Assembly (NCBI GenBank): GCA_019058245.1
Contig: JAHPZJ010000017.1
Location: forward strand, 55,113-119,112
Origin: Promethearchaeota archaeon
GTDB lineage: Archaea > Asgardarchaeota > Lokiarchaeia > Sigyniarchaeales > SOKP01
Reading direction: 5' to 3'
DNA length: 64,000 bases
Numbering within the stretch: position 1 is the first letter of the stretch; each line of letters starts with the position of its first letter. The translations under genes were made by a program, and so were the position numbers. The notes below the pieces were generated by a model. The model had not been told where the DNA came from. It made no database searches and saw only the letters and a list, made by a program, of their open reading frames with translations. This document shows, in pieces, positions 1 through 64,000 of the stretch.

Positions 1-1
1 A

Positions 2-1228
2 GCAGGTATAGAAGTGGTTGGTTTAATTGAAGCTTTACCTCAGTGTACCGGATATAAAGTACATGAAAATAAACTTAGAAGATTAGGTGTTCCAATTTAT
101 ACTCGTCATGTTATTATTTCAGCTAATGGTAAAAAAAATGTAGAATCTACAACAATTGCAGAAATTGATGATAATTCTAAAGTAATTTCTGGATCTGAAA
201 AGACATATGCCTGTGATACCATTTTAATTGCCGTAGGATTAAATCCAGTCAATGAACTTTATCAAAAAGCAAAAGATTTTGAATTCAAAGTATGGGAAGC
301 TGGAGATGCTCAAGAAATTGCAGAGGCTTCAGCTGCAATATTTACAGGGAAAATTGAAGCTTTAAAGATACTTAAAGAAATTGGGATTGAATTTTCTGAA
401 AATATCAGCGAATTAGAAGAATCCGCTAATTTAATGAAAACTAAACCTCCACAGCCAATAAAAACTGAAATAAAATTTAAAGAAGAGGGCATATATCCTG
501 TTTTTTATTGTAATCAAGAGATACCATGTAATCCATGTACTACTGTATGTGAGCATGAACAAATTGAAACTATTGATGATTTGATAACACAATTACCTTA
601 TTTTAAGAATGAAAAAGAGTGTATTGGATGTGGAAAGTGTGTTGCTGTATGTCCAGGATTAGCTGTTGTATTAATAGATTATCGCAAAGATCGAAATAAT
701 CTATTAGTTACTTTTCCCTTTGAATTAACAGAGGATAAATTAGAGAAAGGACAAAAAGTTATTGTTGTTAGTAATGATGAGGAATTAGGTACATTTGAAA
801 TTCATAGAGCTCGAATTTTAAAAGACTATCCTAAAACTCAATTAGTTACCATAAAATTGCCTTCTAAAATTGCAAAACAAGCAGTAGCAATTAAACTATT
901 TCAAACCAAATTCAATGAACCAATAGATTTATATCAAAAAACCTTAACTGATGATGATACAATAGTATGTAGATGTGAACGTGTGTCAGTAGGAGAAGTT
1001 CGAAAATGGATACGTTCAGGAGTGAAGGATTTCAATGAATTAAAAGCATTGACTAAAGTAGGAATGGGCGCTTGCGGAGGTAAAACTTGTACACCGTTAA
1101 TTGAAAGAATATTTCGAGAGGAAGGTATCGCAATTGAAGATATTATACATGGAACAAAACGTCCTCTATTTATTGAAGTTCCGATGGGTATATTCGCTAA
1201 TGCTAAAAATAAAAATGAGGAACTCTAA
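2..1228 (+). CDS. FAD-dependent oxidoreductase, sarcosine oxidase/dye-linked proline dehydrogenase alpha-like, with 4Fe-4S and C-terminal BFD-like [2Fe-2S] domains (5'-partial)
   Basis: Frame open from the window edge. CDTILIAVGL and AGDA flavoprotein motifs, CNPCTTVC and CIGCGKCVAVCP ferredoxin motifs, VCRCERV...GMGACGGKTC BFD-like motif. Confidence 0.8.
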   Translation, partial: AGIEVVGLIEALPQCTGYKVHENKLRRLGVPIYTRHVIISANGKKNVESTTIAEIDDNSKVISGSEKTYACDTILIAVGLNPVNELYQKAKDFEFKVWEAGDAQEIAEASAAIFTGKIEALKILKEIGIEFSENISELEESANLMKTKPPQPIKTEIKFKEEGIYPVFYCNQEIPCNPCTTVCEHEQIETIDDLITQLPYFKNEKECIGCGKCVAVCPGLAVVLIDYRKDRNNLLVTFPFELTEDKLEKGQKVIVVSNDEELGTFEIHRARILKDYPKTQLVTIKLPSKIAKQAVAIKLFQTKFNEPIDLYQKTLTDDDTIVCRCERVSVGEVRKWIRSGVKDFNELKALTKVGMGACGGKTCTPLIERIFREEGIAIEDIIHGTKRPLFIEVPMGIFANAKNKNEEL

Positions 1229-2395
1229 ATGGTTGAATATGATGTGATCATTATAGGTGCGGGTAGTGTTGGTGTTCCTACGGCTTTAGCTACTGCAAAT
1301 GATGGATTAAAAACACTCGTAATTGATTCACTGCCCTCAGTAGCACAAGCAGATAATAAACATGCTATTGGGGGAATTAGAGCTACTCACTCTCATAAAG
1401 GAAAAATATGGTTATGTCAAAGATCAATTGAAATTTTCTCTTCTTGGGAAGAACGATATGGAGATGATATTTGGTGGACTCAGGGAGGTTATACATTTTT
1501 AGCATTTACAAAAGAACATGAAAATCAGTTAAAGGAAACTGTAAAACTTCAAAAAAGTTATGGATTAAATATTAATTATGTTAATGCAAATAAAATTAAG
1601 AATTTAATACCAGGTATCAATGATGATAATCTATTAGGGGGAACACATAGCCCTGAAGATGGTAATGCTTCCCCTCTATTATCATTACATGCATTTTTTC
1701 GAAGATCAAAAAATTTAGGAGCAAAATATCAATTCAAAGAAAAAGTTACAGATATATTAACTAAAAATAATAGAGTAATTGGGATCAAAACTACAAGAAG
1801 CCAATATAAAACACAATCAATTATTAATGCCGCAGGCGCTCATGCTAAAGAAATTGGAAATATGATTGGCATAGATACTCCAATAGAACCAGAATCACAT
1901 GAAGCAGGAATAACAGAACCAGTAAAAAAATTCTTTACTCCAATGGTAGTGGATATTAGTGTTTGTTATGATCCCAAATTTGGAAACTCGAGGAATTATT
2001 ATTTCTATCAAAATAAAGAGGGTAAAATACTTTTTTGTATAACTCCCGATCCAAATATTATAGGAATGGATCGTAATGAAACTAGCTCTTTTCTACCTCA
2101 GATCTCCAAGAGAATGATCCAACTTATTCCACGATTAAGGAACATAAAAGTAAGACGAACATGGCGAGGATTATATCCAATGACACCTGATGGGAATCCA
2201 ATCATAGGAAAAGTAGATGAGATGAAAGGATATTTTAATGCTATTGGAATGTGTGGTCAAGGATTTATGCTAGGACCTGGATTAGGAGAACTTCTCAGTC
2301 GTATTTTAACAGATAAAGAAACTTCGAGAGATAAAGAGATCTTAGAAACTCTCTGTCATAATCGTGATTTTAGTATAGAAGAAGAATTAAAATAA
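1229..2395 (+). CDS. FAD-binding oxidoreductase, DadA/SoxB (proline dehydrogenase/sarcosine oxidase beta-like)
   Basis: N-terminal IIGAGSVG, WRGLYPMTPDGNPIIG and GMCGQGFMLGPG motifs; abuts the alpha-like gene (TAA directly followed by ATG). Confidence 0.85.
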   Translation: MVEYDVIIIGAGSVGVPTALATANDGLKTLVIDSLPSVAQADNKHAIGGIRATHSHKGKIWLCQRSIEIFSSWEERYGDDIWWTQGGYTFLAFTKEHENQLKETVKLQKSYGLNINYVNANKIKNLIPGINDDNLLGGTHSPEDGNASPLLSLHAFFRRSKNLGAKYQFKEKVTDILTKNNRVIGIKTTRSQYKTQSIINAAGAHAKEIGNMIGIDTPIEPESHEAGITEPVKKFFTPMVVDISVCYDPKFGNSRNYYFYQNKEGKILFCITPDPNIIGMDRNETSSFLPQISKRMIQLIPRLRNIKVRRTWRGLYPMTPDGNPIIGKVDEMKGYFNAIGMCGQGFMLGPGLGELLSRILTDKETSRDKEILETLCHNRDFSIEEELK

Positions 2396-2482
2396 CTATT
2401 TTAAAAGAAATAAACTCAACTGATTTATATCAAGTATTTCTTTTTAATACTTAATTATAATAAAAAATTCAAAATCGTTAAA

Positions 2483-3415
2483 ATGCTTCGACATTTATTA
2501 AAAGTCTCTGATTTTTCAAAGAATGAGTGCGAGAAGGTTATTAATAAAGCAATAGAGCTTAAGAAAAATCCTAAGAAATTTAATTCAATTTTAGAAGGTG
2601 AAACACTTTTGATGTTTTTTGAAAAACCCTCTTTAAGAACACGAATTTCATTTGAAACAGGAATGCAACAATTAGGAGGGCATGCAATTTTTTATTCGAT
2701 TAAAGACTCTCCTTTAGGTAAAAAAGAAAACCTTTCAGATACTGCTAAGGTTGCTTCTAGATTTGTAAATATTATTGCTGCTCGGGTTTTTAAACGACAA
2801 GATATTAGGGATCTTGCTAAATATGCAGAAGTTCCTGTGATAAATATGTTGGATGATTTTGCACACCCATGTCAGATTTTAGGAGATTTTCAGACTATTA
2901 AAGAGAAAAAAAACAGTTTAACTACCATGAAACTATCATATTTTGGTGATGCTCATAATAATGTTACTTATGATTTAATGCGAATTTGTGCAATGTTTGG
3001 ATGGAGAATGGATGTTGCATGCCCTGATGTTCCAGAATATTCACCTGAACAAATAGTTTTAGATGAGGTTTCTGATTTATCCAAAGAAACTGGTGCAGAA
3101 GTACAAGTTATTCATAATGCCACAAATGCAGCTCAAGATTCTAGTGTAATATATACTGATAGTTGGATGAGCTATGGGATACCTCAAGAGCAGGAAGAAG
3201 AACGGAAAAAGGCTTTTATGCCTTTTCAAGTTACCCCTTCAATTATGAAAGTTGCAAAACCAGATGTGGTCTTTATGAATTGTTTGCCAGCAATGAGAGG
3301 ATATGAACAAACAGCTGATGTAATTGATGGTCCTCAATCAATTGTTTTTGATCAAGCAGAAAATAGATTGCATATTCAAAAAGCAATTATGTTGTTTTTA
3401 AGAGAAAAATTTTAA
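2483..3415 (+). CDS. argF: Ornithine carbamoyltransferase (probably catabolic)
   Basis: KPSLRTR carbamoyl-phosphate motif, HPCQ, YTDSWMS, FMNCLPA, QAENRLH; next to carbamate kinase. Confidence 0.95.
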   Translation: MLRHLLKVSDFSKNECEKVINKAIELKKNPKKFNSILEGETLLMFFEKPSLRTRISFETGMQQLGGHAIFYSIKDSPLGKKENLSDTAKVASRFVNIIAARVFKRQDIRDLAKYAEVPVINMLDDFAHPCQILGDFQTIKEKKNSLTTMKLSYFGDAHNNVTYDLMRICAMFGWRMDVACPDVPEYSPEQIVLDEVSDLSKETGAEVQVIHNATNAAQDSSVIYTDSWMSYGIPQEQEEERKKAFMPFQVTPSIMKVAKPDVVFMNCLPAMRGYEQTADVIDGPQSIVFDQAENRLHIQKAIMLFLREKF

Positions 3416-3479
3416 ATATTAAGTTATCTATTAATATTTTTTCTAAAAGTCTTGATATCTTGATTTTAGAGGTTGGAAT

Positions 3480-4391
3480 TTGAAAACATTAATCGTAGCA
3501 CTTGGAGGGAATGCCTTAATAAAATTTGGAGAAGAAGGTACCACAGAAGAACAATTTCGGAATTTAAGAGTTCCAATTAGTCAAATTGCGAAACTCGCAA
3601 GAGACTATAACATTATTATTACACATGGTAATGGCCCACAAGTAGGAAATCTCTTATTACAGCAGGAAGCAACAGCATTCATCTCAAAAAGTCCTTTACA
3701 AATATTAGTAGCAGAAACTCAAGGTCAAATTGGATTTATGATTGAAAGTACTTTAGATGAAGAGCTTATGAAAATTGGGTTGGATCAAGAAAAACTCTTC
3801 CTTACTGTTTTAACTTATGTAGAAGTTGATCCTGAGGATCCTGCTTTTAAAAACCCTACAAAACCCGTTGGACCTGCTTATCCTGTACGTACAAAATTAG
3901 GTCAAATCAAAACAGCTAAGGGGTGGCGACGTGTAGTTCCTTCTCCTGAACCGATAAAAATTTACCAATGGCGTGAAATTAAAAAACTTATGGAGCTTGG
4001 AAGTTGGATCGTAATTGCCTGTGGAGGAGGAGGTATTCCTGTCATAAAAGAAGGGAATAATTTATATGGAGTCGAAGCTGTTATTGATAAGGATCTTGCT
4101 AGTGCAAAATTAGGAGAACAAATTAAAGCAGATATTTTATTAATCGCAACTGATGTTGAGAAGGTTGCTTTAAATTATGGAAAATATAATGAAAAATTAT
4201 TAGAAAAACTTTCTGTGTCAGAAGCAGAAGAATATCTTAAAGAAGGTCAATTTCCTGCAGGAAGTATGGGTCCAAAAGTAAAAGCAATAATTAATTTCTT
4301 AAAGTCTGGAGGAAAACAAGCAATGATCACATCTATTGATAAAATAAAACAAGCTCTCAATCTTAAAGCAGGAACTCACTTTTTTTATTAA
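3480..4391 (+). CDS. arcC: Carbamate kinase
   Basis: VALGGNAL, THGNGPQVG, NPTKPVG, WRRVVPSP, GGGGIPV, EAVIDKD, GSMGPKV. Confidence 0.95.
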   Translation: MKTLIVALGGNALIKFGEEGTTEEQFRNLRVPISQIAKLARDYNIIITHGNGPQVGNLLLQQEATAFISKSPLQILVAETQGQIGFMIESTLDEELMKIGLDQEKLFLTVLTYVEVDPEDPAFKNPTKPVGPAYPVRTKLGQIKTAKGWRRVVPSPEPIKIYQWREIKKLMELGSWIVIACGGGGIPVIKEGNNLYGVEAVIDKDLASAKLGEQIKADILLIATDVEKVALNYGKYNEKLLEKLSVSEAEEYLKEGQFPAGSMGPKVKAIINFLKSGGKQAMITSIDKIKQALNLKAGTHFFY

Positions 4392-4444
4392 AATAATTTA
4401 AAGGGATACAATAAAATAAATGGAATTATCAATACTTTCTCTAA

Positions 4445-5716
4445 TTAAGAAATAAGTACTTTTTCAATAATTTCAAGAGCTAAATCAATTTCATTTTTTG
4501 TAATGACTAAAGGTGGAGCTAATCTAATAATTGTTGAATGTGTATCTTTTGCTAAGATACCATTATCCTTTAATTGTTCGACAATTTGTCTAGCATCTTC
4601 TTCAAATTCAATTGCGATTAGTAATCCTTTTCCTCTAATTTCTTTAATAGGTATTTTAGTTCTTTTCTGAGAAATTTCATTTAATCTCTTTAAAAAGTAA
4701 TCCCCCATCTCTTTAGCCCGTTCGGCAAGATTGTCCCGTAAATGAATATCTATAGATTTCATCCCAATTGCAGAAGCTAAAGGGTTTCCACCAAATGTGC
4801 TTCCATGAGTCCCTGGAGTTATTACTTCTGGACCAATAATTTCTTTGGTACTTACACATGCAGATATTGGATAAACTCCACCACCAAGAGCTTTACCTAA
4901 TAAGATCATATCTGGTTTCACATCCTCATGTTCACAAGCAAAAAATTTACCAGTTCGACAAAAACCAGTTTGAACTTCATCAGAAATTAACACTATATTA
5001 TATTTTGTACAGATTTCTCTTACTTTTTTTAAATATCCTTTGGGAGGAATCTTTACACCCGCTTCTCCTTGAATAGGTTCTACTAAGAAAGCAGCCACTT
5101 TTTCAGGACCAATTTCTAAGATTGCCTTTTCCAATTCCTTCGCATCTCCATACGGAATAATATTAAATCCTGGGGTAAAGGGACCAAAGTATCCGTAATA
5201 CCTTACTGCTGAAATGTCAGAACTAAAACCCACAATAGTAACTGTTCTTCCATGAAAATTGTTTCTGCACACGATTATTCTTGCTTCATCTTTGGGGATT
5301 TTTTTTTTAATATAACCCCAAGCTCTTACTACTTTTATAGCAGTCGAAACAGCTTCTGTTCCTGTACTCATTGGAAGAGACATTATTCCACTATTATTTG
5401 GGTCATAAATGTGTGGTCCAACAACATCTGCCAACATTTTAAGAAACGGTCCCATCATTGTGTTATGAAATGCCCGAGAAGTGAGAGTAACAATATCGGC
5501 TTGTTCTTTTAATGTCGCGACAATTTCAGGATGACAATGACCCAAATTTTGACTTGAGTAGGCAGATAAACAATCTAAATATTTTTTACCTTCCGGATCA
5601 TAAACCCAAACTCCTTCAGCCCGCGAAATTACTACTGGAATTGGATGATAATTATGTGCACCATATTCCAAATCCATTTTAATATAATCTTTTGAACTTG
5701 GCATTAAATATCCCAT
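4445..5716 (-). CDS. rocD: Ornithine--oxo-acid aminotransferase (class III PLP)
   Basis: GAHNYHPIPVV, YLDCLSAYS, NFHGRT, EPIQGEAG, DEVQTG, LGKALGGG, HGSTFGGNPL. Confidence 0.93.
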   Translation of the reverse strand: MGYLMPSSKDYIKMDLEYGAHNYHPIPVVISRAEGVWVYDPEGKKYLDCLSAYSSQNLGHCHPEIVATLKEQADIVTLTSRAFHNTMMGPFLKMLADVVGPHIYDPNNSGIMSLPMSTGTEAVSTAIKVVRAWGYIKKKIPKDEARIIVCRNNFHGRTVTIVGFSSDISAVRYYGYFGPFTPGFNIIPYGDAKELEKAILEIGPEKVAAFLVEPIQGEAGVKIPPKGYLKKVREICTKYNIVLISDEVQTGFCRTGKFFACEHEDVKPDMILLGKALGGGVYPISACVSTKEIIGPEVITPGTHGSTFGGNPLASAIGMKSIDIHLRDNLAERAKEMGDYFLKRLNEISQKRTKIPIKEIRGKGLLIAIEFEEDARQIVEQLKDNGILAKDTHSTIIRLAPPLVITKNEIDLALEIIEKVLIS

Positions 5717-5911
5717 TTAATTCTCTTAGTTAAGATTGACAATTAATAAATAGATAAATATTGAAAAATTTTAATTATTTTCCAAAAATTCAATGAGGGA
5801 ATAATATGGGTAAATTAAAATTATGTTAGTTATAATTACTTTAATTATTATCTCAGTAGCATATTCAAAATAAAAAAAATAGGAATAACAAATGTAAAAA
5901 AAACATAAAAA

Positions 5912-6651
5912 TTATTCTTGCACTTGAATAATTTCTGTTGATTCTTTTTCTTCCCTAAGATCTAATAGTTTTAATATTTCAACACCAAAAATGTTTGATA
6001 AGATTTTATTCATCTCAGATCCTCCCATATAACCCTGACATCCTAAATGAAGTTTATGAAAATGTCCTCCTAATTTAGTCTCAACCTCTTTTATGAAATT
6101 AATAACTTTTTCTTCTAAAGATTGGGATGGCGTATCATTTAATAAAAATACTACTTTAAATTCTCCATTTGTAAAGAGCCCTCCCGATAAATATCCATCT
6201 CTAAATTTAATCGATTATAAAGTTTCAAATCTGGATCAAGTTGAATAATATATGTTTGATAATGCTCTGGATATTGATTTTCTATGATTTTTTTAAAAGC
6301 ATCACCAGTACTACTAATACCAATTAGAAAAATATCTTTTATAGCTTGAATGACAGTATTCATCTCATTAACATTTGGTAAAATTATTCGAACTCCACAT
6401 AAATCATTTATCTCCGCAATAGGATCTGTATATTTTACATCAGGACTAAATAATTTATTGGCAAAACTTGAAATTGTCTTTACCCTGTTTTGAATAATAT
6501 GTTCTGAAGAACACCCTTGTACTATGTTTTCAAGAATAGTATCTATAATCTTAGAGTACTCTTCATAGAGAGGGCGTAGTTCTTTATATCTGTTAATTTG
6601 TTCTTCATAAAACTTACGTTGTTCTATTTCCATAGTTACTTTTTCCCTCAA
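5912..6651 (-). pseudogene. Truncated RelA/SpoT-like nucleotidyltransferase N-half (6151-6651) joined out of frame to a ~98-codon longin-like C-terminal segment (5912-6208); deletion pseudogene or -1 frameshifted gene
   Basis: RVKTISSFANK...YTDPIAEINDLCGVRII is RelA/SpoT-like, but the EIQxRT motif is absent. The -1 frame is open 6214-5912 and reads KFRDGYLSGGLFTNGEFKVVFLLNDTPSQSLEEKVINFIKEVETKLG...QVQE*, with no ATG near its start. Confidence 0.6.
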
Positions 6652-6726
6652 ATTTATTATTTCTGATTTATTTTCTTGAATTTCTTCTCTTAGGATTATT
6701 GATACAACCTATTATTTAAAATTAAG

Positions 6727-6891
6727 TTAATGATATGTCATCTTCATTCCACAACATTCTGGAATTGGCTGGTATCCACATTCTTTGGAGCAACAACATA
6801 GTAAATATCCATCTTTTATCATCATTGATTTATCGCAGCATTTAGGTACTTCTTTTTTCGAACCACAAATATTACAAATTAATTCTGGGAT
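6727..6891 (-). CDS. 54-aa Cys-rich metal-binding microprotein (two CxxC/CC-x-M desulforedoxin/zinc-ribbon-like units)
   Basis: Translates (I/M)PELICNICGSKKEVPKCCDKSMMIKDGYLLCCCSKECGYQPIPECCGMKMTYH*, 10 Cys. GGTGGT lies 6 nt upstream of an ATC codon. Not in the ORF track. Confidence 0.7.
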   Translation of the reverse strand: MPELICNICGSKKEVPKCCDKSMMIKDGYLLCCCSKECGYQPIPECCGMKMTYH

Positions 6892-7204
6892 TTTTTTACC
6901 ACCATCTTTTATACATTCAAATTAATCAAGAAAAATAGAAAACAAAAAAGCTTCTTTAATATATTATAAATCTTTTCCAGATGATTGTTTAAAAAAATAA
7001 ATTAAAACAAAAAATTAGCTTTGAAAATATTAAATTTGAGGATTATATTAATTTTTTCTATTATCTCTTGTTTAAATATCTTTAAAATTTAATATTAAAA
7101 AAAAATAAAAAAGGAAATTATGAAAAATATTCTTTCAAATAATGTGATAATTTTAATTAACAAATACAAGAATTAAGAAGAAAAAGATAAAAATAAAAAT
7201 TATA

Positions 7205-8785
7205 TTACCAAATAAGATTACCAATAATGTTTTTAGCCATTTCAGCCTGTTTTTTATTCAATATCTTACGAATACGCAAATCATTAATTGCATCTTCAAG
7301 TCGATTGTCGAGATTTTTCATTTCCATCAAATTATTTTTATCCCCTTGGGTTTCAACTAATTCAATCATTGCATTGTCTTTATTCATTAAGTCTCTTAAT
7401 CTTTGTCTAAAGCTCGATTTAATCTTAGTACTTACAATTTTTCCTTTGTCGATCAACACTGGTAATACGGGAGCTCTTTCAGTAGTTCGATTTGTATTAG
7501 GATCAACAAAATAAAATATGCATATTGGAATTCCTACTATGATGTTCTTAGTCTTTAATTCAAGAGTATAATTATTTAAAAAATTCTGAACACTTGTCAT
7601 TTCATTATCTACAATTGATGCGATATTATCTAAACAATTTTGCTTCTCATTTTTTATTCTCGCAATCACATCTTCAGCAGAACTTAAATCACTAGAAAGT
7701 TCACTATGTTTTGCTTCAATTTGCCTTTCTACCTCAGATTTTTTGCGTTCTAATTCTCTTATTTTTTGTTGTTTTGATTTTTCAAGATCACTAATTTCTT
7801 TTTGTACATTTCTCTTTAACTGATTAATTTCAGTTTGGTATCTAGAGATCGAATTTCCGAGATCTTGATACTTTAAATTGATGTCTTTTAAACCTTCTTC
7901 AACCAAAAATAGATCACGTTGATTAATTGCATTTTTCATGCTATCGACACTCTGCTTGAGTCTACTGATATCATTGGTTAATTCCCCAGTTTTATCATTT
8001 ATTTTATATTTACCAATCTTTACGAGTTCTTCAGGAGTTCCCTCAATTTCACGTTCCATTTCTTGTTGTAATTCTTTATTGAGTATTGTGAGTTGTTTCT
8101 CTTCTTCACTTGTGTCTACATTTGTATCTTTAATTTTATCAACCTCTTTACCTCCTTTTTCAATCCATTTATCGCATAGCTTTATAATGGCATCTCCATA
8201 AGTTTCAAGTAAATTAGCATCTTTTTGAGATACAAATTCTAAAATTTCTGGTACTATGTTTGTTTGATTCACACTTTTAACTATAGCTCCCCCTTCAAGA
8301 AGAAAATATGGCGTTGTATGAGCTCCTAAATCGTATTGATTTAGGAAAAAGTTTTGAAAATAACCAACCTCATTAGCATTAAATAATGCCTCTTGGATTA
8401 CAGTTCCACGTTTGAAATTCTTCGTTTTTCTTAAATAGGTATTGTTATAAGATTGTAATGAATTTAAGAAAGAGCTGGGATCTGCTCCTTTTATGAGATT
8501 TTCTGGTCTTGGTGGCATTTGAACAAATTTCCCAACACTAAGTTTTTCTTGTTTATTCATAAGATAACTACAAACACAGGCTCTAGTATCACTCAGGGGA
8601 ATTAATCGAACTGGCCAAAAACCTGTCGAAATTTTTGCCAATCTCCCTAACTTTTGAAGTTTTTTGCCATATATACTAATACATTCAATCATACCCATTG
8701 CTAATTCATTTAATAAAGCAGCTTGACTTCGTGCAGGAGTAATTTCACCCATATTAATTAAATAAGGAATTACTTTATTAACCAT
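7205..8785 (-). CDS. Hypothetical protein with long central coiled coil flanked by alpha/beta segments
   Basis: 526-aa ORF; heptad-rich E/K/Q region at about aa 220-400; FWPVRLIP and VGIPICIFYF beta-rich flanks. Confidence 0.75.
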   Translation of the reverse strand: MVNKVIPYLINMGEITPARSQAALLNELAMGMIECISIYGKKLQKLGRLAKISTGFWPVRLIPLSDTRACVCSYLMNKQEKLSVGKFVQMPPRPENLIKGADPSSFLNSLQSYNNTYLRKTKNFKRGTVIQEALFNANEVGYFQNFFLNQYDLGAHTTPYFLLEGGAIVKSVNQTNIVPEILEFVSQKDANLLETYGDAIIKLCDKWIEKGGKEVDKIKDTNVDTSEEEKQLTILNKELQQEMEREIEGTPEELVKIGKYKINDKTGELTNDISRLKQSVDSMKNAINQRDLFLVEEGLKDINLKYQDLGNSISRYQTEINQLKRNVQKEISDLEKSKQQKIRELERKKSEVERQIEAKHSELSSDLSSAEDVIARIKNEKQNCLDNIASIVDNEMTSVQNFLNNYTLELKTKNIIVGIPICIFYFVDPNTNRTTERAPVLPVLIDKGKIVSTKIKSSFRQRLRDLMNKDNAMIELVETQGDKNNLMEMKNLDNRLEDAINDLRIRKILNKKQAEMAKNIIGNLIW

Positions 8786-8972
8786 AAAATTTCACTTAAA
8801 CTTTCTATATTATTTTTTAATATCAATAGAATAATTAAAGTTTTGGTTTTAAATCTATACAATTAGAAAAATAAAGAAAAAAAAGGAAGAATTTTATTGA
8901 AGATTTTATCGTATAATCTCCTCCCAAAGTTTTTGGATTAAAATCATTAGAACACAATTAGGTTTGTAGCTT

Positions 8973-9599
8973 CTAAGTTTTTGCAGCAAAAATATATCTT
9001 AGTTTATGAACATGTGCTCCAAGTTCACCATGTTTTTCTTTTTCTTCAATTATATCTGTATCAATTACACTAAATGCCTTAAAATGATCTAATAAATCTT
9101 TTTCTGTGAAGTAATGCGTTGGGCGGTAAGGTTTACTTTCAAAGGTATTTTCTTCTATCTTGGCGCCCTTTCCAAAACTCTCTTCTAACTCAGAAAAAAC
9201 TGAGAAAAATACAAAACCATTATCTTGAAGCTGGTTATAACATTTTGCTAAGAATATTGCTCGTTGATTTTCAACTAATAAATGAAGTACATTAAAGCAA
9301 AATATTGCATCATATTGCTCGTTGCTAAATGGCATATCTAATACAGAACCTAAGATCATTTTGGATTTTGAATCAAATTTTTTGGAGATCTTTATTGCTA
9401 CTTCAGAAATTTCAATACCTGTTACTTCATAGTTGTTTGATGAAAAAAATTTAGTATGTCGTCCATAACCAGCACCAGGAATCAAAATTTTGTTGATATT
9501 ATATTTTTTAAATAATTTAAGGGCATAAATTGCAGTTGTACTTGGCTTAGTTCCCCATATTTTTCCTTTATCCAAGAATCTACTATTCCAATATTCCAT
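8973..9599 (-). CDS. Class I SAM-dependent methyltransferase
   Basis: ILIPGAGYGRH motif I, GIEIS, YDAIFCFNVLH. Confidence 0.85.
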   Translation of the reverse strand: MEYWNSRFLDKGKIWGTKPSTTAIYALKLFKKYNINKILIPGAGYGRHTKFFSSNNYEVTGIEISEVAIKISKKFDSKSKMILGSVLDMPFSNEQYDAIFCFNVLHLLVENQRAIFLAKCYNQLQDNGFVFFSVFSELEESFGKGAKIEENTFESKPYRPTHYFTEKDLLDHFKAFSVIDTDIIEEKEKHGELGAHVHKLRYIFAAKT

Positions 9600-9718
9600 A
9601 GGCGCTTAAGAGTAATTTGACTAGAAGATAATATTATTCAGAAAAAAAATATATTAATAAATATTAAAATTTCTTTTTTATTGATTCAATGTTAGATTAT
9701 TAGGAATGTCGTCAAAAA

Positions 9719-10843
9719 TTGCAAAATAAAGATAAATATATAAAAAGAATAGGTTTAATTGTAAATCCCATCGCAGGAATGGGAGGAAGCGTAGGACTTA
9801 AAGGAACAGATGGAAACATATTTAGAAAAGCTGAAAAAATGGGTGCTATGCCTGTAACCCAGATTAGAGCAAATGAATTATTAGTGAATTTAAAAAATAA
9901 GGAAAGGATGACACTATTAGTGGCACCAGGTACAATGGGAGCTGAAATTGTTAGAAATCTTGGTATAAAATTTGAAATTATTGGCGAAATTGGTACTGAA
10001 ACAACAGCTGCAGATACTAAAAGAATTGCGAAGCGAATGCTAGAAGAAAATATTGATCTTTTAATATTTTGTGGCGGAGATGGAACAGCACGGGACATTT
10101 TCGATTCAATTGGATTGGAAAAGCCTGTTGTTGCTCTACCTGCTGGAGTAAAAATGTTTAGTTCTGTTTTTGCTATAAATCCTAGAGCTGCGGCAGAGAT
10201 AGTTGATAAATTTATCGAAGAAGCTATAGAAACCCAAGAAAAGGAGGTTCTTGATATTGATGAAGATCTAGTTCGTCAAGATATCTTACAAGCAAAATTA
10301 TACGGATATTTGAAAGTACCAAAAATCTTAGGTTTAATACAAGCGGGAAAAGTCAGTTCTGGGATGGGGAGAACGATTGAAGAAAATAAACAAGAAATTG
10401 CTCAGTTCATAATCGAGAATATGGAAAATGATATTTTATATTTACTTGGACCAGGTACTACGATAAAGACAATTACAGACAATCTTCAATTACCTAAAAC
10501 TCTTCTTGGAATAGATGCTGTATATAATAAAAAATCTATTGGATTAGATTTAAATGAGAAAAACATTCTTGAATTATTAAATCATTATAAAAAGGTAATA
10601 ATCATTATTTCCCCCATTGGGGGTCAGGGTTTTCTTTTCGGACGTGGAAATAAGCAAATTACGCCTAAAATTCTAAAAATAATTGGAAAAGAGAATATTA
10701 GAGTCATATCAACTGTAGAGAAAATCAGACAGTTAGATTGTCTAAGAGTTGATACAGGAGATATTGAGATTGATAGGATGTTAATAGGTTTTACTAAAGT
10801 TATTACAGGCTATAAAGAAGAACTTATAATTAAAGTAGAATAA
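9719..10843 (+). CDS. ATP-NAD kinase family protein (AcoX-like)
   Basis: VNPIAGMGGSVGLKGTDG, GGDGTARD, PAGVKMFS, GGQGFLFGRGNKQI. TTG start. Confidence 0.85.
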   Translation: MQNKDKYIKRIGLIVNPIAGMGGSVGLKGTDGNIFRKAEKMGAMPVTQIRANELLVNLKNKERMTLLVAPGTMGAEIVRNLGIKFEIIGEIGTETTAADTKRIAKRMLEENIDLLIFCGGDGTARDIFDSIGLEKPVVALPAGVKMFSSVFAINPRAAAEIVDKFIEEAIETQEKEVLDIDEDLVRQDILQAKLYGYLKVPKILGLIQAGKVSSGMGRTIEENKQEIAQFIIENMENDILYLLGPGTTIKTITDNLQLPKTLLGIDAVYNKKSIGLDLNEKNILELLNHYKKVIIIISPIGGQGFLFGRGNKQITPKILKIIGKENIRVISTVEKIRQLDCLRVDTGDIEIDRMLIGFTKVITGYKEELIIKVE

Positions 10844-10888
10844 TTAATTTAAATTTAAAATTATTTAATTTTTTTTAGTGTCAGAATT

Positions 10889-11860
10889 ATGAAAATTCAA
10901 TTAAATATGAATGAAATGTATAAAAAGCCCCCTAGAGAAATTATCGATCCTGTAAAAGAAAGTATTGATCAAATCAATCGCTATACTCCACAAAAGGAAG
11001 TGGATACTTTAATTGAACAAATCTCTTATTATACAGAGGTTCCTTTTGAATCAATAGTATTAAGTACAGGGTCAGATCTCTTAATCAAAGAATTTATATT
11101 CCTCTTTTCAAATAATAAACAAATAATAATATCAGACCCAACTTTCGTAGTTATCAATAATTCTGCTCAAAAAACAAACTCTCCTCTACTAAAAATTCGA
11201 ATAACTGAGCCAGATTTTAAAATTCCTTTAAATTCTTTTCTTAATGAATTAAGTAAACCATCATTAGTAGTATTTGATAATCCAAATAATCCGACAGGCA
11301 ATTTGACTCTAAATGAAAAAGATGTTAAAACAATTTTAGAAAATGAAAATGTAATTATGTTAATAGATGAAGCATATTATGAATTCTCAAAAGCCAGTTT
11401 TGCAAATTTGATTAACGATTATCCTAATCTTGCAATACTAAGGACGTTAAGCAAATCATTTGGTTTAGCAGGTTCGGGAATTGGATATTTATTAGCTGGT
11501 GACTTGATACAGAAAAAATTTCAAGGATTAGAAATAATGCTTCCTTATCCAAGTGTTATTGCTGGAATAAACGCCTTGAAATATCAAAAATATATGATAG
11601 AATATATCGATGAACTTCAAAATGAAAAAATAAGAATTAACAAACATCTCTCTAAGTTAGAGATAATTTGTTTTCCTAGTTACGCGAACTTTTTATTAGT
11701 CAAAACAAATATTCCCAATATATCACAAATCCTAGCAGAATCTGGAATTTTAGTTCATGATGTCTCCAATCAATTAAGTTCCGAGTTTTTTCGAGTTACC
11801 ATAGGCTCTAAAAAAGAAAATGATTTCTTTTTACAAACAATTGAAAAAATTATAGCTTAA
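10889..11860 (+). CDS. Class I/II PLP aminotransferase, histidinol-phosphate aminotransferase-like
   Basis: NPNNPTG, IDEAYYEF, RTLSKSFGLAG, ANFLL, RVTIG. Confidence 0.85.
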   Translation: MKIQLNMNEMYKKPPREIIDPVKESIDQINRYTPQKEVDTLIEQISYYTEVPFESIVLSTGSDLLIKEFIFLFSNNKQIIISDPTFVVINNSAQKTNSPLLKIRITEPDFKIPLNSFLNELSKPSLVVFDNPNNPTGNLTLNEKDVKTILENENVIMLIDEAYYEFSKASFANLINDYPNLAILRTLSKSFGLAGSGIGYLLAGDLIQKKFQGLEIMLPYPSVIAGINALKYQKYMIEYIDELQNEKIRINKHLSKLEIICFPSYANFLLVKTNIPNISQILAESGILVHDVSNQLSSEFFRVTIGSKKENDFFLQTIEKIIA

Positions 11861-11964
11861 TTATTAAATAAACAAAATGCTATAATAATAGAAATGTAGT
11901 AATTCAATATTTATTATGGATTTAATATCTATATAGATTAATAATTAAATTTGATGATTATAAA

Positions 11965-12786
11965 ATGGTTGATAAGATAAGAACAATATGTATTGTCGGA
12001 GCGGGATTTATGGGAAAACAAATAATGAAAAGATCAGCTCTTCATAATTACGTAATTCGTGTTTTTGATATAAATCTGAAAGTAGTCGATGAATATATAA
12101 AAAAATTAACAAAAAACTTAGGGAAAGATGGAATATCGGCAGAAATTAGCCTTCATTCTAAGCTTTCAGAAGCAGTGCAAAATGTTGACCTAATAATTGA
12201 AGCTGTTCCGGAAAAACTTGAATTAAAAAAGGATATTTTTTCGAGAGTAGATAAATTAGCACCACTTCATGCAATTTTAGCTACTAATAGTTCATCATTT
12301 CCAGTTTCAAAAATAGAAGATGTTGTTGAGAGAAAAGATAAAATTATGAATATTCATTTTTACAGTCTTTCTAAGTATCCAATGGCAGATCTTATGAAAG
12401 GAACACAAACAAGTGATGAAACTTTTGAGAAAGGTAAGAAATGGGTCGAAAGTATTAATATTACTCCTCTTATTGTTAAAAAAGAAAGTTTTGGTTTTGT
12501 TTTCAATAGAATATGGCGAGCTATTAAAAAAGAATGCTTAAAAATTTGGGCGGGAGGACATGCCGATGTTGAGACAATAGATCAATCATGGAAAATCTTC
12601 ACCGGTATGGATATTGGTCCCTTTACTTTAATGGATAACATTGGTCTTGAGGTAGTTTATGATATTGAAATGTCATACTACCATGAAAGTGGAGACATTA
12701 ATGATATTCCACCTGATCTTCTTAAGGAGATGATGGATAAAGGATTTTTAGGACGAAAAAGTGGAAAGGGATTTTATACATATTAA
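11965..12786 (+). CDS. 3-hydroxyacyl-CoA dehydrogenase family protein
   Basis: VGAGFMG, IEAVPEKLELKK, ATNSSS, GFVFNRI, GPFTLMDNIGL, LGRKSGKGFY. Confidence 0.9.
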   Translation: MVDKIRTICIVGAGFMGKQIMKRSALHNYVIRVFDINLKVVDEYIKKLTKNLGKDGISAEISLHSKLSEAVQNVDLIIEAVPEKLELKKDIFSRVDKLAPLHAILATNSSSFPVSKIEDVVERKDKIMNIHFYSLSKYPMADLMKGTQTSDETFEKGKKWVESINITPLIVKKESFGFVFNRIWRAIKKECLKIWAGGHADVETIDQSWKIFTGMDIGPFTLMDNIGLEVVYDIEMSYYHESGDINDIPPDLLKEMMDKGFLGRKSGKGFYTY

Positions 12787-12868
12787 ATAAGGTAAATTTT
12801 TTTTAAATGTTTAATTTTAAAAAGTAATTATCCTTGCGTTCTATTCACACAAATGATAAAATAATCTT

Positions 12869-13585
12869 ATGTCCGATAATAATAAAAGAGAAGTTAACAG
12901 AATTAAAGAACTTGAAAGTATTAATTTATCAAGAGAAGAAATTAGAGATTTTGTTATTGAAACCAAGAAAGAAGTAGAAAAGGATAATGATTTATTAGCA
13001 AAACAACTAAATGATGAACTTAAGAAAAGAGGGATCAGATCAATAGATATTGTTGGCGCCATTGGAGCAGGGAAAACAGCACTTCTAGAAAAAATCGCTG
13101 AAAGATTATCAAAAAAGTATAGAATCTTAGTAATTTGTGGAGATATCACAACTAGAGTAGACGCTGATAGAATTGAGAAACATGATGTTAAAACAATTCA
13201 AATTAATACTGGAAGGGAATGTGCATTAAATGCATATCATATTTATCAAGTTTTAAAGAATCAAGATTTAGACAACTATGATCTAATTTTTATAGAAAAT
13301 GTTGGAAATCTAATTTGTCCATCTGATTTCAAATTAGGTACAGATATGAGAATGACAGTAGTTTCGATTACTGAGGGAGAATGGGTTGTTGAAAAACATC
13401 CAATGCTCTTTAAGATGTCTGATGTCGCTGTTATTAATAAAATCGATCTTTTAGAGAGATTAGGAACTAATATTGACAAAATGGAAAATGATGCTAAGAA
13501 TTTCAACCCACATATAAAAGTAATAAAAACAAGTGCTAAAACTAATGAAAATGTTGATTTACTAATTAAAACTCTTGAATTATAA
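12869..13585 (+). CDS. hypB: Hydrogenase nickel incorporation GTPase HypB
   Basis: GAIGAGKT, QINTGREC, IENVGNLICP, SITEG, KHP, INKIDL, SAK. Confidence 0.92.
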   Translation: MSDNNKREVNRIKELESINLSREEIRDFVIETKKEVEKDNDLLAKQLNDELKKRGIRSIDIVGAIGAGKTALLEKIAERLSKKYRILVICGDITTRVDADRIEKHDVKTIQINTGRECALNAYHIYQVLKNQDLDNYDLIFIENVGNLICPSDFKLGTDMRMTVVSITEGEWVVEKHPMLFKMSDVAVINKIDLLERLGTNIDKMENDAKNFNPHIKVIKTSAKTNENVDLLIKTLEL

Positions 13586-13606
13586 AATTTATTAATGTGA
13601 GAAAAA

Positions 13607-14041
13607 ATGAAAAAAGATTTAGAAGAAATACAAAAGATTATTGGTAAGTTAGAGTTAAATTCCAAAACTCAAATTAAGGATTTATTAAATTATTTCTTGC
13701 AAACTCATCTTAATCGAAATAAAGTTGATAACTTTATTGGTGATTATCCCACCTTCATAGAACCTGTACATCTTGAAGATAATGTTAGAATTGGAGATGA
13801 TGTACTATTAGGCCCGAATGTATACATTGGTAAGGATTCTGAAATAAAAGATTATGTAGAAATATCGAATTCTATCATCTTTGATAATGTTTTTATCGGT
13901 AAAAATAATAAGTTAGGTAATTGTATTATTGGAAAGAATACTTCATTGGTATGTGAAAATATTAATGTGAATAATTGCGTTATAGTTGGAAACATAAAAA
14001 GTAAAGAAGATCTTTATAAAATCATATATAAATTTGAGTAA
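13607..14041 (+). CDS. Left-handed beta-helix (hexapeptide repeat) protein resembling the C-terminal domain of NDP-sugar pyrophosphorylases
   Basis: EPVHLEDNVRIGDDVLLGPNVYIGKDSEIKDYVEISNSIIFDNV hexapeptide repeats. Confidence 0.75.
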   Translation: MKKDLEEIQKIIGKLELNSKTQIKDLLNYFLQTHLNRNKVDNFIGDYPTFIEPVHLEDNVRIGDDVLLGPNVYIGKDSEIKDYVEISNSIIFDNVFIGKNNKLGNCIIGKNTSLVCENINVNNCVIVGNIKSKEDLYKIIYKFE

Positions 14042-14141
14042 ATCACATTATAGAATAATTTTTGATACCCCAATGCTTTTTCAAGATAATATTATAAATA
14101 TTGATAATTTTTTTCAATTAGAAATTCATAATATTTATCCT

Positions 14142-14184
14142 GAAAGGTAAATTCAGAGTCTGATTTCAATGAAAATTTGGTGAA
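14142..14184 (+). repeat. Direct repeat copy 1 (43 bp), upstream of the 14249-15268 gene
   Basis: GAAAGGTAAATTCAGAGTCTGATTTCAATGAAAATTTGGTGAA; 38/43 identical to 15291-15333. Confidence 0.8.
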
Positions 14185-14248
14185 AAAGTAGTAAAGGTTT
14201 AAAAATCTAATTCTATAAATATATTACAAATCCTGTAGTAAATAAAAT

Positions 14249-15268
14249 GTGAATGGTTATATGAGATTTAGTAGTCTATCAATGACAAGTACCACACATA
14301 TAAGGTGCAAAGTTGGTGTACTAGCTGCATTCCTTGCTCATCCAAGGTATGAGTCAAATGAAGACCTTATCCGTGAAGCAAAAACTTATGTTTTAGGTCA
14401 TCATGCAAAATGGGCTTATGCATTCCATCTACCTAAAGAGGAAGCATTCGAAGTACTATCTAGGTGCCTTCCAGAAATTACTAGAAGACAGCAATCAACA
14501 GGTATGTGGAGACGGAAAAATGCTGATATATATACTTATGGGATTTTAAGAGCCTTGAAACATGCTGAACTTCTCGATCAAGATACCTTTCGTTATGACT
14601 TATACCAAGAATTTCGAGAGAAAACCGATCTTATCAGCACTCTTGTAAGGAGAAATATAATGAACAAATCTACTAATGTAGAAAATGTTGTTGCTGAATT
14701 ATTTTCTACTCAAGGAAAAAATGGTTCTTGGTTTAATAGTCTCTCTGCAACCTGTTTTCAGCTACAAACTTTGATAGAATTAGGTATTGATGCTAAGCAT
14801 GAATCAATTTCCATGGCTATCAAATGGCTTTTTGAACAGTTTCATGAAAAATTTGAAGGAAGAGCGAGGACTTGGAGATTTGATTTTGAAAATATTTTTT
14901 TAGCAGATAACTATGCCGCTGAACAAGATGGTTTTCGACGGGTTGCTCCAGAACACGGCAAAATGGGTTGTATCAGTTCTTTACTATCTGGTATTGGTAG
15001 TTTTATTATCGGGAATCCTGCAATAACCACCGCTATAGCACTCTATACATTGACTAGGTTAGGATATGAGAATGATAAAAGAATATTAGATGGATATGAA
15101 AATCTATATAATATTCGAGGATTTGGTGGGAGTAATGGAGATATTAATGAATTTGTTTGGTGTGTGGGAGTTTATAAACCAAATTCTGTACATTATGATC
15201 TACAAAGAACAGGCATTAATTACGATGAATATCTGCAAATAGTGAAAGAAAGAAAAAATAATAAATGA
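14249..15268 (+). CDS. Hypothetical protein with prenyltransferase/squalene-cyclase-like (QW-type) repeats
   Basis: RQQSTGMW and TQGKNGSW repeats, AIKWLFEQ and TAIALYTLTRLGY helical motifs. Start uncertain (GTG 14249 or ATG 14261/14282). Confidence 0.6.
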   Translation: MNGYMRFSSLSMTSTTHIRCKVGVLAAFLAHPRYESNEDLIREAKTYVLGHHAKWAYAFHLPKEEAFEVLSRCLPEITRRQQSTGMWRRKNADIYTYGILRALKHAELLDQDTFRYDLYQEFREKTDLISTLVRRNIMNKSTNVENVVAELFSTQGKNGSWFNSLSATCFQLQTLIELGIDAKHESISMAIKWLFEQFHEKFEGRARTWRFDFENIFLADNYAAEQDGFRRVAPEHGKMGCISSLLSGIGSFIIGNPAITTAIALYTLTRLGYENDKRILDGYENLYNIRGFGGSNGDINEFVWCVGVYKPNSVHYDLQRTGINYDEYLQIVKERKNNK

Positions 15269-15290
15269 AAAATCCTTTGAAATTAGAATG

Positions 15291-15333
15291 GAAAGGTAAA
15301 TTCACGATTTGATTTCAATGAAAATTTTGTGAA
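15291..15333 (+). repeat. Direct repeat copy 2 (43 bp), downstream of the 14249-15268 gene
   Basis: GAAAGGTAAATTCACGATTTGATTTCAATGAAAATTTTGTGAA; contains an internal TTCAC...GTGAA dyad. Confidence 0.8.
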
Positions 15334-15578
15334 GACCAATTATCGATAAACAAATAAACTTGAAAGGGAGCTATTTATGTGAAGATCTCTTCAATTTGCT
15401 TTAGATTTACTACTTTTTTTTTTAGAGTTGAAGGTAGTTTTTTAATAATCTTCTCGTCAGCTTATAGAAAAAATACTTATCATCGTGAAACCCCTCTTTT
15501 ACGATCTATTATATACATTTAGATATCATTTGCCTATTATCTATGAGATATTTTAATAAACTATTTAAGAGTAAAGAT

Positions 15579-16457
15579 TTAATTATTTAAAATATCTTCT
15601 TTACTTTTTTCAATTTTTATCAAAAGCTTTCCAACAGCTTTATGACTTGTGAGTTGTAGCCATGCTAATAACCAATACCATCTTGGTACAAATACTTCTC
15701 TTTTATATTTTCGTGAAGCTTTCATTACCGTTTTTGCCACATCTTTAACATCCACAAATTTATATAAAAAACCTCGTTTCTGATAATACTCCGCCCATTT
15801 TTTCATTCCTGGTGTTGATTCCCAAAATTTTGTTTTTGCTGGTGCTGAACAGATAGTAATTACTTGAATATTATGGTTTTGCATTCTGAACTCTGATCGA
15901 AGAGAATCTGCTAATCCAACAACAGCATATTTACTCATTGAGTAAGCCGCCATATTTGGTATACCTGTTTTACCCGCAGAACTTGATGAAAAGATTAGTT
16001 GTCCTTCTTTTCGATTTGGAAATTTTTTTGATGGAGCTGGGCTACCTATATATGGAAGTGCTGCTTGCAATACTAACCACATACCATCAACATTTATAGA
16101 CATGATCTTTCGATATTCTTCAAAAGTTCCTCCATTTGTAATTGAACAAGTAGTTCCTATACCTGCATTATTATATAAAATATCAATATATTGCTCTTTT
16201 TCGCCAATATTTTTTATAACACGCTCAATTTGTTCTCGATTTGTGAGATCAAATTCATAGCTTTCCACATATTCTGCTCCCAAATCTTTTAATTCCACCT
16301 TCAACTTATTTAAAGCTTCATTAGGAAGATCTAGTAGATACATTCTCATTCCTAAAGGTGCAAACTGACGACAAACCTCACTTCCGATATCACCAGTTGC
16401 TCCTGTTATTACAAATACTTTACTTGTATACCATTTCTTTTTCATAATAAAAACCAA
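15579..16457 (-). CDS. Short-chain dehydrogenase/reductase (SDR)
   Basis: ITGATGDIG, NNAGIG, catalytic YSMSK (YxxxK). Confidence 0.92.
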   Translation of the reverse strand: MVFIMKKKWYTSKVFVITGATGDIGSEVCRQFAPLGMRMYLLDLPNEALNKLKVELKDLGAEYVESYEFDLTNREQIERVIKNIGEKEQYIDILYNNAGIGTTCSITNGGTFEEYRKIMSINVDGMWLVLQAALPYIGSPAPSKKFPNRKEGQLIFSSSSAGKTGIPNMAAYSMSKYAVVGLADSLRSEFRMQNHNIQVITICSAPAKTKFWESTPGMKKWAEYYQKRGFLYKFVDVKDVAKTVMKASRKYKREVFVPRWYWLLAWLQLTSHKAVGKLLIKIEKSKEDILNN

Positions 16458-16485
16458 ATAACCATTTTAGAGAATAAAATCCCTT

Positions 16486-17205
16486 TTACGTAAAAACTTT
16501 AGCTAAATAATTACCACTTTCTTCTTTATAGAGAATTTTGCATGATAATCCAACTTTTAGAGCACATTCATAAAGAGTCTCAGGATCGATATGTAATAGT
16601 TGAAATTTGTCTCCTAATTTCCCTTTGTATTTCATTTGGCAACCTATTTCACCAATATATCTTCCCAATTTGCGATTTCTTTCATGATATTCAAGATGAA
16701 TCCGTTTTGTAGTTTGTCGAATATCTTTAGAATCGAATAATACCATCCCACTAGGATTTAGGAGAGTTTTACAATAATTCAAAAATCTTTTCATTCCATT
16801 CAAGTTCTCTACGAATCCTATTGAATTTCCTAAAAGAAGAATTGTGTCAAATGAATTCCTATCTAAATCGTAAATGTTAGAACAGTATACATGTTGAACT
16901 CCCCTTCGTTTCATTATTTCACACGCATGAGGTGATATATCTAGTGCATGAACCTCCAGACCTAGTTTCTGAAGTTCAAGACTATGTGGTCCCACTCCTG
17001 CTCCAATATCTAAAATTTTGCCCTTACATATTTCTAATGCTTTTTTCTCCAAATTTGAAAAATAATTGGATGTCCTAAAAAAAGGTTGTATAAGAAGCTT
17101 AGTTTCTAATCCATCATCTCGACAAAAAATAACTTTTGCTCTTTTTTTACCATTATAAAAATCTTTAAGTGCTAAACCAAAAGGTTCCATTGCTTTTTCT
17201 GACAT
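16486..17205 (-). CDS. Class I SAM-dependent methyltransferase
   Basis: ILDIGAGVGPH, ALDISP, FDTILLLGN. Confidence 0.88.
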   Translation of the reverse strand: MSEKAMEPFGLALKDFYNGKKRAKVIFCRDDGLETKLLIQPFFRTSNYFSNLEKKALEICKGKILDIGAGVGPHSLELQKLGLEVHALDISPHACEIMKRRGVQHVYCSNIYDLDRNSFDTILLLGNSIGFVENLNGMKRFLNYCKTLLNPSGMVLFDSKDIRQTTKRIHLEYHERNRKLGRYIGEIGCQMKYKGKLGDKFQLLHIDPETLYECALKVGLSCKILYKEESGNYLAKVFT

Positions 17206-17225
17206 TTTTAGTTTAACTTGGAATT

Positions 17226-17609
17226 CTATTCCCCCTTTTTTACAACACCATTAAAGGAAGAAAATTGATTAAAAATTACTTTAGCATCTCCCTCAATCTT
17301 AGCAAAAATATTAACAGGACTAGCAGCAACAGGTTTATCACCTGAACTTGCAGGGGTAGAACCCCAAAAAATACAGAATCCTTGTCCACTAATCCAGTAT
17401 CCAACATCTCCAACATCACATTCAATCTGAGAGTTTTCTGAAGGAATTGAGACAGGACAATCACCATATAGCTCTTCACCCCATCTGGATAAATTTACTT
17501 CAAATGGAAGAGTATCCCAAATTGCTTGGCATGTCTTAGGGTTTTTATCAAGTAGTAATTTTGCTTTAATTTTTCCTATCTTCTCATTTTCAATGAAGAT
17601 ATATTCCAT
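17226..17609 (-). CDS. Cyclophilin-like fold protein (DUF369-like)
   Basis: PKT..AIWDTLP, RWGEELY, GDVGYW..G.GFCIFWGSTP, PASPVNIF-like pattern. Confidence 0.8.
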   Translation of the reverse strand: MEYIFIENEKIGKIKAKLLLDKNPKTCQAIWDTLPFEVNLSRWGEELYGDCPVSIPSENSQIECDVGDVGYWISGQGFCIFWGSTPASSGDKPVAASPVNIFAKIEGDAKVIFNQFSSFNGVVKKGE

Positions 17610-17884
17610 ATCAATTCACTCTAATTTGATGTTAAAAATGAGTAAGATTTCTTATTATTTAAAGAAATATCCTTAAAAAATTTTAAAAAGCAATAAACCT
17701 AAAAAAAATTTAAAAAAGAATCCTATAAAATATGATTAACTTCAATAGGACTATTCTTCCCGTTCATATAAATAAAACAGACAATCCAGAGTATTAGTAT
17801 TAAAAAATAAGCATGAAGGAAAGTGAAAAATAGAAGATTTAAGTTTCTATACAGTAATTATAAGAAAGCTATTAAAAAATAATT

Positions 17885-18901
17885 CTAATAAAAAATAGAT
17901 GGATTTTTTAGAAAATAAAGAGTTTTATTGGGAAGATTTTTTCTTAATAAAATCTCAAGTTCTTCTAATTTTAGAATATATTTTGAAACTGTATTTTGAT
18001 GCATCTTTAAATCTTTTGATATTCTATATTTTGGGGATCCATTAGGATTTTTTTTTAGGTAATTAATTATCTTTAGAGTTCTTTCCCTGCCCATAAAATG
18101 CAAAATTTTTGCGTTTTCTTCTGAAAGACTTGAATTATAATAGATCTCTCTATTTTCTACATTAGTTTTTTTAATAAAGTTGAATTTCAGAAGCATGTTT
18201 AAATGCCATTTAACTAAAAATATCGACATTCCTAAAAGATTAATAATACACATAAAATGAATTCCTGGATTATTTAAAATTGTATTATATATCTTTAATC
18301 GATTAGAATTTTTAAGAACGTCATCCTGAGTAAGTTTAGAACCATCTACTAAAATATTTTTTTTTATTAAACTATTGATTGCTGTTTGTATACCATTTTT
18401 ATTCATATATGATTCTGATTTAGATAATCTAGCATTTAGATATGAAATAATTTTGTTAACTTCTAAAAAACGATTCTTAGAAAGGTATTCTTGAATTAAA
18501 TTTAACACAAGACACTCTTGTGCAGAGATTTCTTTATTTATCTGATGATTAACAGCATTTTTTTTAACCTCGTCATTGTCTAATTTTTTGTATTTTTTGA
18601 TAATAATAGTTAAGGCCGTAATAAAGAGGATTGCTCCAAGTGAAAACGCTTCTTTAAATGAATCCTCTATTTGTATTTGAGAGCGTGTAATACCTAAATA
18701 TATTCCAGAATTAAATTTAGATATAAAAACAATATTTTCTTCATTATACTCTATATTTGGTTGAGGTAAATCTTCTAAAATCTCATTCTTATTTGAAAAA
18801 ATATAACTTTCAGATATTATAGTTATTGTACTAATAAAGAAAATAACTAAAACTAATAGAGTTTTTAGATTCAGACCCTTTCTCGAATGAGAGATTTTCA
18901 T
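17885..18901 (-). CDS. Membrane-anchored winged-helix transcriptional regulator
   Basis: Two hydrophobic segments in the N-terminal ~100 aa, then wHTH modules (NRLKIYNTILNNPGIHF...WHLNML; KIINYL...ISKDLKMHQNTVSKYILKL). Confidence 0.75.
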   Translation of the reverse strand: MKISHSRKGLNLKTLLVLVIFFISTITIISESYIFSNKNEILEDLPQPNIEYNEENIVFISKFNSGIYLGITRSQIQIEDSFKEAFSLGAILFITALTIIIKKYKKLDNDEVKKNAVNHQINKEISAQECLVLNLIQEYLSKNRFLEVNKIISYLNARLSKSESYMNKNGIQTAINSLIKKNILVDGSKLTQDDVLKNSNRLKIYNTILNNPGIHFMCIINLLGMSIFLVKWHLNMLLKFNFIKKTNVENREIYYNSSLSEENAKILHFMGRERTLKIINYLKKNPNGSPKYRISKDLKMHQNTVSKYILKLEELEILLRKNLPNKTLYFLKNPSIFY

Positions 18902-19087
18902 TTACAAAAACAATACTATTTTTTATAATTAAATTAAATCATTGAATATAATTAATAATTAACTCTTAATAAGAGGCAAAATCATATTTTCTTTAAATAA
19001 TTATCATGTAGCAAAGTGATCAGTTAATTAAATTAGCATTAATTCTAATTCTATAGCTATGATAAAAATTTAAAAACGTATGAGAAT

Positions 19088-19531
19088 ATGGCAAAAGATA
19101 ATAAAAAAAATTTACCATCAAATCCAATTGAGGCTCAAGGTTTATTAATTAAAGCTATATATAAAAAATTCGGAGAAGAAGCATTGCCTATTATAAAAGA
19201 AGTGTGTGGTATGCAAGGAAAATCGCTTGGATTAAAAATTAGAAAAAAAATTCCTAATACAAATTTGTCTACAGTAGCAACAGCATTTTCAAAAACTTTT
19301 GACCAAAATTCTGTTAAGATAATTTCGATATCAGATGATAAGTTCCAGATTCAAGGGAGGAAGTGTCCCTTTGGTCTTGAAAATACATCTAGAGCTTTAT
19401 GTGAAGCTGTAATGGCTATTGATCATGAATACTTTCGCACAGCTACTAATGATAAGATCGAACTTAAAATTCTTAAAACTGTAGCTGGAGGTGACCCTTA
19501 TTGTGATACCGTTTATAAGAAAAAAAGTTAA
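19088..19531 (+). CDS. L-2-amino-thiazoline-4-carboxylate hydrolase/V4R-like small-ligand-binding protein
   Basis: KKFGEEAL..I, KCPF, LCE..MAID, KTVAGGDPYC pattern. Confidence 0.65.
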   Translation: MAKDNKKNLPSNPIEAQGLLIKAIYKKFGEEALPIIKEVCGMQGKSLGLKIRKKIPNTNLSTVATAFSKTFDQNSVKIISISDDKFQIQGRKCPFGLENTSRALCEAVMAIDHEYFRTATNDKIELKILKTVAGGDPYCDTVYKKKS

Positions 19532-19557
19532 CCATATTCTTCTAAATCCAATAAATT

Positions 19558-20370
19558 ATGATACTGGAAAAAACTGTTGATCTAGTTAAAAATATTCATC
19601 AAGTTCACAAAATCATCCCCCCTAAAATAATTAAAGTTGTGATTGGACTAGGTTATACTTGTGTAGAGGTTTTTACTTATGCTTATAAAACCTTTTTAGG
19701 ATTAGCATCAACATTACCAAATATAATTTCGAATACAGATTGCAGTAAAATCAATTTTGCTGGTGAACTTACCAATTACTCTCTCAATGAGCTTTTAAGT
19801 TGGTCACTTGAAGTACCCAATCTTAAAAAAATCATAGGAATCGCAACATTGAATGCTGTTTCTCAACATATATTAAAATTCATGAATCCTTACCAAAAAA
19901 TTGAAAATAATTTATTATCTTTCCTTAATATTGATAAAAACACAAGTGTTACTTTTATAGGATTAATCAAGCCACTAATTAGAGATTGTAGTAAAATATC
20001 AAAAAAGATTACAATTATAGAGGATTCAATCGCAATAACGTCAGAATTTAAGAAATTTAAGAATAGAAATAATCTTAATCAATTAGAAGAGGATGAGCTT
20101 CAAACTGATATATTATTTTGTACGGGATCTGCATTAGTAAATAATACTATTGAATCAATTTTGGAAAAGTTTAGAAGGAGAGCTCAAAAAATAATTTTAA
20201 TTGGTCCCACTGCGAGTTTGATTCCTGATATTTTATTTGATAATGGTGTTGATATAGTTTCCGGGATGGAAATCATTGATTCAAGAGCAACAATACAAGT
20301 TGTGCAAGAAGGAGGAGGCACTAAATTATTTAAAAAGTATGGAAAAAAATATAACTTAATTAATGATTAA
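19558..20370 (+). CDS. DUF364/Rossmann-like domain protein
   Basis: IGIATLNAVSQ, FCTGSALVNNTIE, LIGPTAS..PDILFD.GVD. Confidence 0.8.
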   Translation: MILEKTVDLVKNIHQVHKIIPPKIIKVVIGLGYTCVEVFTYAYKTFLGLASTLPNIISNTDCSKINFAGELTNYSLNELLSWSLEVPNLKKIIGIATLNAVSQHILKFMNPYQKIENNLLSFLNIDKNTSVTFIGLIKPLIRDCSKISKKITIIEDSIAITSEFKKFKNRNNLNQLEEDELQTDILFCTGSALVNNTIESILEKFRRRAQKIILIGPTASLIPDILFDNGVDIVSGMEIIDSRATIQVVQEGGGTKLFKKYGKKYNLIND

Positions 20371-20517
20371 ATTGTTTTATTTTATTGTAGTTTTTCCATA
20401 ATTTTCAAATTGCGTTGAACTATATTAAAATAAAAATCATAATGAAATAGATTACTTTTATTTGGATTATAATATTTTTAAGAATTTTACTAAATTAGTT
20501 AGGGAGGTACATAATAA

Positions 20518-21048
20518 ATGTCTCAACAAATTTATACCTTTAAAACTATAGTAGTTGGTCCGGCAGCAGTAGGAAAATCCAGTCTTATACGTAGATTTGT
20601 AGAAAATAAGTTTTCTTTAAATTACAAATTCACAATAGGTGTTGATTTCATGAGTAAAAGTATAGACTTCGAAACAGGAAAATCTGCTAAACTTACACTA
20701 TGGGATATTGGAGGACAAGACCGGTTTAAAGTATTACGTAGAAGTTTTTATGAAGGAACCAATGGAGCGATTGGGGTATTTGATCTTTCGAGAGCTCAAA
20801 CTTTTTCAAAAATGAAAGAATGGGTTTCAGATGCACGTCAAACCATTGAAACTGATTTTCCAGTTATTATAATTGGAAATAAATCTGATTTAATTGCTGA
20901 TGTGGGGGTGGTTATTGATCGAAATGAGGTAAAACAATTCGCTGAGAAAGAAAAAACAATTTATATTGAGACTTCTGCTAAAACAGGAGACAATGTTGAA
21001 GAAGCTTTTCTTGAACTTACAAAAAGAATGATAAAAGAATGTTCTTAA
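20518..21048 (+). CDS. Rab-like small GTPase (1 of 3)
   Basis: G1 GPAAVGKS, switch I FTIGVDF, G3 WDIGGQ, G4 NKSD, G5 ETSAK. Confidence 0.93.
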   Translation: MSQQIYTFKTIVVGPAAVGKSSLIRRFVENKFSLNYKFTIGVDFMSKSIDFETGKSAKLTLWDIGGQDRFKVLRRSFYEGTNGAIGVFDLSRAQTFSKMKEWVSDARQTIETDFPVIIIGNKSDLIADVGVVIDRNEVKQFAEKEKTIYIETSAKTGDNVEEAFLELTKRMIKECS

Positions 21049-21254
21049 TTAATAAATAAGATAGAATTTACCATTAACTTAATTTGACTGTATATTTTTT
21101 ACTCTTTTTGAGGTCTCTAATTCTATTATTTTCAATTTCTGAGTTATTTTTATTTGAAAATTTAAGATATACTTTAATTTAAATATCGAAAAACATGAAT
21201 ATAAATTGATAAATTCTTATTCTTTGTTTACATAAAAAAGTATTTTCTACTCAA

Positions 21255-21779
21255 ATGACAGACTATACTTTTAAGATATTGGTTATTGGACCTGCTGCAG
21301 TAGGAAAATCTAGTTTAATACGACGATTTGTTGATAATGAGTTTTCATTTCAATATAAATTCACTATTGGGGTAGATTTTATGACTAAGAATATTGTTAA
21401 TAACCTAAATAAAAATATTAGACTAACCATTTGGGATATAGGTGGGCAAGATCGATTTAAAATATTACTACGGAGTTTTTACGATGGTGCACATGGGGCT
21501 ATAGTAGTTTTTGATCTCTCAAGACCCTTTACCTATTCAAAAATGAAAGATTGGATTTCTAATATGTACAAAATAATGCAAAAAAGAATCCCTATTGTAA
21601 TATTAGGAAATAAGCTGGATTTAGTAAGTGAAATTGGCGAAACAATAGATCGAAATGATCCTTATAAATACGCTGAGAAAGAACGTTACTTTTATTTAGA
21701 AACATCTGCTAAAACGGGGGAAAATGTAGATATAGCTTTCACAGAAATTACGCATAGAATTTTAGATAAAAATTATTAA
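21255..21779 (+). CDS. Rab-like small GTPase (2 of 3)
   Basis: GPAAVGKS, FTIGVDF, WDIGGQ, NKLD, ETSAK. Confidence 0.93.
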   Translation: MTDYTFKILVIGPAAVGKSSLIRRFVDNEFSFQYKFTIGVDFMTKNIVNNLNKNIRLTIWDIGGQDRFKILLRSFYDGAHGAIVVFDLSRPFTYSKMKDWISNMYKIMQKRIPIVILGNKLDLVSEIGETIDRNDPYKYAEKERYFYLETSAKTGENVDIAFTEITHRILDKNY

Positions 21780-21916
21780 TTTATAGTCTTCAAAAGTTTA
21801 TTTTATAATTCTTAGAATGAATTAAAGTCAATTTTTTTTTCTATTTAAATTCGATGATCTAGAAAATTTTTAAAAAGCTAACTAAGATAATTTATTAAAA
21901 GAAGTTTTGATACATT

Positions 21917-22453
21917 ATGACTCTTTATGTATTTAAAGTTTTAATAATAGGACCGGGAGCTGTAGGAAAAACTTCACTTTTACACAGATTTGTAGAAGAT
22001 AACTTCTCTTTTAGGTATAAATTAACGATTGGTGCGGATTTTTTATCTAAAGTTATTCAAGAATATCCAAAACCAGGATCAACAATAAAAATGCAAATAT
22101 GGGATATCGGAGGTCAAGAACGATATAAATTCCTAAGATCCAGCTTTTTTGATGGTGCTAATGGAGCATTAATAGTATTCGATTTATCTCGATGGCGTAC
22201 ATTTGAAGAAATCGATGAATGGTTATCAGATTTGTATGAATATGCAGGTGATGATGTCCCTTTTGCGTTAATAGGAAATAAGGCAGATCTAATTAACTCA
22301 AAAAACGAGCTTTACGAACGAGAAAGTGCTCAAGTATTTGCTAAGAAAGAAAATACATTTTACATAGAAACTTCAGCAAAAACAGGTGAAAAGGTAGAAG
22401 ATGCTTTTTTGAATTTGGCAGAATTAATGATTAAAAACATCCGTTCTAATTAA
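21917..22453 (+). CDS. Rab-like small GTPase (3 of 3)
   Basis: GPGAVGKT, LTIGADF, KMQIWDIGGQERY, NKAD, ETSAK. Confidence 0.93.
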   Translation: MTLYVFKVLIIGPGAVGKTSLLHRFVEDNFSFRYKLTIGADFLSKVIQEYPKPGSTIKMQIWDIGGQERYKFLRSSFFDGANGALIVFDLSRWRTFEEIDEWLSDLYEYAGDDVPFALIGNKADLINSKNELYERESAQVFAKKENTFYIETSAKTGEKVEDAFLNLAELMIKNIRSN

Positions 22454-22462
22454 GATATTCAT

Positions 22463-25400
22463 TTATTCTATTATTTTAAACAATGCAAATGATAGAATGT
22501 TTGTATAGAATTTGGATTTATTTCTTTTAATCATCTCATTTTTAAGATCTTCATATTCGAATGAAATGTCATCCAATTTCCTTTTGGTTAAGATAATATC
22601 CTTATTGATAAAATTAATTTCTTCTTCTAATTTTTTAATATTGTCTAATCGATCTTGTTTTTTCACCGCATCTGTTATTTTTTCTATATTATGTAGTTGT
22701 CTTGCTGTCGGCCTTTTATTATTATTTCGTTCCAATCTCTGATTTAATGATTCAAGTTTAAAATTTAAGGTTCTTTTTTTATGAGAATAAATTTTTTCTT
22801 TTTTTTTCATTTCTCGATCAAAGATCTTATCATTTAGAATTTTAATTTCTCTTTTCCAGTTTGATGTCTTTGATTTTATAATTTTTTTAGCTTTTTGTTG
22901 GAGTTCACTTATAAAGTTATAATCTAATGATATCATCTCTGGAGAATCTTTAAATAAAAAAATCTCATTGAAGTTTTTGATATCTAGAACTTTATCTGAT
23001 AAGTTTACAATTTCATTACCAGTGTTGTCGATAACTATTGCAATAATTTGATTTTCGATTATATAACCCTGAAATTTTACTGAAAAAATGAATAGATATA
23101 ACTCATCAGTACTGATTGATTTTAAATTCAATAATTTTTCCAATTCTTTCTTTTTAAGATATAAAACACTAAAATTACCATGAAATGATTCACTTTTAAT
23201 AAAATCTAAAATATTATTAATTAAAGGATGTCCTAAGGCAAAAAAATCAATTTCCTCTTTTTTCCTTGCAAGATCAAGATTAAATGTTCCAATATACTCT
23301 TTTGCAACGGTGTAATTGAAATTTTTTAATAAACTATCTTTGACTTCCATTTTTGATTTGAATTCATAATTTTTTTTCGCATCTTCAGAACTATCATACA
23401 TATCTTCAAAAGTTCCATAAAGGTGATTATCAAGATTGAAAAAATGCTTAATTAATAGGTATAGTTCATTATGGGTTAATTGTACATCTGTGCAAGATGC
23501 TAATGAACTTATAAGACCTTCCATCTGAAATGATCTTCTATCAATCATTAAATCATCTAATTGTATTTCAATTTCTTTTGCTCTTCTTATTTCTTCGTCA
23601 AGAGTTCTATAAAATTCGTTTAATTTCTTTCGTTTTTTCCCATTCTCTTCAGCGAAAATTACACCTTTGAAATCTTTTTCTATTGTTCCGATAATTGGTT
23701 CCAAAATTCCTATTGATTCTTCAAAAAGATTAATCCTTTTAATAATAGCATGTATTATGTCTGTTTCCACAGTTCCTTCCATAAATATATTGTAAATGTA
23801 TATTTCTTTTGATTCTTGACCAATTCTATCAAGTCTTCCTATCCTTTGTTCAAGTCTCATAGGATTCCAAGGTAAATCATAATTTATCAAAACACGACAG
23901 AATTGGAAATTTCGCCCTTCACCACCGATTTCAGTAGAAATTAAGATTGAAAATTTTTGGCTTGATCTGAATCTTTCAACTGCTTCATCTTTTTGCAGCT
24001 TATCTAATCCTCCATAAAACAATTCAACTGTATAGTCATGATCAAGACTCTCAATCAATGATTTAATAAATTTTAATGTATCAACGAACTGAGTAAAGAT
24101 AATAATCTTTTCTTTATGATTTTGTGAATAGATTTGGTTTATTATTTCTATTAATTTATCTGATTTTGAATCATAGGGTAAAGCTTTTAATTTATCATAA
24201 AATTCTTTTAAAATTTTCTCTTGATTGAAAAGATTTACTGCTTCTTCTTTTTTTTTCTTGAATTCTTTATTATCAAAAAAATCAATTCGTTCTATATCGA
24301 GATATTGATCCTCTAGTTCTGATTCGTAATATTCAGGATCCTCCTGTTTAATTATAGCAGGATCAAGAAAAATGTCTTTATACCTGTCAATTTGTTCAAG
24401 TCTTCTTTCCAAGCTTTTCAAAAACGCGAACTTAGAACTTGTTAATAATTTTTGTAATGTGGTTATAATAAAACCAATTCCCACATTATCTTTACTTACA
24501 GAAGAATTATAAATTTTAGCTAGATATAAGCGGATTTCATTATAAATGTCTAATTCTTGTTGATTGGGATTAACCATAATCGTATTTACTATTCTTTTAT
24601 TTATTAACTCTTTAGAAAATACGTTTTTTTTCCGATTTCTAATTAAAAATTTAGATAATGTATGATCTTCTTCAATTCTTCTTACTAAGTTTGATTTAAA
24701 GGAACTATTTTGAATTTGAGATAGTATCTGGTTAATTTCCCTTTTTTTATCAATATATCTGAGATCTTTTAGAAGTTTTATCGTGTTTTTTACTTCAAAA
24801 TTATTCAGCTTATCAAGATTATTCAAATTTGAAATCAGTAAATTAATAAAGGGCATGTTTTTTCTAAAATGCTCAAAATCACTGAAATTTTCAAAAACGT
24901 CTGGATGAATAAGCTCAATTAGAGAAAATAATTCAAATGAGTGAAGTTGTAAAGGAGTAGCAGTCAATAAAAGCATACCTTCCGAATTGATACTTAATTT
25001 TTTCGCTAATTCATAGTTAAGAGTTTCTCGAAAGTTTCCAGTCATTGCATTAATTAAATACCTTCTTAAATGGTGAGCTTCGTCAAAAATTACAATGTCC
25101 CAATTGATATTGGATAAGAGTTCGATATATTTTCTACTTCGCGCAAATTGAAGTGAACAAATAATTAGATTATCATAATAAAAAGGATTCTGGAGAATTT
25201 CTAGATGTTTATAATTTCCCTTATTTTTTAGTTCTTTAACTTTTTTACCGTCATATATAGTGAAATTGATATTAAATTTATTTTGCATTTCAAACTGCCA
25301 TTGTTTCACTAAGGATGCGGGAACTATAATTAAGATACGCTCTGCTAAATCTCTTGCCATCATTTCTTTAATATATATGCCAGCTTCAATTGTTTTTCCA

Positions 25401-26071
25401 AGCCCAACTTCGTCAGCTAAAATAATTCTTGGAAAATGCTCTTCAGATAAACGATGTGTAACATTTATCTGGTGAGGCATTAATGACAAGCGCGAATTCG
25501 TAATACATTTGATTTGATATGATTTATAATAAGAATAAAACAAATTTGCCCAATATTTAATCAAAAAATTTTTAGGAGGATCGATTATCTGCTTTGAAAT
25601 AAGACTTTTAATGGGTGTTTCATATTTAGAATAAATTTCATTTTCAAAAATCTGAGATTTTTTACCATTTTCCATTAAAAGTTCATAAGAAATTATTCCA
25701 TCCTTAATCAGGAAATCCTTTTTATTTATATAACCAATACCTTGTTTAGTAACAATTTGATCATCTTTTTCAAATATATAATGAATGAGATCAATTGGAT
25801 GGATTAACTTAATTATGTTATTTCTGAAAGAGACCTTAAATTTAGTAATAAAATAAGTATCATCTTCATCCAAAGATTTTGAAGTAGGGATTTCTATTTT
25901 TTTTATTACTCTTCCTATTCCTAAATCAGGATTTAACCTATATATAACTAGGTTACCTACATTAAATTTTTGCCCTTGACAATATATATTAAAACATTTA
26001 AAAAATCTTGATTCTAGTTCTTTTCCACAGAAGGAGCAGTTATATTTATGAGGACTTATATTTAAAACCAT
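22463..26071 (-). CDS. SNF2-family helicase, RapA/HepA-like, with N-terminal Cys4 motif and C-terminal coiled coil
   Basis: LADEVGLGKTIEAG, DEAHH, LTATP, STEIGGEGRNFQF, YDLPWNPMRLEQRIGRLDRIGQ, GHPLI; N-terminal CSFC...CFNIYC. Confidence 0.9.
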   Translation of the reverse strand: MVLNISPHKYNCSFCGKELESRFFKCFNIYCQGQKFNVGNLVIYRLNPDLGIGRVIKKIEIPTSKSLDEDDTYFITKFKVSFRNNIIKLIHPIDLIHYIFEKDDQIVTKQGIGYINKKDFLIKDGIISYELLMENGKKSQIFENEIYSKYETPIKSLISKQIIDPPKNFLIKYWANLFYSYYKSYQIKCITNSRLSLMPHQINVTHRLSEEHFPRIILADEVGLGKTIEAGIYIKEMMARDLAERILIIVPASLVKQWQFEMQNKFNINFTIYDGKKVKELKNKGNYKHLEILQNPFYYDNLIICSLQFARSRKYIELLSNINWDIVIFDEAHHLRRYLINAMTGNFRETLNYELAKKLSINSEGMLLLTATPLQLHSFELFSLIELIHPDVFENFSDFEHFRKNMPFINLLISNLNNLDKLNNFEVKNTIKLLKDLRYIDKKREINQILSQIQNSSFKSNLVRRIEEDHTLSKFLIRNRKKNVFSKELINKRIVNTIMVNPNQQELDIYNEIRLYLAKIYNSSVSKDNVGIGFIITTLQKLLTSSKFAFLKSLERRLEQIDRYKDIFLDPAIIKQEDPEYYESELEDQYLDIERIDFFDNKEFKKKKEEAVNLFNQEKILKEFYDKLKALPYDSKSDKLIEIINQIYSQNHKEKIIIFTQFVDTLKFIKSLIESLDHDYTVELFYGGLDKLQKDEAVERFRSSQKFSILISTEIGGEGRNFQFCRVLINYDLPWNPMRLEQRIGRLDRIGQESKEIYIYNIFMEGTVETDIIHAIIKRINLFEESIGILEPIIGTIEKDFKGVIFAEENGKKRKKLNEFYRTLDEEIRRAKEIEIQLDDLMIDRRSFQMEGLISSLASCTDVQLTHNELYLLIKHFFNLDNHLYGTFEDMYDSSEDAKKNYEFKSKMEVKDSLLKNFNYTVAKEYIGTFNLDLARKKEEIDFFALGHPLINNILDFIKSESFHGNFSVLYLKKKELEKLLNLKSISTDELYLFIFSVKFQGYIIENQIIAIVIDNTGNEIVNLSDKVLDIKNFNEIFLFKDSPEMISLDYNFISELQQKAKKIIKSKTSNWKREIKILNDKIFDREMKKKEKIYSHKKRTLNFKLESLNQRLERNNNKRPTARQLHNIEKITDAVKKQDRLDNIKKLEEEINFINKDIILTKRKLDDISFEYEDLKNEMIKRNKSKFYTNILSFALFKIIE

Positions 26072-26140
26072 TATCTTTATATTATAATTAATATAGGGAC
26101 AAGTAAAAATTTTAGTATTTTAAATAAAAAGTGATAGAAA

Positions 26141-27001
26141 ATGTCAGATGCCGGGATTGAACCTACTTACATTGGCAAAAATGAAAATCTTGTTTTTGTT
26201 ATTCCTAATAAGCTATTTAACATGAGTTTAGGTCCAGAAGAAGCTTTAAATCGAGAATCAGCTAAATTGCTTAGTAAATATCTTAGAGGAATTTTTAAAG
26301 GATTCCAACAGGCAAGGAAAACAAAGTATGGTAATGAAAACAATCAAAAAACAACAGTTTCATCAGATTTTTGGGAGAAATTTGAAAAAAAGGCAAAACA
26401 ACTTGAAGTCGATCTCATTGGATATACACCTGTAAATAAAAATTATATTTTTAAAAGTTTGAAGGTATATGGTAAAAATGCTGTAATACTTGGAATGGAA
26501 ATGAAATGGGATAAAATTAAACAGGCTCCTGGAGCTATTTGTGAAATAGAAGCATTTCGAGTCTATAAAGTTCTAGGTGACATTACAATTCAATTAACAG
26601 AATATCTAAAAAATCAAGGTTATAAAAGTGAAACTCACCATCCATTTGGAGGAAAACTTCTGTTTGGACCTCATGCTTCTGCAGCAAATTTGGGTATTAT
26701 GGGACGAAACGGATTAATAATATCACCTGAATTTGGCCCCCGACAAAGATGGAGCATAATTACTACTGATGCTGAGATTCCTAATACAAAAAAGAGAGAT
26801 TTTACTGATTTAAAAGAATTCTGTGAAAAATGTGGTGCCTGTGTACGAAATTGTAAAGGAGATTCTGTTTACGAAACACCGATAAAAAAAGAAAATGGTA
26901 TAATTACACATATAGATCGATCTAAATGTATTCAAAGTATATTAGATAATAATTATTGTAGTTATTGCCTTAAGATTTGTATGCCTCAAAATCATTCTTA
27001 A
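26141..27001 (+). CDS. Reductive dehalogenase/epoxyqueuosine reductase-like 4Fe-4S protein
   Basis: AANLGIMGRNGLIISPEFGPRQRWSIITTD followed by FCEKCGACVRNC and KC...YCSYCLKIC. Confidence 0.78.
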   Translation: MSDAGIEPTYIGKNENLVFVIPNKLFNMSLGPEEALNRESAKLLSKYLRGIFKGFQQARKTKYGNENNQKTTVSSDFWEKFEKKAKQLEVDLIGYTPVNKNYIFKSLKVYGKNAVILGMEMKWDKIKQAPGAICEIEAFRVYKVLGDITIQLTEYLKNQGYKSETHHPFGGKLLFGPHASAANLGIMGRNGLIISPEFGPRQRWSIITTDAEIPNTKKRDFTDLKEFCEKCGACVRNCKGDSVYETPIKKENGIITHIDRSKCIQSILDNNYCSYCLKICMPQNHS

Positions 27002-27089
27002 ATTTAAGGATAATATTTTTATAATAGTTATATTCAAATTAAAATGACCTTTTAATTAAACAATAATAAATCTATTTTCTTGAAATAAA

Positions 27090-29852
27090 ATGACTGAATC
27101 TAATAATAAAATACCTGGTGATAAAATCAAAGGAAAAGATTCAATCGAGATACTTAAAAAAGTTAATACTGCAGCTAATTATTGTTATAATTGTAATCGT
27201 TGTAATAATGTATGTCCAACTGCTTTTCTCGATATCTTTTATCCGCGTAGTCTAATTACAGATTTAACTTTTCTAACACCAGAGGAAGCTTTGCAAAATA
27301 ATGATATTTGGAAGTGTCTCACATGTGGTTTATGTTCAATCTATTGCCCCATGACTAAAGAAAGCACTGGAGTAAATTTTACGCAAATTATTAAGGATCT
27401 TCGATCTCTTGCTTCAGATTATAAGCCATTACAAGAGGGATTATTAAGTTGTAATCATGAGAGGGTATATTCTAGTCTACCGAAATTAATGGCTGAAGAC
27501 AAAATTAAATTTACTAATAAGATTGGTTTTCTTGATGGAACAGGATTAAAGACGACATATAAAGGAGAAATTGGTTATTTTATGGGATGTGTTCCCTTTT
27601 TAACAGGTGCGGCTCCTTGTGTTGTAGGATGCCCTGCTGGAGTAGACGTTCAAGGATACGTCTCGCTTATAGCAGAAGGTAAATTCCAAGAAGCTCTCGA
27701 TCTTATTAGAGAAACTAATCCATTACCATATTTATGTGGGAGAATTTGTACAGCTCAATGTGCATTAAATTGTAACCGTCAATATTTCGATGATCCCGTA
27801 GCTATTCGTGAACTTAAAAGATTTGTTTGTGATTGGGAAAAAGAGCATCCTAACCAAAGCAGAATAAAACCAGTTCCACAGACTAAGGAGAAGGTTGCCA
27901 TTATTGGAGCTGGACCAGGAGGATTATCAGCAGCATATTTCCTTGCAAGAATGGGATATAAACCTACAATTTTCGAGAAAGGAGATAAAATTGGCGGCGT
28001 AGTAAGATATGGAGTCCCACAATATAGACTTTCTGATGAAGCATTTGACCAAGACATTAAATTCATAAAGAGTATGGGTGTGGAAATTGTTTTAAACAAA
28101 GAATTTGGTCCCAATTATACCTTAGAAGATATTTGGAAAGACGGATATAAAGCAGTCTTCATTGCTGTAGGTTTATATGTACCAAAAACTCTTAGACTCG
28201 AAGGAGAAAACTTACCTAATGTAGATGTTGCAATTGATTTTCTGCTAGAACGAAAATATAAGTGTGCTGAAAATCCAGAAGAGTTTAAAGGCAAAACTTT
28301 TGGTATTATTGGAGGTGGTGCAGTTGCAATAGATGTTGCTGAGACAGTAGTCCGACTTGGAGCAACTAAAGCGAATTTAGTTGACATATTAAGTGAAGAT
28401 GCTCTTAAAAATATACTTAAAGATTTACATGAAGCTGAACGAGAAGTAATTGAATATCATTTTGAAACATCTACAGCTAAGATCACTCAAGAACCAGATG
28501 AAAAATTAGCATTAAATTGTTATAAAATTGAATGGGGAGACCCTGATCCCCAAACTGGGAGAAGACCACTGAATAAAATTATTGGTTCAGAATATAAAAT
28601 TATTGTTGACTATATTGTGATAGCAATAGGGCAAGGTCTTAATGCAGAACCACTTCTTGTTGCTACTGAAAGCCAGTTAAATATTGATAGGGGAAAAGTT
28701 ATAGTTGATAATCTAACCTATGAAACTAGCATTCCAGGAGTTTTTGCTGGCGGAGATATCATTAATAACTCATTAATGTGTGCTGTCGATGCTATTGGTG
28801 ATGGAAGGGAAGCGGCTTATTCGATTGACAGATATCTCCGAGGAATTGATTTAAAAGAAGGAAGAATTAGAAAGAATGATCTAAAAAGGTCTACTATACC
28901 TAAAAAATATATTCAAGTTCAAGCATGTCAAGACATGAATTATATACCTGGTCCTGAGCGATTGGCTTGTTTTGATGAAATGGAGTTAGGATTTACTGAG
29001 AAACAAGCGAAAGAAGAATCTAATCGATGTTTGAATTGTAATTGTTGCTGTAATTCTGATCAAATCCCAGAGGATTATGACAATGCGCTTGATCCTTCTG
29101 GAATTATGATATGTGATTATGGAAATCAAAATATGTGGCCTTCAATAAATGCACCTAATTATTATAATATTCCCAAAAGTGTAATAGGTTTATTAAACCA
29201 AAATGATATAGTTCCTGTTGTTTTACCAGAAGAAAAATGTTGTGGACATGATGCTCTTTGGCGTGGAGATTTTGAAACATTTAAATCTCTCGCGGAATAT
29301 AATGTTAAATTATTTAAAGATGCGGGAGTTAAGACGCTAGTCTTTAGCTGCGCTGAAGGATATTATACGTGGAAACATGAATATAAAAATTTGTTTAAAA
29401 GTAGTAATGACTTCGATTTTGAGATATATCATATTACTGAATATATTTTAAAAAAAAATCTACTAGAAAGTATAACATTTCCTGACTATGAAAAAATTAA
29501 AGTAACTTACCATGATCCTTGTAGACTTGGGAGAATGAGCGGCGTTTTTGATGCTCCTCGTGAAGTATTAAAACTTATACCTTCCATAGAATTAGTTGAA
29601 ATGGAGGATACAAAGCAAGATGCAGAATGTTGTGGTGTTTCTGCATATATTTCATGTAATCAAGATTCGAAAAAATTACAGGAAAAAAAAATATTAAGCG
29701 CAATAGAAACTGGAGCAAAATATCTTATTACAGCATGCCCTAAATGTATTGCTCATTTAAATTGCTATCTAAACGAGAATAGAGAATTAAAAAATAAAAT
29801 GGAAGTTGTCGATATCGTTAGCTTTCTTGGAAAATTACTCTTTTTAATTTAA
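27090..29852 (+). CDS. HdrC/HdrD-like (4Fe-4S plus CCG domains) protein with inserted GltD/NfnB-like FAD/NAD(P) oxidoreductase module
   Basis: CYNCNRCNNVCP and WKCLTCGLCSIYCP; YFMGC; APCVVGCPAG...CGRICTAQC...IGAGPGGL...GVFAGGD...RCLNC; EKCCGH...FSCAEG; YHDPCRLGR...ECCG...TACPKC. Confidence 0.88.
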   Translation: MTESNNKIPGDKIKGKDSIEILKKVNTAANYCYNCNRCNNVCPTAFLDIFYPRSLITDLTFLTPEEALQNNDIWKCLTCGLCSIYCPMTKESTGVNFTQIIKDLRSLASDYKPLQEGLLSCNHERVYSSLPKLMAEDKIKFTNKIGFLDGTGLKTTYKGEIGYFMGCVPFLTGAAPCVVGCPAGVDVQGYVSLIAEGKFQEALDLIRETNPLPYLCGRICTAQCALNCNRQYFDDPVAIRELKRFVCDWEKEHPNQSRIKPVPQTKEKVAIIGAGPGGLSAAYFLARMGYKPTIFEKGDKIGGVVRYGVPQYRLSDEAFDQDIKFIKSMGVEIVLNKEFGPNYTLEDIWKDGYKAVFIAVGLYVPKTLRLEGENLPNVDVAIDFLLERKYKCAENPEEFKGKTFGIIGGGAVAIDVAETVVRLGATKANLVDILSEDALKNILKDLHEAEREVIEYHFETSTAKITQEPDEKLALNCYKIEWGDPDPQTGRRPLNKIIGSEYKIIVDYIVIAIGQGLNAEPLLVATESQLNIDRGKVIVDNLTYETSIPGVFAGGDIINNSLMCAVDAIGDGREAAYSIDRYLRGIDLKEGRIRKNDLKRSTIPKKYIQVQACQDMNYIPGPERLACFDEMELGFTEKQAKEESNRCLNCNCCCNSDQIPEDYDNALDPSGIMICDYGNQNMWPSINAPNYYNIPKSVIGLLNQNDIVPVVLPEEKCCGHDALWRGDFETFKSLAEYNVKLFKDAGVKTLVFSCAEGYYTWKHEYKNLFKSSNDFDFEIYHITEYILKKNLLESITFPDYEKIKVTYHDPCRLGRMSGVFDAPREVLKLIPSIELVEMEDTKQDAECCGVSAYISCNQDSKKLQEKKILSAIETGAKYLITACPKCIAHLNCYLNENRELKNKMEVVDIVSFLGKLLFLI

Positions 29853-30088
29853 TTTTCATTTTTGAATAAAATCTTAAATAGTTCTAAATAATAATCTATT
29901 TATAGTTTTTCTTTTACAAATTTGTATATATTCCTATTTTATTTCCCAATTAATTACATAAAAGTGCTGGTTATTAATTTAATATGGGAGATTTTTTAGA
30001 TTAACAAGTAACCTTTAAAATTTTGATAATTTATTTTTAATATCTATAATCTATTCAAAATATAAATATACAACTAGTTGTAAAAAAC

Positions 30089-32011
30089 ATGAGTAAAACT
30101 AAAGAAATACCTGTTCCTGATAAAGTTATGGGTTTTAGTCAAGTAAGACTTGATGTAGACTTGAAAAATGGGAAGATTAGTAAATCAACATTATCTAATG
30201 ATTTCTGTCGCGATTGGATCGGAGGATATGGATTTGGTGCTAAAGTCTTATGGGATGAATGTCCTGCAGGTGTTGATCCTTTAAGTCCAGAAAACGTATT
30301 TATATATGCGCATGGTCCATTTCCAGGTACTATCTTACCAACAAGTTCTAAATATGGTGTATTTGCTAAATCTCCATTAACTAATATGTTTGGTATGGCA
30401 ATATCTTCTGGATCAGTTGCCGCTCAAGCTCGTCGAGCTGGTGTCAATATGATCGTTTTTAAAGATAAAGCGCCAGAACTTTCATATATGGTTGTGGATG
30501 ATGATGATTATTATATTGTTCCATGCCCTGAACTTGCGGGAAAAGGTTGTTGGGAAACTGAAGAAATCCTGCGAGAAGAATTTCAAGATTACAGATTAGC
30601 GGTTTTATCGATGGGTCCAGCTGGAGAACGAATGAGCAGAATGGCATGTATAACCAATGATCGTAATAGACAGGCAGGGAGAACCGGAATGGGTGCTGTT
30701 ATGGGCTCTAAAAATCTTAAAGCTGTATGCTTTAGAGGTACAAAAGGTATAAAGGTTGCTCAACCCGTTGAATTTTATAAGCTAGCGAAAAAATTAATTA
30801 AGGTTGCTAATGGTCCTGCTACTGCCAAATATCGAGATTTAGGTACTCCTTCAGGTTTGACAAGCTATAATAAGTTGGGAATGATGCCAACATTTAATCA
30901 TCGCGAAGGAACCTGGGAAAAAATTGATGATGGAACTTTTACAGGAGAAACACTCAATAATGACTGGGTAGTGAAAAAGGTTGCATGTTCTCAATGTTCA
31001 ATTGCATGTGATCATATTACTAAGGTACCAAAAACACACCCTCATTGGCCTAACTTATATGCCAGTATTGATGTTGAACTATGTTATGGGTTCGGTACTG
31101 CTACAGGATGCTATGATTGGCCTACAGTATTTAAATGTGTTCAATTATGTGATGATTTAGGGATTGATGCCATTTCTGGAGGTGTAACTGCAGCAATGGC
31201 ATGTGAGTTATATGATATAGGGATGATCACTGAAAAGGAGTTGGGCTATGAATTACCTTTTGGATCAACTGTAAATCTTGTAAAATTCACAGAGGAAATG
31301 ATACTTGGTAAGGGTTTTGCAGGAGAAATATTTGGTGATGGTACTAAACAAGCAGGTATACGATTAGAAGAAATGGGTAAAAAAAATGCTGGATATTATG
31401 GCATGCATATAAAAGGTTTAGAAATGCCTGCATTTGATCTTCATGGAATGTCCTCATTCGCTGTTGGAGAAAGTGTTTCAATAAGAGGAGCATGTCATTT
31501 AAGAAATGGATCTTATGGGCTTGATGCTAAGGGGAATTTTGATAGATTCGCTTACGATAAACCTCTTGAAAGAGGAAAGGCCATCAAGGATCTGGAAGAC
31601 ATTTACGCTATTATAGATTCATATATTGTGTGTAAATTCACACGAGGAATTTATGAAGATGATGCTGAAATGGCAAAAGTTTTTGAACTTGTCACTGGAA
31701 TTCCAGTTACTGAAGAATTTATTCAACATAGAGGAAATGCAATCGTAAATCTTTCAAAATGCTTTAACATTCGACAAGGATGGACACGAGACGATGATCA
31801 TCCCCCTGAAAGATTCTTTAAAGAAGCACATACAAAAGGACCAGCAAAGGGAGTGACATTGAAAGAAGATGGATACCAAAAATTATTAAGTGGCTATTAT
31901 GAAGCTCGAGGTTGGGATACAAAAACAGGAATTCCCACTGATGAAACTTTGAAATCATTAGGATTAGATTTTGTAATTGGTAAATTAAAATCTACTGGAG
32001 GGAAGAAATAG
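30089..32011 (+). CDS. aor: Tungsten-dependent aldehyde:ferredoxin oxidoreductase family protein
   Basis: DPLSPEN, KSPLT, AGRTGMGAVMGSKNLKA, ACSQCSIAC, CDDLGIDAIS, KGLEMPAFD, RGACH, YYEARGWD. Confidence 0.93.
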   Translation: MSKTKEIPVPDKVMGFSQVRLDVDLKNGKISKSTLSNDFCRDWIGGYGFGAKVLWDECPAGVDPLSPENVFIYAHGPFPGTILPTSSKYGVFAKSPLTNMFGMAISSGSVAAQARRAGVNMIVFKDKAPELSYMVVDDDDYYIVPCPELAGKGCWETEEILREEFQDYRLAVLSMGPAGERMSRMACITNDRNRQAGRTGMGAVMGSKNLKAVCFRGTKGIKVAQPVEFYKLAKKLIKVANGPATAKYRDLGTPSGLTSYNKLGMMPTFNHREGTWEKIDDGTFTGETLNNDWVVKKVACSQCSIACDHITKVPKTHPHWPNLYASIDVELCYGFGTATGCYDWPTVFKCVQLCDDLGIDAISGGVTAAMACELYDIGMITEKELGYELPFGSTVNLVKFTEEMILGKGFAGEIFGDGTKQAGIRLEEMGKKNAGYYGMHIKGLEMPAFDLHGMSSFAVGESVSIRGACHLRNGSYGLDAKGNFDRFAYDKPLERGKAIKDLEDIYAIIDSYIVCKFTRGIYEDDAEMAKVFELVTGIPVTEEFIQHRGNAIVNLSKCFNIRQGWTRDDDHPPERFFKEAHTKGPAKGVTLKEDGYQKLLSGYYEARGWDTKTGIPTDETLKSLGLDFVIGKLKSTGGKK

Positions 32012-32572
32012 ATGTCAAAAGTAAAAACAACTAAAAAAAGAGGTGGAGTTGTACACCAATTCATAGTTGTTGATCCTGACTTATGCACAGGTTGCGAAAC
32101 TTGCGAATCTGTTTGTTCATTTGTCCATGATGGAGAATTTAATCCTATAAATACAAGAATTCATAGAGTTCGGATTGAACCAATCTTAAATGTCGCATTA
32201 GCATGCCAAAAGTGTGACGATGCACCATGTGTTCGAAGTTGTCCTGAAAAAGCCTTAGAACAAGATAAAGAAACAGGTTCAATTATAGTAGATGACGATA
32301 AATGTAATGGGTGTGCTTTTTGTATTCGTGCCTGTGATTTTGGTGTATTAAGTTTACATATTCAATCCCAAAAAGCTTTAATTTGTGACCTCTGTGAAAC
32401 CATGAAGGATGATTTTATAGATCCTGAACGGGGTGAAAAATATCCTGCTTGTATTGATGTTTGCCCAAAAGAAGCTATCTCATTAAAAGATGTTGAACAA
32501 ATAGGGGAAGAAAAGCGTATTGATGCTGTAAAGAGGTTATTTCGGGAGATAATAGAGGAAACTAAGGCGTAA
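32012..32572 (+). CDS. 4Fe-4S dicluster protein (AOR-associated polyferredoxin subunit)
   Basis: CTGCETCESVC, CQKCDDAPCVRSCP, CNGCAFCIRAC, CDLC...PACIDVCP; GGAGG upstream. Confidence 0.9.
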   Translation: MSKVKTTKKRGGVVHQFIVVDPDLCTGCETCESVCSFVHDGEFNPINTRIHRVRIEPILNVALACQKCDDAPCVRSCPEKALEQDKETGSIIVDDDKCNGCAFCIRACDFGVLSLHIQSQKALICDLCETMKDDFIDPERGEKYPACIDVCPKEAISLKDVEQIGEEKRIDAVKRLFREIIEETKA

Positions 32573-32698
32573 AGCAAATTTTTTTTAATATCCTTTATTT
32601 TTTATTCTAATTTTTTAAATTACTATTAAACACTAATTCATATTATATTTTTATACTTGTTATGAAAGGTTATATCTTTCTCAACATAGGTAATTATT

Positions 32699-33166
32699 AT
32701 GTACTCCATAAGAAAAGCTAATTTTGATGATATAGATAAACTGATAGAATTACGTATTGAATTTTTAAAAGAGATTCAAGATTCTCTGAACAATATGGAA
32801 ATGAAAATATTCCAAAAATCTCTTAGAGATTTTTTTCTTGAGAAAATGAAATCTAATGAATATATATCTTGGTTGGCTGAAAATGAGAATAAAATAATAG
32901 CGACAAGTGGTTTATCTTTTTTACAAAGACCTCCTTATTTTCTAAATATAACCGGAAAATTTGCTTACATTATGAATATGTATACTAAACCTACATGGCG
33001 TAGAAAAGGAATTGGCTCAGCATTACTCGAGAAATTAATTAAAGAAATTAAAAGAAAAGGAATACAATTGGTAGTTTTACATGCAACACCCTCTGGTATA
33101 AAATTATATGAAAAATATGGTTTTAGAGGAAGTGATAGTGATAAAGAAATGATATTAAAATTATAA
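32699..33166 (+). CDS. GNAT family N-acetyltransferase
   Basis: YIMNMYTKPTWRRKGIGSALL, LHAT..G..LYEKYGF. Confidence 0.9.
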   Translation: MYSIRKANFDDIDKLIELRIEFLKEIQDSLNNMEMKIFQKSLRDFFLEKMKSNEYISWLAENENKIIATSGLSFLQRPPYFLNITGKFAYIMNMYTKPTWRRKGIGSALLEKLIKEIKRKGIQLVVLHATPSGIKLYEKYGFRGSDSDKEMILKL

Positions 33167-33452
33167 TTTAGCATACTGATTTTTAAATTCATAAAATATG
33201 ATGAGGTATGATATTACTTACTATGTTTTTTCATTAAACTTCCTTGTCTATTAATTTTTAAGAGGAAAATTGATCGAAATTGATAGATTTTTATGAAAAA
33301 ATATGCGGAATTGTTAATTTTGTAATTAAAATATTAATGATGTTCGTTTGTTTTTTTCTTTTAAGTCTTTAAGGTAAGAGAATTATTGTCAACTCTGTAA
33401 AGATTAATGATAGTGAAATTACAAGATATAATAATTTAATTTTAATAATATA

Positions 33453-33529
33453 GACTATTTACTTTATCATTAGTATTTCTGGGATTAGGATAAAATACTA
33501 ATCCAAGAAATAATCGATCTGTAAAAGTT
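33453..33529 (+). promoter_or_regulatory. Long imperfect hairpin in the hdrA 5' leader
   Basis: TATTTCT-G-GGATTAG (33474-33488) pairs with CTAATCC-A-AGAAATA (33498-33512); outer GACT/AGTT and TTTAC/GTAAA pairing; directly followed by GGAGG and GGTGA motifs. Confidence 0.4.
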
Positions 33530-33559
33530 AGGAGGTTAGACTAACTAAAGGTGAGAAAT

Positions 33560-35536
33560 ATGTCTGATAAACAGACCAATGAAAAAAATAACGAAGATCA
33601 ACCAAGAATAGGTGTGTTTGTATGCCATTGAGGTATCAATATCGCAGGAATCTTAGACATACCAAAGATAGTCGAAGAAATAAATAAATTAGATAATGTT
33701 TGGGCTTATCCATATTTATCATTATGTACTGAAGGTGGTTCCACCGAGATCAAAGAAAAACATGAAGAAATTAAATTTAATAGAGTTTTGGTCGCTGCTT
33801 GCACTCCAAAAACACATCAACCTGTTTTCCATGCAATATTGACAGAGATGGGTTTACCTCCAAGATACTTGGAATTTGTAAACATTCGAGAACATTGTTC
33901 TTTTGTACATCAAGCTCCAGAAGTACGTGAAAAAGCTACTCTAAAAGCTATTGAATTAATTAGAGCTGGGATTGCCAGAGCAAAATTATTAGAAGATGTC
34001 CCAACAAAAACCGTACCAGTAGAACCAGCAGCTTTAGTAGTAGGTGGAGGAATTGCTGGTTTGTCTGCTGCTATAGATTTAGGTGATGTGGGATATAAAG
34101 TCTATTTAGTTGAAAAGAATACAACTATAGGAGGACGTATGTCCCAACTTGATAGAACTTTCCCTACAGATGATTGTTCTATATGAATATTGGGACCAAA
34201 AATGCTTGAAGCTAACCGTCATCCAAATATAGAAATCTTATCTTACAGTGAAGTAGATAAAATTGATGGATATATTGGGAATTTCGAAGTTAAAGTAAGA
34301 AAGAAGGCTCGATTTGTTCTTGAGGATAAATGTACAGGTTGTGGTACTTGTACAGATGTATGCCCCGTTTACATAAGTAATTACTTTGATGAGCATCTTT
34401 CAGCAAGAAAGGTTATCGATATTGCATTTGCACAAGCAGTTCCCGCAATATCACAACTTGATAGAGCAGCATGTATCGAATGTTTTGCATGTGTAGATGC
34501 TTGCGAACAATCAGCTATAGATTTTAGCCAGCAAGATGAAATCGTAGAACTTAAAATTGGCACGATAATAGTTGCCACTGGTTGGGATCTTTACCAAGGA
34601 GATGACTATGGATATGGTATTTATGACAATGTAATTAATCAAATAGAATTAGAGAGGATTCTTGCTCCAAATGGTCCAACTTATGGTCATTTAAAGCGCC
34701 CTTCTGATGGTAAACGTCCTTCAAAAGTGCTCTTTATTAATTGTGTTGGATCAAGAGATATCAATAAAAATGCTCATTGTAGTGTAATTTGTTGTAATCT
34801 CTCTCTAAAAAATTCTAAACTTATCAAATCAGAATATCCAGATTCACAAATTGTTTGCGTATACATAGATATGAGATGCGCTGGTAAAGACTATGAAGAA
34901 TACTATAGAAGATCTCGGGATGCGGGAATTATTTTTGTTAAAGGATTAGTGGGAAAAATTGAAGAAGATCCGCTAACAAAAAACCTTAAAGTACAGTTTG
35001 AGCCAGTTGGAACAGATTCTGTTGTTTCTATGGAATTCCATATGGTGGTATTGTCGTCTGCTTCACTTCCATCTAAAGGTACAGTTGAAATTGCTAAAGT
35101 ATTAAATATGGAAAAAAGTCCTGACGGATTTTTAAAAGAATATCATGCGCGCCTTGATCCTATTAGTACAAAAGTACCTGGAATATATATCTGTGGCTCT
35201 GCTCAAGGTCAGAAAGAGATTGATAAAGCAGTAAGTCAAGCTCGAGGAGCAGCATCCGTAGCAGGTATTCCAATGAGTAAAGGAGAATATACTATGGAAT
35301 TAATTCGAGCCACTCCATCAGATGAAAGATGTGCAAAATGCTATAAATGCATAGAGGCTTGTCCATATAGTGCAATCTCTGTGAATGAACAAGGAAATAT
35401 TGTTGTTAACCTGATCAATTGTCGAGGATGTGGAACTTGTGCATCTTTATGTCCTTCGAAAGCTATTGAGCTAAGGTACTTTAGAGATGATCAATATATG
35501 GCAATAATAGATGAATTATTACCAATAGAGGAATAA
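33560..35536 (+). CDS. hdrA: Heterodisulfide reductase subunit A, selenoprotein (2 Sec, 658 aa)
   Basis: ATG 33560 preceded by GGTGA. In-frame TGA 33629-33631 gives RIGVFVCH-U-GINIAG (canonical CHCG); in-frame TGA 34184-34186 gives FPTDDCSI-U-ILGPKM (canonical DCxxCIL). Joins track ORFs 33788-34186 and 34190-35536 in one frame. Confidence 0.93.
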
Positions 35537-35549
35537 AGAGGTAAAGAAA

Positions 35550-36008
35550 ATGGCAGAAACAAATGATATTAAAATAATTGTTTATGCTTGTTGGAAATGA
35601 GGATATGGTTCAGCGGATATGGCAGGTACTATTCGAGCTCAGTATCCAGATTCGATTCGAAATATATTGGTACCTTGCTCTGGACGTGTAGGACCAGATC
35701 TGATAATGCGAGCATTAGGAAGAGGTGCAGATGGCGTAGTTATTAATGCTTGATATCCTGGTGAATGCGATTATGAGACAGGAAATTACCATGCATATAG
35801 ACAAGTAGAATACATTAAAGAAATTTTAAAAATCGTTGGCATGAGTCCAAATAGGTTAAAAATAATCTATTGTACCGCTGCTGAAGGTCAGAAATTTCAA
35901 AATGAAGCTATTGAAATGGATAAAACTATCCGTAAATTAGGGCCAAGTCCTCTACGTACGAAAAGCACACCTAAAAAAGAAAAAGCTAAAGCAAAAGCTA
36001 AAGCTTAA
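35550..36008 (+). CDS. mvhD: MvhD/VhuD [2Fe-2S] hydrogenase-Hdr connector subunit, selenoprotein (2 Sec, 152 aa)
   Basis: MAETNDIKIIVYACWK-U-GYGSADMAG...QYP...VPCSGRV...GADGVVINA-U-YPGECDYETGN...AAEGQKF...LGPSPL. TGA at 35598-35600 and 35751-35753 align to Fe-S ligand Cys positions. Absent from the ORF track. Confidence 0.92.
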
Positions 36009-36014
36009 AAAATA

Positions 36015-36088
36015 ATGTGTTTACTAATGAAACTGGGTTAAAAAAAATGAGAACTCAGTTGAAGAAATGGGTGCACCATATAACACAT
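36015..36088 (+). promoter_or_regulatory. Eukaryote-like SECIS element in the mvhD 3' region
   Basis: ATGA (36027-36030), then stem AACTGGGTT/AACTCAGTT (36031-36039/36052-36060), A-rich apical loop AAAAAAAATGAG, and 3' GA (36061-36062). Lower helix ATGTGTT/AACACAT (36015-36021/36082-36088). Confidence 0.85.
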
Positions 36089-36195
36089 AAAAATATTATA
36101 AATAAATTAAAACTAAAAATTTAAAATTAATATCAAAAATTTTGGGAAATTTAAGAAAAAATAATCATATAGTATAAAGTTAGAGTTGGAAATAC

Positions 36196-37335
36196 ATGGA
36201 TGCAATTGCAGAATATTTAATAAAGATAGAAGATTTCTCTAAAATCTTGACAGCTTTATTAAAAGAAAAAGCAGTGGATAAAATAATCGGAGCTGAATTG
36301 AGAGTTGATAAAAAATCTGGAAATATTGATAGATTTACCGTTCAACCAAAATTAGTAGAAAAAGAAGAAGATCTAAAAGATTTTCCATTAACTCCTTTAA
36401 TTGCATTTGGATATGCAAGAACGGATTCTGCTTCAAAATTTTTGCATAAATCCGTTGCAGGTGCAATGAATGAAAAAATAGGGCTTATCGCACGACCGTG
36501 TGACACTAGAGCCTTAATAGAACTTGCAAAAATAAAACAAGTAAACCTCGATAATCTTTTTATAATTGGTCTTGAAGATAGAGGTATGCTTCCTAAAGCA
36601 GGAAGAGAAATGAGAGCAATTAAGGATGTTGATCCAACTAAAATTGTAAAAGAAAAGGTTGGAGATAACGGTCTAATTGTGAAAATGGAAGATGGAAGTA
36701 CAAAAGAATTTAATCTTTCGGTTGCCGAGAATTGTCTGAGATGTTATCGTAAAATCCCTACAATCGCTGATTTGACGGTTAGTGATCTTGGAATTCCAAT
36801 AGATTCAGATGAGATTATCTTGAAAGTATATTCCGAAAAAGGTAGTGAAATTTTAGATAAATCAGGAATTAAAACTAAACAACTTCCAGATAAAGAGAAA
36901 AAGGCTCATTTAGATAAATATAACGAAATTATTGAAAAAGCAAAAGAAAAACGAGCAAAAGATTTAGAAGAATGGAGTAAAATTCCTCAAAAAGAAAAGA
37001 TAGCAGAACTTCTTAAATGCACTATGTGTAATACTTGCATAAGAGGGTGCCCTGTTTGCTATTGTGTGGACTGTATTTTACAGAAAAAGAGGAAAGATAA
37101 GAATATTGATAAAGCTACTTACCAATTAACACGAATAGCGCATGTTGCTGATAGATGCGTAGAATGTGGAAACTGCGATAATAATTGTCCTCAAAATCTG
37201 CCATTATCTCTCTATTTTCAGTCATTAAATGATACTTTTAAAGAAAAATTTAGTCATGAAGCAGGGATGTCTGTTAATGATATTCCATTTCGATCTGGAA
37301 AAGCAATTTCCCAGATGGAATTAGAGAAAACATAA
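36196..37335 (+). CDS. FrhB/FdhB-like F420-binding beta subunit with C-terminal 4Fe-4S dicluster
   Basis: ARPCDTRALIELAKIKQVNLDNL, NCLRC, ADLTV, CTMCNTCIRGCPVCYCVDC, RIAHVADRCVECGNCDNNCP. Confidence 0.85.
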   Translation: MDAIAEYLIKIEDFSKILTALLKEKAVDKIIGAELRVDKKSGNIDRFTVQPKLVEKEEDLKDFPLTPLIAFGYARTDSASKFLHKSVAGAMNEKIGLIARPCDTRALIELAKIKQVNLDNLFIIGLEDRGMLPKAGREMRAIKDVDPTKIVKEKVGDNGLIVKMEDGSTKEFNLSVAENCLRCYRKIPTIADLTVSDLGIPIDSDEIILKVYSEKGSEILDKSGIKTKQLPDKEKKAHLDKYNEIIEKAKEKRAKDLEEWSKIPQKEKIAELLKCTMCNTCIRGCPVCYCVDCILQKKRKDKNIDKATYQLTRIAHVADRCVECGNCDNNCPQNLPLSLYFQSLNDTFKEKFSHEAGMSVNDIPFRSGKAISQMELEKT

Positions 37336-37541
37336 ACTATATTTTTTTAATTCTTTATTTTATAATTTTATTAAAATAATAAAGATCTTTTTTAGAGAAA
37401 TAATTCCTTTTTCGTAAAAAGATATGTATAAATAGTGGATTTTTTTTCTCTTTTACAAGAAAAAATTTTCGTATTTAAGAGAATTTGCCCAAAAGTAATT
37501 AAAAAGATAAAAAAAATTCCTGTGTATTTAAAACTAAAAAT

Positions 37542-38438
37542 GTGATTCTTATGTTATTACAACTTTCACAATATCAAGAACTAATACTTAACGAAATACT
37601 ACAGACTATAGCTATTTTATCTTTGATAATAGTTATTTCTTATCCAATATTAAAAAAAAAAGGAAAAGGAATAAAATCTGCTGAATTTAGGGTTAGTTTC
37701 ATGATAATTACATCGGTAATGGTAATGATAGTAATGATAAAAATAATAGATTTTTTTGATAAATCTGCTATAGCTCAAGGTTTTGGTTATATCTTTGGAA
37801 TTAGTTATATGATAATGAGCCTATTCCTTTCTGTTAGGATAATTTTTCGAACAAACAATAAATTGGATAATCTATTGAACAATATAATTAAATCAAGTTC
37901 AGAAGTAGCTATCAATGTGGCTAACATTGCGGCAGAATTAGCTGCTAATGCTAGTGAGATAAATGCAGCATCCGAAGAGATTGCAGCATCTACAGCTGAA
38001 ACAACAAGCCTTACACAAGGAATTATAAGAGCTTCAAGTGAGATAAATAATGTAAATGAGCTAATTACAAGCATAGCTGACCAAACAAATCTATTGGCGT
38101 TAAATGCCAGTATTGAAGCGGGTAGAGCTGGTGAACATGGGAGGGGATTTGCTGTTGTAGCAGATGAGGTTCGAAAACTTGCAGAAGAATCAAAAAGAGC
38201 AGTGAGTAATACTGGTAGTAAGATTACAGATATAATAAAAAATATACACCTGTCCTTTAATAATATGGAAGGAATAAGTTCGGCATCTGAACAACAAAGT
38301 GCTTCTATGGAAGAGATTTCTGCAACTGCAAACAAATTAGGTACACTGGCAGAAAATTTAAAGGACACTTTGAAAGTAGCAGAGGAACCAACTAAGCAAA
38401 AAAAGAAAATTACCTTAAAAGCAATAAGGAAGCATTAA
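37542..38438 (+). CDS. Methyl-accepting chemotaxis-like membrane protein (1 of 2)
   Basis: Three N-terminal hydrophobic helices plus [38 protein letters not shown] signalling hairpin. Confidence 0.9.
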
Positions 38439-39592
38439 AATCAGTCAGATGAAAAGTCTGCCAAGAAGTAAAAATAGAATATTTTATTTTTTATAGGTAT
38501 GAACTAAGACGACTACTTTTTTTAAGGAATAATATTTCAATTAGAGATTTTGATTCTGATTATTAAAAAAAGTTTTTTTCAATTATCAGTACGTCTATTT
38601 TTCATATAGCATATATTTATATAGTCTTTTTTTTATGTTTTTTATGCAATTTTTATCAAAAAAACAAGTTTTTATTGAAAATTGCTATTTTATGATACTT
38701 TTTTATAAAAAAATTAGTTACCGTCAAATAAAACTAGGAAATTTAAGTAATAATTAAAAGGATAAATATGATCTTACAAGGGATTAATACTGAAGAAATT
38801 TTTAATTTTTTATCACCTCTATTATTTTTTTGTGTTCTAATGATTGTTTTTTATCTAGTCATCAAAAAACGGGGAAAGGGAATAAAATCTAATGAATTTA
38901 AAGTTATCCTCATGTTCTTTATTTCGCTTATGATAATGGCATATATGACAAGGATTGCATTTTTATACTTTCCTGATAATATGACGGCTCAAGTGGTTGT
39001 TCAGTTAATTGGAATCTCTTTTATAGGAGTAAATGCGTTTTTAATTATTAGAATTATTAATAACACTGATAATAAACTAGATGATTTAACGAATAATGTA
39101 ATCAAATCAAGCTCAGAAGTAGCAATTAATGTTGCTAACATTGCAACAGAATTAGCTGCTAATGCTAGTGAAGTAAATGCAGCATCTGAAGAGATTGCAG
39201 CATCTACAGCAGAGACAACAAGCCTTACAGAAAAAATTATGAGAGCTTCAAGTGAAATAAATAATGTCAATGAGTTAATTACAAGCATAGCAGATCAAAC
39301 AAATCTTTTAGCGTTAAATGCCAGTATTGAAGCAGGTAGAGCTGGTGAACATGGAAGAGGTTTTGCGGTCGTCGCGGATGAAGTTAGAAAGTTAGCAGAA
39401 GAATCCAAAAGAGCCGTCAGTAATACTGGCAATAAAATTACAGACATAATTAAAAACATACAGGTTTCCTTTAATAATATGGAAGGAATTAGTGCTGCTG
39501 CTGAACAACAAAGTGCTTCTATGGAAGAGATCACTGCAACTGCAAATAAATTAGGAACTTTGGCTGAAAATCTAAAAGACACTTTGAAAGTA
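37890..39592 (+). repeat. Duplicated ~489-bp MCP signalling-domain segment (37890-38378 and 39104-39592)
   Basis: Colinear, equal-length and highly similar at the DNA level; the N-terminal membrane parts are much more diverged. Confidence 0.8.
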
Positions 39593-39664
39593 AAAGAAGA
39601 TTTAAATGAGAAAAAAAAGAAGACAACTTTATTATCAAAAATTAAATCCTCAGTGAACATCTAA
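38768..39664 (+). CDS. Methyl-accepting chemotaxis-like membrane protein (2 of 2)
   Basis: Same architecture and same length (298 aa) as 37542-38438. Confidence 0.9.
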
Positions 39665-39733
39665 TAAACGCAAGAAAACATATTCTAGTCGTTTATATAT
39701 AGGTACTTAGTAAGTAAGGAAATAAGTAAAAAA

Positions 39734-41611
39734 TTAAGAATTTTCAATCTTTTTTTTTAGTAATCTCACTGTAAAAGTAGCGCCTTTATTTCTTCCCTCA
39801 GATTCGACATAAATTTGTCCACCATGTAACTCTACTATTTCTTTTGATATATATAAACCGAGCCCAGATCCTTCAATATCTACACCTAAATCCATTCCAT
39901 GTCTCTCTATTTTTCCAAATTTTTCAAATAATTTCTCCTTTTCTTTCTCGGTTATTCCCACTCCTGAGTCTTTTATTCGAACATCAATATAATCAGCTTT
40001 TTCAACAAGATAAATAAAAATTTCACCCTCTATCGGATTGTTATTAATTGCGTTTGAAATAATATTTATAAGAACTTGTCTGAACCTAAGTCTATCTATA
40101 TCGGCATAGATTTCATTTGGAATCTCGAGTTTTAACTTCAGTTGACGATTAGTGGCTAAGTATTTCATATCATTTATACAATCAACTAAAAGTTCTGACA
40201 AATTTTCTTTTTGAAATTTTAAATTTAGTTTTTTAGATTCCAATCTTGAAGCATCTAATAAATTATCAATTAGATGTTTTAAACGAAGAGAACCACGATG
40301 TCCTATTTCAAGATATTTTTGTGCTTCTATTCCAATTTCATGCAGGTAAAATTTATTTAGGATTTGATAAGCACCATATATTGATGTCATTGGAGTTTTT
40401 AATTCATGAGACAATCGTATTATCAGATCTTTCCTAAGTTCATGAAGTTCTAACAATCTTTTGTTTTCTTCAATAATTATCTGCTCGGCTTCTTTTTCAT
40501 CAGTAATATCTTTGGCTAATACTAAATCTGCAGGTTTACCATCAAAAATAATAGTTTTTGAAAAAAGATCTACCCACATAACTTCTCCATTTTTTTTAAG
40601 AGCACGATACTTATAATTACTTATTGCATTTATATATCCTTCCTGTTTTTTCCTAGCTTGTTCCATAACAAACGCTCTATCATCAGGATGAATTCCTTTT
40701 ATAAATTCATCAGGACCCCAATTTCTTATTTCCTCCGCAGAAAATCCTGTACTTCTGGGTAATTCTTCGTTAAAATATTTTATTGTTCCATCTTGAATAA
40801 CAAATATGCTCATTAATGACTGTTCAGTAATAACTCTAAATCTTTCCTCTGATTCTTTTATCTTTTGAATTGTTATTTTACGCTTAGTAATGTCTCGTAT
40901 AAAAACTAAAACCTGATCTTCAGAAAAATATAAATGTCGAGCTTCAAAATAACGAGTTGAACCCTTAATTTGAAGATCAAAATCTACTGTTAATGGTTCA
41001 TGTGTTTCTAATGTTTTACTTATGCTTTTTGTACTAAGATCAATTATATGTTTTGGGAAACTGTTTCTGATATTCTTACCAACAAAGGTTTCTAATGGAA
41101 AATTGAAATCCTCAATATTCCCTCTATAGTCTAAGATGGTGCCATCCTTAGAAACTAAGAAAAATAAATCTGGTATACTCTCAAATATTCTTCGAGACTT
41201 ATGCGCTGATTCCACTATCTGTTGTTCTACTTCTTTATAAGTTGATACATCATGACCAATCCCAAGTGTTGCATAATAATTACCTTCTTTTTTTAATGGA
41301 ATCGTTTTCACTTCAATATAAATTATCGTACCATTTTTTTTTCTTACTTTGTATGTTTTGGGTATTTTAACAGCTCCAGTTTTCCTTTCCTTTTTAAGTT
41401 CATCAGAAATAATAGAGGGTACTTCCTCAAACAATAAATCGGTAATCTTCATTCCATATAGTTCTTTTTTAGAATATGCAAATTTTCGAATAAAAACATC
41501 ATTAGCATCAAGGATATTCCCATTTTTATCGTGAAGATATATATGATCGTAGGAATTCTCAAATATTTCCTTAAGATAATTAGTATATCCTTGAACTATA
41601 CTCCTCATCAA
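39734..41611 (-). CDS. Cytoplasmic multi-PAS sensor histidine kinase
   Basis: Three PAS/PAC-like repeats, H-box SHELKTPM, N-box INIISNA, DSGVGI, LFEKF, GSGLGL. Confidence 0.93.
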   Translation of the reverse strand: MMRSIVQGYTNYLKEIFENSYDHIYLHDKNGNILDANDVFIRKFAYSKKELYGMKITDLLFEEVPSIISDELKKERKTGAVKIPKTYKVRKKNGTIIYIEVKTIPLKKEGNYYATLGIGHDVSTYKEVEQQIVESAHKSRRIFESIPDLFFLVSKDGTILDYRGNIEDFNFPLETFVGKNIRNSFPKHIIDLSTKSISKTLETHEPLTVDFDLQIKGSTRYFEARHLYFSEDQVLVFIRDITKRKITIQKIKESEERFRVITEQSLMSIFVIQDGTIKYFNEELPRSTGFSAEEIRNWGPDEFIKGIHPDDRAFVMEQARKKQEGYINAISNYKYRALKKNGEVMWVDLFSKTIIFDGKPADLVLAKDITDEKEAEQIIIEENKRLLELHELRKDLIIRLSHELKTPMTSIYGAYQILNKFYLHEIGIEAQKYLEIGHRGSLRLKHLIDNLLDASRLESKKLNLKFQKENLSELLVDCINDMKYLATNRQLKLKLEIPNEIYADIDRLRFRQVLINIISNAINNNPIEGEIFIYLVEKADYIDVRIKDSGVGITEKEKEKLFEKFGKIERHGMDLGVDIEGSGLGLYISKEIVELHGGQIYVESEGRNKGATFTVRLLKKKIENS

Positions 41612-42127
41612 GAAAACCGATCTATGTTAATAAATTTTAATCAAAATCTTTTTTATAATAATTTCCCTTAAAAAAAATTTAAGAGTATTCACTCAAAATA
41701 TTAGATAAAGTTTTGATTATTATACCTTTTGTATTTTTTTTTGTATTTGGTTTTGTGGAAACAAATCATTTTAGATATAATTTTTTTATCTTAAGTATAA
41801 TTAATCAATTATTTGCTAAAATCAAATCAAGATTACATAATATTGACTATATCTAAACATAAAATTTAAAAAAATTATTCAAATCTAGCTAAAAAAATGT
41901 TTTTAGTATCGATTATAAATATATATCATGCTATTATCATTATTTATCCTTAGCGTATATTTTATTTTGGATATTGCTGTATCTTTATTATTTTAAAATG
42001 GTTCACTTTTACAACTTACTTTTTTTTGCTTCATTATAACTAAAATCATAATAACATATAAAGAAAAGATTTTTATAGATATCTAAATCAATTTACAATG
42101 ATAATTCAATATAAGTGGTGAAAAATT

Positions 42128-42283
42128 ATGGTTCATTGTCATGAAATGAAAGAAGGGGATGTTTATGTTTGTGAAGATTGTGGTCTTGAATTAACAGTTT
42201 CGAAAGGTTGTGATTGTGCCGATGAAAGTGCTTGTTCAGATATGGGGTTTACCTGTTGTGGCGGAGATATGAAAAAAAAATAA
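42128..42283 (+). CDS. 51-aa Cys-rich desulforedoxin-like microprotein
   Basis: MVHCHEMKEGDVYVCEDCGLELTVSKGCDCADESACSDMGFTCCGGDMKKK*; GGTG upstream and T-tract downstream. Below the ORF-track length cutoff. Confidence 0.8.
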   Translation: MVHCHEMKEGDVYVCEDCGLELTVSKGCDCADESACSDMGFTCCGGDMKKK

Positions 42284-42292
42284 ATATTACAT

Positions 42293-42308
42293 TTTTACTT
42301 TTTTTTTT
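42293..42308 (+). terminator. Oligo-T tract, probable archaeal-type intrinsic terminator
   Basis: TTTTACTTTTTTTTTT shortly after the stop of the 42128-42283 gene. Confidence 0.4.
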
Positions 42309-42433
42309 AATATTTTTAACTATTATTTTCCCTATTTTTCAATAAGAACTATATTTCCTAAGAGATACAAGTTCTAAAAGCTTTATTACCTTGCATATAT
42401 TATTAATATATATTAAAAAAATACTGATTTAAT

Positions 42434-43201
42434 ATGTCGCTACCATCAAAAAAAGCTATTCAAGTGGATGAGAATACAATAGACTATGAATATAAAATGT
42501 TAAACCATGTTATGCAACTCCGATATCATGAAGACAAATGTGTGGACTGTGGGTTTTGTCATCGTGTTTGTCCAGTTACAGTTTCAATCTATGATGAACC
42601 CTTAAAAAAAACTGCTATAGGTACCCCAGAGGAGATGAAAATTGACTCTGATAAAAAGATAGTTGTTGACACAGAAAAGTGTGTATGGTGTGGTTGTTGT
42701 ACGTGGATTTGCCCAGGTTATACACTAGAACTTTTCATTAATGGTGAAAAGAAACTAAATGTTGTTGAAAATGGTTCGCTTCCTGAATTTGAGGAAGAAG
42801 TGAGGACTTTAGAAAATGGTCAAAAAGTTAGAAAAGTAGTAGAAGGATCTATTACGATTACTTGTAATGAGAAAGATACGAAGACAATCGATGATTTTTG
42901 CGATGAATGTTCAGTTAGTGCAATGGAGAGAAAAGGAAAGGAAATTGAAGTCGATAAAGACAAATGTATTCTGTGTTTTAAATGTTCCGAAGCAGCTAAG
43001 AAATATGAGAATATTAGTGTTGAGGTTCATCGAGATCGATTTAAGAATATAAAGGGTGAACCTTCTTCTGTATGGAATGGCATCATGTTAAGAGTTCTTG
43101 GCAAAGAAGGTAAAGTTAAAGGTATTTTAAGTCGAAGTCAAAATAAACTTTCTGATGCAGTTATGCGCTTAATGGGAAAGGGATTTGAAGAAGAAGCGTA
43201 A
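42434..43201 (+). CDS. Polyferredoxin, FwdF-like 4Fe-4S protein
   Basis: CVDCGFCHRVCP, CVWCGCCTWICP and a degenerate third/fourth cluster (CDECSV, CILCFKC). Confidence 0.8.
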   Translation: MSLPSKKAIQVDENTIDYEYKMLNHVMQLRYHEDKCVDCGFCHRVCPVTVSIYDEPLKKTAIGTPEEMKIDSDKKIVVDTEKCVWCGCCTWICPGYTLELFINGEKKLNVVENGSLPEFEEEVRTLENGQKVRKVVEGSITITCNEKDTKTIDDFCDECSVSAMERKGKEIEVDKDKCILCFKCSEAAKKYENISVEVHRDRFKNIKGEPSSVWNGIMLRVLGKEGKVKGILSRSQNKLSDAVMRLMGKGFEEEA

Positions 43202-43632
43202 TTTTTCGATCTTTTATCCTATTTTTATTATATCATCCATATAATTATTGCAACTCTAATTTATTCTGTTGAAATAAATGTAAACCATTAATTATTTGAT
43301 TTCTTATATTACTTTTATAAATCAGGGCAATTAGGCTTAAAATTTAAAATACTATATCCTTTATTACTAATATTTTTCAAAAAAAAATATAATAACAATT
43401 TATTGGACAATACAAGTTTTTGTTTTTATTGAGAATGATAAATTTTTTTGATTTTTTTTTTTAAACTTGAAATCTGATTGAATTTTAAATTTACTATGAA
43501 TAGAATTTTCTCAAGTCATTCGACCATTTAAAAAAATTTAAAACTAAAAGATTAAAAAACTATCTACCACATATTTAGATTGTTATTTCTAATAAAACAA
43601 AACCTATTTAAAAAATGATAAAGTGATATAAA

Positions 43633-44640
43633 ATGGCAAAAAGAGTTGCAATCAACGGTTTCGGGCGTATAGGACGTCTATTTTTCCGAGCTGTTTATGA
43701 TAATTTCTGGAATGATATTGATGTTGTGTCAATCAATGATCTTTTTGAACCAAAATATTTGGCGTATGCGTTAAAATATGACTCTGTCTTTGGAAGATTT
43801 AAAGGAAAAGTAGAATCTACTGAAAACTCATTGATAATTGATGGTAAGAATATACCAATAACTGCTGAGAGAGATCCTGCAGCTTTACCACATGCTAGCA
43901 ATAATATTGATGTTGCTGTTGAATCTACTGGTCGATTCGTAAATAGAGAAGGAGCTAGCAAACATTTAACTGCTGGTGCAAAAAGAGTTTTAATTAGTGC
44001 TCCTGCTACAGATCCAGATATTACAGTTGTAATGGGATGTAATGATGATAAATTAACAAGTGATCATAAAATTATTTCAAATGCATCTTGTACTACTAAT
44101 TGTTTAGCTCCCATAGTAAAAGTTTTACAAGAATCTGTAAAAATTAAGTACGGTATAATGACTACAATACATTCGTATACTAATGATCAATCCACAGCAG
44201 ATATAGCACGTGCTGGAACTCCAGAGAAAATGATCCGAGGAAGAGCTGCCGCAGCCAACATGATCCCAACTTCAACGGGAGCAGCTAAAGCTATTGGATT
44301 GGTTTTTCCTGAATTGCAAGGAAAATTAGATGGAATAGCAATGAGAGTTCCAACTCCAGATGGTAGTGTTGTAGATCTTAAAGCAGTAGTTGAGAATCCA
44401 ATCTCAGCAGCAGAGATTAATGCAAAGATGAGAGAAGCAGCTAATGGATCCTTAAAGGGTATCTTAGATTATACCGATGATCCAATAGTAAGTAGTGATA
44501 TTGTTGGAAATCCTCATAGTTCTGTCTTTAGTAGCCTCTGGACGAAAGTAATCAATGATGAAGTTTCCGTTTTATCATGGTACGATAATGAATGGGGATT
44601 TTCTAACCGTATGGCTGAATTAATCATTAAAAAGTTATAA
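43633..44640 (+). CDS. gap: Glyceraldehyde-3-phosphate dehydrogenase, class I (bacterial/eukaryotic type)
   Basis: INGFGRIGR, ESTG, SNASCTTNCLAP, TTIHSYTNDQ, STGAAKA, RVPT, WYDNEWGF. Confidence 0.96.
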   Translation: MAKRVAINGFGRIGRLFFRAVYDNFWNDIDVVSINDLFEPKYLAYALKYDSVFGRFKGKVESTENSLIIDGKNIPITAERDPAALPHASNNIDVAVESTGRFVNREGASKHLTAGAKRVLISAPATDPDITVVMGCNDDKLTSDHKIISNASCTTNCLAPIVKVLQESVKIKYGIMTTIHSYTNDQSTADIARAGTPEKMIRGRAAAANMIPTSTGAAKAIGLVFPELQGKLDGIAMRVPTPDGSVVDLKAVVENPISAAEINAKMREAANGSLKGILDYTDDPIVSSDIVGNPHSSVFSSLWTKVINDEVSVLSWYDNEWGFSNRMAELIIKKL

Positions 44641-44796
44641 TTCTTATATTATTTAATTCTTTTTTTTCATTTTCTCTATTATCAATAACTTGCTTTTGAA
44701 AAAGAAAGTAATAAAGATCTTTAAATAAATATTCAATTTCTTTTAAAATTTGTAAAAGAATAATCCTTTTAAAGTTCTTTAAATAATAATTAATCC

Positions 44797-45744
44797 ATGA
44801 ATCTTAGCACAGGAAAACCGATCGAATTAACAGACAAAAGATTATTTGATGAATATTTTGAAAAGTATCCACCAGAAATCTCTGAATTTACTTTCACTAA
44901 CCTTTTCATGTGGAGGAATTATTATAATTTCTCATTTATCGTATTTAAGGAACATTTAATCCTATTTTCTTATGATTATTTGAAGAATAGAAGAAAGCCT
45001 ATAAATACAGACTCAGATGATTATCTTTATTTTTTTCCTCCAATTGGTCCAAGTCCTGATAAAATCATTCTTGAATTATTTGAAAATCTTGAGAATATAG
45101 AGGTTCATAGGGTTCCAGAAGATATCTATGAAAAACTAAAGGAAAGTAAGAATTTTACCAAATTAAATTTAAAATGTCTTGAAGATCGGAATAATTGGGA
45201 TTATGTCCATGATAAAGAAGAAATACTAAATTTAGCGGGAAATAAATATCGGCAAAATAGAAGATGGTTACAGAAATTCAAAAACACCTACGATTACGAT
45301 TTCCAATTATTATCAGTAGATCTCGTTGAAAAATGTAAAGAATTGCAGCTTGAATGGTGCATCATACAAGCATGTACAGAAGATGAAAGTTTAGATGCTG
45401 AACAAGATGCAATCTACGAAGCCTTAAATAATTTTAACGCTCTTGGATTTAGTGGAGGTATAATATGTGTGGATAATAGATGCGCGGCGTATACTTTTGG
45501 TGAAATGCTAAATAATGATACTTTAGTGATTCATATAGAGAAAGCCCATAAGGAATATGAAGGGTCTTATCAAGCTATTAATAATTTCTTCTTAAAAAAT
45601 TCTTATGAAAGTGCAATTTATGTTAATAGAGAACAAGATTTAGGTATAGAGGGTTTGAGAAGAGCGAAAGAATCCTATAAACCCATTCATATGATCAAAA
45701 AGAGTATTATTTATAGGAGAAGAATAGAAAACAATCCATATTGA
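44797..45744 (+). CDS. DUF2156 / aminoacyl-phosphatidylglycerol synthase C-terminal-like (GNAT-fold) protein
   Basis: SEFTFTNLFMW, DRNNWDYV..L.G.KY, IHIEKA, YVNREQDLGIEGLRRAKESYKP. Confidence 0.85.
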   Translation: MNLSTGKPIELTDKRLFDEYFEKYPPEISEFTFTNLFMWRNYYNFSFIVFKEHLILFSYDYLKNRRKPINTDSDDYLYFFPPIGPSPDKIILELFENLENIEVHRVPEDIYEKLKESKNFTKLNLKCLEDRNNWDYVHDKEEILNLAGNKYRQNRRWLQKFKNTYDYDFQLLSVDLVEKCKELQLEWCIIQACTEDESLDAEQDAIYEALNNFNALGFSGGIICVDNRCAAYTFGEMLNNDTLVIHIEKAHKEYEGSYQAINNFFLKNSYESAIYVNREQDLGIEGLRRAKESYKPIHMIKKSIIYRRRIENNPY

Positions 45745-45848
45745 ATTCTTTATATATTTATTCAATGTTATCTTATGTTTTCTTATAAGTTTAAAACAAT
45801 TGGATATTTTAGAAGAGGACTATTTAGGAAGTTTAAAGGGATCTAGTC

Positions 45849-46259
45849 ATGGTTAAAGCTATTCAAGATTTGTGGATTCAAAGAAACGATGGAATTGTTA
45901 TATTTAGCAGAGTTTTCCATCAAAAAATAGAAGACCAACTATTTGGAGCCCTTTTAAGTGCTCTTAAATCATTTGCTCATGAGATTACTAATGGAGAATT
46001 AACTAATTTTGAGATAAAAAATATTCGCTTTACAATTATCAAAAGAGAAAGTCTTTTCTTTATAGCAAATTCTTCAAAAAAATATAAAGAAAAGAAAATT
46101 TTAGCAGAATTAGAGACTATTGCTCAGAGATTCTTAGAGGAATTTCCTGAAACAAAAAATCATAATTGGAATGGATGTATTGATGAATATAAACCTTTCG
46201 AGAGTAAAATCACTGATACTTTAGAGGATCCAGTTAAAAAATTCTGGGACGATTTTTAA
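45849..46259 (+). CDS. Stand-alone longin/roadblock-like domain protein
   Basis: IQDLWI...GIVIFSR...QLFGALLSALKSFA...FTII...LFFIANS...LETIAQRFLEEF...W.G....Y..F longin-type pattern. Confidence 0.7.
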   Translation: MVKAIQDLWIQRNDGIVIFSRVFHQKIEDQLFGALLSALKSFAHEITNGELTNFEIKNIRFTIIKRESLFFIANSSKKYKEKKILAELETIAQRFLEEFPETKNHNWNGCIDEYKPFESKITDTLEDPVKKFWDDF

Positions 46260-46406
46260 TAATTAATCTAGCTCGCAGAAATACTTATCTGATTGTTTTC
46301 CTTCTTTCAAAAACAAGAAAGGGAAAATAATGGATTTATAAATGTTTACATTAATATATGTAAAATTACTTATAATACTAAAAAATCGAATAATTTGTGA
46401 AAGTAT

Positions 46407-48065
46407 ATGTCAGATGAAGGTGCACAAGAAGAAAAACCAATAGGTAGATTAACTGGAAAGACGACAGCTCACACGGTTACTGTGGTATTTGAGGGACCTT
46501 CAGTTGAGAGGAATAACTACTTAGTAATTTATAGTAAAAAAGATGAAAAAGGTGAGAAACAATATTATGTACTTTATATAACAGAGATGTGGACAGATGA
46601 GAAAGGACGTATGGCAAAATTAGGAGTACTGGGAGAAAGGCCAACAAGACCTTTTGAAATTGGAGCAGATGTCTTTATGGCAAAAGAAGAACAAATTTCT
46701 AAAATCTTAGGAATATTTAATCCCCCTGAAGAATCTCTTTCCTTAGGAAAATTAATCGGTTATCCTTATGAAGTATATCTATTAATTAAAAACTTTGGTA
46801 GAATTTTCATTACTGGAAAATCTGGTTCGGGTAAATCTTATACAATGGGGGTTTTATGTGAGGAATTTCTTAAAAAAGGAATTCCTCTTGTGATTTTGGA
46901 TAGACATGGTGAATATGGTAGTTTAAAAGTGGCAGGTGAAGATTTACCGGAAGGAGAAAGTGAGTTTGTAGATAGAATAGTTGAATTTTCTGATTTGAAA
47001 AAGAACAAGGGTGGAGATGTTGATATTGAATACTTATTTTCATTAAAACCTTCGGATATTGTTGCTCCTAATTTATGTACTGTAGTTAATCTAAATGGTA
47101 TGGCTCTAGAAGTTCAAGAGGCGATAGCAGGTAAATTATTAAAGAAATTATATGATGCTAGCACAACAAGAACAATTCCTCCTTTTTATTTGTTTTTAGA
47201 TGAAGCTCATTTATTCGCTGGAAAAAAACAGACAGAAACTTGTGAAGTTGTTAAATTATTTGCTCAAGAGGGGAGAAAATTTGGAGCGAATATTGTTATA
47301 GGCACACAACGTCCTCAATTATTAGATACAACTATTAGAGCTCAAGCAGGGACTTGGGTTGTTCATAATTTATCAGATATAAGAGATATTGGAATCACAA
47401 TTTCCAGTGCTGAAGATTTGAGTAATGAAAATAAATCAGATATTTCAGGATTAGACAAAGGGCAGGCTATTATCTGCGGAGAAGCTGTTAAAGGAATTCC
47501 TTTATTTGTAAAAATCAGAATAAGAAGAACAAAGCATGGTGGAGTCAGTTTTAATCCGTTAGATTTCCTTTCAGAGAGTACGGTCGAGGAGCTTCAAAAA
47601 CGCAAGGAACGCCTTCTGGGTGGAAAATCCGCCGATGAATTAGAAACTGGAAAGTCTATGTTTGAAGAAATGTTGGAACCAAAAAAAGCTGCAGATTATT
47701 TAGATGAGATTGCAGCTCTTAAAGTAAGAATACAAGAATTAGAGGATGAAGTTTCACGTTTAAAAGAAAAAGTTGCTGATGTTAAAGAAGGAAAAGATAT
47801 TCCTCTTATAGCTACAGATGAAACAATAGAAGAATTGCAGACGGAAATAAACGTATGGAAAGAGAAATACAATTTCTTGAAAGAAATGGCTGAAAAAGGC
47901 GGAGATGATATGATTCCATTAGATGAAGACAGCGAAAAAGTATTAGATTTAAATAATCGAATTATCGAACTTGAAGCACAAGTTAAAAAATATAAATCAA
48001 GATCAGATGATGCACTAATTTTAGCTGAAAAGTCGATAGCTGAACTTAAAAAGAGAAAGAAATAA
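46407..48065 (+). CDS. HerA/DUF87-like P-loop ATPase with C-terminal coiled coil
   Basis: GKSGSGKS, ILDRHGEY, FLDEAH, EGRKFG, GTQRP, HGG; heptad-rich C-terminus. Confidence 0.85.
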   Translation: MSDEGAQEEKPIGRLTGKTTAHTVTVVFEGPSVERNNYLVIYSKKDEKGEKQYYVLYITEMWTDEKGRMAKLGVLGERPTRPFEIGADVFMAKEEQISKILGIFNPPEESLSLGKLIGYPYEVYLLIKNFGRIFITGKSGSGKSYTMGVLCEEFLKKGIPLVILDRHGEYGSLKVAGEDLPEGESEFVDRIVEFSDLKKNKGGDVDIEYLFSLKPSDIVAPNLCTVVNLNGMALEVQEAIAGKLLKKLYDASTTRTIPPFYLFLDEAHLFAGKKQTETCEVVKLFAQEGRKFGANIVIGTQRPQLLDTTIRAQAGTWVVHNLSDIRDIGITISSAEDLSNENKSDISGLDKGQAIICGEAVKGIPLFVKIRIRRTKHGGVSFNPLDFLSESTVEELQKRKERLLGGKSADELETGKSMFEEMLEPKKAADYLDEIAALKVRIQELEDEVSRLKEKVADVKEGKDIPLIATDETIEELQTEINVWKEKYNFLKEMAEKGGDDMIPLDEDSEKVLDLNNRIIELEAQVKKYKSRSDDALILAEKSIAELKKRKK

Positions 48066-48259
48066 TAGAGATTCTAATTAATTTAAGATGCTGAATATTT
48101 TCCATCTTTTTTCAATTTTTTAAAAATCTTCGAGAAGATTATAAGGATTATTTGAGAATTAACTGTTGAAGTCCTGTAATAAAAATAGTAAAATTTTATC
48201 ATCTCCATAAATAAATCTAATTATTTTATATTTTTCTGTGGAATTTTGTTAAAATTAAG

Positions 48260-49711
48260 TTATTCTTTGAGGATTAAATCTTCTTCCGGAATATCAATTA
48301 TTTCTTTTTCAATGAATTTCTTCTCTAATGTAATTCGACTTAGAAAGAATAAGCTTATTAAGTAGAAAAGTGCCATTGAAGCTAATGTGAGAGTAATTAT
48401 AATAGGATTTTCTTTATTATCTCCCGTAAGAACTACTCCTATTAAGATTGAAGCGAATGATTGCCCAATTGCCATAATAAAGGCACCTAAACCAAAATAT
48501 CCTCCAGAAATCCTTGAAACATTTTCCTCAAAATCAGATTCTTCTACCTTATCCGCAGCTTCGTACACTAAAACGCTTGTTAAAGGAGGATTAAATAATC
48601 CCGCGCCATACATAGAGCCCAAAACTGTACCCATAGTACAAATGAATAAAACAGTTACAAATTCAAAAGATAAACCTTCAATTAAAAATATTAATTCCAT
48701 AAAAGAAGCGATCACTGAGGCTGATATACATACTTTATAGGTTTTAAGGATTGAATTCTTTTTAAGTAATTTCCGCCAGATATAAAATCCAATAAATTTG
48801 CTTGAAAATGAAACTATAACATAAATGTAATATTTAGGTCCCGTAAACAGGAGAACGTAAATTAGAAAAGGTATTACTATAGCCCCTAAAATTTTGCCTG
48901 ATATCCCATTAAAGAGTCTTACACCCAGATATTTTCTAAATTTTTTATCGCTAAAGGGTGCTCCCATTTGCTTTAAATAATCTTTAAAACTGATTTTACT
49001 ACGACTAATATCTTGATTTTTCAGGTTATGAAAACTCTCATCTACGGAAAAAAATGTTATTATAATTGTTATTAATCCAAAAATTGCAAAAGCTATACCT
49101 ATCAATGGGATAGTTGCAATGATTATCTTTCCTGAAGGTTCCCAATATTTTACATGTTTTGGTTCAGGTAAAAAACTTTGTATCATTAATGGAAGCATTA
49201 GTGCTAAACCTGATGCTATTATTTGTAAAAAAGTTGTTGCGGCAGCAATTTTCTGTCTATTTTGATGAGTTTGCGATTGTTCAGTCAACATAGAAAGATG
49301 GACAGTTATAATTGATGCTCCTGTTATAGCCTTAATAATTAAAAAAATCCAAAGAAATATCGCAGTAGGCAGATATAATGAATTATTTTGGGGGCATTTA
49401 GGAGGAAACCAAATAATAATACTAGATAATACCCATAACGGCAACCCATACAAAAGAAACGGTCGGCGTTTTCCAAATTTTCCTGGTTTTTTGTTATCAG
49501 CAAGTATTCCAAAAACTATTGAAGAAATTGCGTTAAGAATAAGCTGTAAGGAGACCCCTACCGAAGTCAGGATTGAATCTAAATTAACTGTATAAACATA
49601 ATATTGAAGCACAAATGTACCCACCAACATGTTTGCCATAATAATACCGAAGTTACCTAAGACATATCCTATAAGTGATTTTCCATGTAATTCTCTTGGT
49701 GCTTCTACCAT
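48260..49711 (-). CDS. MFS transporter, GPH (glycoside-pentoside-hexuronide) family-like
   Basis: About 12 hydrophobic helices; GILADN...FGKRRPFLLYG motif. Confidence 0.88.
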   Translation of the reverse strand: MVEAPRELHGKSLIGYVLGNFGIIMANMLVGTFVLQYYVYTVNLDSILTSVGVSLQLILNAISSIVFGILADNKKPGKFGKRRPFLLYGLPLWVLSSIIIWFPPKCPQNNSLYLPTAIFLWIFLIIKAITGASIITVHLSMLTEQSQTHQNRQKIAAATTFLQIIASGLALMLPLMIQSFLPEPKHVKYWEPSGKIIIATIPLIGIAFAIFGLITIIITFFSVDESFHNLKNQDISRSKISFKDYLKQMGAPFSDKKFRKYLGVRLFNGISGKILGAIVIPFLIYVLLFTGPKYYIYVIVSFSSKFIGFYIWRKLLKKNSILKTYKVCISASVIASFMELIFLIEGLSFEFVTVLFICTMGTVLGSMYGAGLFNPPLTSVLVYEAADKVEESDFEENVSRISGGYFGLGAFIMAIGQSFASILIGVVLTGDNKENPIIITLTLASMALFYLISLFFLSRITLEKKFIEKEIIDIPEEDLILKE

Positions 49712-50004
49712 ATCAATATAAAGTGTATTTTAAAAATTAACTTTTCGATTTCATAAAGAATAAATAAAATAAGTAGAAATTTTGAATGAAATTTTTAATC
49801 TTCTTTTATATCGCCTCTCATTTCAAAACTTTTTTTTCATCATTATTCCAAAACTAATAAATAAGGTAATAGAAATTATAGATAAAATTTTTTTTAAGTA
49901 TCTTTACTAATAAAATTTGGATTTCATTCTCTTTGTTTTATTTAACTCTATGTATAATTTACAATTAAAAATTTTAAATTAGATTAAGTCTTATTTTTGT
50001 AATA

Positions 50005-51042
50005 ATGAGTCAAAACCAGATATTGTGTATTACTTATTTTGATCATGTAATTGGACCTAGTACTCTTTATTCTAGTGAACCGTTAACGGAATCTAATGAT
50101 ACTCCTGATATAAACAGAATCCTTGAATTTAATGACGAAGAAGGGACTTTTATTTTTGCATATAGAAAATATCAAACTGTGAATTATATTTTTTTTATAG
50201 ATTCTGATTTGGCGCGAGGAGGCAGAGAATTAATGATGATTACTTACATGATCAAAACTGCTATCTTTAAAGATGAAATTGTAGATGTTTTTAAGTATTT
50301 AGACTCAAAAGGACCGGTTTTGGAGGATTTTGCTTCTGAGGTTAAGAGTTTAAAAGAATTAACCTCCTTCTTACATGAAAAGAAGAGTGGATTAACTGAT
50401 GATTATTTACTAGAATTAGCTAATGACGATTTAAAGAGCAATTTTTTAGAGGTTTTCAATAAATATTTTATAAAATTAGCTCCTAAATATCGATTAGAAA
50501 CCCCGATAAAAGATAAACGTATTATAAAAAAAATATTTATAATTGGAGCTCCACGAGTAGGAAAAATTACATTTTTAAAGAATGTAGAATTAATTCAATT
50601 TTTAAATATCAGAAGAAATGATTTACCAAGCAGAATTTTTGAGGTGGTTATTGAAAACCTCGAAATTTTGAATTATAATGACAATTTAAGTGATTTTGAA
50701 TGTAGGGAATTTGGGAATCTTGAGAATTGTGTAAATTTCTCTCAAGGCTTTATTGTTCTGTTTAATTTATCTGATAAAAACTCAGCATTAAGAACAAAAG
50801 AGATTTTTCAAATTGTTGATAATACTCGATTAGAAATAGAGAAAGATTTGGCTCCTATATTAATAATAGGAAATAAATTTCATAATAAAGAAAAACTTGA
50901 TCCAAAATTTGTTTCTGAGACTTTTGAAATAGAAGAATTAAAAGAGATTGGAGTCAAGATTAGATATTGTCCAATAAATATTTTAAAAGAAGATGAGAAA
51001 ATTATCGATGCTTTACGATGGTTAATTAAAAGCATAATATAA
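50005..51042 (+). CDS. uDENN/longin domain fused to a degenerate small-GTPase domain
   Basis: N-terminal LCITYFDHVIGPSTLYS...ARGGRELMMI (uDENN-like FDxxxGP); C-terminal IFIIGAPRVGKIT, GFIVLFNLSD, ILIIGNK, ALRWL. Confidence 0.7.
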   Translation: MSQNQILCITYFDHVIGPSTLYSSEPLTESNDTPDINRILEFNDEEGTFIFAYRKYQTVNYIFFIDSDLARGGRELMMITYMIKTAIFKDEIVDVFKYLDSKGPVLEDFASEVKSLKELTSFLHEKKSGLTDDYLLELANDDLKSNFLEVFNKYFIKLAPKYRLETPIKDKRIIKKIFIIGAPRVGKITFLKNVELIQFLNIRRNDLPSRIFEVVIENLEILNYNDNLSDFECREFGNLENCVNFSQGFIVLFNLSDKNSALRTKEIFQIVDNTRLEIEKDLAPILIIGNKFHNKEKLDPKFVSETFEIEELKEIGVKIRYCPINILKEDEKIIDALRWLIKSII

Positions 51043-51182
51043 TAGAAATTCCAAAAAAGAAAGTTAAGCCCTAGAATTTTTATTAATAAAATACCCATCA
51101 AAAAAATCTTTTAAATTATTAAAGATATAATAAATAAACACAGTATAGCATTCAAACTCAAAAAACAATAGCAGAAAGAAAA

Positions 51183-51533
51183 ATGGGATTTAAAGGTATT
51201 GGATGGGGAATAGTTTTCCTAATTACTGCAATGATATATTCTACTATTCCCACTTATTTAATAATAAGATTTTGGGTTTGGTTAAACAGTTTTCCAATAT
51301 ATACTTTATCATTATTCATGCTATTCTTATGGATTGTAGCTATAATTGTTGTTTTAATATATTTTGTAGCGATGATAAGAGCTTTTATTCAGAGAAATAA
51401 TGAGGAAGGCTTAGGTATACCAAAAGGCGTTAAAGGCTTTGGGTTAGTTTCAAGTATAATTGTTCTCTCATTTATGTTAATTTGGTATTTTATTTTTAAT
51501 CAGATTGCTTTTTTCTCCATGATACCCCCCTAA
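51183..51533 (+). CDS. Small hypothetical membrane protein (3 TM)
   Basis: 116-aa ORF with three hydrophobic helices. Confidence 0.7.
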   Translation: MGFKGIGWGIVFLITAMIYSTIPTYLIIRFWVWLNSFPIYTLSLFMLFLWIVAIIVVLIYFVAMIRAFIQRNNEEGLGIPKGVKGFGLVSSIIVLSFMLIWYFIFNQIAFFSMIPP

Positions 51534-51610
51534 ATTATTTTAAATAAATAACACTCCTTATTATTTTAAAGATACTTATTAAAATTTAGAATATCTCGAT
51601 ATTTATCTAG

Positions 51611-52819
51611 TTAATGCATTAAGATTTTCAAGATTCTAATAATAAATTTTGGATTTTTTAAAATAAGTTTAAAAAAGAAAGAAAGAACAGAAGGAACTTT
51701 TAGTAGTTTAAATAGTAAGGCTTTTGGAAAGTCCATGTCTCCATAAAAAGAAATTTTATTTTCAATTTTAGTAGATTTTATTATTTGAAACAATTTATAA
51801 AAATTATCAGTGGTAAACCTTTCTAAGATAGACCGAATTAAATAATGGATTTTTAATTCTCTTCCTACAATAGATCTACACGGATTTTCATAATATTTTT
51901 GAATAGTTTTTTTTGAGAATTTATCATATGCAAAACATTTTTTAATACAGTTTGCTGCATATTTTGCTGCTATTAATAGCATAATTATTCCTCCCCCTGT
52001 ACTAGCCTTAACTTGACATGCAGAATCTCCTAATAAAAAAATGTTATCAAATGAGAGTCTATTCATTAAACCATAGGGTATGAGTCCCCCTTGCTGAGAG
52101 ATTTTTTGTTGAAAATCTATATCGAATTTATTTAAAAAAATTCGAAAATTATTTGCTATGTTTTTTGAACATGCTATGCCAATGCGATAGATTTGCTGTC
52201 CTTCTGGAACAATCCATCCAAAAAGTTCCTTCCATCTTTTATCAAAAACCATTACAGCTTCATCTTCATTAAATCGTGCTTTAATACGGATTTGGGTGGC
52301 AAATAATTTCTTATTCTTTATTCCTAACAAACTTGCTATTGAAGAAGAGGGGCCATCGCAACCAATCAGCATCCTAACTTTTATTTTTCTCTTTGATGTT
52401 TCAATGAGTATATGTTTTTGATGATTATCTTTTTTATATTCAAATTTCTTAAATTTTTCTCCGAGGAAATATATTACATTTTCATGAATTTTTGTTTTAT
52501 TAAAGAAAAAGCAATCAAAAGCAATTCTATCTATAATATACGGCTTTTCATTTCCTGATAGTTTAATATAAACTCCAGTTGGACCTATGATTTTAGCAGT
52601 TTTAACTCGATTTAATATAATTTCATTGGGTAAATTAACTAATCTACTTAATTTTTGAGAAACTATCCCAGCGCATTGAAAAGGAAGACCAATCGCTTTA
52701 TGCTCTTCTATAACTGCAATTTTTAAATCAGTATTAGATAACAAATAGCATAAATAGTTACCAGCTAAACTTGCTCCAACGATAGCTAAATCGAATTTCT
52801 CCATTTTTTGATCCATCAA
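51611..52819 (-). CDS. Geranylgeranyl reductase family flavoprotein
   Basis: IVGASLAG, EEH..IGLPFQCAGIVS, IGCDG, FGWIVP, LGDSACQVKASTGGGI. Confidence 0.85.
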   Translation of the reverse strand: MMDQKMEKFDLAIVGASLAGNYLCYLLSNTDLKIAVIEEHKAIGLPFQCAGIVSQKLSRLVNLPNEIILNRVKTAKIIGPTGVYIKLSGNEKPYIIDRIAFDCFFFNKTKIHENVIYFLGEKFKKFEYKKDNHQKHILIETSKRKIKVRMLIGCDGPSSSIASLLGIKNKKLFATQIRIKARFNEDEAVMVFDKRWKELFGWIVPEGQQIYRIGIACSKNIANNFRIFLNKFDIDFQQKISQQGGLIPYGLMNRLSFDNIFLLGDSACQVKASTGGGIIMLLIAAKYAANCIKKCFAYDKFSKKTIQKYYENPCRSIVGRELKIHYLIRSILERFTTDNFYKLFQIIKSTKIENKISFYGDMDFPKALLFKLLKVPSVLSFFFKLILKNPKFIIRILKILMH

Positions 52820-52972
52820 AAGAAATAAGTATTATAGAAATTAGAATCTTATCAATTAGGTTTTTTATACAATAAAAATTTGGTAATATATTAGTAGATA
52901 GCAATTTAATGAGAGTTGAGCCTATAAAGTTAAATTTAGATTGTTGGAAAATAAGATTTGAATAGGTAAAAT

Positions 52973-53998
52973 CTACAGTTTTAAGGATTTTATTTCATTT
53001 TTTGGAATTGAACGTAATCCTAAAGAGAGCATCATTCCATATACAACTGCTAATGTAATATTCCTAAAAAGAGGATGATTATCATAAGGTAAATCTGTTC
53101 TATGTATAAAGCCTGGAAGTATCTTCTCAACAATATATTTAGTTTCAGGTTTCTCATTATAGTATTTTATAACAAGTGATTTAAATTCTTTCATAAGTTT
53201 TTCATGTTCTAAAATGATTTTATGTACATTTTTCTGCCCATTAACAATACCGAAATGCCCAAAACCTGCCATTAATGGATTAAGTTTAATGATATTTCTT
53301 AATGTGTTCATATAATCTTCATGGTTATAATATACTGGCATAGATGTAGGCATAGTCAATAATTTAGAACTATGATATAATGTTCCAGCAGCCTCTCCTA
53401 AAAATATAAAATCAATTAGATTATCTTTAATAAAGATTGGAGTTTGGTGATCTGGAGTATGCCCAGGAGTTTTTAATATTGCCATTTTTATTTTTGACCC
53501 ATCGAGAGTAAATTTATCAATAATCTTTAATTTATTAGGATTAGCACTAAAAGTATTACTTGGATCGATTATTTTAAAAGCCACATCTTCGATAGGTTTC
53601 ATTTCACCAACAAAGTTTCCATACGTACTTCTTCCACGATTCAAATGATACTCAAAATCATTTAAAAGTGTTTTAGTTTTTAAATTTGTGAGAATTCTTA
53701 CATTAGGATTGAATTTTTTAATTTCCTCATAAAGTTTCCACATTCCACCAATATGATCAAAATGATGATGAGAGGTTATTAGGTATTTAAATGAGGATAA
53801 AGATATATTGTTTTTTTTGAAGAATCTTAATCCCTTTTTAACATCTAATGATGATCCGCAATCAATTAGAACTGAACAATCGTCAAAAACTCCTAAAAAA
53901 ACGGATAACATCCTTTTCGCCCCAAAAGCTTTCATATCTATGTGATAAAGATAATCATTTACTTTTCCTGATTTTAGAATTATAAGTTCTTCGTCCAT
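52973..53998 (-). CDS. MBL-fold metallo-hydrolase
   Basis: LIDCG, SHHHFDHIGG (HxHxDH), TPGHTPDH, FGHFG. Confidence 0.88.
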   Translation of the reverse strand: MDEELIILKSGKVNDYLYHIDMKAFGAKRMLSVFLGVFDDCSVLIDCGSSLDVKKGLRFFKKNNISLSSFKYLITSHHHFDHIGGMWKLYEEIKKFNPNVRILTNLKTKTLLNDFEYHLNRGRSTYGNFVGEMKPIEDVAFKIIDPSNTFSANPNKLKIIDKFTLDGSKIKMAILKTPGHTPDHQTPIFIKDNLIDFIFLGEAAGTLYHSSKLLTMPTSMPVYYNHEDYMNTLRNIIKLNPLMAGFGHFGIVNGQKNVHKIILEHEKLMKEFKSLVIKYYNEKPETKYIVEKILPGFIHRTDLPYDNHPLFRNITLAVVYGMMLSLGLRSIPKNEIKSLKL

Positions 53999-54094
53999 AA
54001 TTAGTGTAGTTAGAATAGAAATAAGAATTATTTTATTATAAAAAATCTATAGCGAATGATTCTATATTTGAGATAATGAAAAAAAGGATTTTTG

Positions 54095-56284
54095 TTAAAG
54101 ATTTAATTTTTGTTTCCATATATTCATGGATAATTTTAATTCTTCTTTTTCTGGACGACTTAAAATTTCCGGATTGCTCTTAAGATTAGTGCTAGTAGAA
54201 TGAATAGTTTTCAATATACTATTATAACCTTCTACTTTAACATATTCATTTTGAAATCTTTCTAGTGCTAAAGAGATTTCTGTTCCGGTCATAGTATCTA
54301 TTTTATTTACGATTTCATTAAATTTATTCGATAGCGGTACTGATTTGGGTGCTTCAGTGCTTTCTTCTTTTTGAGGAAGAGAGGTTTCTTCTTTAGGTGG
54401 TATTGTTATTGCTGGTTGAGATATAGGAGCTTCCTTTAAAGGTTGTTCTAAAACTGGCTTTTGTATAGTTCGAATAACTTCTTTTCGAGCACCCACCCAA
54501 GCATCCTCTAGTATTGGTACAAAGATTTTAATGTGTTCTTCAATTATACTCCCAATACCAGCTATTTCTGTGACAAAATCTCCTCTAAATTCAGTTTTTG
54601 AAAGTACACATAAGATTACTTCTTCATAATCTTTATTAATGCCCCATAAATTTTGTAGAGCTCGATTTCTATAATCTACATTGTCCATCTTATCTAATTC
54701 CTGCATAATTTGGTTATGTTCAAAATTTGATGGATCAATAAATGTAGCAATTCTAAAGTTAATTCGTGAAGGTCGAGCCTTAATAGCTTCAATATCAATA
54801 TCTGAAAGAGTAGGTGCTACAATTAAAACTCGCATCTTAGCTTTTGATACTTCTTCAGTAATATGGGCTTTCGCACTTTCTGGAGAACGAATAAACCAGA
54901 TATCTTTCATAGTGAAACCCCTTTTACCTTTAGCTTGATCCCAAAATTCTCTAGTAGTTATTTCGCTAACTTCTAACCTTCTTAAAATATCTGATAATGT
55001 ATTATCTAGAGTATCCACAATTCCTTTAGAGAAAATATCTTTAATATTACCAAATGATTGAAATATGCCTCCAGAAAGACCATCAATCCTTTCTTCAGCT
55101 AATTTTACGGCTTTATTAAAATTATTAGAAATTTCTCCAAACACTTTTTCTTTATCTTCTCCTGATTTAGTGGTTATACTTTCAACATTTTTGACCGCAT
55201 CTGTCAGTGAATCTTTTATTTTTGAAATAACTTCTGTATTAATCCCTTGTGTTGCTTTTTTCAACTCATCAGCGAATACGGTTTGACTAACACTCAACTG
55301 GACATTAAGATTATCTGTAATGTCTTTTAAACGAGATTCAATAACTTTATCGATTACATCACCTACAGCTTGTTGAATTACCCCTAGGCGTAATTTCTGT
55401 AAATTATCTGTTACTGTTTTTTTAATGTCACCAAATTGGCTTTTTAAATCATTGACTTGATTTCTAATTATTTGAGATGTTTTTGTATTAAGGTTTTCAA
55501 ATTGCTTTGTTAAAGATCCAATTTGATCATCGGGTAGTGTTTTAGAAAGATCTCCTAACTGTGAAATATCTTGGGTTATATTTCTTATTTGATCGATCGC
55601 TGAAATAGTATTGTCAAATTCTTTTTTTTGAGCATGGATTTGAGAAAGCATTTTTTCCTTAAGATCTGTCATTATTTCACTAGAATCTTTTGCTTTATCC
55701 ATATCTTGTGCTTCTGTTTCAAGTTGAGCAAATGATTTTTCTAACTGTTTAGGTATAGTAGATTTAATATCCGAAATGTATGAATAAAAATTCTTTAATT
55801 GAGCAATTAAAGCCGCGTATGGAGGTAACGCTTGATAGTGGGGAGTTGCACCAACAATTTCCTTGAATAATCCTTTTTCAAGGAATTTATCAGCAATTTC
55901 CTTGCATTTTTCTTTAGGTTTACCAATTAGAATTGCCATCTCTCCGATAGAAACGGCTTCTCTTCCAGTTGTTAGAAAATATAGTTCAATTTCTTCATCT
56001 GATAAATCTATCTCGCTTAAAACCTGTCTCGTTAACTCTTTCGAATATTCAACATCCTTTTCCTTTTCTAATACATCTCTTATTTCAAAATTCTCAACTT
56101 CTAAATATTGGTTTATAAATGCAATTAATTTATGGGGCGGTTCACCATGAATATTCTCTTTTTGAATTGGAAACTTATTTACAGCTTTGTATTCATCAAC
56201 TGAAATTGGAAATTTGATTTCTTTTAAACAAATTTTACATGTGAGTACAACATCAACAACATCTTTATCTTTAAATAAGTACAT
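54095..56284 (-). CDS. TrmB-like HTH protein with N-terminal CxxC/His module, ~290-aa amphipathic helical insert, TrmB effector-like (PLD-fold) domain and C-terminal helical bundle
   Basis: CKIC...HGEPPH; DLSDEEIELYF...SIGEMAIL...FLEKGLF...YQALPP (TrmB HTH); IWFIRSPESAKAHITEEVSKAKMRVLIVAP (start of a TrmB effector domain). Confidence 0.65.
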   Translation of the reverse strand: MYLFKDKDVVDVVLTCKICLKEIKFPISVDEYKAVNKFPIQKENIHGEPPHKLIAFINQYLEVENFEIRDVLEKEKDVEYSKELTRQVLSEIDLSDEEIELYFLTTGREAVSIGEMAILIGKPKEKCKEIADKFLEKGLFKEIVGATPHYQALPPYAALIAQLKNFYSYISDIKSTIPKQLEKSFAQLETEAQDMDKAKDSSEIMTDLKEKMLSQIHAQKKEFDNTISAIDQIRNITQDISQLGDLSKTLPDDQIGSLTKQFENLNTKTSQIIRNQVNDLKSQFGDIKKTVTDNLQKLRLGVIQQAVGDVIDKVIESRLKDITDNLNVQLSVSQTVFADELKKATQGINTEVISKIKDSLTDAVKNVESITTKSGEDKEKVFGEISNNFNKAVKLAEERIDGLSGGIFQSFGNIKDIFSKGIVDTLDNTLSDILRRLEVSEITTREFWDQAKGKRGFTMKDIWFIRSPESAKAHITEEVSKAKMRVLIVAPTLSDIDIEAIKARPSRINFRIATFIDPSNFEHNQIMQELDKMDNVDYRNRALQNLWGINKDYEEVILCVLSKTEFRGDFVTEIAGIGSIIEEHIKIFVPILEDAWVGARKEVIRTIQKPVLEQPLKEAPISQPAITIPPKEETSLPQKEESTEAPKSVPLSNKFNEIVNKIDTMTGTEISLALERFQNEYVKVEGYNSILKTIHSTSTNLKSNPEILSRPEKEELKLSMNIWKQKLNL

Positions 56285-56318
56285 TTTTTACAATCATCTC
56301 AAGTTAATTTATAAATTT

Positions 56319-57572
56319 TTAAAATTCTACTTTTTCAGGATAAGTTATTTCTAGCAAACTTAGTGCTTTTTTGGCGATCTCATATGTAATTCCCCCATTA
56401 GTTTTTTGCTTCTTATATGCTGCTCTTATCTTAGGAAGTAAATACTCTGGAAAAATTATCAATGGTTTTATATCTGTCAATAAACAAATCCATTTTCTGT
56501 CATTCTTATCTATAACTTCTGAAATAATGTTTAATTTTTTTAAATCATCTAGTAATATCTCCGTCACAGCAAACTCTGAGAAAATTTTTGGAATTTTATC
56601 CAATGGATAATGATTGTGCCTCATCAATACAAAAAAATCATAAACATCAGGATTTAAAAGAATTGAGGCTAGTTTTTTTGTTTCTTCTATTGGTTCCGTG
56701 TATGGATCATAATTTGAAAAGAATTCTATAACTTTTTCTTTATAGAGAGGTAAAAGTTCATTGTTAGTTTCTTTAAAATGGTTTAATAGATTATCATTAG
56801 GGACACGACTAAGAATTAAATCTTTTACAAGAAATAAATATTCTCCTTGATGAGTAAGTTCTCCTGTTTTCTTATTCTTCTCTCCTTTTATCCAATCTCT
56901 ACGAATAATATTCAATTCTAAAAAAGGTTGAAGTAAAATGTCTATATTCACATTAGGAGCCATTTTTTCTACGGTTTTTTTTATTTCTTTTTTTGATGTA
57001 GGTGATTCTCGCAAAATTTCCAAGATTTTTAATCGTTCAGGACTATTATAGATTAGTGCTGTTTTTTGAATTTTATCTAAATTAGATAATCGATCAATTT
57101 GAAATATAGTGAATTTTAACTCGTTTTTTAATCTGATATTAATATTTTCAATCAACGAAAGTTGTTTTGAGTTTCTCGCCCTTGTTAATTTGTCAAAAAT
57201 AGTATCTAATCGATTTCCCATTATTTTAATTAAATCTTCAAAAATCTCTATTTCATCATCTAGCTCAAAGATAGAGATTGCTAAATATTGACTACCATCA
57301 GCAACCTGCTTAAAATAAGACATTACTTGATATGGTGTCTCTTTTAATCTTCCTTCATAAAAATTACTATAACTATATTTGACACTGGAAAGCCCTGTTG
57401 TATGCTGATAAAAAATTGCGAATATATCATTTTCAACAAGTAATTCTGAAAAGTTTTCCTCGTCATACTCATCTTCACGAAATACCAATTGATTCGGTTC
57501 GAATTGTGGTTCAATTTCACCTGTCTCTTTCTGATTTATTTTAAACTGAAATGCTAATATTCCTTGAATCAA
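56319..57572 (-). CDS. Longin-like N-terminal domain plus tandem winged-helix domains (Asgard-type hypothetical)
   Basis: GILAFQF...IFYQH...QVMSYF...YLAISIFELDDE (longin-like); RLKILEILRESPTSKKEI...LQPFLELNII and FFVLMR...LLDDLKKLNII (two wHTH). TTG start, upstream GTGA. Confidence 0.6.
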   Translation of the reverse strand: MIQGILAFQFKINQKETGEIEPQFEPNQLVFREDEYDEENFSELLVENDIFAIFYQHTTGLSSVKYSYSNFYEGRLKETPYQVMSYFKQVADGSQYLAISIFELDDEIEIFEDLIKIMGNRLDTIFDKLTRARNSKQLSLIENINIRLKNELKFTIFQIDRLSNLDKIQKTALIYNSPERLKILEILRESPTSKKEIKKTVEKMAPNVNIDILLQPFLELNIIRRDWIKGEKNKKTGELTHQGEYLFLVKDLILSRVPNDNLLNHFKETNNELLPLYKEKVIEFFSNYDPYTEPIEETKKLASILLNPDVYDFFVLMRHNHYPLDKIPKIFSEFAVTEILLDDLKKLNIISEVIDKNDRKWICLLTDIKPLIIFPEYLLPKIRAAYKKQKTNGGITYEIAKKALSLLEITYPEKVEF

Positions 57573-58023
57573 TTATATCACTTTAAAAAATTGATAAATA
57601 TATTTTTTGAATTAACATTAATATAATTCTTACTTAAGTATTATTTATTATTGTTTTTTAATTAAAGTTTATTCAAATAAAATTAGTTTAGAGGTTATAA
57701 TTTCTAAATATTAGATTATATTCATTTAATCTACATAAAGAGGAGGTTTAAAAAAATTAAGTTTTTAATAGTTAACTCATTTGAGTTTTTTTAGCCTACT
57801 TTCCTTAATGTTAGAAATATTTAAAATTGAATTTATAAAGGCTTATAATCCTTTTATATTTCAAACATAGCTTAAATTATATATCCGTTAATTTATATAT
57901 TATGAATTCCTAATGAATTTCAAATATGAATATATTTTAAATCTGATTCAAGATCATTTAGCAAATTATTTATTAAATAATTTGGTATAATACCTTAATT
58001 AAAATATTTTAATTTAACGCCCA

Positions 58024-61000
58024 ATGAAAACCAAAATAATGGTCCTAAGAGGAAATATAAGGAAAAAAATATCAGCGTTAAGTATTTTTTTTATGATATT
58101 TGTCTCAACTCTATTAATATTTTCTTTTAGCCATATTCAAAATAATAACACCGTTCTATATGATGATGATAGATTTACCTTTAATGATCTTAAAAATCCT
58201 CAATTAGGAGCTCAAGAGATTCTAACAATCGAGTGGCTTGAAAATCCTACTTTTGAAGATCCCGTCAACCCATGGTATTCCGAAATGGAGGGCGATCTTT
58301 CCGATATTCAAGCTACTACAGGTTCAGGAGAGGCAAACTTTCATGTTTTAGGAAATTCAGGAGTACAAAATATTCATGACCTTTCTGATACTAATTGGAC
58401 TGCATTTAATAATCCCGAATTTCCTATTGAACCTAGTGATCATGGTATAAATGGTTCTGGTTGCTGGATTACTCACACTTGGAATGAAAATATTGATCAA
58501 TCACTAAATACTCCTAGTATTCATTGGAAAAGGAATGTTACTATGCAAGTCAATATGTCAGACTATATAATTACTTCCGCTTCACTTGAAACAAATTATA
58601 GTGCATTCGTTCAAGCATTAGATCATGATGGTGGAGGTGTAGAAGTACCGGGAGATTATACTGAAGGACAGATTCCGGGTGTAGATACTCAATTTGGGAT
58701 TGGTGATTTTGTTACGTTTTATGTCGAGATTTCAGATACAAAAAATAGCTTCTCTTATAGAATAGCTTCAAATAAAACTAAAAATTTGGGTCAAGATGGA
58801 TTGCCATCGCAAAATAATGTGATAATAACTAATCATACTCATGTACCATTGAATGTAATATCAGAAGATCTTCTCATTTCTTATTTAACTGCCTGTTTAC
58901 AAAATGATCATTATAACTTTACAATTACATTAGGAATAGATATTTATTGTGAAGATAATGAATATAATGTAGATATTGACAGATTTAAATTATTAGCTAT
59001 TGAGGCTTTTAATTTAACATTTTCCTATGAAAAAAAAATTAATCAATTTAATACTGTTTCATGGAAACAAGATGGAGATAAAATAAGTGATATTAGTAAT
59101 GATACTATTATAATAAATCAAGCTAAACTTAATTTTAAATATCATGCTAACTATAATTGGACTGATGAGGCATCCAATTCTGAAATCCAAGTTTTCATTA
59201 ACAATAATAAGGTATCAAAAACAATAAAACTTCTAAGTATTGAAGCAAATAATATTTATCAATTTACAAGTACAGATGGTTTTGATATTACTTCGCTCAT
59301 TCCATACAATACAGTAATTAATTTTTCTATTCAACTATCTTTAACAGATAAACCCTTTCCACTAGATAAAAATATCACATTTACTATAGATGACGTGTAT
59401 CTTAATATTTCATATACTGTGGAATTTCCTGATTATCAAACAAATCTACAAGTGTATTTCAATGGAGTTAATAAAACAATTTCTCCACTTTATAATCATC
59501 CTGTAGGTTATGACTTGAATATAACTGTAAAATACCCTGATGATTCTGGCAATCACATCTCAGGAGCAGTAGTGGAGTTATCAGGTAATTTAACTGGAAC
59601 TCTAATAGAAAATGAAATACTTAAACAGTATACGATCATTATTGATGCAAATGATTTGGATGTAGGAACTTATTATATAAAAATAATCGCTCATAAAATA
59701 AATTATAAGATAAGTAAAATAAGTCCTGTTATCACGGTTCTTCCATATATTTCACAAGATTTGCAATTATTTCTAAATGGTGAAAATCAAACATCAAATC
59801 CATCATTCGACATTTCTCTTGATAAATTATTAAATATAACAATTAAATATTGTACTAATTTTGGAACTCCTGTGACAGGAGCATCAGTAGTATTAACTGG
59901 AGAAGGGATTCTAGAAAATCTAAATGAGAGTAGTTCATTTAATCAATATTCAGTTATAATGAATACAACAAAACAATTTAAAGAGGGAAATAATCCTTTA
60001 ACAATTACAGCTAGTAAATTAAATTATGAAACAAAATTTAAATATCCAAGAATAAATGTCAGAAAAATAAATTCTCTCATAACTCCTGTAAATAATACTA
60101 ATACAATAAGTATTAAACCGGGAGGAGATGCTTTGATTCAAGTCTATATAAATAATACGGATTTTGATGAGCTTATCAAAGGAGCGAATGTAACACTTTC
60201 TTGTGAGTTTAAAGGTAGTAAATCTCTTGAAGATCCTGATAATGATGGAATATATGAGTATAATTTGACTGATATTCCTGCTGGAACACATAAAATAACG
60301 ATTAACGCTTATGGAGCTGATAAATATAATTTTGTAAGTCTTGAAATTATAGTAGCAGCAATTCCGCCTGCAAATAATTCTTTTATTTTTCGAATTCTAT
60401 TAACGATAGCAGCTATAGCATCTATAGCATTAGCAGGTTATGTTTATGCATATCAAAAAGTGTTAAAATTTCCTCGAGCTGTTAGAAAAGTTCGTAAATA
60501 TCGAAGAACTCTAAGAAAAGCAAAAGAACCAAAAATATCCATTTTTGACCGTAAAAAAGCATTCGACAATGTTTATCAAAAGGAAATAAGTGCAACTTCA
60601 AGATTTTTAAAAGTAAAAATGAAAAAGGAAGGAAAAGAAGAAGAATCACCAGAAAAGCTAATTAAACAGGCGCCAGAAGATTCTGTATTTCATAAAGATG
60701 AAAGACAAACAAGTCAAAATACTAATTCCTATAATTTGAATAAAAAAAATAAGGATAAAATAAAAACTCAAGAATCATTCAGAAGAAGACTTAGTATATA
60801 CTTAAAAAGAAGATGGACAGGATCCTTTAGAATGAATAATATGAGAAGATTTCTTTTTATAATAATTATTTTAACTTCCATAACTCTATTTTCTTTCATT
60901 ATAAACCCACATTTCGGTCAAAATTCAATCAATTTTTCAGAAAAATCGACTAATATCATAGATAATGAAAATTTAGGTAATCTTTGTTTATCAGCACAAG

Positions 61001-63552
61001 ATTCCTTTACAAAACAATGGCTCAATAATACTTCTTTTGATGATCCTATACAGCCAACATGGTTCCCTAGTTATGGAGAATTAGGAGATAATTCAGATGT
61101 GAAAGCAGTACCTGGTACTGGTCAAGTTAATTACACTATTATAGGTAATTCAGGAATAAAGCATATAGATGAGACTCTTAATGATTCAGACTGGAAAGCA
61201 TATAACAATCCTGAATTGCCAATTTTGCCAGATATATATGAAATTAACTCATCTGGTTGTTATGTATCTCATGAATGGGATGAAGATGTTAATCAAACAA
61301 GAAATAGACCTAGTGTACAATGGAAGAGAGTTATTGAAATGCCCGTAAATATGACCGATTATAATATAACATCTGCATCACTTGAAGTAATTTTCAATGC
61401 CACTGTTACTGTTAGTCCCTGGTATGCTGGTGGAATTGATAGAGAATTTGATAATGGTCTTGATGTATTTTCTACTGGTGATTACGTAAAATTCTATGTT
61501 TTATTGTCTGATGATGCAGAAACCATTCAACCAGTCCAGATAGCATATAATAATACTGGAGAGGGTGAACTCGGACAGGATAGTCCATCAATAGGAGATT
61601 TTTCTGATTCACAATTATATACGATTCCTGAAAATGTTTTAATTGATGTTTTAACAACAATGTTAGAAAAAGATGGCTATAATTTTACAATAACTCTTGG
61701 AATTGATATTTACTGTGAAGATAATGAAATAGGTGTTGATGTTGATCGATGGGATGAATTGATAATAAGATCGTTTAATTTAACCTTTACTTATGAAAAA
61801 AAAATTAATCAATACACTTCAGTATCATGGAACCAAGATGCTGATAGCGTTAATAGCCTTCGTCGTAATGAAAATGAAACTGTGATAGTAGATGAAGCAA
61901 TACTTAATTTCAAATATAAATCTGACCAAAATTGGACTAGTATATCCCCAAATTCTGAAATTAGGATTTTAATCAATGACAATCTGCATCCAGAAACAGT
62001 TAAACTAAGCTATGCTAATGATTCGTTTGAAGACGCTAAACCAGAAGGATTTGACGTTACTCCTCTAATCACCGATTATGTTAACCTTTCAATTCAAGTT
62101 TTTATTGCTGATGAATTTGGATTAGATCATAACATCACTATATCTATAGATGAGGTAATTTTGAATATCTCCTATTCAATAATTTTTGAGGATTATCCAA
62201 CCAATCTAAATCTCTTCCTAAATGATTATAATGCAACTCTAGATCCTACACCAACGGCCAATATAAATATTGGGGAGTCTTTAAATATAACTATAAATTA
62301 TCTTAATGCTACTACAGGATTTCATATTCCTAACGCTACAGTTTCTCTTTCAGGAAATTTTACTGGTACATTAGATGAAGATGAGATTTTGGAGCAATAT
62401 ACGATTATTCTTAATTCAGATCTATCCGATGCAGGTATTAATTTTGTAACTATTACTGCTCAAGCAGAAAATCATCAAACAAAAGAAGTAATAGTACAAA
62501 TAAATGTAGATAAATTTTCCAGTAGTAATATGCAAATTTTCTTAAATAATCAAGATGTTTCTTCAGATCCGTATATTGAATTAATTAAAAATGAGATATT
62601 AAATATATCAGTAAAATATAAGACCCTTGGAGGAACTCATATTTCAGGAGCAAGTGTGTTATTAACATCTCAAACCTATTCATCATATCTTACTGAAAAT
62701 GTTAGTTTAGAGAATTATTATTTAATAATTAATACCACTGACAGATTAGATGTAGGGAATCATTTCTTCACTATTGAAGCACAATCAGATACATATAAAA
62801 CGCAAACCGAAGAAATCTCAGTCTCTATTAGAAAAATTAATCTTGAAATTATCCCTGAATCTGGACTGAATACAATTGAGACTAGAACCGGAGAAAGTAT
62901 TTGGTTGAGAGTAAAAATAAATAACACAGATTTTGGTGGAGATATTTTGGGTGCACTTGTGACTTACTCATGGGAGAAAGGAAGTGGAATTCTTACAGAT
63001 GAAAATAATGATGGTATATATGATGATCCTATTCCAGATTTTCCTGAAGGAACTTATGAAATAAAAATATCTGCTCAAGTTGGTGATGATTATTATATAG
63101 AAGATTATGAAATTTATGCTTCGGCTACTAGTGAAGTGGCACCTGAAAACATCATTTTTCAAATATTGTTAGGAGTTTCCATAGCTATATTCTCTGGTTT
63201 GGTTATTTATCTCTATGCATATTATACTTACTTAAAATTCCCTAAACAAGTAAGAAAAATCCGGAAATATCGAAAAACATTGAACCGTAAATCACCACCT
63301 ACTGTCAGTATTATGGATAGAGAAAGTGCCTTTAAAAAGAAATACAGCACAGAATTAGGTAAAACGTCTAAAATAGGTGTTAGACCAAAATTTAAAAAGC
63401 CATCTTCTTCTGAACAAGAGCCGATAGGGGGTATGACTATTGAAAAACCAATAGAGCAGAAAGTTTTAGCAGAAAAATTAATTAAAGAAGCTGTTGAAAA
63501 AAAAGAAGAATTAGATAAATTAGTAGATGAATCAATAGATAAGAATAAATAA
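58024..63552 (+). CDS. 1842-aa membrane-anchored surface (glyco)protein built from two tandem paralogous units
   Basis: Four hydrophobic helices. Duplicated motifs YNFTITLGIDIYCEDNE, LEDPDNDGIY/LTDENNDGIY and KFPRAVRKVRKYRRTL/KFPKQVRKIRKYRKTL. Many N-x-S/T sequons and beta-rich Ig-like repeats. Confidence 0.85.
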   Translation: MKTKIMVLRGNIRKKISALSIFFMIFVSTLLIFSFSHIQNNNTVLYDDDRFTFNDLKNPQLGAQEILTIEWLENPTFEDPVNPWYSEMEGDLSDIQATTGSGEANFHVLGNSGVQNIHDLSDTNWTAFNNPEFPIEPSDHGINGSGCWITHTWNENIDQSLNTPSIHWKRNVTMQVNMSDYIITSASLETNYSAFVQALDHDGGGVEVPGDYTEGQIPGVDTQFGIGDFVTFYVEISDTKNSFSYRIASNKTKNLGQDGLPSQNNVIITNHTHVPLNVISEDLLISYLTACLQNDHYNFTITLGIDIYCEDNEYNVDIDRFKLLAIEAFNLTFSYEKKINQFNTVSWKQDGDKISDISNDTIIINQAKLNFKYHANYNWTDEASNSEIQVFINNNKVSKTIKLLSIEANNIYQFTSTDGFDITSLIPYNTVINFSIQLSLTDKPFPLDKNITFTIDDVYLNISYTVEFPDYQTNLQVYFNGVNKTISPLYNHPVGYDLNITVKYPDDSGNHISGAVVELSGNLTGTLIENEILKQYTIIIDANDLDVGTYYIKIIAHKINYKISKISPVITVLPYISQDLQLFLNGENQTSNPSFDISLDKLLNITIKYCTNFGTPVTGASVVLTGEGILENLNESSSFNQYSVIMNTTKQFKEGNNPLTITASKLNYETKFKYPRINVRKINSLITPVNNTNTISIKPGGDALIQVYINNTDFDELIKGANVTLSCEFKGSKSLEDPDNDGIYEYNLTDIPAGTHKITINAYGADKYNFVSLEIIVAAIPPANNSFIFRILLTIAAIASIALAGYVYAYQKVLKFPRAVRKVRKYRRTLRKAKEPKISIFDRKKAFDNVYQKEISATSRFLKVKMKKEGKEEESPEKLIKQAPEDSVFHKDERQTSQNTNSYNLNKKNKDKIKTQESFRRRLSIYLKRRWTGSFRMNNMRRFLFIIIILTSITLFSFIINPHFGQNSINFSEKSTNIIDNENLGNLCLSAQDSFTKQWLNNTSFDDPIQPTWFPSYGELGDNSDVKAVPGTGQVNYTIIGNSGIKHIDETLNDSDWKAYNNPELPILPDIYEINSSGCYVSHEWDEDVNQTRNRPSVQWKRVIEMPVNMTDYNITSASLEVIFNATVTVSPWYAGGIDREFDNGLDVFSTGDYVKFYVLLSDDAETIQPVQIAYNNTGEGELGQDSPSIGDFSDSQLYTIPENVLIDVLTTMLEKDGYNFTITLGIDIYCEDNEIGVDVDRWDELIIRSFNLTFTYEKKINQYTSVSWNQDADSVNSLRRNENETVIVDEAILNFKYKSDQNWTSISPNSEIRILINDNLHPETVKLSYANDSFEDAKPEGFDVTPLITDYVNLSIQVFIADEFGLDHNITISIDEVILNISYSIIFEDYPTNLNLFLNDYNATLDPTPTANINIGESLNITINYLNATTGFHIPNATVSLSGNFTGTLDEDEILEQYTIILNSDLSDAGINFVTITAQAENHQTKEVIVQINVDKFSSSNMQIFLNNQDVSSDPYIELIKNEILNISVKYKTLGGTHISGASVLLTSQTYSSYLTENVSLENYYLIINTTDRLDVGNHFFTIEAQSDTYKTQTEEISVSIRKINLEIIPESGLNTIETRTGESIWLRVKINNTDFGGDILGALVTYSWEKGSGILTDENNDGIYDDPIPDFPEGTYEIKISAQVGDDYYIEDYEIYASATSEVAPENIIFQILLGVSIAIFSGLVIYLYAYYTYLKFPKQVRKIRKYRKTLNRKSPPTVSIMDRESAFKKKYSTELGKTSKIGVRPKFKKPSSSEQEPIGGMTIEKPIEQKVLAEKLIKEAVEKKEELDKLVDESIDKNK

Positions 63553-63582
63553 AAACCTAATTAAGTATCTTTTTTCTTACCT

Positions 63583-64000
63583 TTAATTTGGCGAATTGAG
63601 TTTTATTAGAGCTAAAATTATAGCGTCATGATACCTACCTTGAAATTTTAAATATTGTTTTAAGGTCCCTTCTTTCTTAAAACCACATTTTTCAAAAAGG
63701 GAAACTGATCTCTTATTATCCAATGCTATATATGCTTCAAGGCGATTCATTTTTAGATGATTATAAGCAATTTTTTTAATTAAATTTAAAGATCTTTCTG
63801 CTAATCCTTTTCTCCAAAATTTAGGGAGTATCCAAACACCAACTTGAGTTCTTCTATGTTGCCAATTAACATTCCAAAGACTTATTGAGCCAATTTTAAT
63901 TATATCAAAATTATGTACTTCAATAATATAATTAAATTGGATAAATTTATCCCAATATCTTAAATAGTTTTTAATTAAAGCTTTAGAATGCTCTAACGAA
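63583..64000 (-). CDS. RimJ/RimL-type GNAT N-acetyltransferase (5'-partial)
   Basis: Minus-strand frame reads ...IGSISLWNVNWQHRRTQVGVWILPKFWRKGLA...MNRLEAYIALDNKRSVSLFEKCGFKKEGTLKQY...YHDAII...*. Not in the ORF track. Confidence 0.85.
   Translation of the reverse strand, partial: SLEHSKALIKNYLRYWDKFIQFNYIIEVHNFDIIKIGSISLWNVNWQHRRTQVGVWILPKFWRKGLAERSLNLIKKIAYNHLKMNRLEAYIALDNKRSVSLFEKCGFKKEGTLKQYLKFQGRYHDAIILALIKLNSPN

Follow-up and report, generated by a model that had tools for sequence, protein, structure and literature searches.

The hdrA and mvhD genes of this archaeal contig most probably form a two-gene selenoprotein unit in which four UGA codons are served by a single SECIS element behind mvhD, a reading to which we give a probability of about 80%. 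Judged from the sequence, the four UGAs are almost certainly read as selenocysteine (Sec). As in the published work, we infer that the one SECIS acts on both cistrons, and the results below support this. The single-SECIS, two-cistron arrangement is not new. In 2016, Mariotti et al. (PMC4989117) explicitly concluded that one SECIS is shared across the hdrA/vhuD boundary, over about 2 kb. Huang et al. 2024 (PMC11227280) described hdrA and frhD as sharing the same structure and always being neighbours, and extended the point to hundreds of Asgard MAGs. The original prediction rightly assigned the element to the eukaryote-like SECIS type of Lokiarchaeota, but it undersold this literature.

The window, i.e., the whole stretch of 64 kb that was analysed, carries hdrA (heterodisulfide reductase subunit A) at 33560-35536 and mvhD (or vhuD, of the FlpD family) at 35550-36008, both on the forward strand, as are all features described here. 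When TGA is read as Sec (U), the two frames encode proteins of 658 and 152 aa, and both end with TAA. HdrA has full-length homologues of known structure (PDB 9sfi_A, E = 2.4e-205, residues 14-654; 5odc_A, E = 5.8e-195) and contains FAD and 4Fe-4S domains according to Pfam. MvhD matches positions 1-123 of the 123 of PF02662 (E = 1.6e-41) and the MvhD chains in PDB (E = 1e-33). The only in-frame stops within the two reading frames are four TGAs, starting at 33629, 34184, 35598, and 35751, exactly where they had been predicted. Translation table 11 breaks both genes into fragments, as had been anticipated for standard gene callers.

All four codons align with conserved cysteines, in line with the original prediction. 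The first, HdrA residue 24 (U24, 33629-33631, motif VCHUG), corresponds to Cys in same-genome paralogues and in 9sfi_A, and its TGA is kept in orthologues. The second, residue 209 (U209, 34184-34186), was placed by structure and paralogue alignment at the canonical HdrA Sec position, which Mariotti et al. 2016 (PMC4989117) describe as lying near residue 200; it is matched by an X in the printed sequence of the HdrA structure 9sfi_A and by Cys in the same-genome paralogues. In MvhD, residue 17 (U17, 35598-35600) aligns with Cys in 12 same-genome paralogues and in the PDB chains, and so does residue 68 (U68, 35751-35753) with Cys in the paralogues and the same chains, the TGA being kept in relatives in both cases. 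HdrA thus combines full-length homology with a predicted Sec at the canonical position, and MvhD an FlpD domain with two predicted Sec at conserved Cys positions.

The genome is a metagenome-assembled one, and this is the sole point in favour of regarding the TGAs as errors of sequencing or assembly, or the two genes as pseudogenes. Of 41 related genomes, 39 retain the in-frame TGAs of hdrA and mvhD (two in each gene), which excludes sequencing errors; the same codons recur in dozens of assemblies that are independent of one another, with protein identities of 63-99%. The genome itself holds two further paralogous pairs with such TGAs, and the remainder of both frames is intact. In all three hdrA-mvhD pairs the TGA falls exactly at Cys-aligned sites, where at least 10 paralogues have Cys. 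We therefore consider the probability of errors or pseudogenes negligible.

The UGAs might also be decoded as another amino acid (e.g., Cys or Trp by a near-cognate tRNA), or UGA might be reassigned, and the content of the assembly offers one argument for this: the MAG, which is 76% complete, yielded neither tRNA-Sec nor SelD/SPS. The Rfam tRNA-Sec matches in the genome were rejected, as they correspond to tRNA-Gly and tRNA-Ser, and the "tRNA-SeC" reported by ARAGORN, with an intron of 2923 nt, was rejected as spurious. The Sec machinery whose presence had been set as a check on the prediction was hence recovered in part. SepSecS is present (TIGR03531, 472.7 bits, above the cut-off), an EFSec-like gene lies 5 kb from it and scores just under the cut-off of the SelB model (235.7 bits vs 242), and a full-length PSTK-like gene reaches 142.7 bits against an NCBIfam cut-off of 290 (E = 1.5e-41). 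Among congeners, tRNA-Sec scores above the gathering threshold in 6 of 8 genomes, and SelD, itself with one TGA (Sec-containing), is found in 8 of 8. The likeliest explanation for the two missing components is the incompleteness of the MAG. The presence of SepSecS, the congeners' tRNA-Sec and SelD, and the position of the hdrA and mvhD TGAs at Cys-aligned sites in the company of a SECIS all speak against non-Sec decoding. So does the use of TGA elsewhere: it terminates 222 of the 1580 long ORFs (14%) and is thus a normal stop in this genome. Taken together, decoding as anything other than Sec appears very improbable. As a side observation, the genome encodes five strong actin-family genes (441 bits), which, like the lokiSECIS, are in keeping with an Asgard archaeon of the Lokiarchaeia type.

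The SECIS occupies 36015-36088 (74 nt) and has the shape of a three-helix junction according to our covariance model (R1), folding, and covariation. At its centre is the hairpin that had been predicted at 36027-36062: an AUGA (36027-36030) that begins 18 nt past the mvhD stop codon, 2398 nt 3' of the first UGA and 276 nt 3' of the last, a 9-bp stem (H2, 36031-36039/36052-36060) of nine standard pairs including one G-U, a 12-nt A-rich apical loop (36040-36051) that opens with eight A and closes with AG, and a GA (36061-36062) directly 3' of the stem. Around it lie a lower stem (H1, 36015-36021/36082-36088) and a side hairpin with a GCAA-like loop (H3, 36067-36079). The core hairpin folds with z = -3.6 (0 of 200 shuffles fold as well), and the minimum free energy fold of the whole element is identical to the R1 structure. 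In 69 homologous elements, from several families and selenoprotein genes, 86.7% of the cells pair, compared with 49% in shuffles; double changes occur in all 19 pairs, all nine pairs of H2 covary, and the three-helix architecture covaries across the entire set. The AUGA column is invariant in an alignment of 32 sequences.

This element has the features described for lokiSECIS and Asgard type I eSECIS-like elements, namely the AUGA, the 9-bp stem, the 3' GA (AA being the known alternative), a loop whose first five nucleotides are mostly A and whose final G is, as usual, preceded by A, and a location close behind a UGA-containing gene. The apical loop has 11, 12, or 13 nt in orthologues because the length of the A-run varies, whereas the lokiSECIS description gives 11. 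The Rfam SECIS families (SECIS_1 and related) gave no match at the gathering score and none at E <= 10 in 33000-37500, the Rfam scans returning only noise. A loose pattern scan produced 68 matches, mostly by chance, and was superseded by the covariance model. All three hdrA-mvhD pairs of the genome have an AUGA-9bp-loop-9bp-GA/AA hairpin right behind mvhD, with stem sequences that are all different, and the genome holds 10-11 SECIS matches in total, behind UGA-containing ORFs that include PrxL and VhuU.

Could hdrA have a recoding signal of its own? The R1 scan of the 64-kb window, with filters off, returned exactly one match (72.8 bits, E = 4e-17; the next best had 17 bits), which agrees with the original prediction of a single SECIS, and nothing in hdrA, in the spacer, or in the 5' UTR. 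Since R1 was built on lokiSECIS and can detect only elements of this kind, hdrA might still carry a signal of another type in its coding sequence or 5' UTR, with the SECIS behind mvhD serving mvhD only. A candidate place exists: the region 33480-33559 folds with z = -2.7 and contains a hairpin at 33482-33504 (7-bp stem, 9-nt loop) that, judged by eye, is found at the same place of the 5' UTR in orthologues with different stem sequences, i.e., its structure is kept. This hairpin lacks an AUGA/GA core, and is thus not SECIS-like, and it also lacks a GAA/A core. No stable hairpin, bacterial-type ones included, was found 3' of any of the four UGAs (folding z from -0.5 to +0.6), so that neither UGA of hdrA is followed by excess structure. 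In addition, the RNAz analysis of Mariotti et al. 2016 (PMC4989117) detected no further conserved structure.

The relatives provide further evidence on this point. Stand-alone Sec-hdrA genes have a normal lokiSECIS directly at their 3' end, which indicates that hdrA decoding uses an element of the lokiSECIS class. The same genus has Sec-hdrA genes that carry a SECIS of their own and are followed by no mvhD within about 1.3 kb. Where the genes form a tandem pair, one SECIS match was found behind mvhD in 49 of 50 loci, although for 20 of the tandem-pair loci the scan was confined to mvhD and the roughly 350 nt that follow it; in locus L035 a further match occurs about 1.1 kb farther on, and the elements of three divergent loci (L042, L055, L058) were located by the covariance model. 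One relative in which more than 400 nt separate hdrA from mvhD carries a SECIS behind each gene. This case can be quoted in favour of separate signals. On a more tentative reading, the stand-alone genes and this split pair suggest that the SECIS is placed wherever the Sec transcription unit ends, which would give natural genetic support to sharing. A second SECIS cannot be predicted from the gap length alone: in two relatives from another family (L087, L088), hdrA and mvhD are about 200 nt apart, and all that follows mvhD is a GUGA-type hairpin. No recognisable element was seen in L085 and L091. The cleanest comparative proof of sharing would be a Sec-HdrA paired with a Cys-only MvhD and a SECIS behind mvhD, and no such pair occurs among the 41 genomes (cross-checked by eye). 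We also count against a functional reading that a lokiarchaeal SECIS failed in a Methanococcus maripaludis reporter (PMC11881835). On balance, a separate signal for hdrA is unlikely.

The sharing model places the two genes on one mRNA, and their spacing points to co-transcription. The gap, read from the sequence at 35537-35549, has the 13 nt originally reported and contains a Shine-Dalgarno-like AGAGGT for mvhD. The possession of its own ribosome-binding site would allow mvhD to be expressed from a separate transcript, with the SECIS acting on hdrA in trans or the hdrA UGAs being passed by low-level read-through that uses no SECIS. But 13 nt are too few for a terminator plus a promoter, close spacing is general among Sec pairs, and unaided read-through would be very costly with a UGA at codon 24. 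Separate transcripts seem to us even less probable than a separate hdrA signal. A shared transcript would probably start behind an A/T-rich, TATA-like block at 33428-33472, which hardly varies among 18 orthologous upstream regions, the sequence farther upstream being unrelated between genomes; its conservation suggests a promoter. A Shine-Dalgarno-like AAAGGTGA (33547-33554) precedes hdrA and is conserved in 18 of 18 orthologues, among which the start codon is ATG, TTG, or GTG at a constant aligned position.

Downstream of the SECIS, a gene for an frhB-like Fe-S protein (36196-37335; PF04432 and 4Fe-4S domains), which has no UGA, is a syntenic neighbour; in the 19 group-A orthologue loci that were seen to contain it, it follows the element at 122-145 nt. 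The original prediction had placed the SECIS on a polycistronic mRNA, between mvhD and a further downstream gene. The position is correct. A three-gene mRNA is less convincing, as a TATA-like box at 36139-36159, with the block GGGAAATTTAAG conserved in most of 19 orthologous spacers, is a possible promoter of the frhB-like gene. The SECIS would then probably lie in a 3' UTR.

In the resulting model, transcription would probably start behind the promoter-like block, near 33430-33470, and continue across hdrA and mvhD into the 3' UTR, with each gene translated from its own Shine-Dalgarno-like site. The four UGAs would be decoded by Sec-tRNASec delivered by an EFSec of the archaeal/eukaryotic type, and EFSec would be directed to the mRNA by the lone lokiSECIS with its predicted kink-turn-type AUGA/GA core, 9-bp stem, A-rich loop, lower stem, and small side hairpin. 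The UAA codons, which are not open to recoding, would end both proteins.

In nothing essential does the locus differ from the HdrA-VhuD pair of Lokiarchaeota (PMC4989117), the 12-nt loop aside. Both have the same gene order, a very short spacer, a UAA at the end of hdrA, UGAs spanning about 2.4 kb, an HdrA with several Sec, one of them at the canonical position, a VhuD with two, and a lone AUGA/9-bp/A-rich-loop/GA element close behind vhuD and nowhere else. The covarying lower stem and the side hairpin were found here in addition. With the Asgard type I eSECIS-like elements (PMC11227280) it shares the 5'-AUGA_GA-3' core, the absence of an apical mini-stem, and the lower stem, but the same-genus Sec-hdrA genes with no nearby mvhD depart from the rule that hdrA and frhD are always neighbours. 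Eukaryotic SECIS (Rfam RF00031) likewise lie in the 3' UTR and have an AUGA/GA kink-turn-type core and an unpaired A in the apical loop, and multi-UGA SELENOP mRNAs are also served by SECIS acting at a distance on several UGAs; in contrast, Helix II, with 9 bp, is shorter here, the mRNA would be polycistronic, and the Rfam model has no match. The vhuD SECIS of Methanococcales and Methanopyrus are also found behind vhuD, where they serve a pair of UGAs separated by 50 codons, and these vhuD elements contain an AUGA motif. However, their core is of the euryarchaeal type with a GAA_A bulge, their HdrA has one Sec, and sharing of the vhuD SECIS has not been proposed for hdrA.

The analysis makes two modest additions to this picture. 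The natural variants that back SECIS sharing are one. The other is the delimitation of all three helices of the element, a help to anyone building a reporter. It may be, and we suggest it tentatively, that the SECIS serving both cistrons is a 74-nt three-way junction instead of the 36-nt hairpin of the published model, the lower stem enclosing, on this same tentative reading, both the kink-turn hairpin and the small side hairpin with its GCAA-like loop. SBP2 is not known in archaea. The side arm could be a docking site for an archaeal SECIS-binding factor, and such an architecture might explain the failure of the minimal lokiSECIS in Methanococcus. The practical value is in annotation, where standard gene callers split both hdrA and mvhD. 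More broadly, it is unusual biology for one 3' element to recode several UGAs that lie up to 2.4 kb away and on both sides of a cistron boundary, and the shared-SECIS arrangement bears on the origin of the eukaryotic SECIS system.

Read with TGA as selenocysteine (Sec, U), hdrA occupies positions 33560-35536 (+) and encodes 658 aa with U24 (33629) and U209 (34184), and mvhD occupies 35550-36008 (+) and encodes 152 aa with U17 (35598) and U68 (35751). Both genes end in TAA and are separated by 13 bases that contain AGAGGT. Direct translation and sequence reading thus returned the same genes, TGAs, spacer, and hairpin as the original prediction. HdrA has FAD and 4Fe-4S domains (Pfam) and matches solved chains over its full length (9sfi_A, E 2.4e-205; 5odc_A, E 5.8e-195), while MvhD/VhuD is identified by PF02662 (E 1.6e-41, Pfam) and by MvhD chains of the PDB (E ~1e-33). 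Under translation table 11 the stretch splits into pieces of 132, 448, 44, and 55 aa, and ordinary gene callers would therefore fragment both genes, as had been anticipated. Two Shine-Dalgarno-like motifs, both conserved in orthologues, precede hdrA (33530-33554): AGGAGGT, ~24 nt upstream of the start and too distant for hdrA, and AAGGTGA, ~6 nt upstream.

The window genome, a metagenome-assembled genome (MAG), holds ~14 sets of hdrA/mvhD paralogues. In three pairs, the stops coincide exactly with Cys-aligned sites, at which every other paralogue has Cys: the window pair (2+2 UGA) and the pairs at C13:36153-38573 (4+2 UGA) and C28:246455-244062 (2+2 UGA), C13 and C28 being contigs of this MAG. 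In alignments to PDB chains, HdrA U209 falls on the canonical Sec site, printed as X in 9sfi_A, and HdrA U24, MvhD U17, and MvhD U68 each lie opposite Cys. Paralogues and solved chains hence agree with the placement of the four TGAs at conserved Cys positions. Across 41 related genomes, with protein identities from 99% down to ~50%, orthologues and paralogues keep two TGAs in mvhD and one to five in hdrA; this retention rules out sequencing errors, as well as pseudogenes. Reassignment of UGA is ruled out too, since TGA terminates 222 of the 1580 long ORFs genome-wide. Several Cys-type clusters (C13:42602-56236, and 50353-57502 and 144763-151918 of contig C6) match HdrA in three consecutive pieces of permuted order (residues ~154-578, 13-246, 325-654), with mvhD after each set. 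This arrangement resembles sets of HdrA-like genes that have been split or rearranged.

The predicted hairpin at 36027-36062 (+) is present, and starts with AUGA (36027-30) 18 nt past the mvhD stop codon. Direct reading gives a 9-bp stem (36031-39/36052-60), a 12-nt apical loop that opens with eight A and closes with AG, and GA on the 3' side (36061-62). The region conserved in the alignment exceeds this main hairpin and takes in a lower stem (36015-21 with 36082-88, +), which encloses it together with a small side hairpin (36067-79, +) whose loop is GUGCA here and GCAA, GCGA, or GUGA in other copies. The minimum free energy fold of 36011-36092 alone is exactly this structure (z = -3.56). Directly behind mvhD, all three Sec pairs of the genome share the order AUGA, 9 bp, 11-12-nt loop, 9 bp, GA/AA, each with a different stem sequence, and 50 tandem-pair loci of relatives have a SECIS at the same position. 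Among 32 elements aligned with MAFFT, 83% of the cells pair, against 49.6% when shuffled and at most 43% with slid partners. The values for 69 elements (86.7% against 49.3%; covariation score 0.884 against 0.233; double changes in 19/19 pairs) come from an alignment made to the model and thus biased towards structure, a bias from which the MAFFT alignment is free. Every lokiSECIS that we examined is a three-helix junction with a 3' side hairpin and a GCAA/GCGA/GUGA-like loop, further examples being the extracted loci L061:2646-2730 (apical loop opening with GUAAA, not AAAAA), L062:163-247, L063:201-285, and L064:613-697. We found no mention of a side hairpin or three-way junction for lokiSECIS in the open-access literature.

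We searched the whole window, on both strands and with filters off, with R1, a covariance model of lokiSECIS. The single hit, behind mvhD (36011-36098, 72.8 bits, E 4e-17), is part of the R1 seed and was bound to score, and the informative part is the lack of any other: the next best reached 17 bits and 33167-36010 gave only noise. The 80 nt after each UGA have no excess of structure relative to shuffles (z -0.49 to +0.62). Upstream of hdrA, we observed an A/T-rich promoter-like block nearly invariant in orthologues (33428-72, +) and a 5'-UTR hairpin of conserved shape and variable stem sequence (33482-504, +) that lacks an AUGA/GA or GAA/A core. As predicted, no separate SECIS for hdrA was seen. 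In relatives, 49 of the 50 tandem-pair loci have one R1 hit behind mvhD (at L035, another follows ~1.1 kb further downstream), where the scan took in 1.5 kb of hdrA for L011-L040 and only mvhD plus ~350 nt downstream for L041-L060. The sharing of one SECIS by hdrA and mvhD is thus supported by its uniqueness and by the relatives, and was already the conclusion of Mariotti et al. 2016 (PMC4989117). The window pair matches that account exactly. It states that in Loki the tandem of HdrA and VhuD is invariable, the two overlapping or set very close together, that one lokiSECIS is present downstream of VhuD and nowhere else, and that HdrA, with up to four Sec, always terminates at UAA or UAG. The survey was later extended to 227 Asgard genomes, with the lower stem in the model (Huang et al. 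2024, PMC11227280).

Relatives also provide natural controls. Sec-hdrA genes (2-4 UGA) without a downstream mvhD occur in the same genus, in disagreement with the published statement that hdrA is always next to frhD (PMC11227280), and have their own SECIS, which overlaps the hdrA stop or comes directly after it (L077:1334-1420(-), L078:1327-1413(-), L080:2100-2186(+), L090:1379-1465(-)). Among stand-alone or divergent hdrA loci, 15 of 20 have a hit at the hdrA 3' end or behind its mvhD. A natural counter-example to the shared arrangement is L086, from a genome of another family, where the gap exceeds 400 nt and each gene has its own SECIS (L086:2153-2239 and L086:3232-3313; 27 and 29.6 bits). 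AUGA, GA, the lower stem, and the side hairpin are present in each of the two. In two other genomes (L087, L088), a gap of ~200 nt still goes along with a single GUGA-type element after mvhD. The position of the SECIS therefore tracks the 3' end of the Sec-containing unit, which is what sharing predicts, L086 being one case only.

The analysis shows the anatomy, conservation, and uniqueness of the element and part of the Sec machinery; we infer that hdrA and mvhD are co-transcribed, that Sec is inserted, and that the element acts across the cistron boundary. The most likely mechanism (probability 0.8) is one mRNA for hdrA and mvhD on which translation of each cistron starts independently. The one 3' element would recruit EFSec and Sec-tRNASec to the UGAs, which lie 2398, 1843, 429, and 276 nt upstream of it. 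UAA stops are immune to recoding. A lokiarchaeal SECIS was reported to be non-functional in M. maripaludis (2025 study, PMC11881835). The steady downstream neighbour of the Sec pair in the genus is a frhB-like Fe-S gene (36196-37335, +). At the 19 group-A orthologue loci with a detected copy, it comes 122-145 nt after the SECIS, a nearly constant spacing. The original prediction that the SECIS lies between mvhD and a further gene holds for its position, but a conserved TATA-like block in the spacer (36139-59, +) suggests a separate promoter for the frhB-like gene, and the SECIS is therefore probably in the 3' UTR of a two-gene mRNA. The window copy of this spacer has no clear oligo-T terminator.

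The expected Sec machinery was recovered in part. SepSecS is present (472.7 bits, above cut-off), with an EFSec/SelB-like gene 5 kb away (235.7 bits, slightly below cut-off) and a full-length PSTK-like gene (E 1.5e-41), but SelD and tRNA-Sec were not found in this MAG, which is only 76% complete. Congeners have tRNA-Sec above the gathering score (6/8) and SelD with one in-frame TGA (8/8). ARAGORN reported 6 tRNAs in the 3.1 Mb without introns and 19, some of them spurious, with introns allowed; most tRNA genes thus either contain introns or are absent from the MAG. Five strong actin-family genes and the type of SECIS are in keeping with a Lokiarchaeia-type Asgard archaeon.

In the 6-UGA pair, the UGA of the SECIS AUGA (L061:2646-2730, C13:38545-38628) is codon 154 in the mvhD frame and may itself be the stop codon, with TAA two codons later. 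Three tiny membrane-protein ORFs of ~80-90 aa have one in-frame UGA each (SUGE, AUGT, GGUGC) and a SECIS of 69-74 bits behind them (L064:613-697 and L064:1080-1164 on contig C27, L063:201-285 on C13); we did not find them among published Asgard selenoprotein families. UGA-UGA codons stand side by side in two paralogous ORFs of ~170 aa (HADUUADV, SGCUUEKV), whose SECIS is a weaker variant, its stem 8 bp and its loop 13 nt long (L065:331-407(-) and L065:2126-2202(-), i.e. 58230-58306 and 60025-60101 of contig C10; 34-37 bits). Genome-wide, R1 gave 11 hits: these five ORFs, the three hdrA-mvhD pairs, PrxL with a UxxU box, VhuU, where AUGA supplies the stop, and one borderline hit. The presence of elements behind these genes therefore indicates that the Sec system is in active use.
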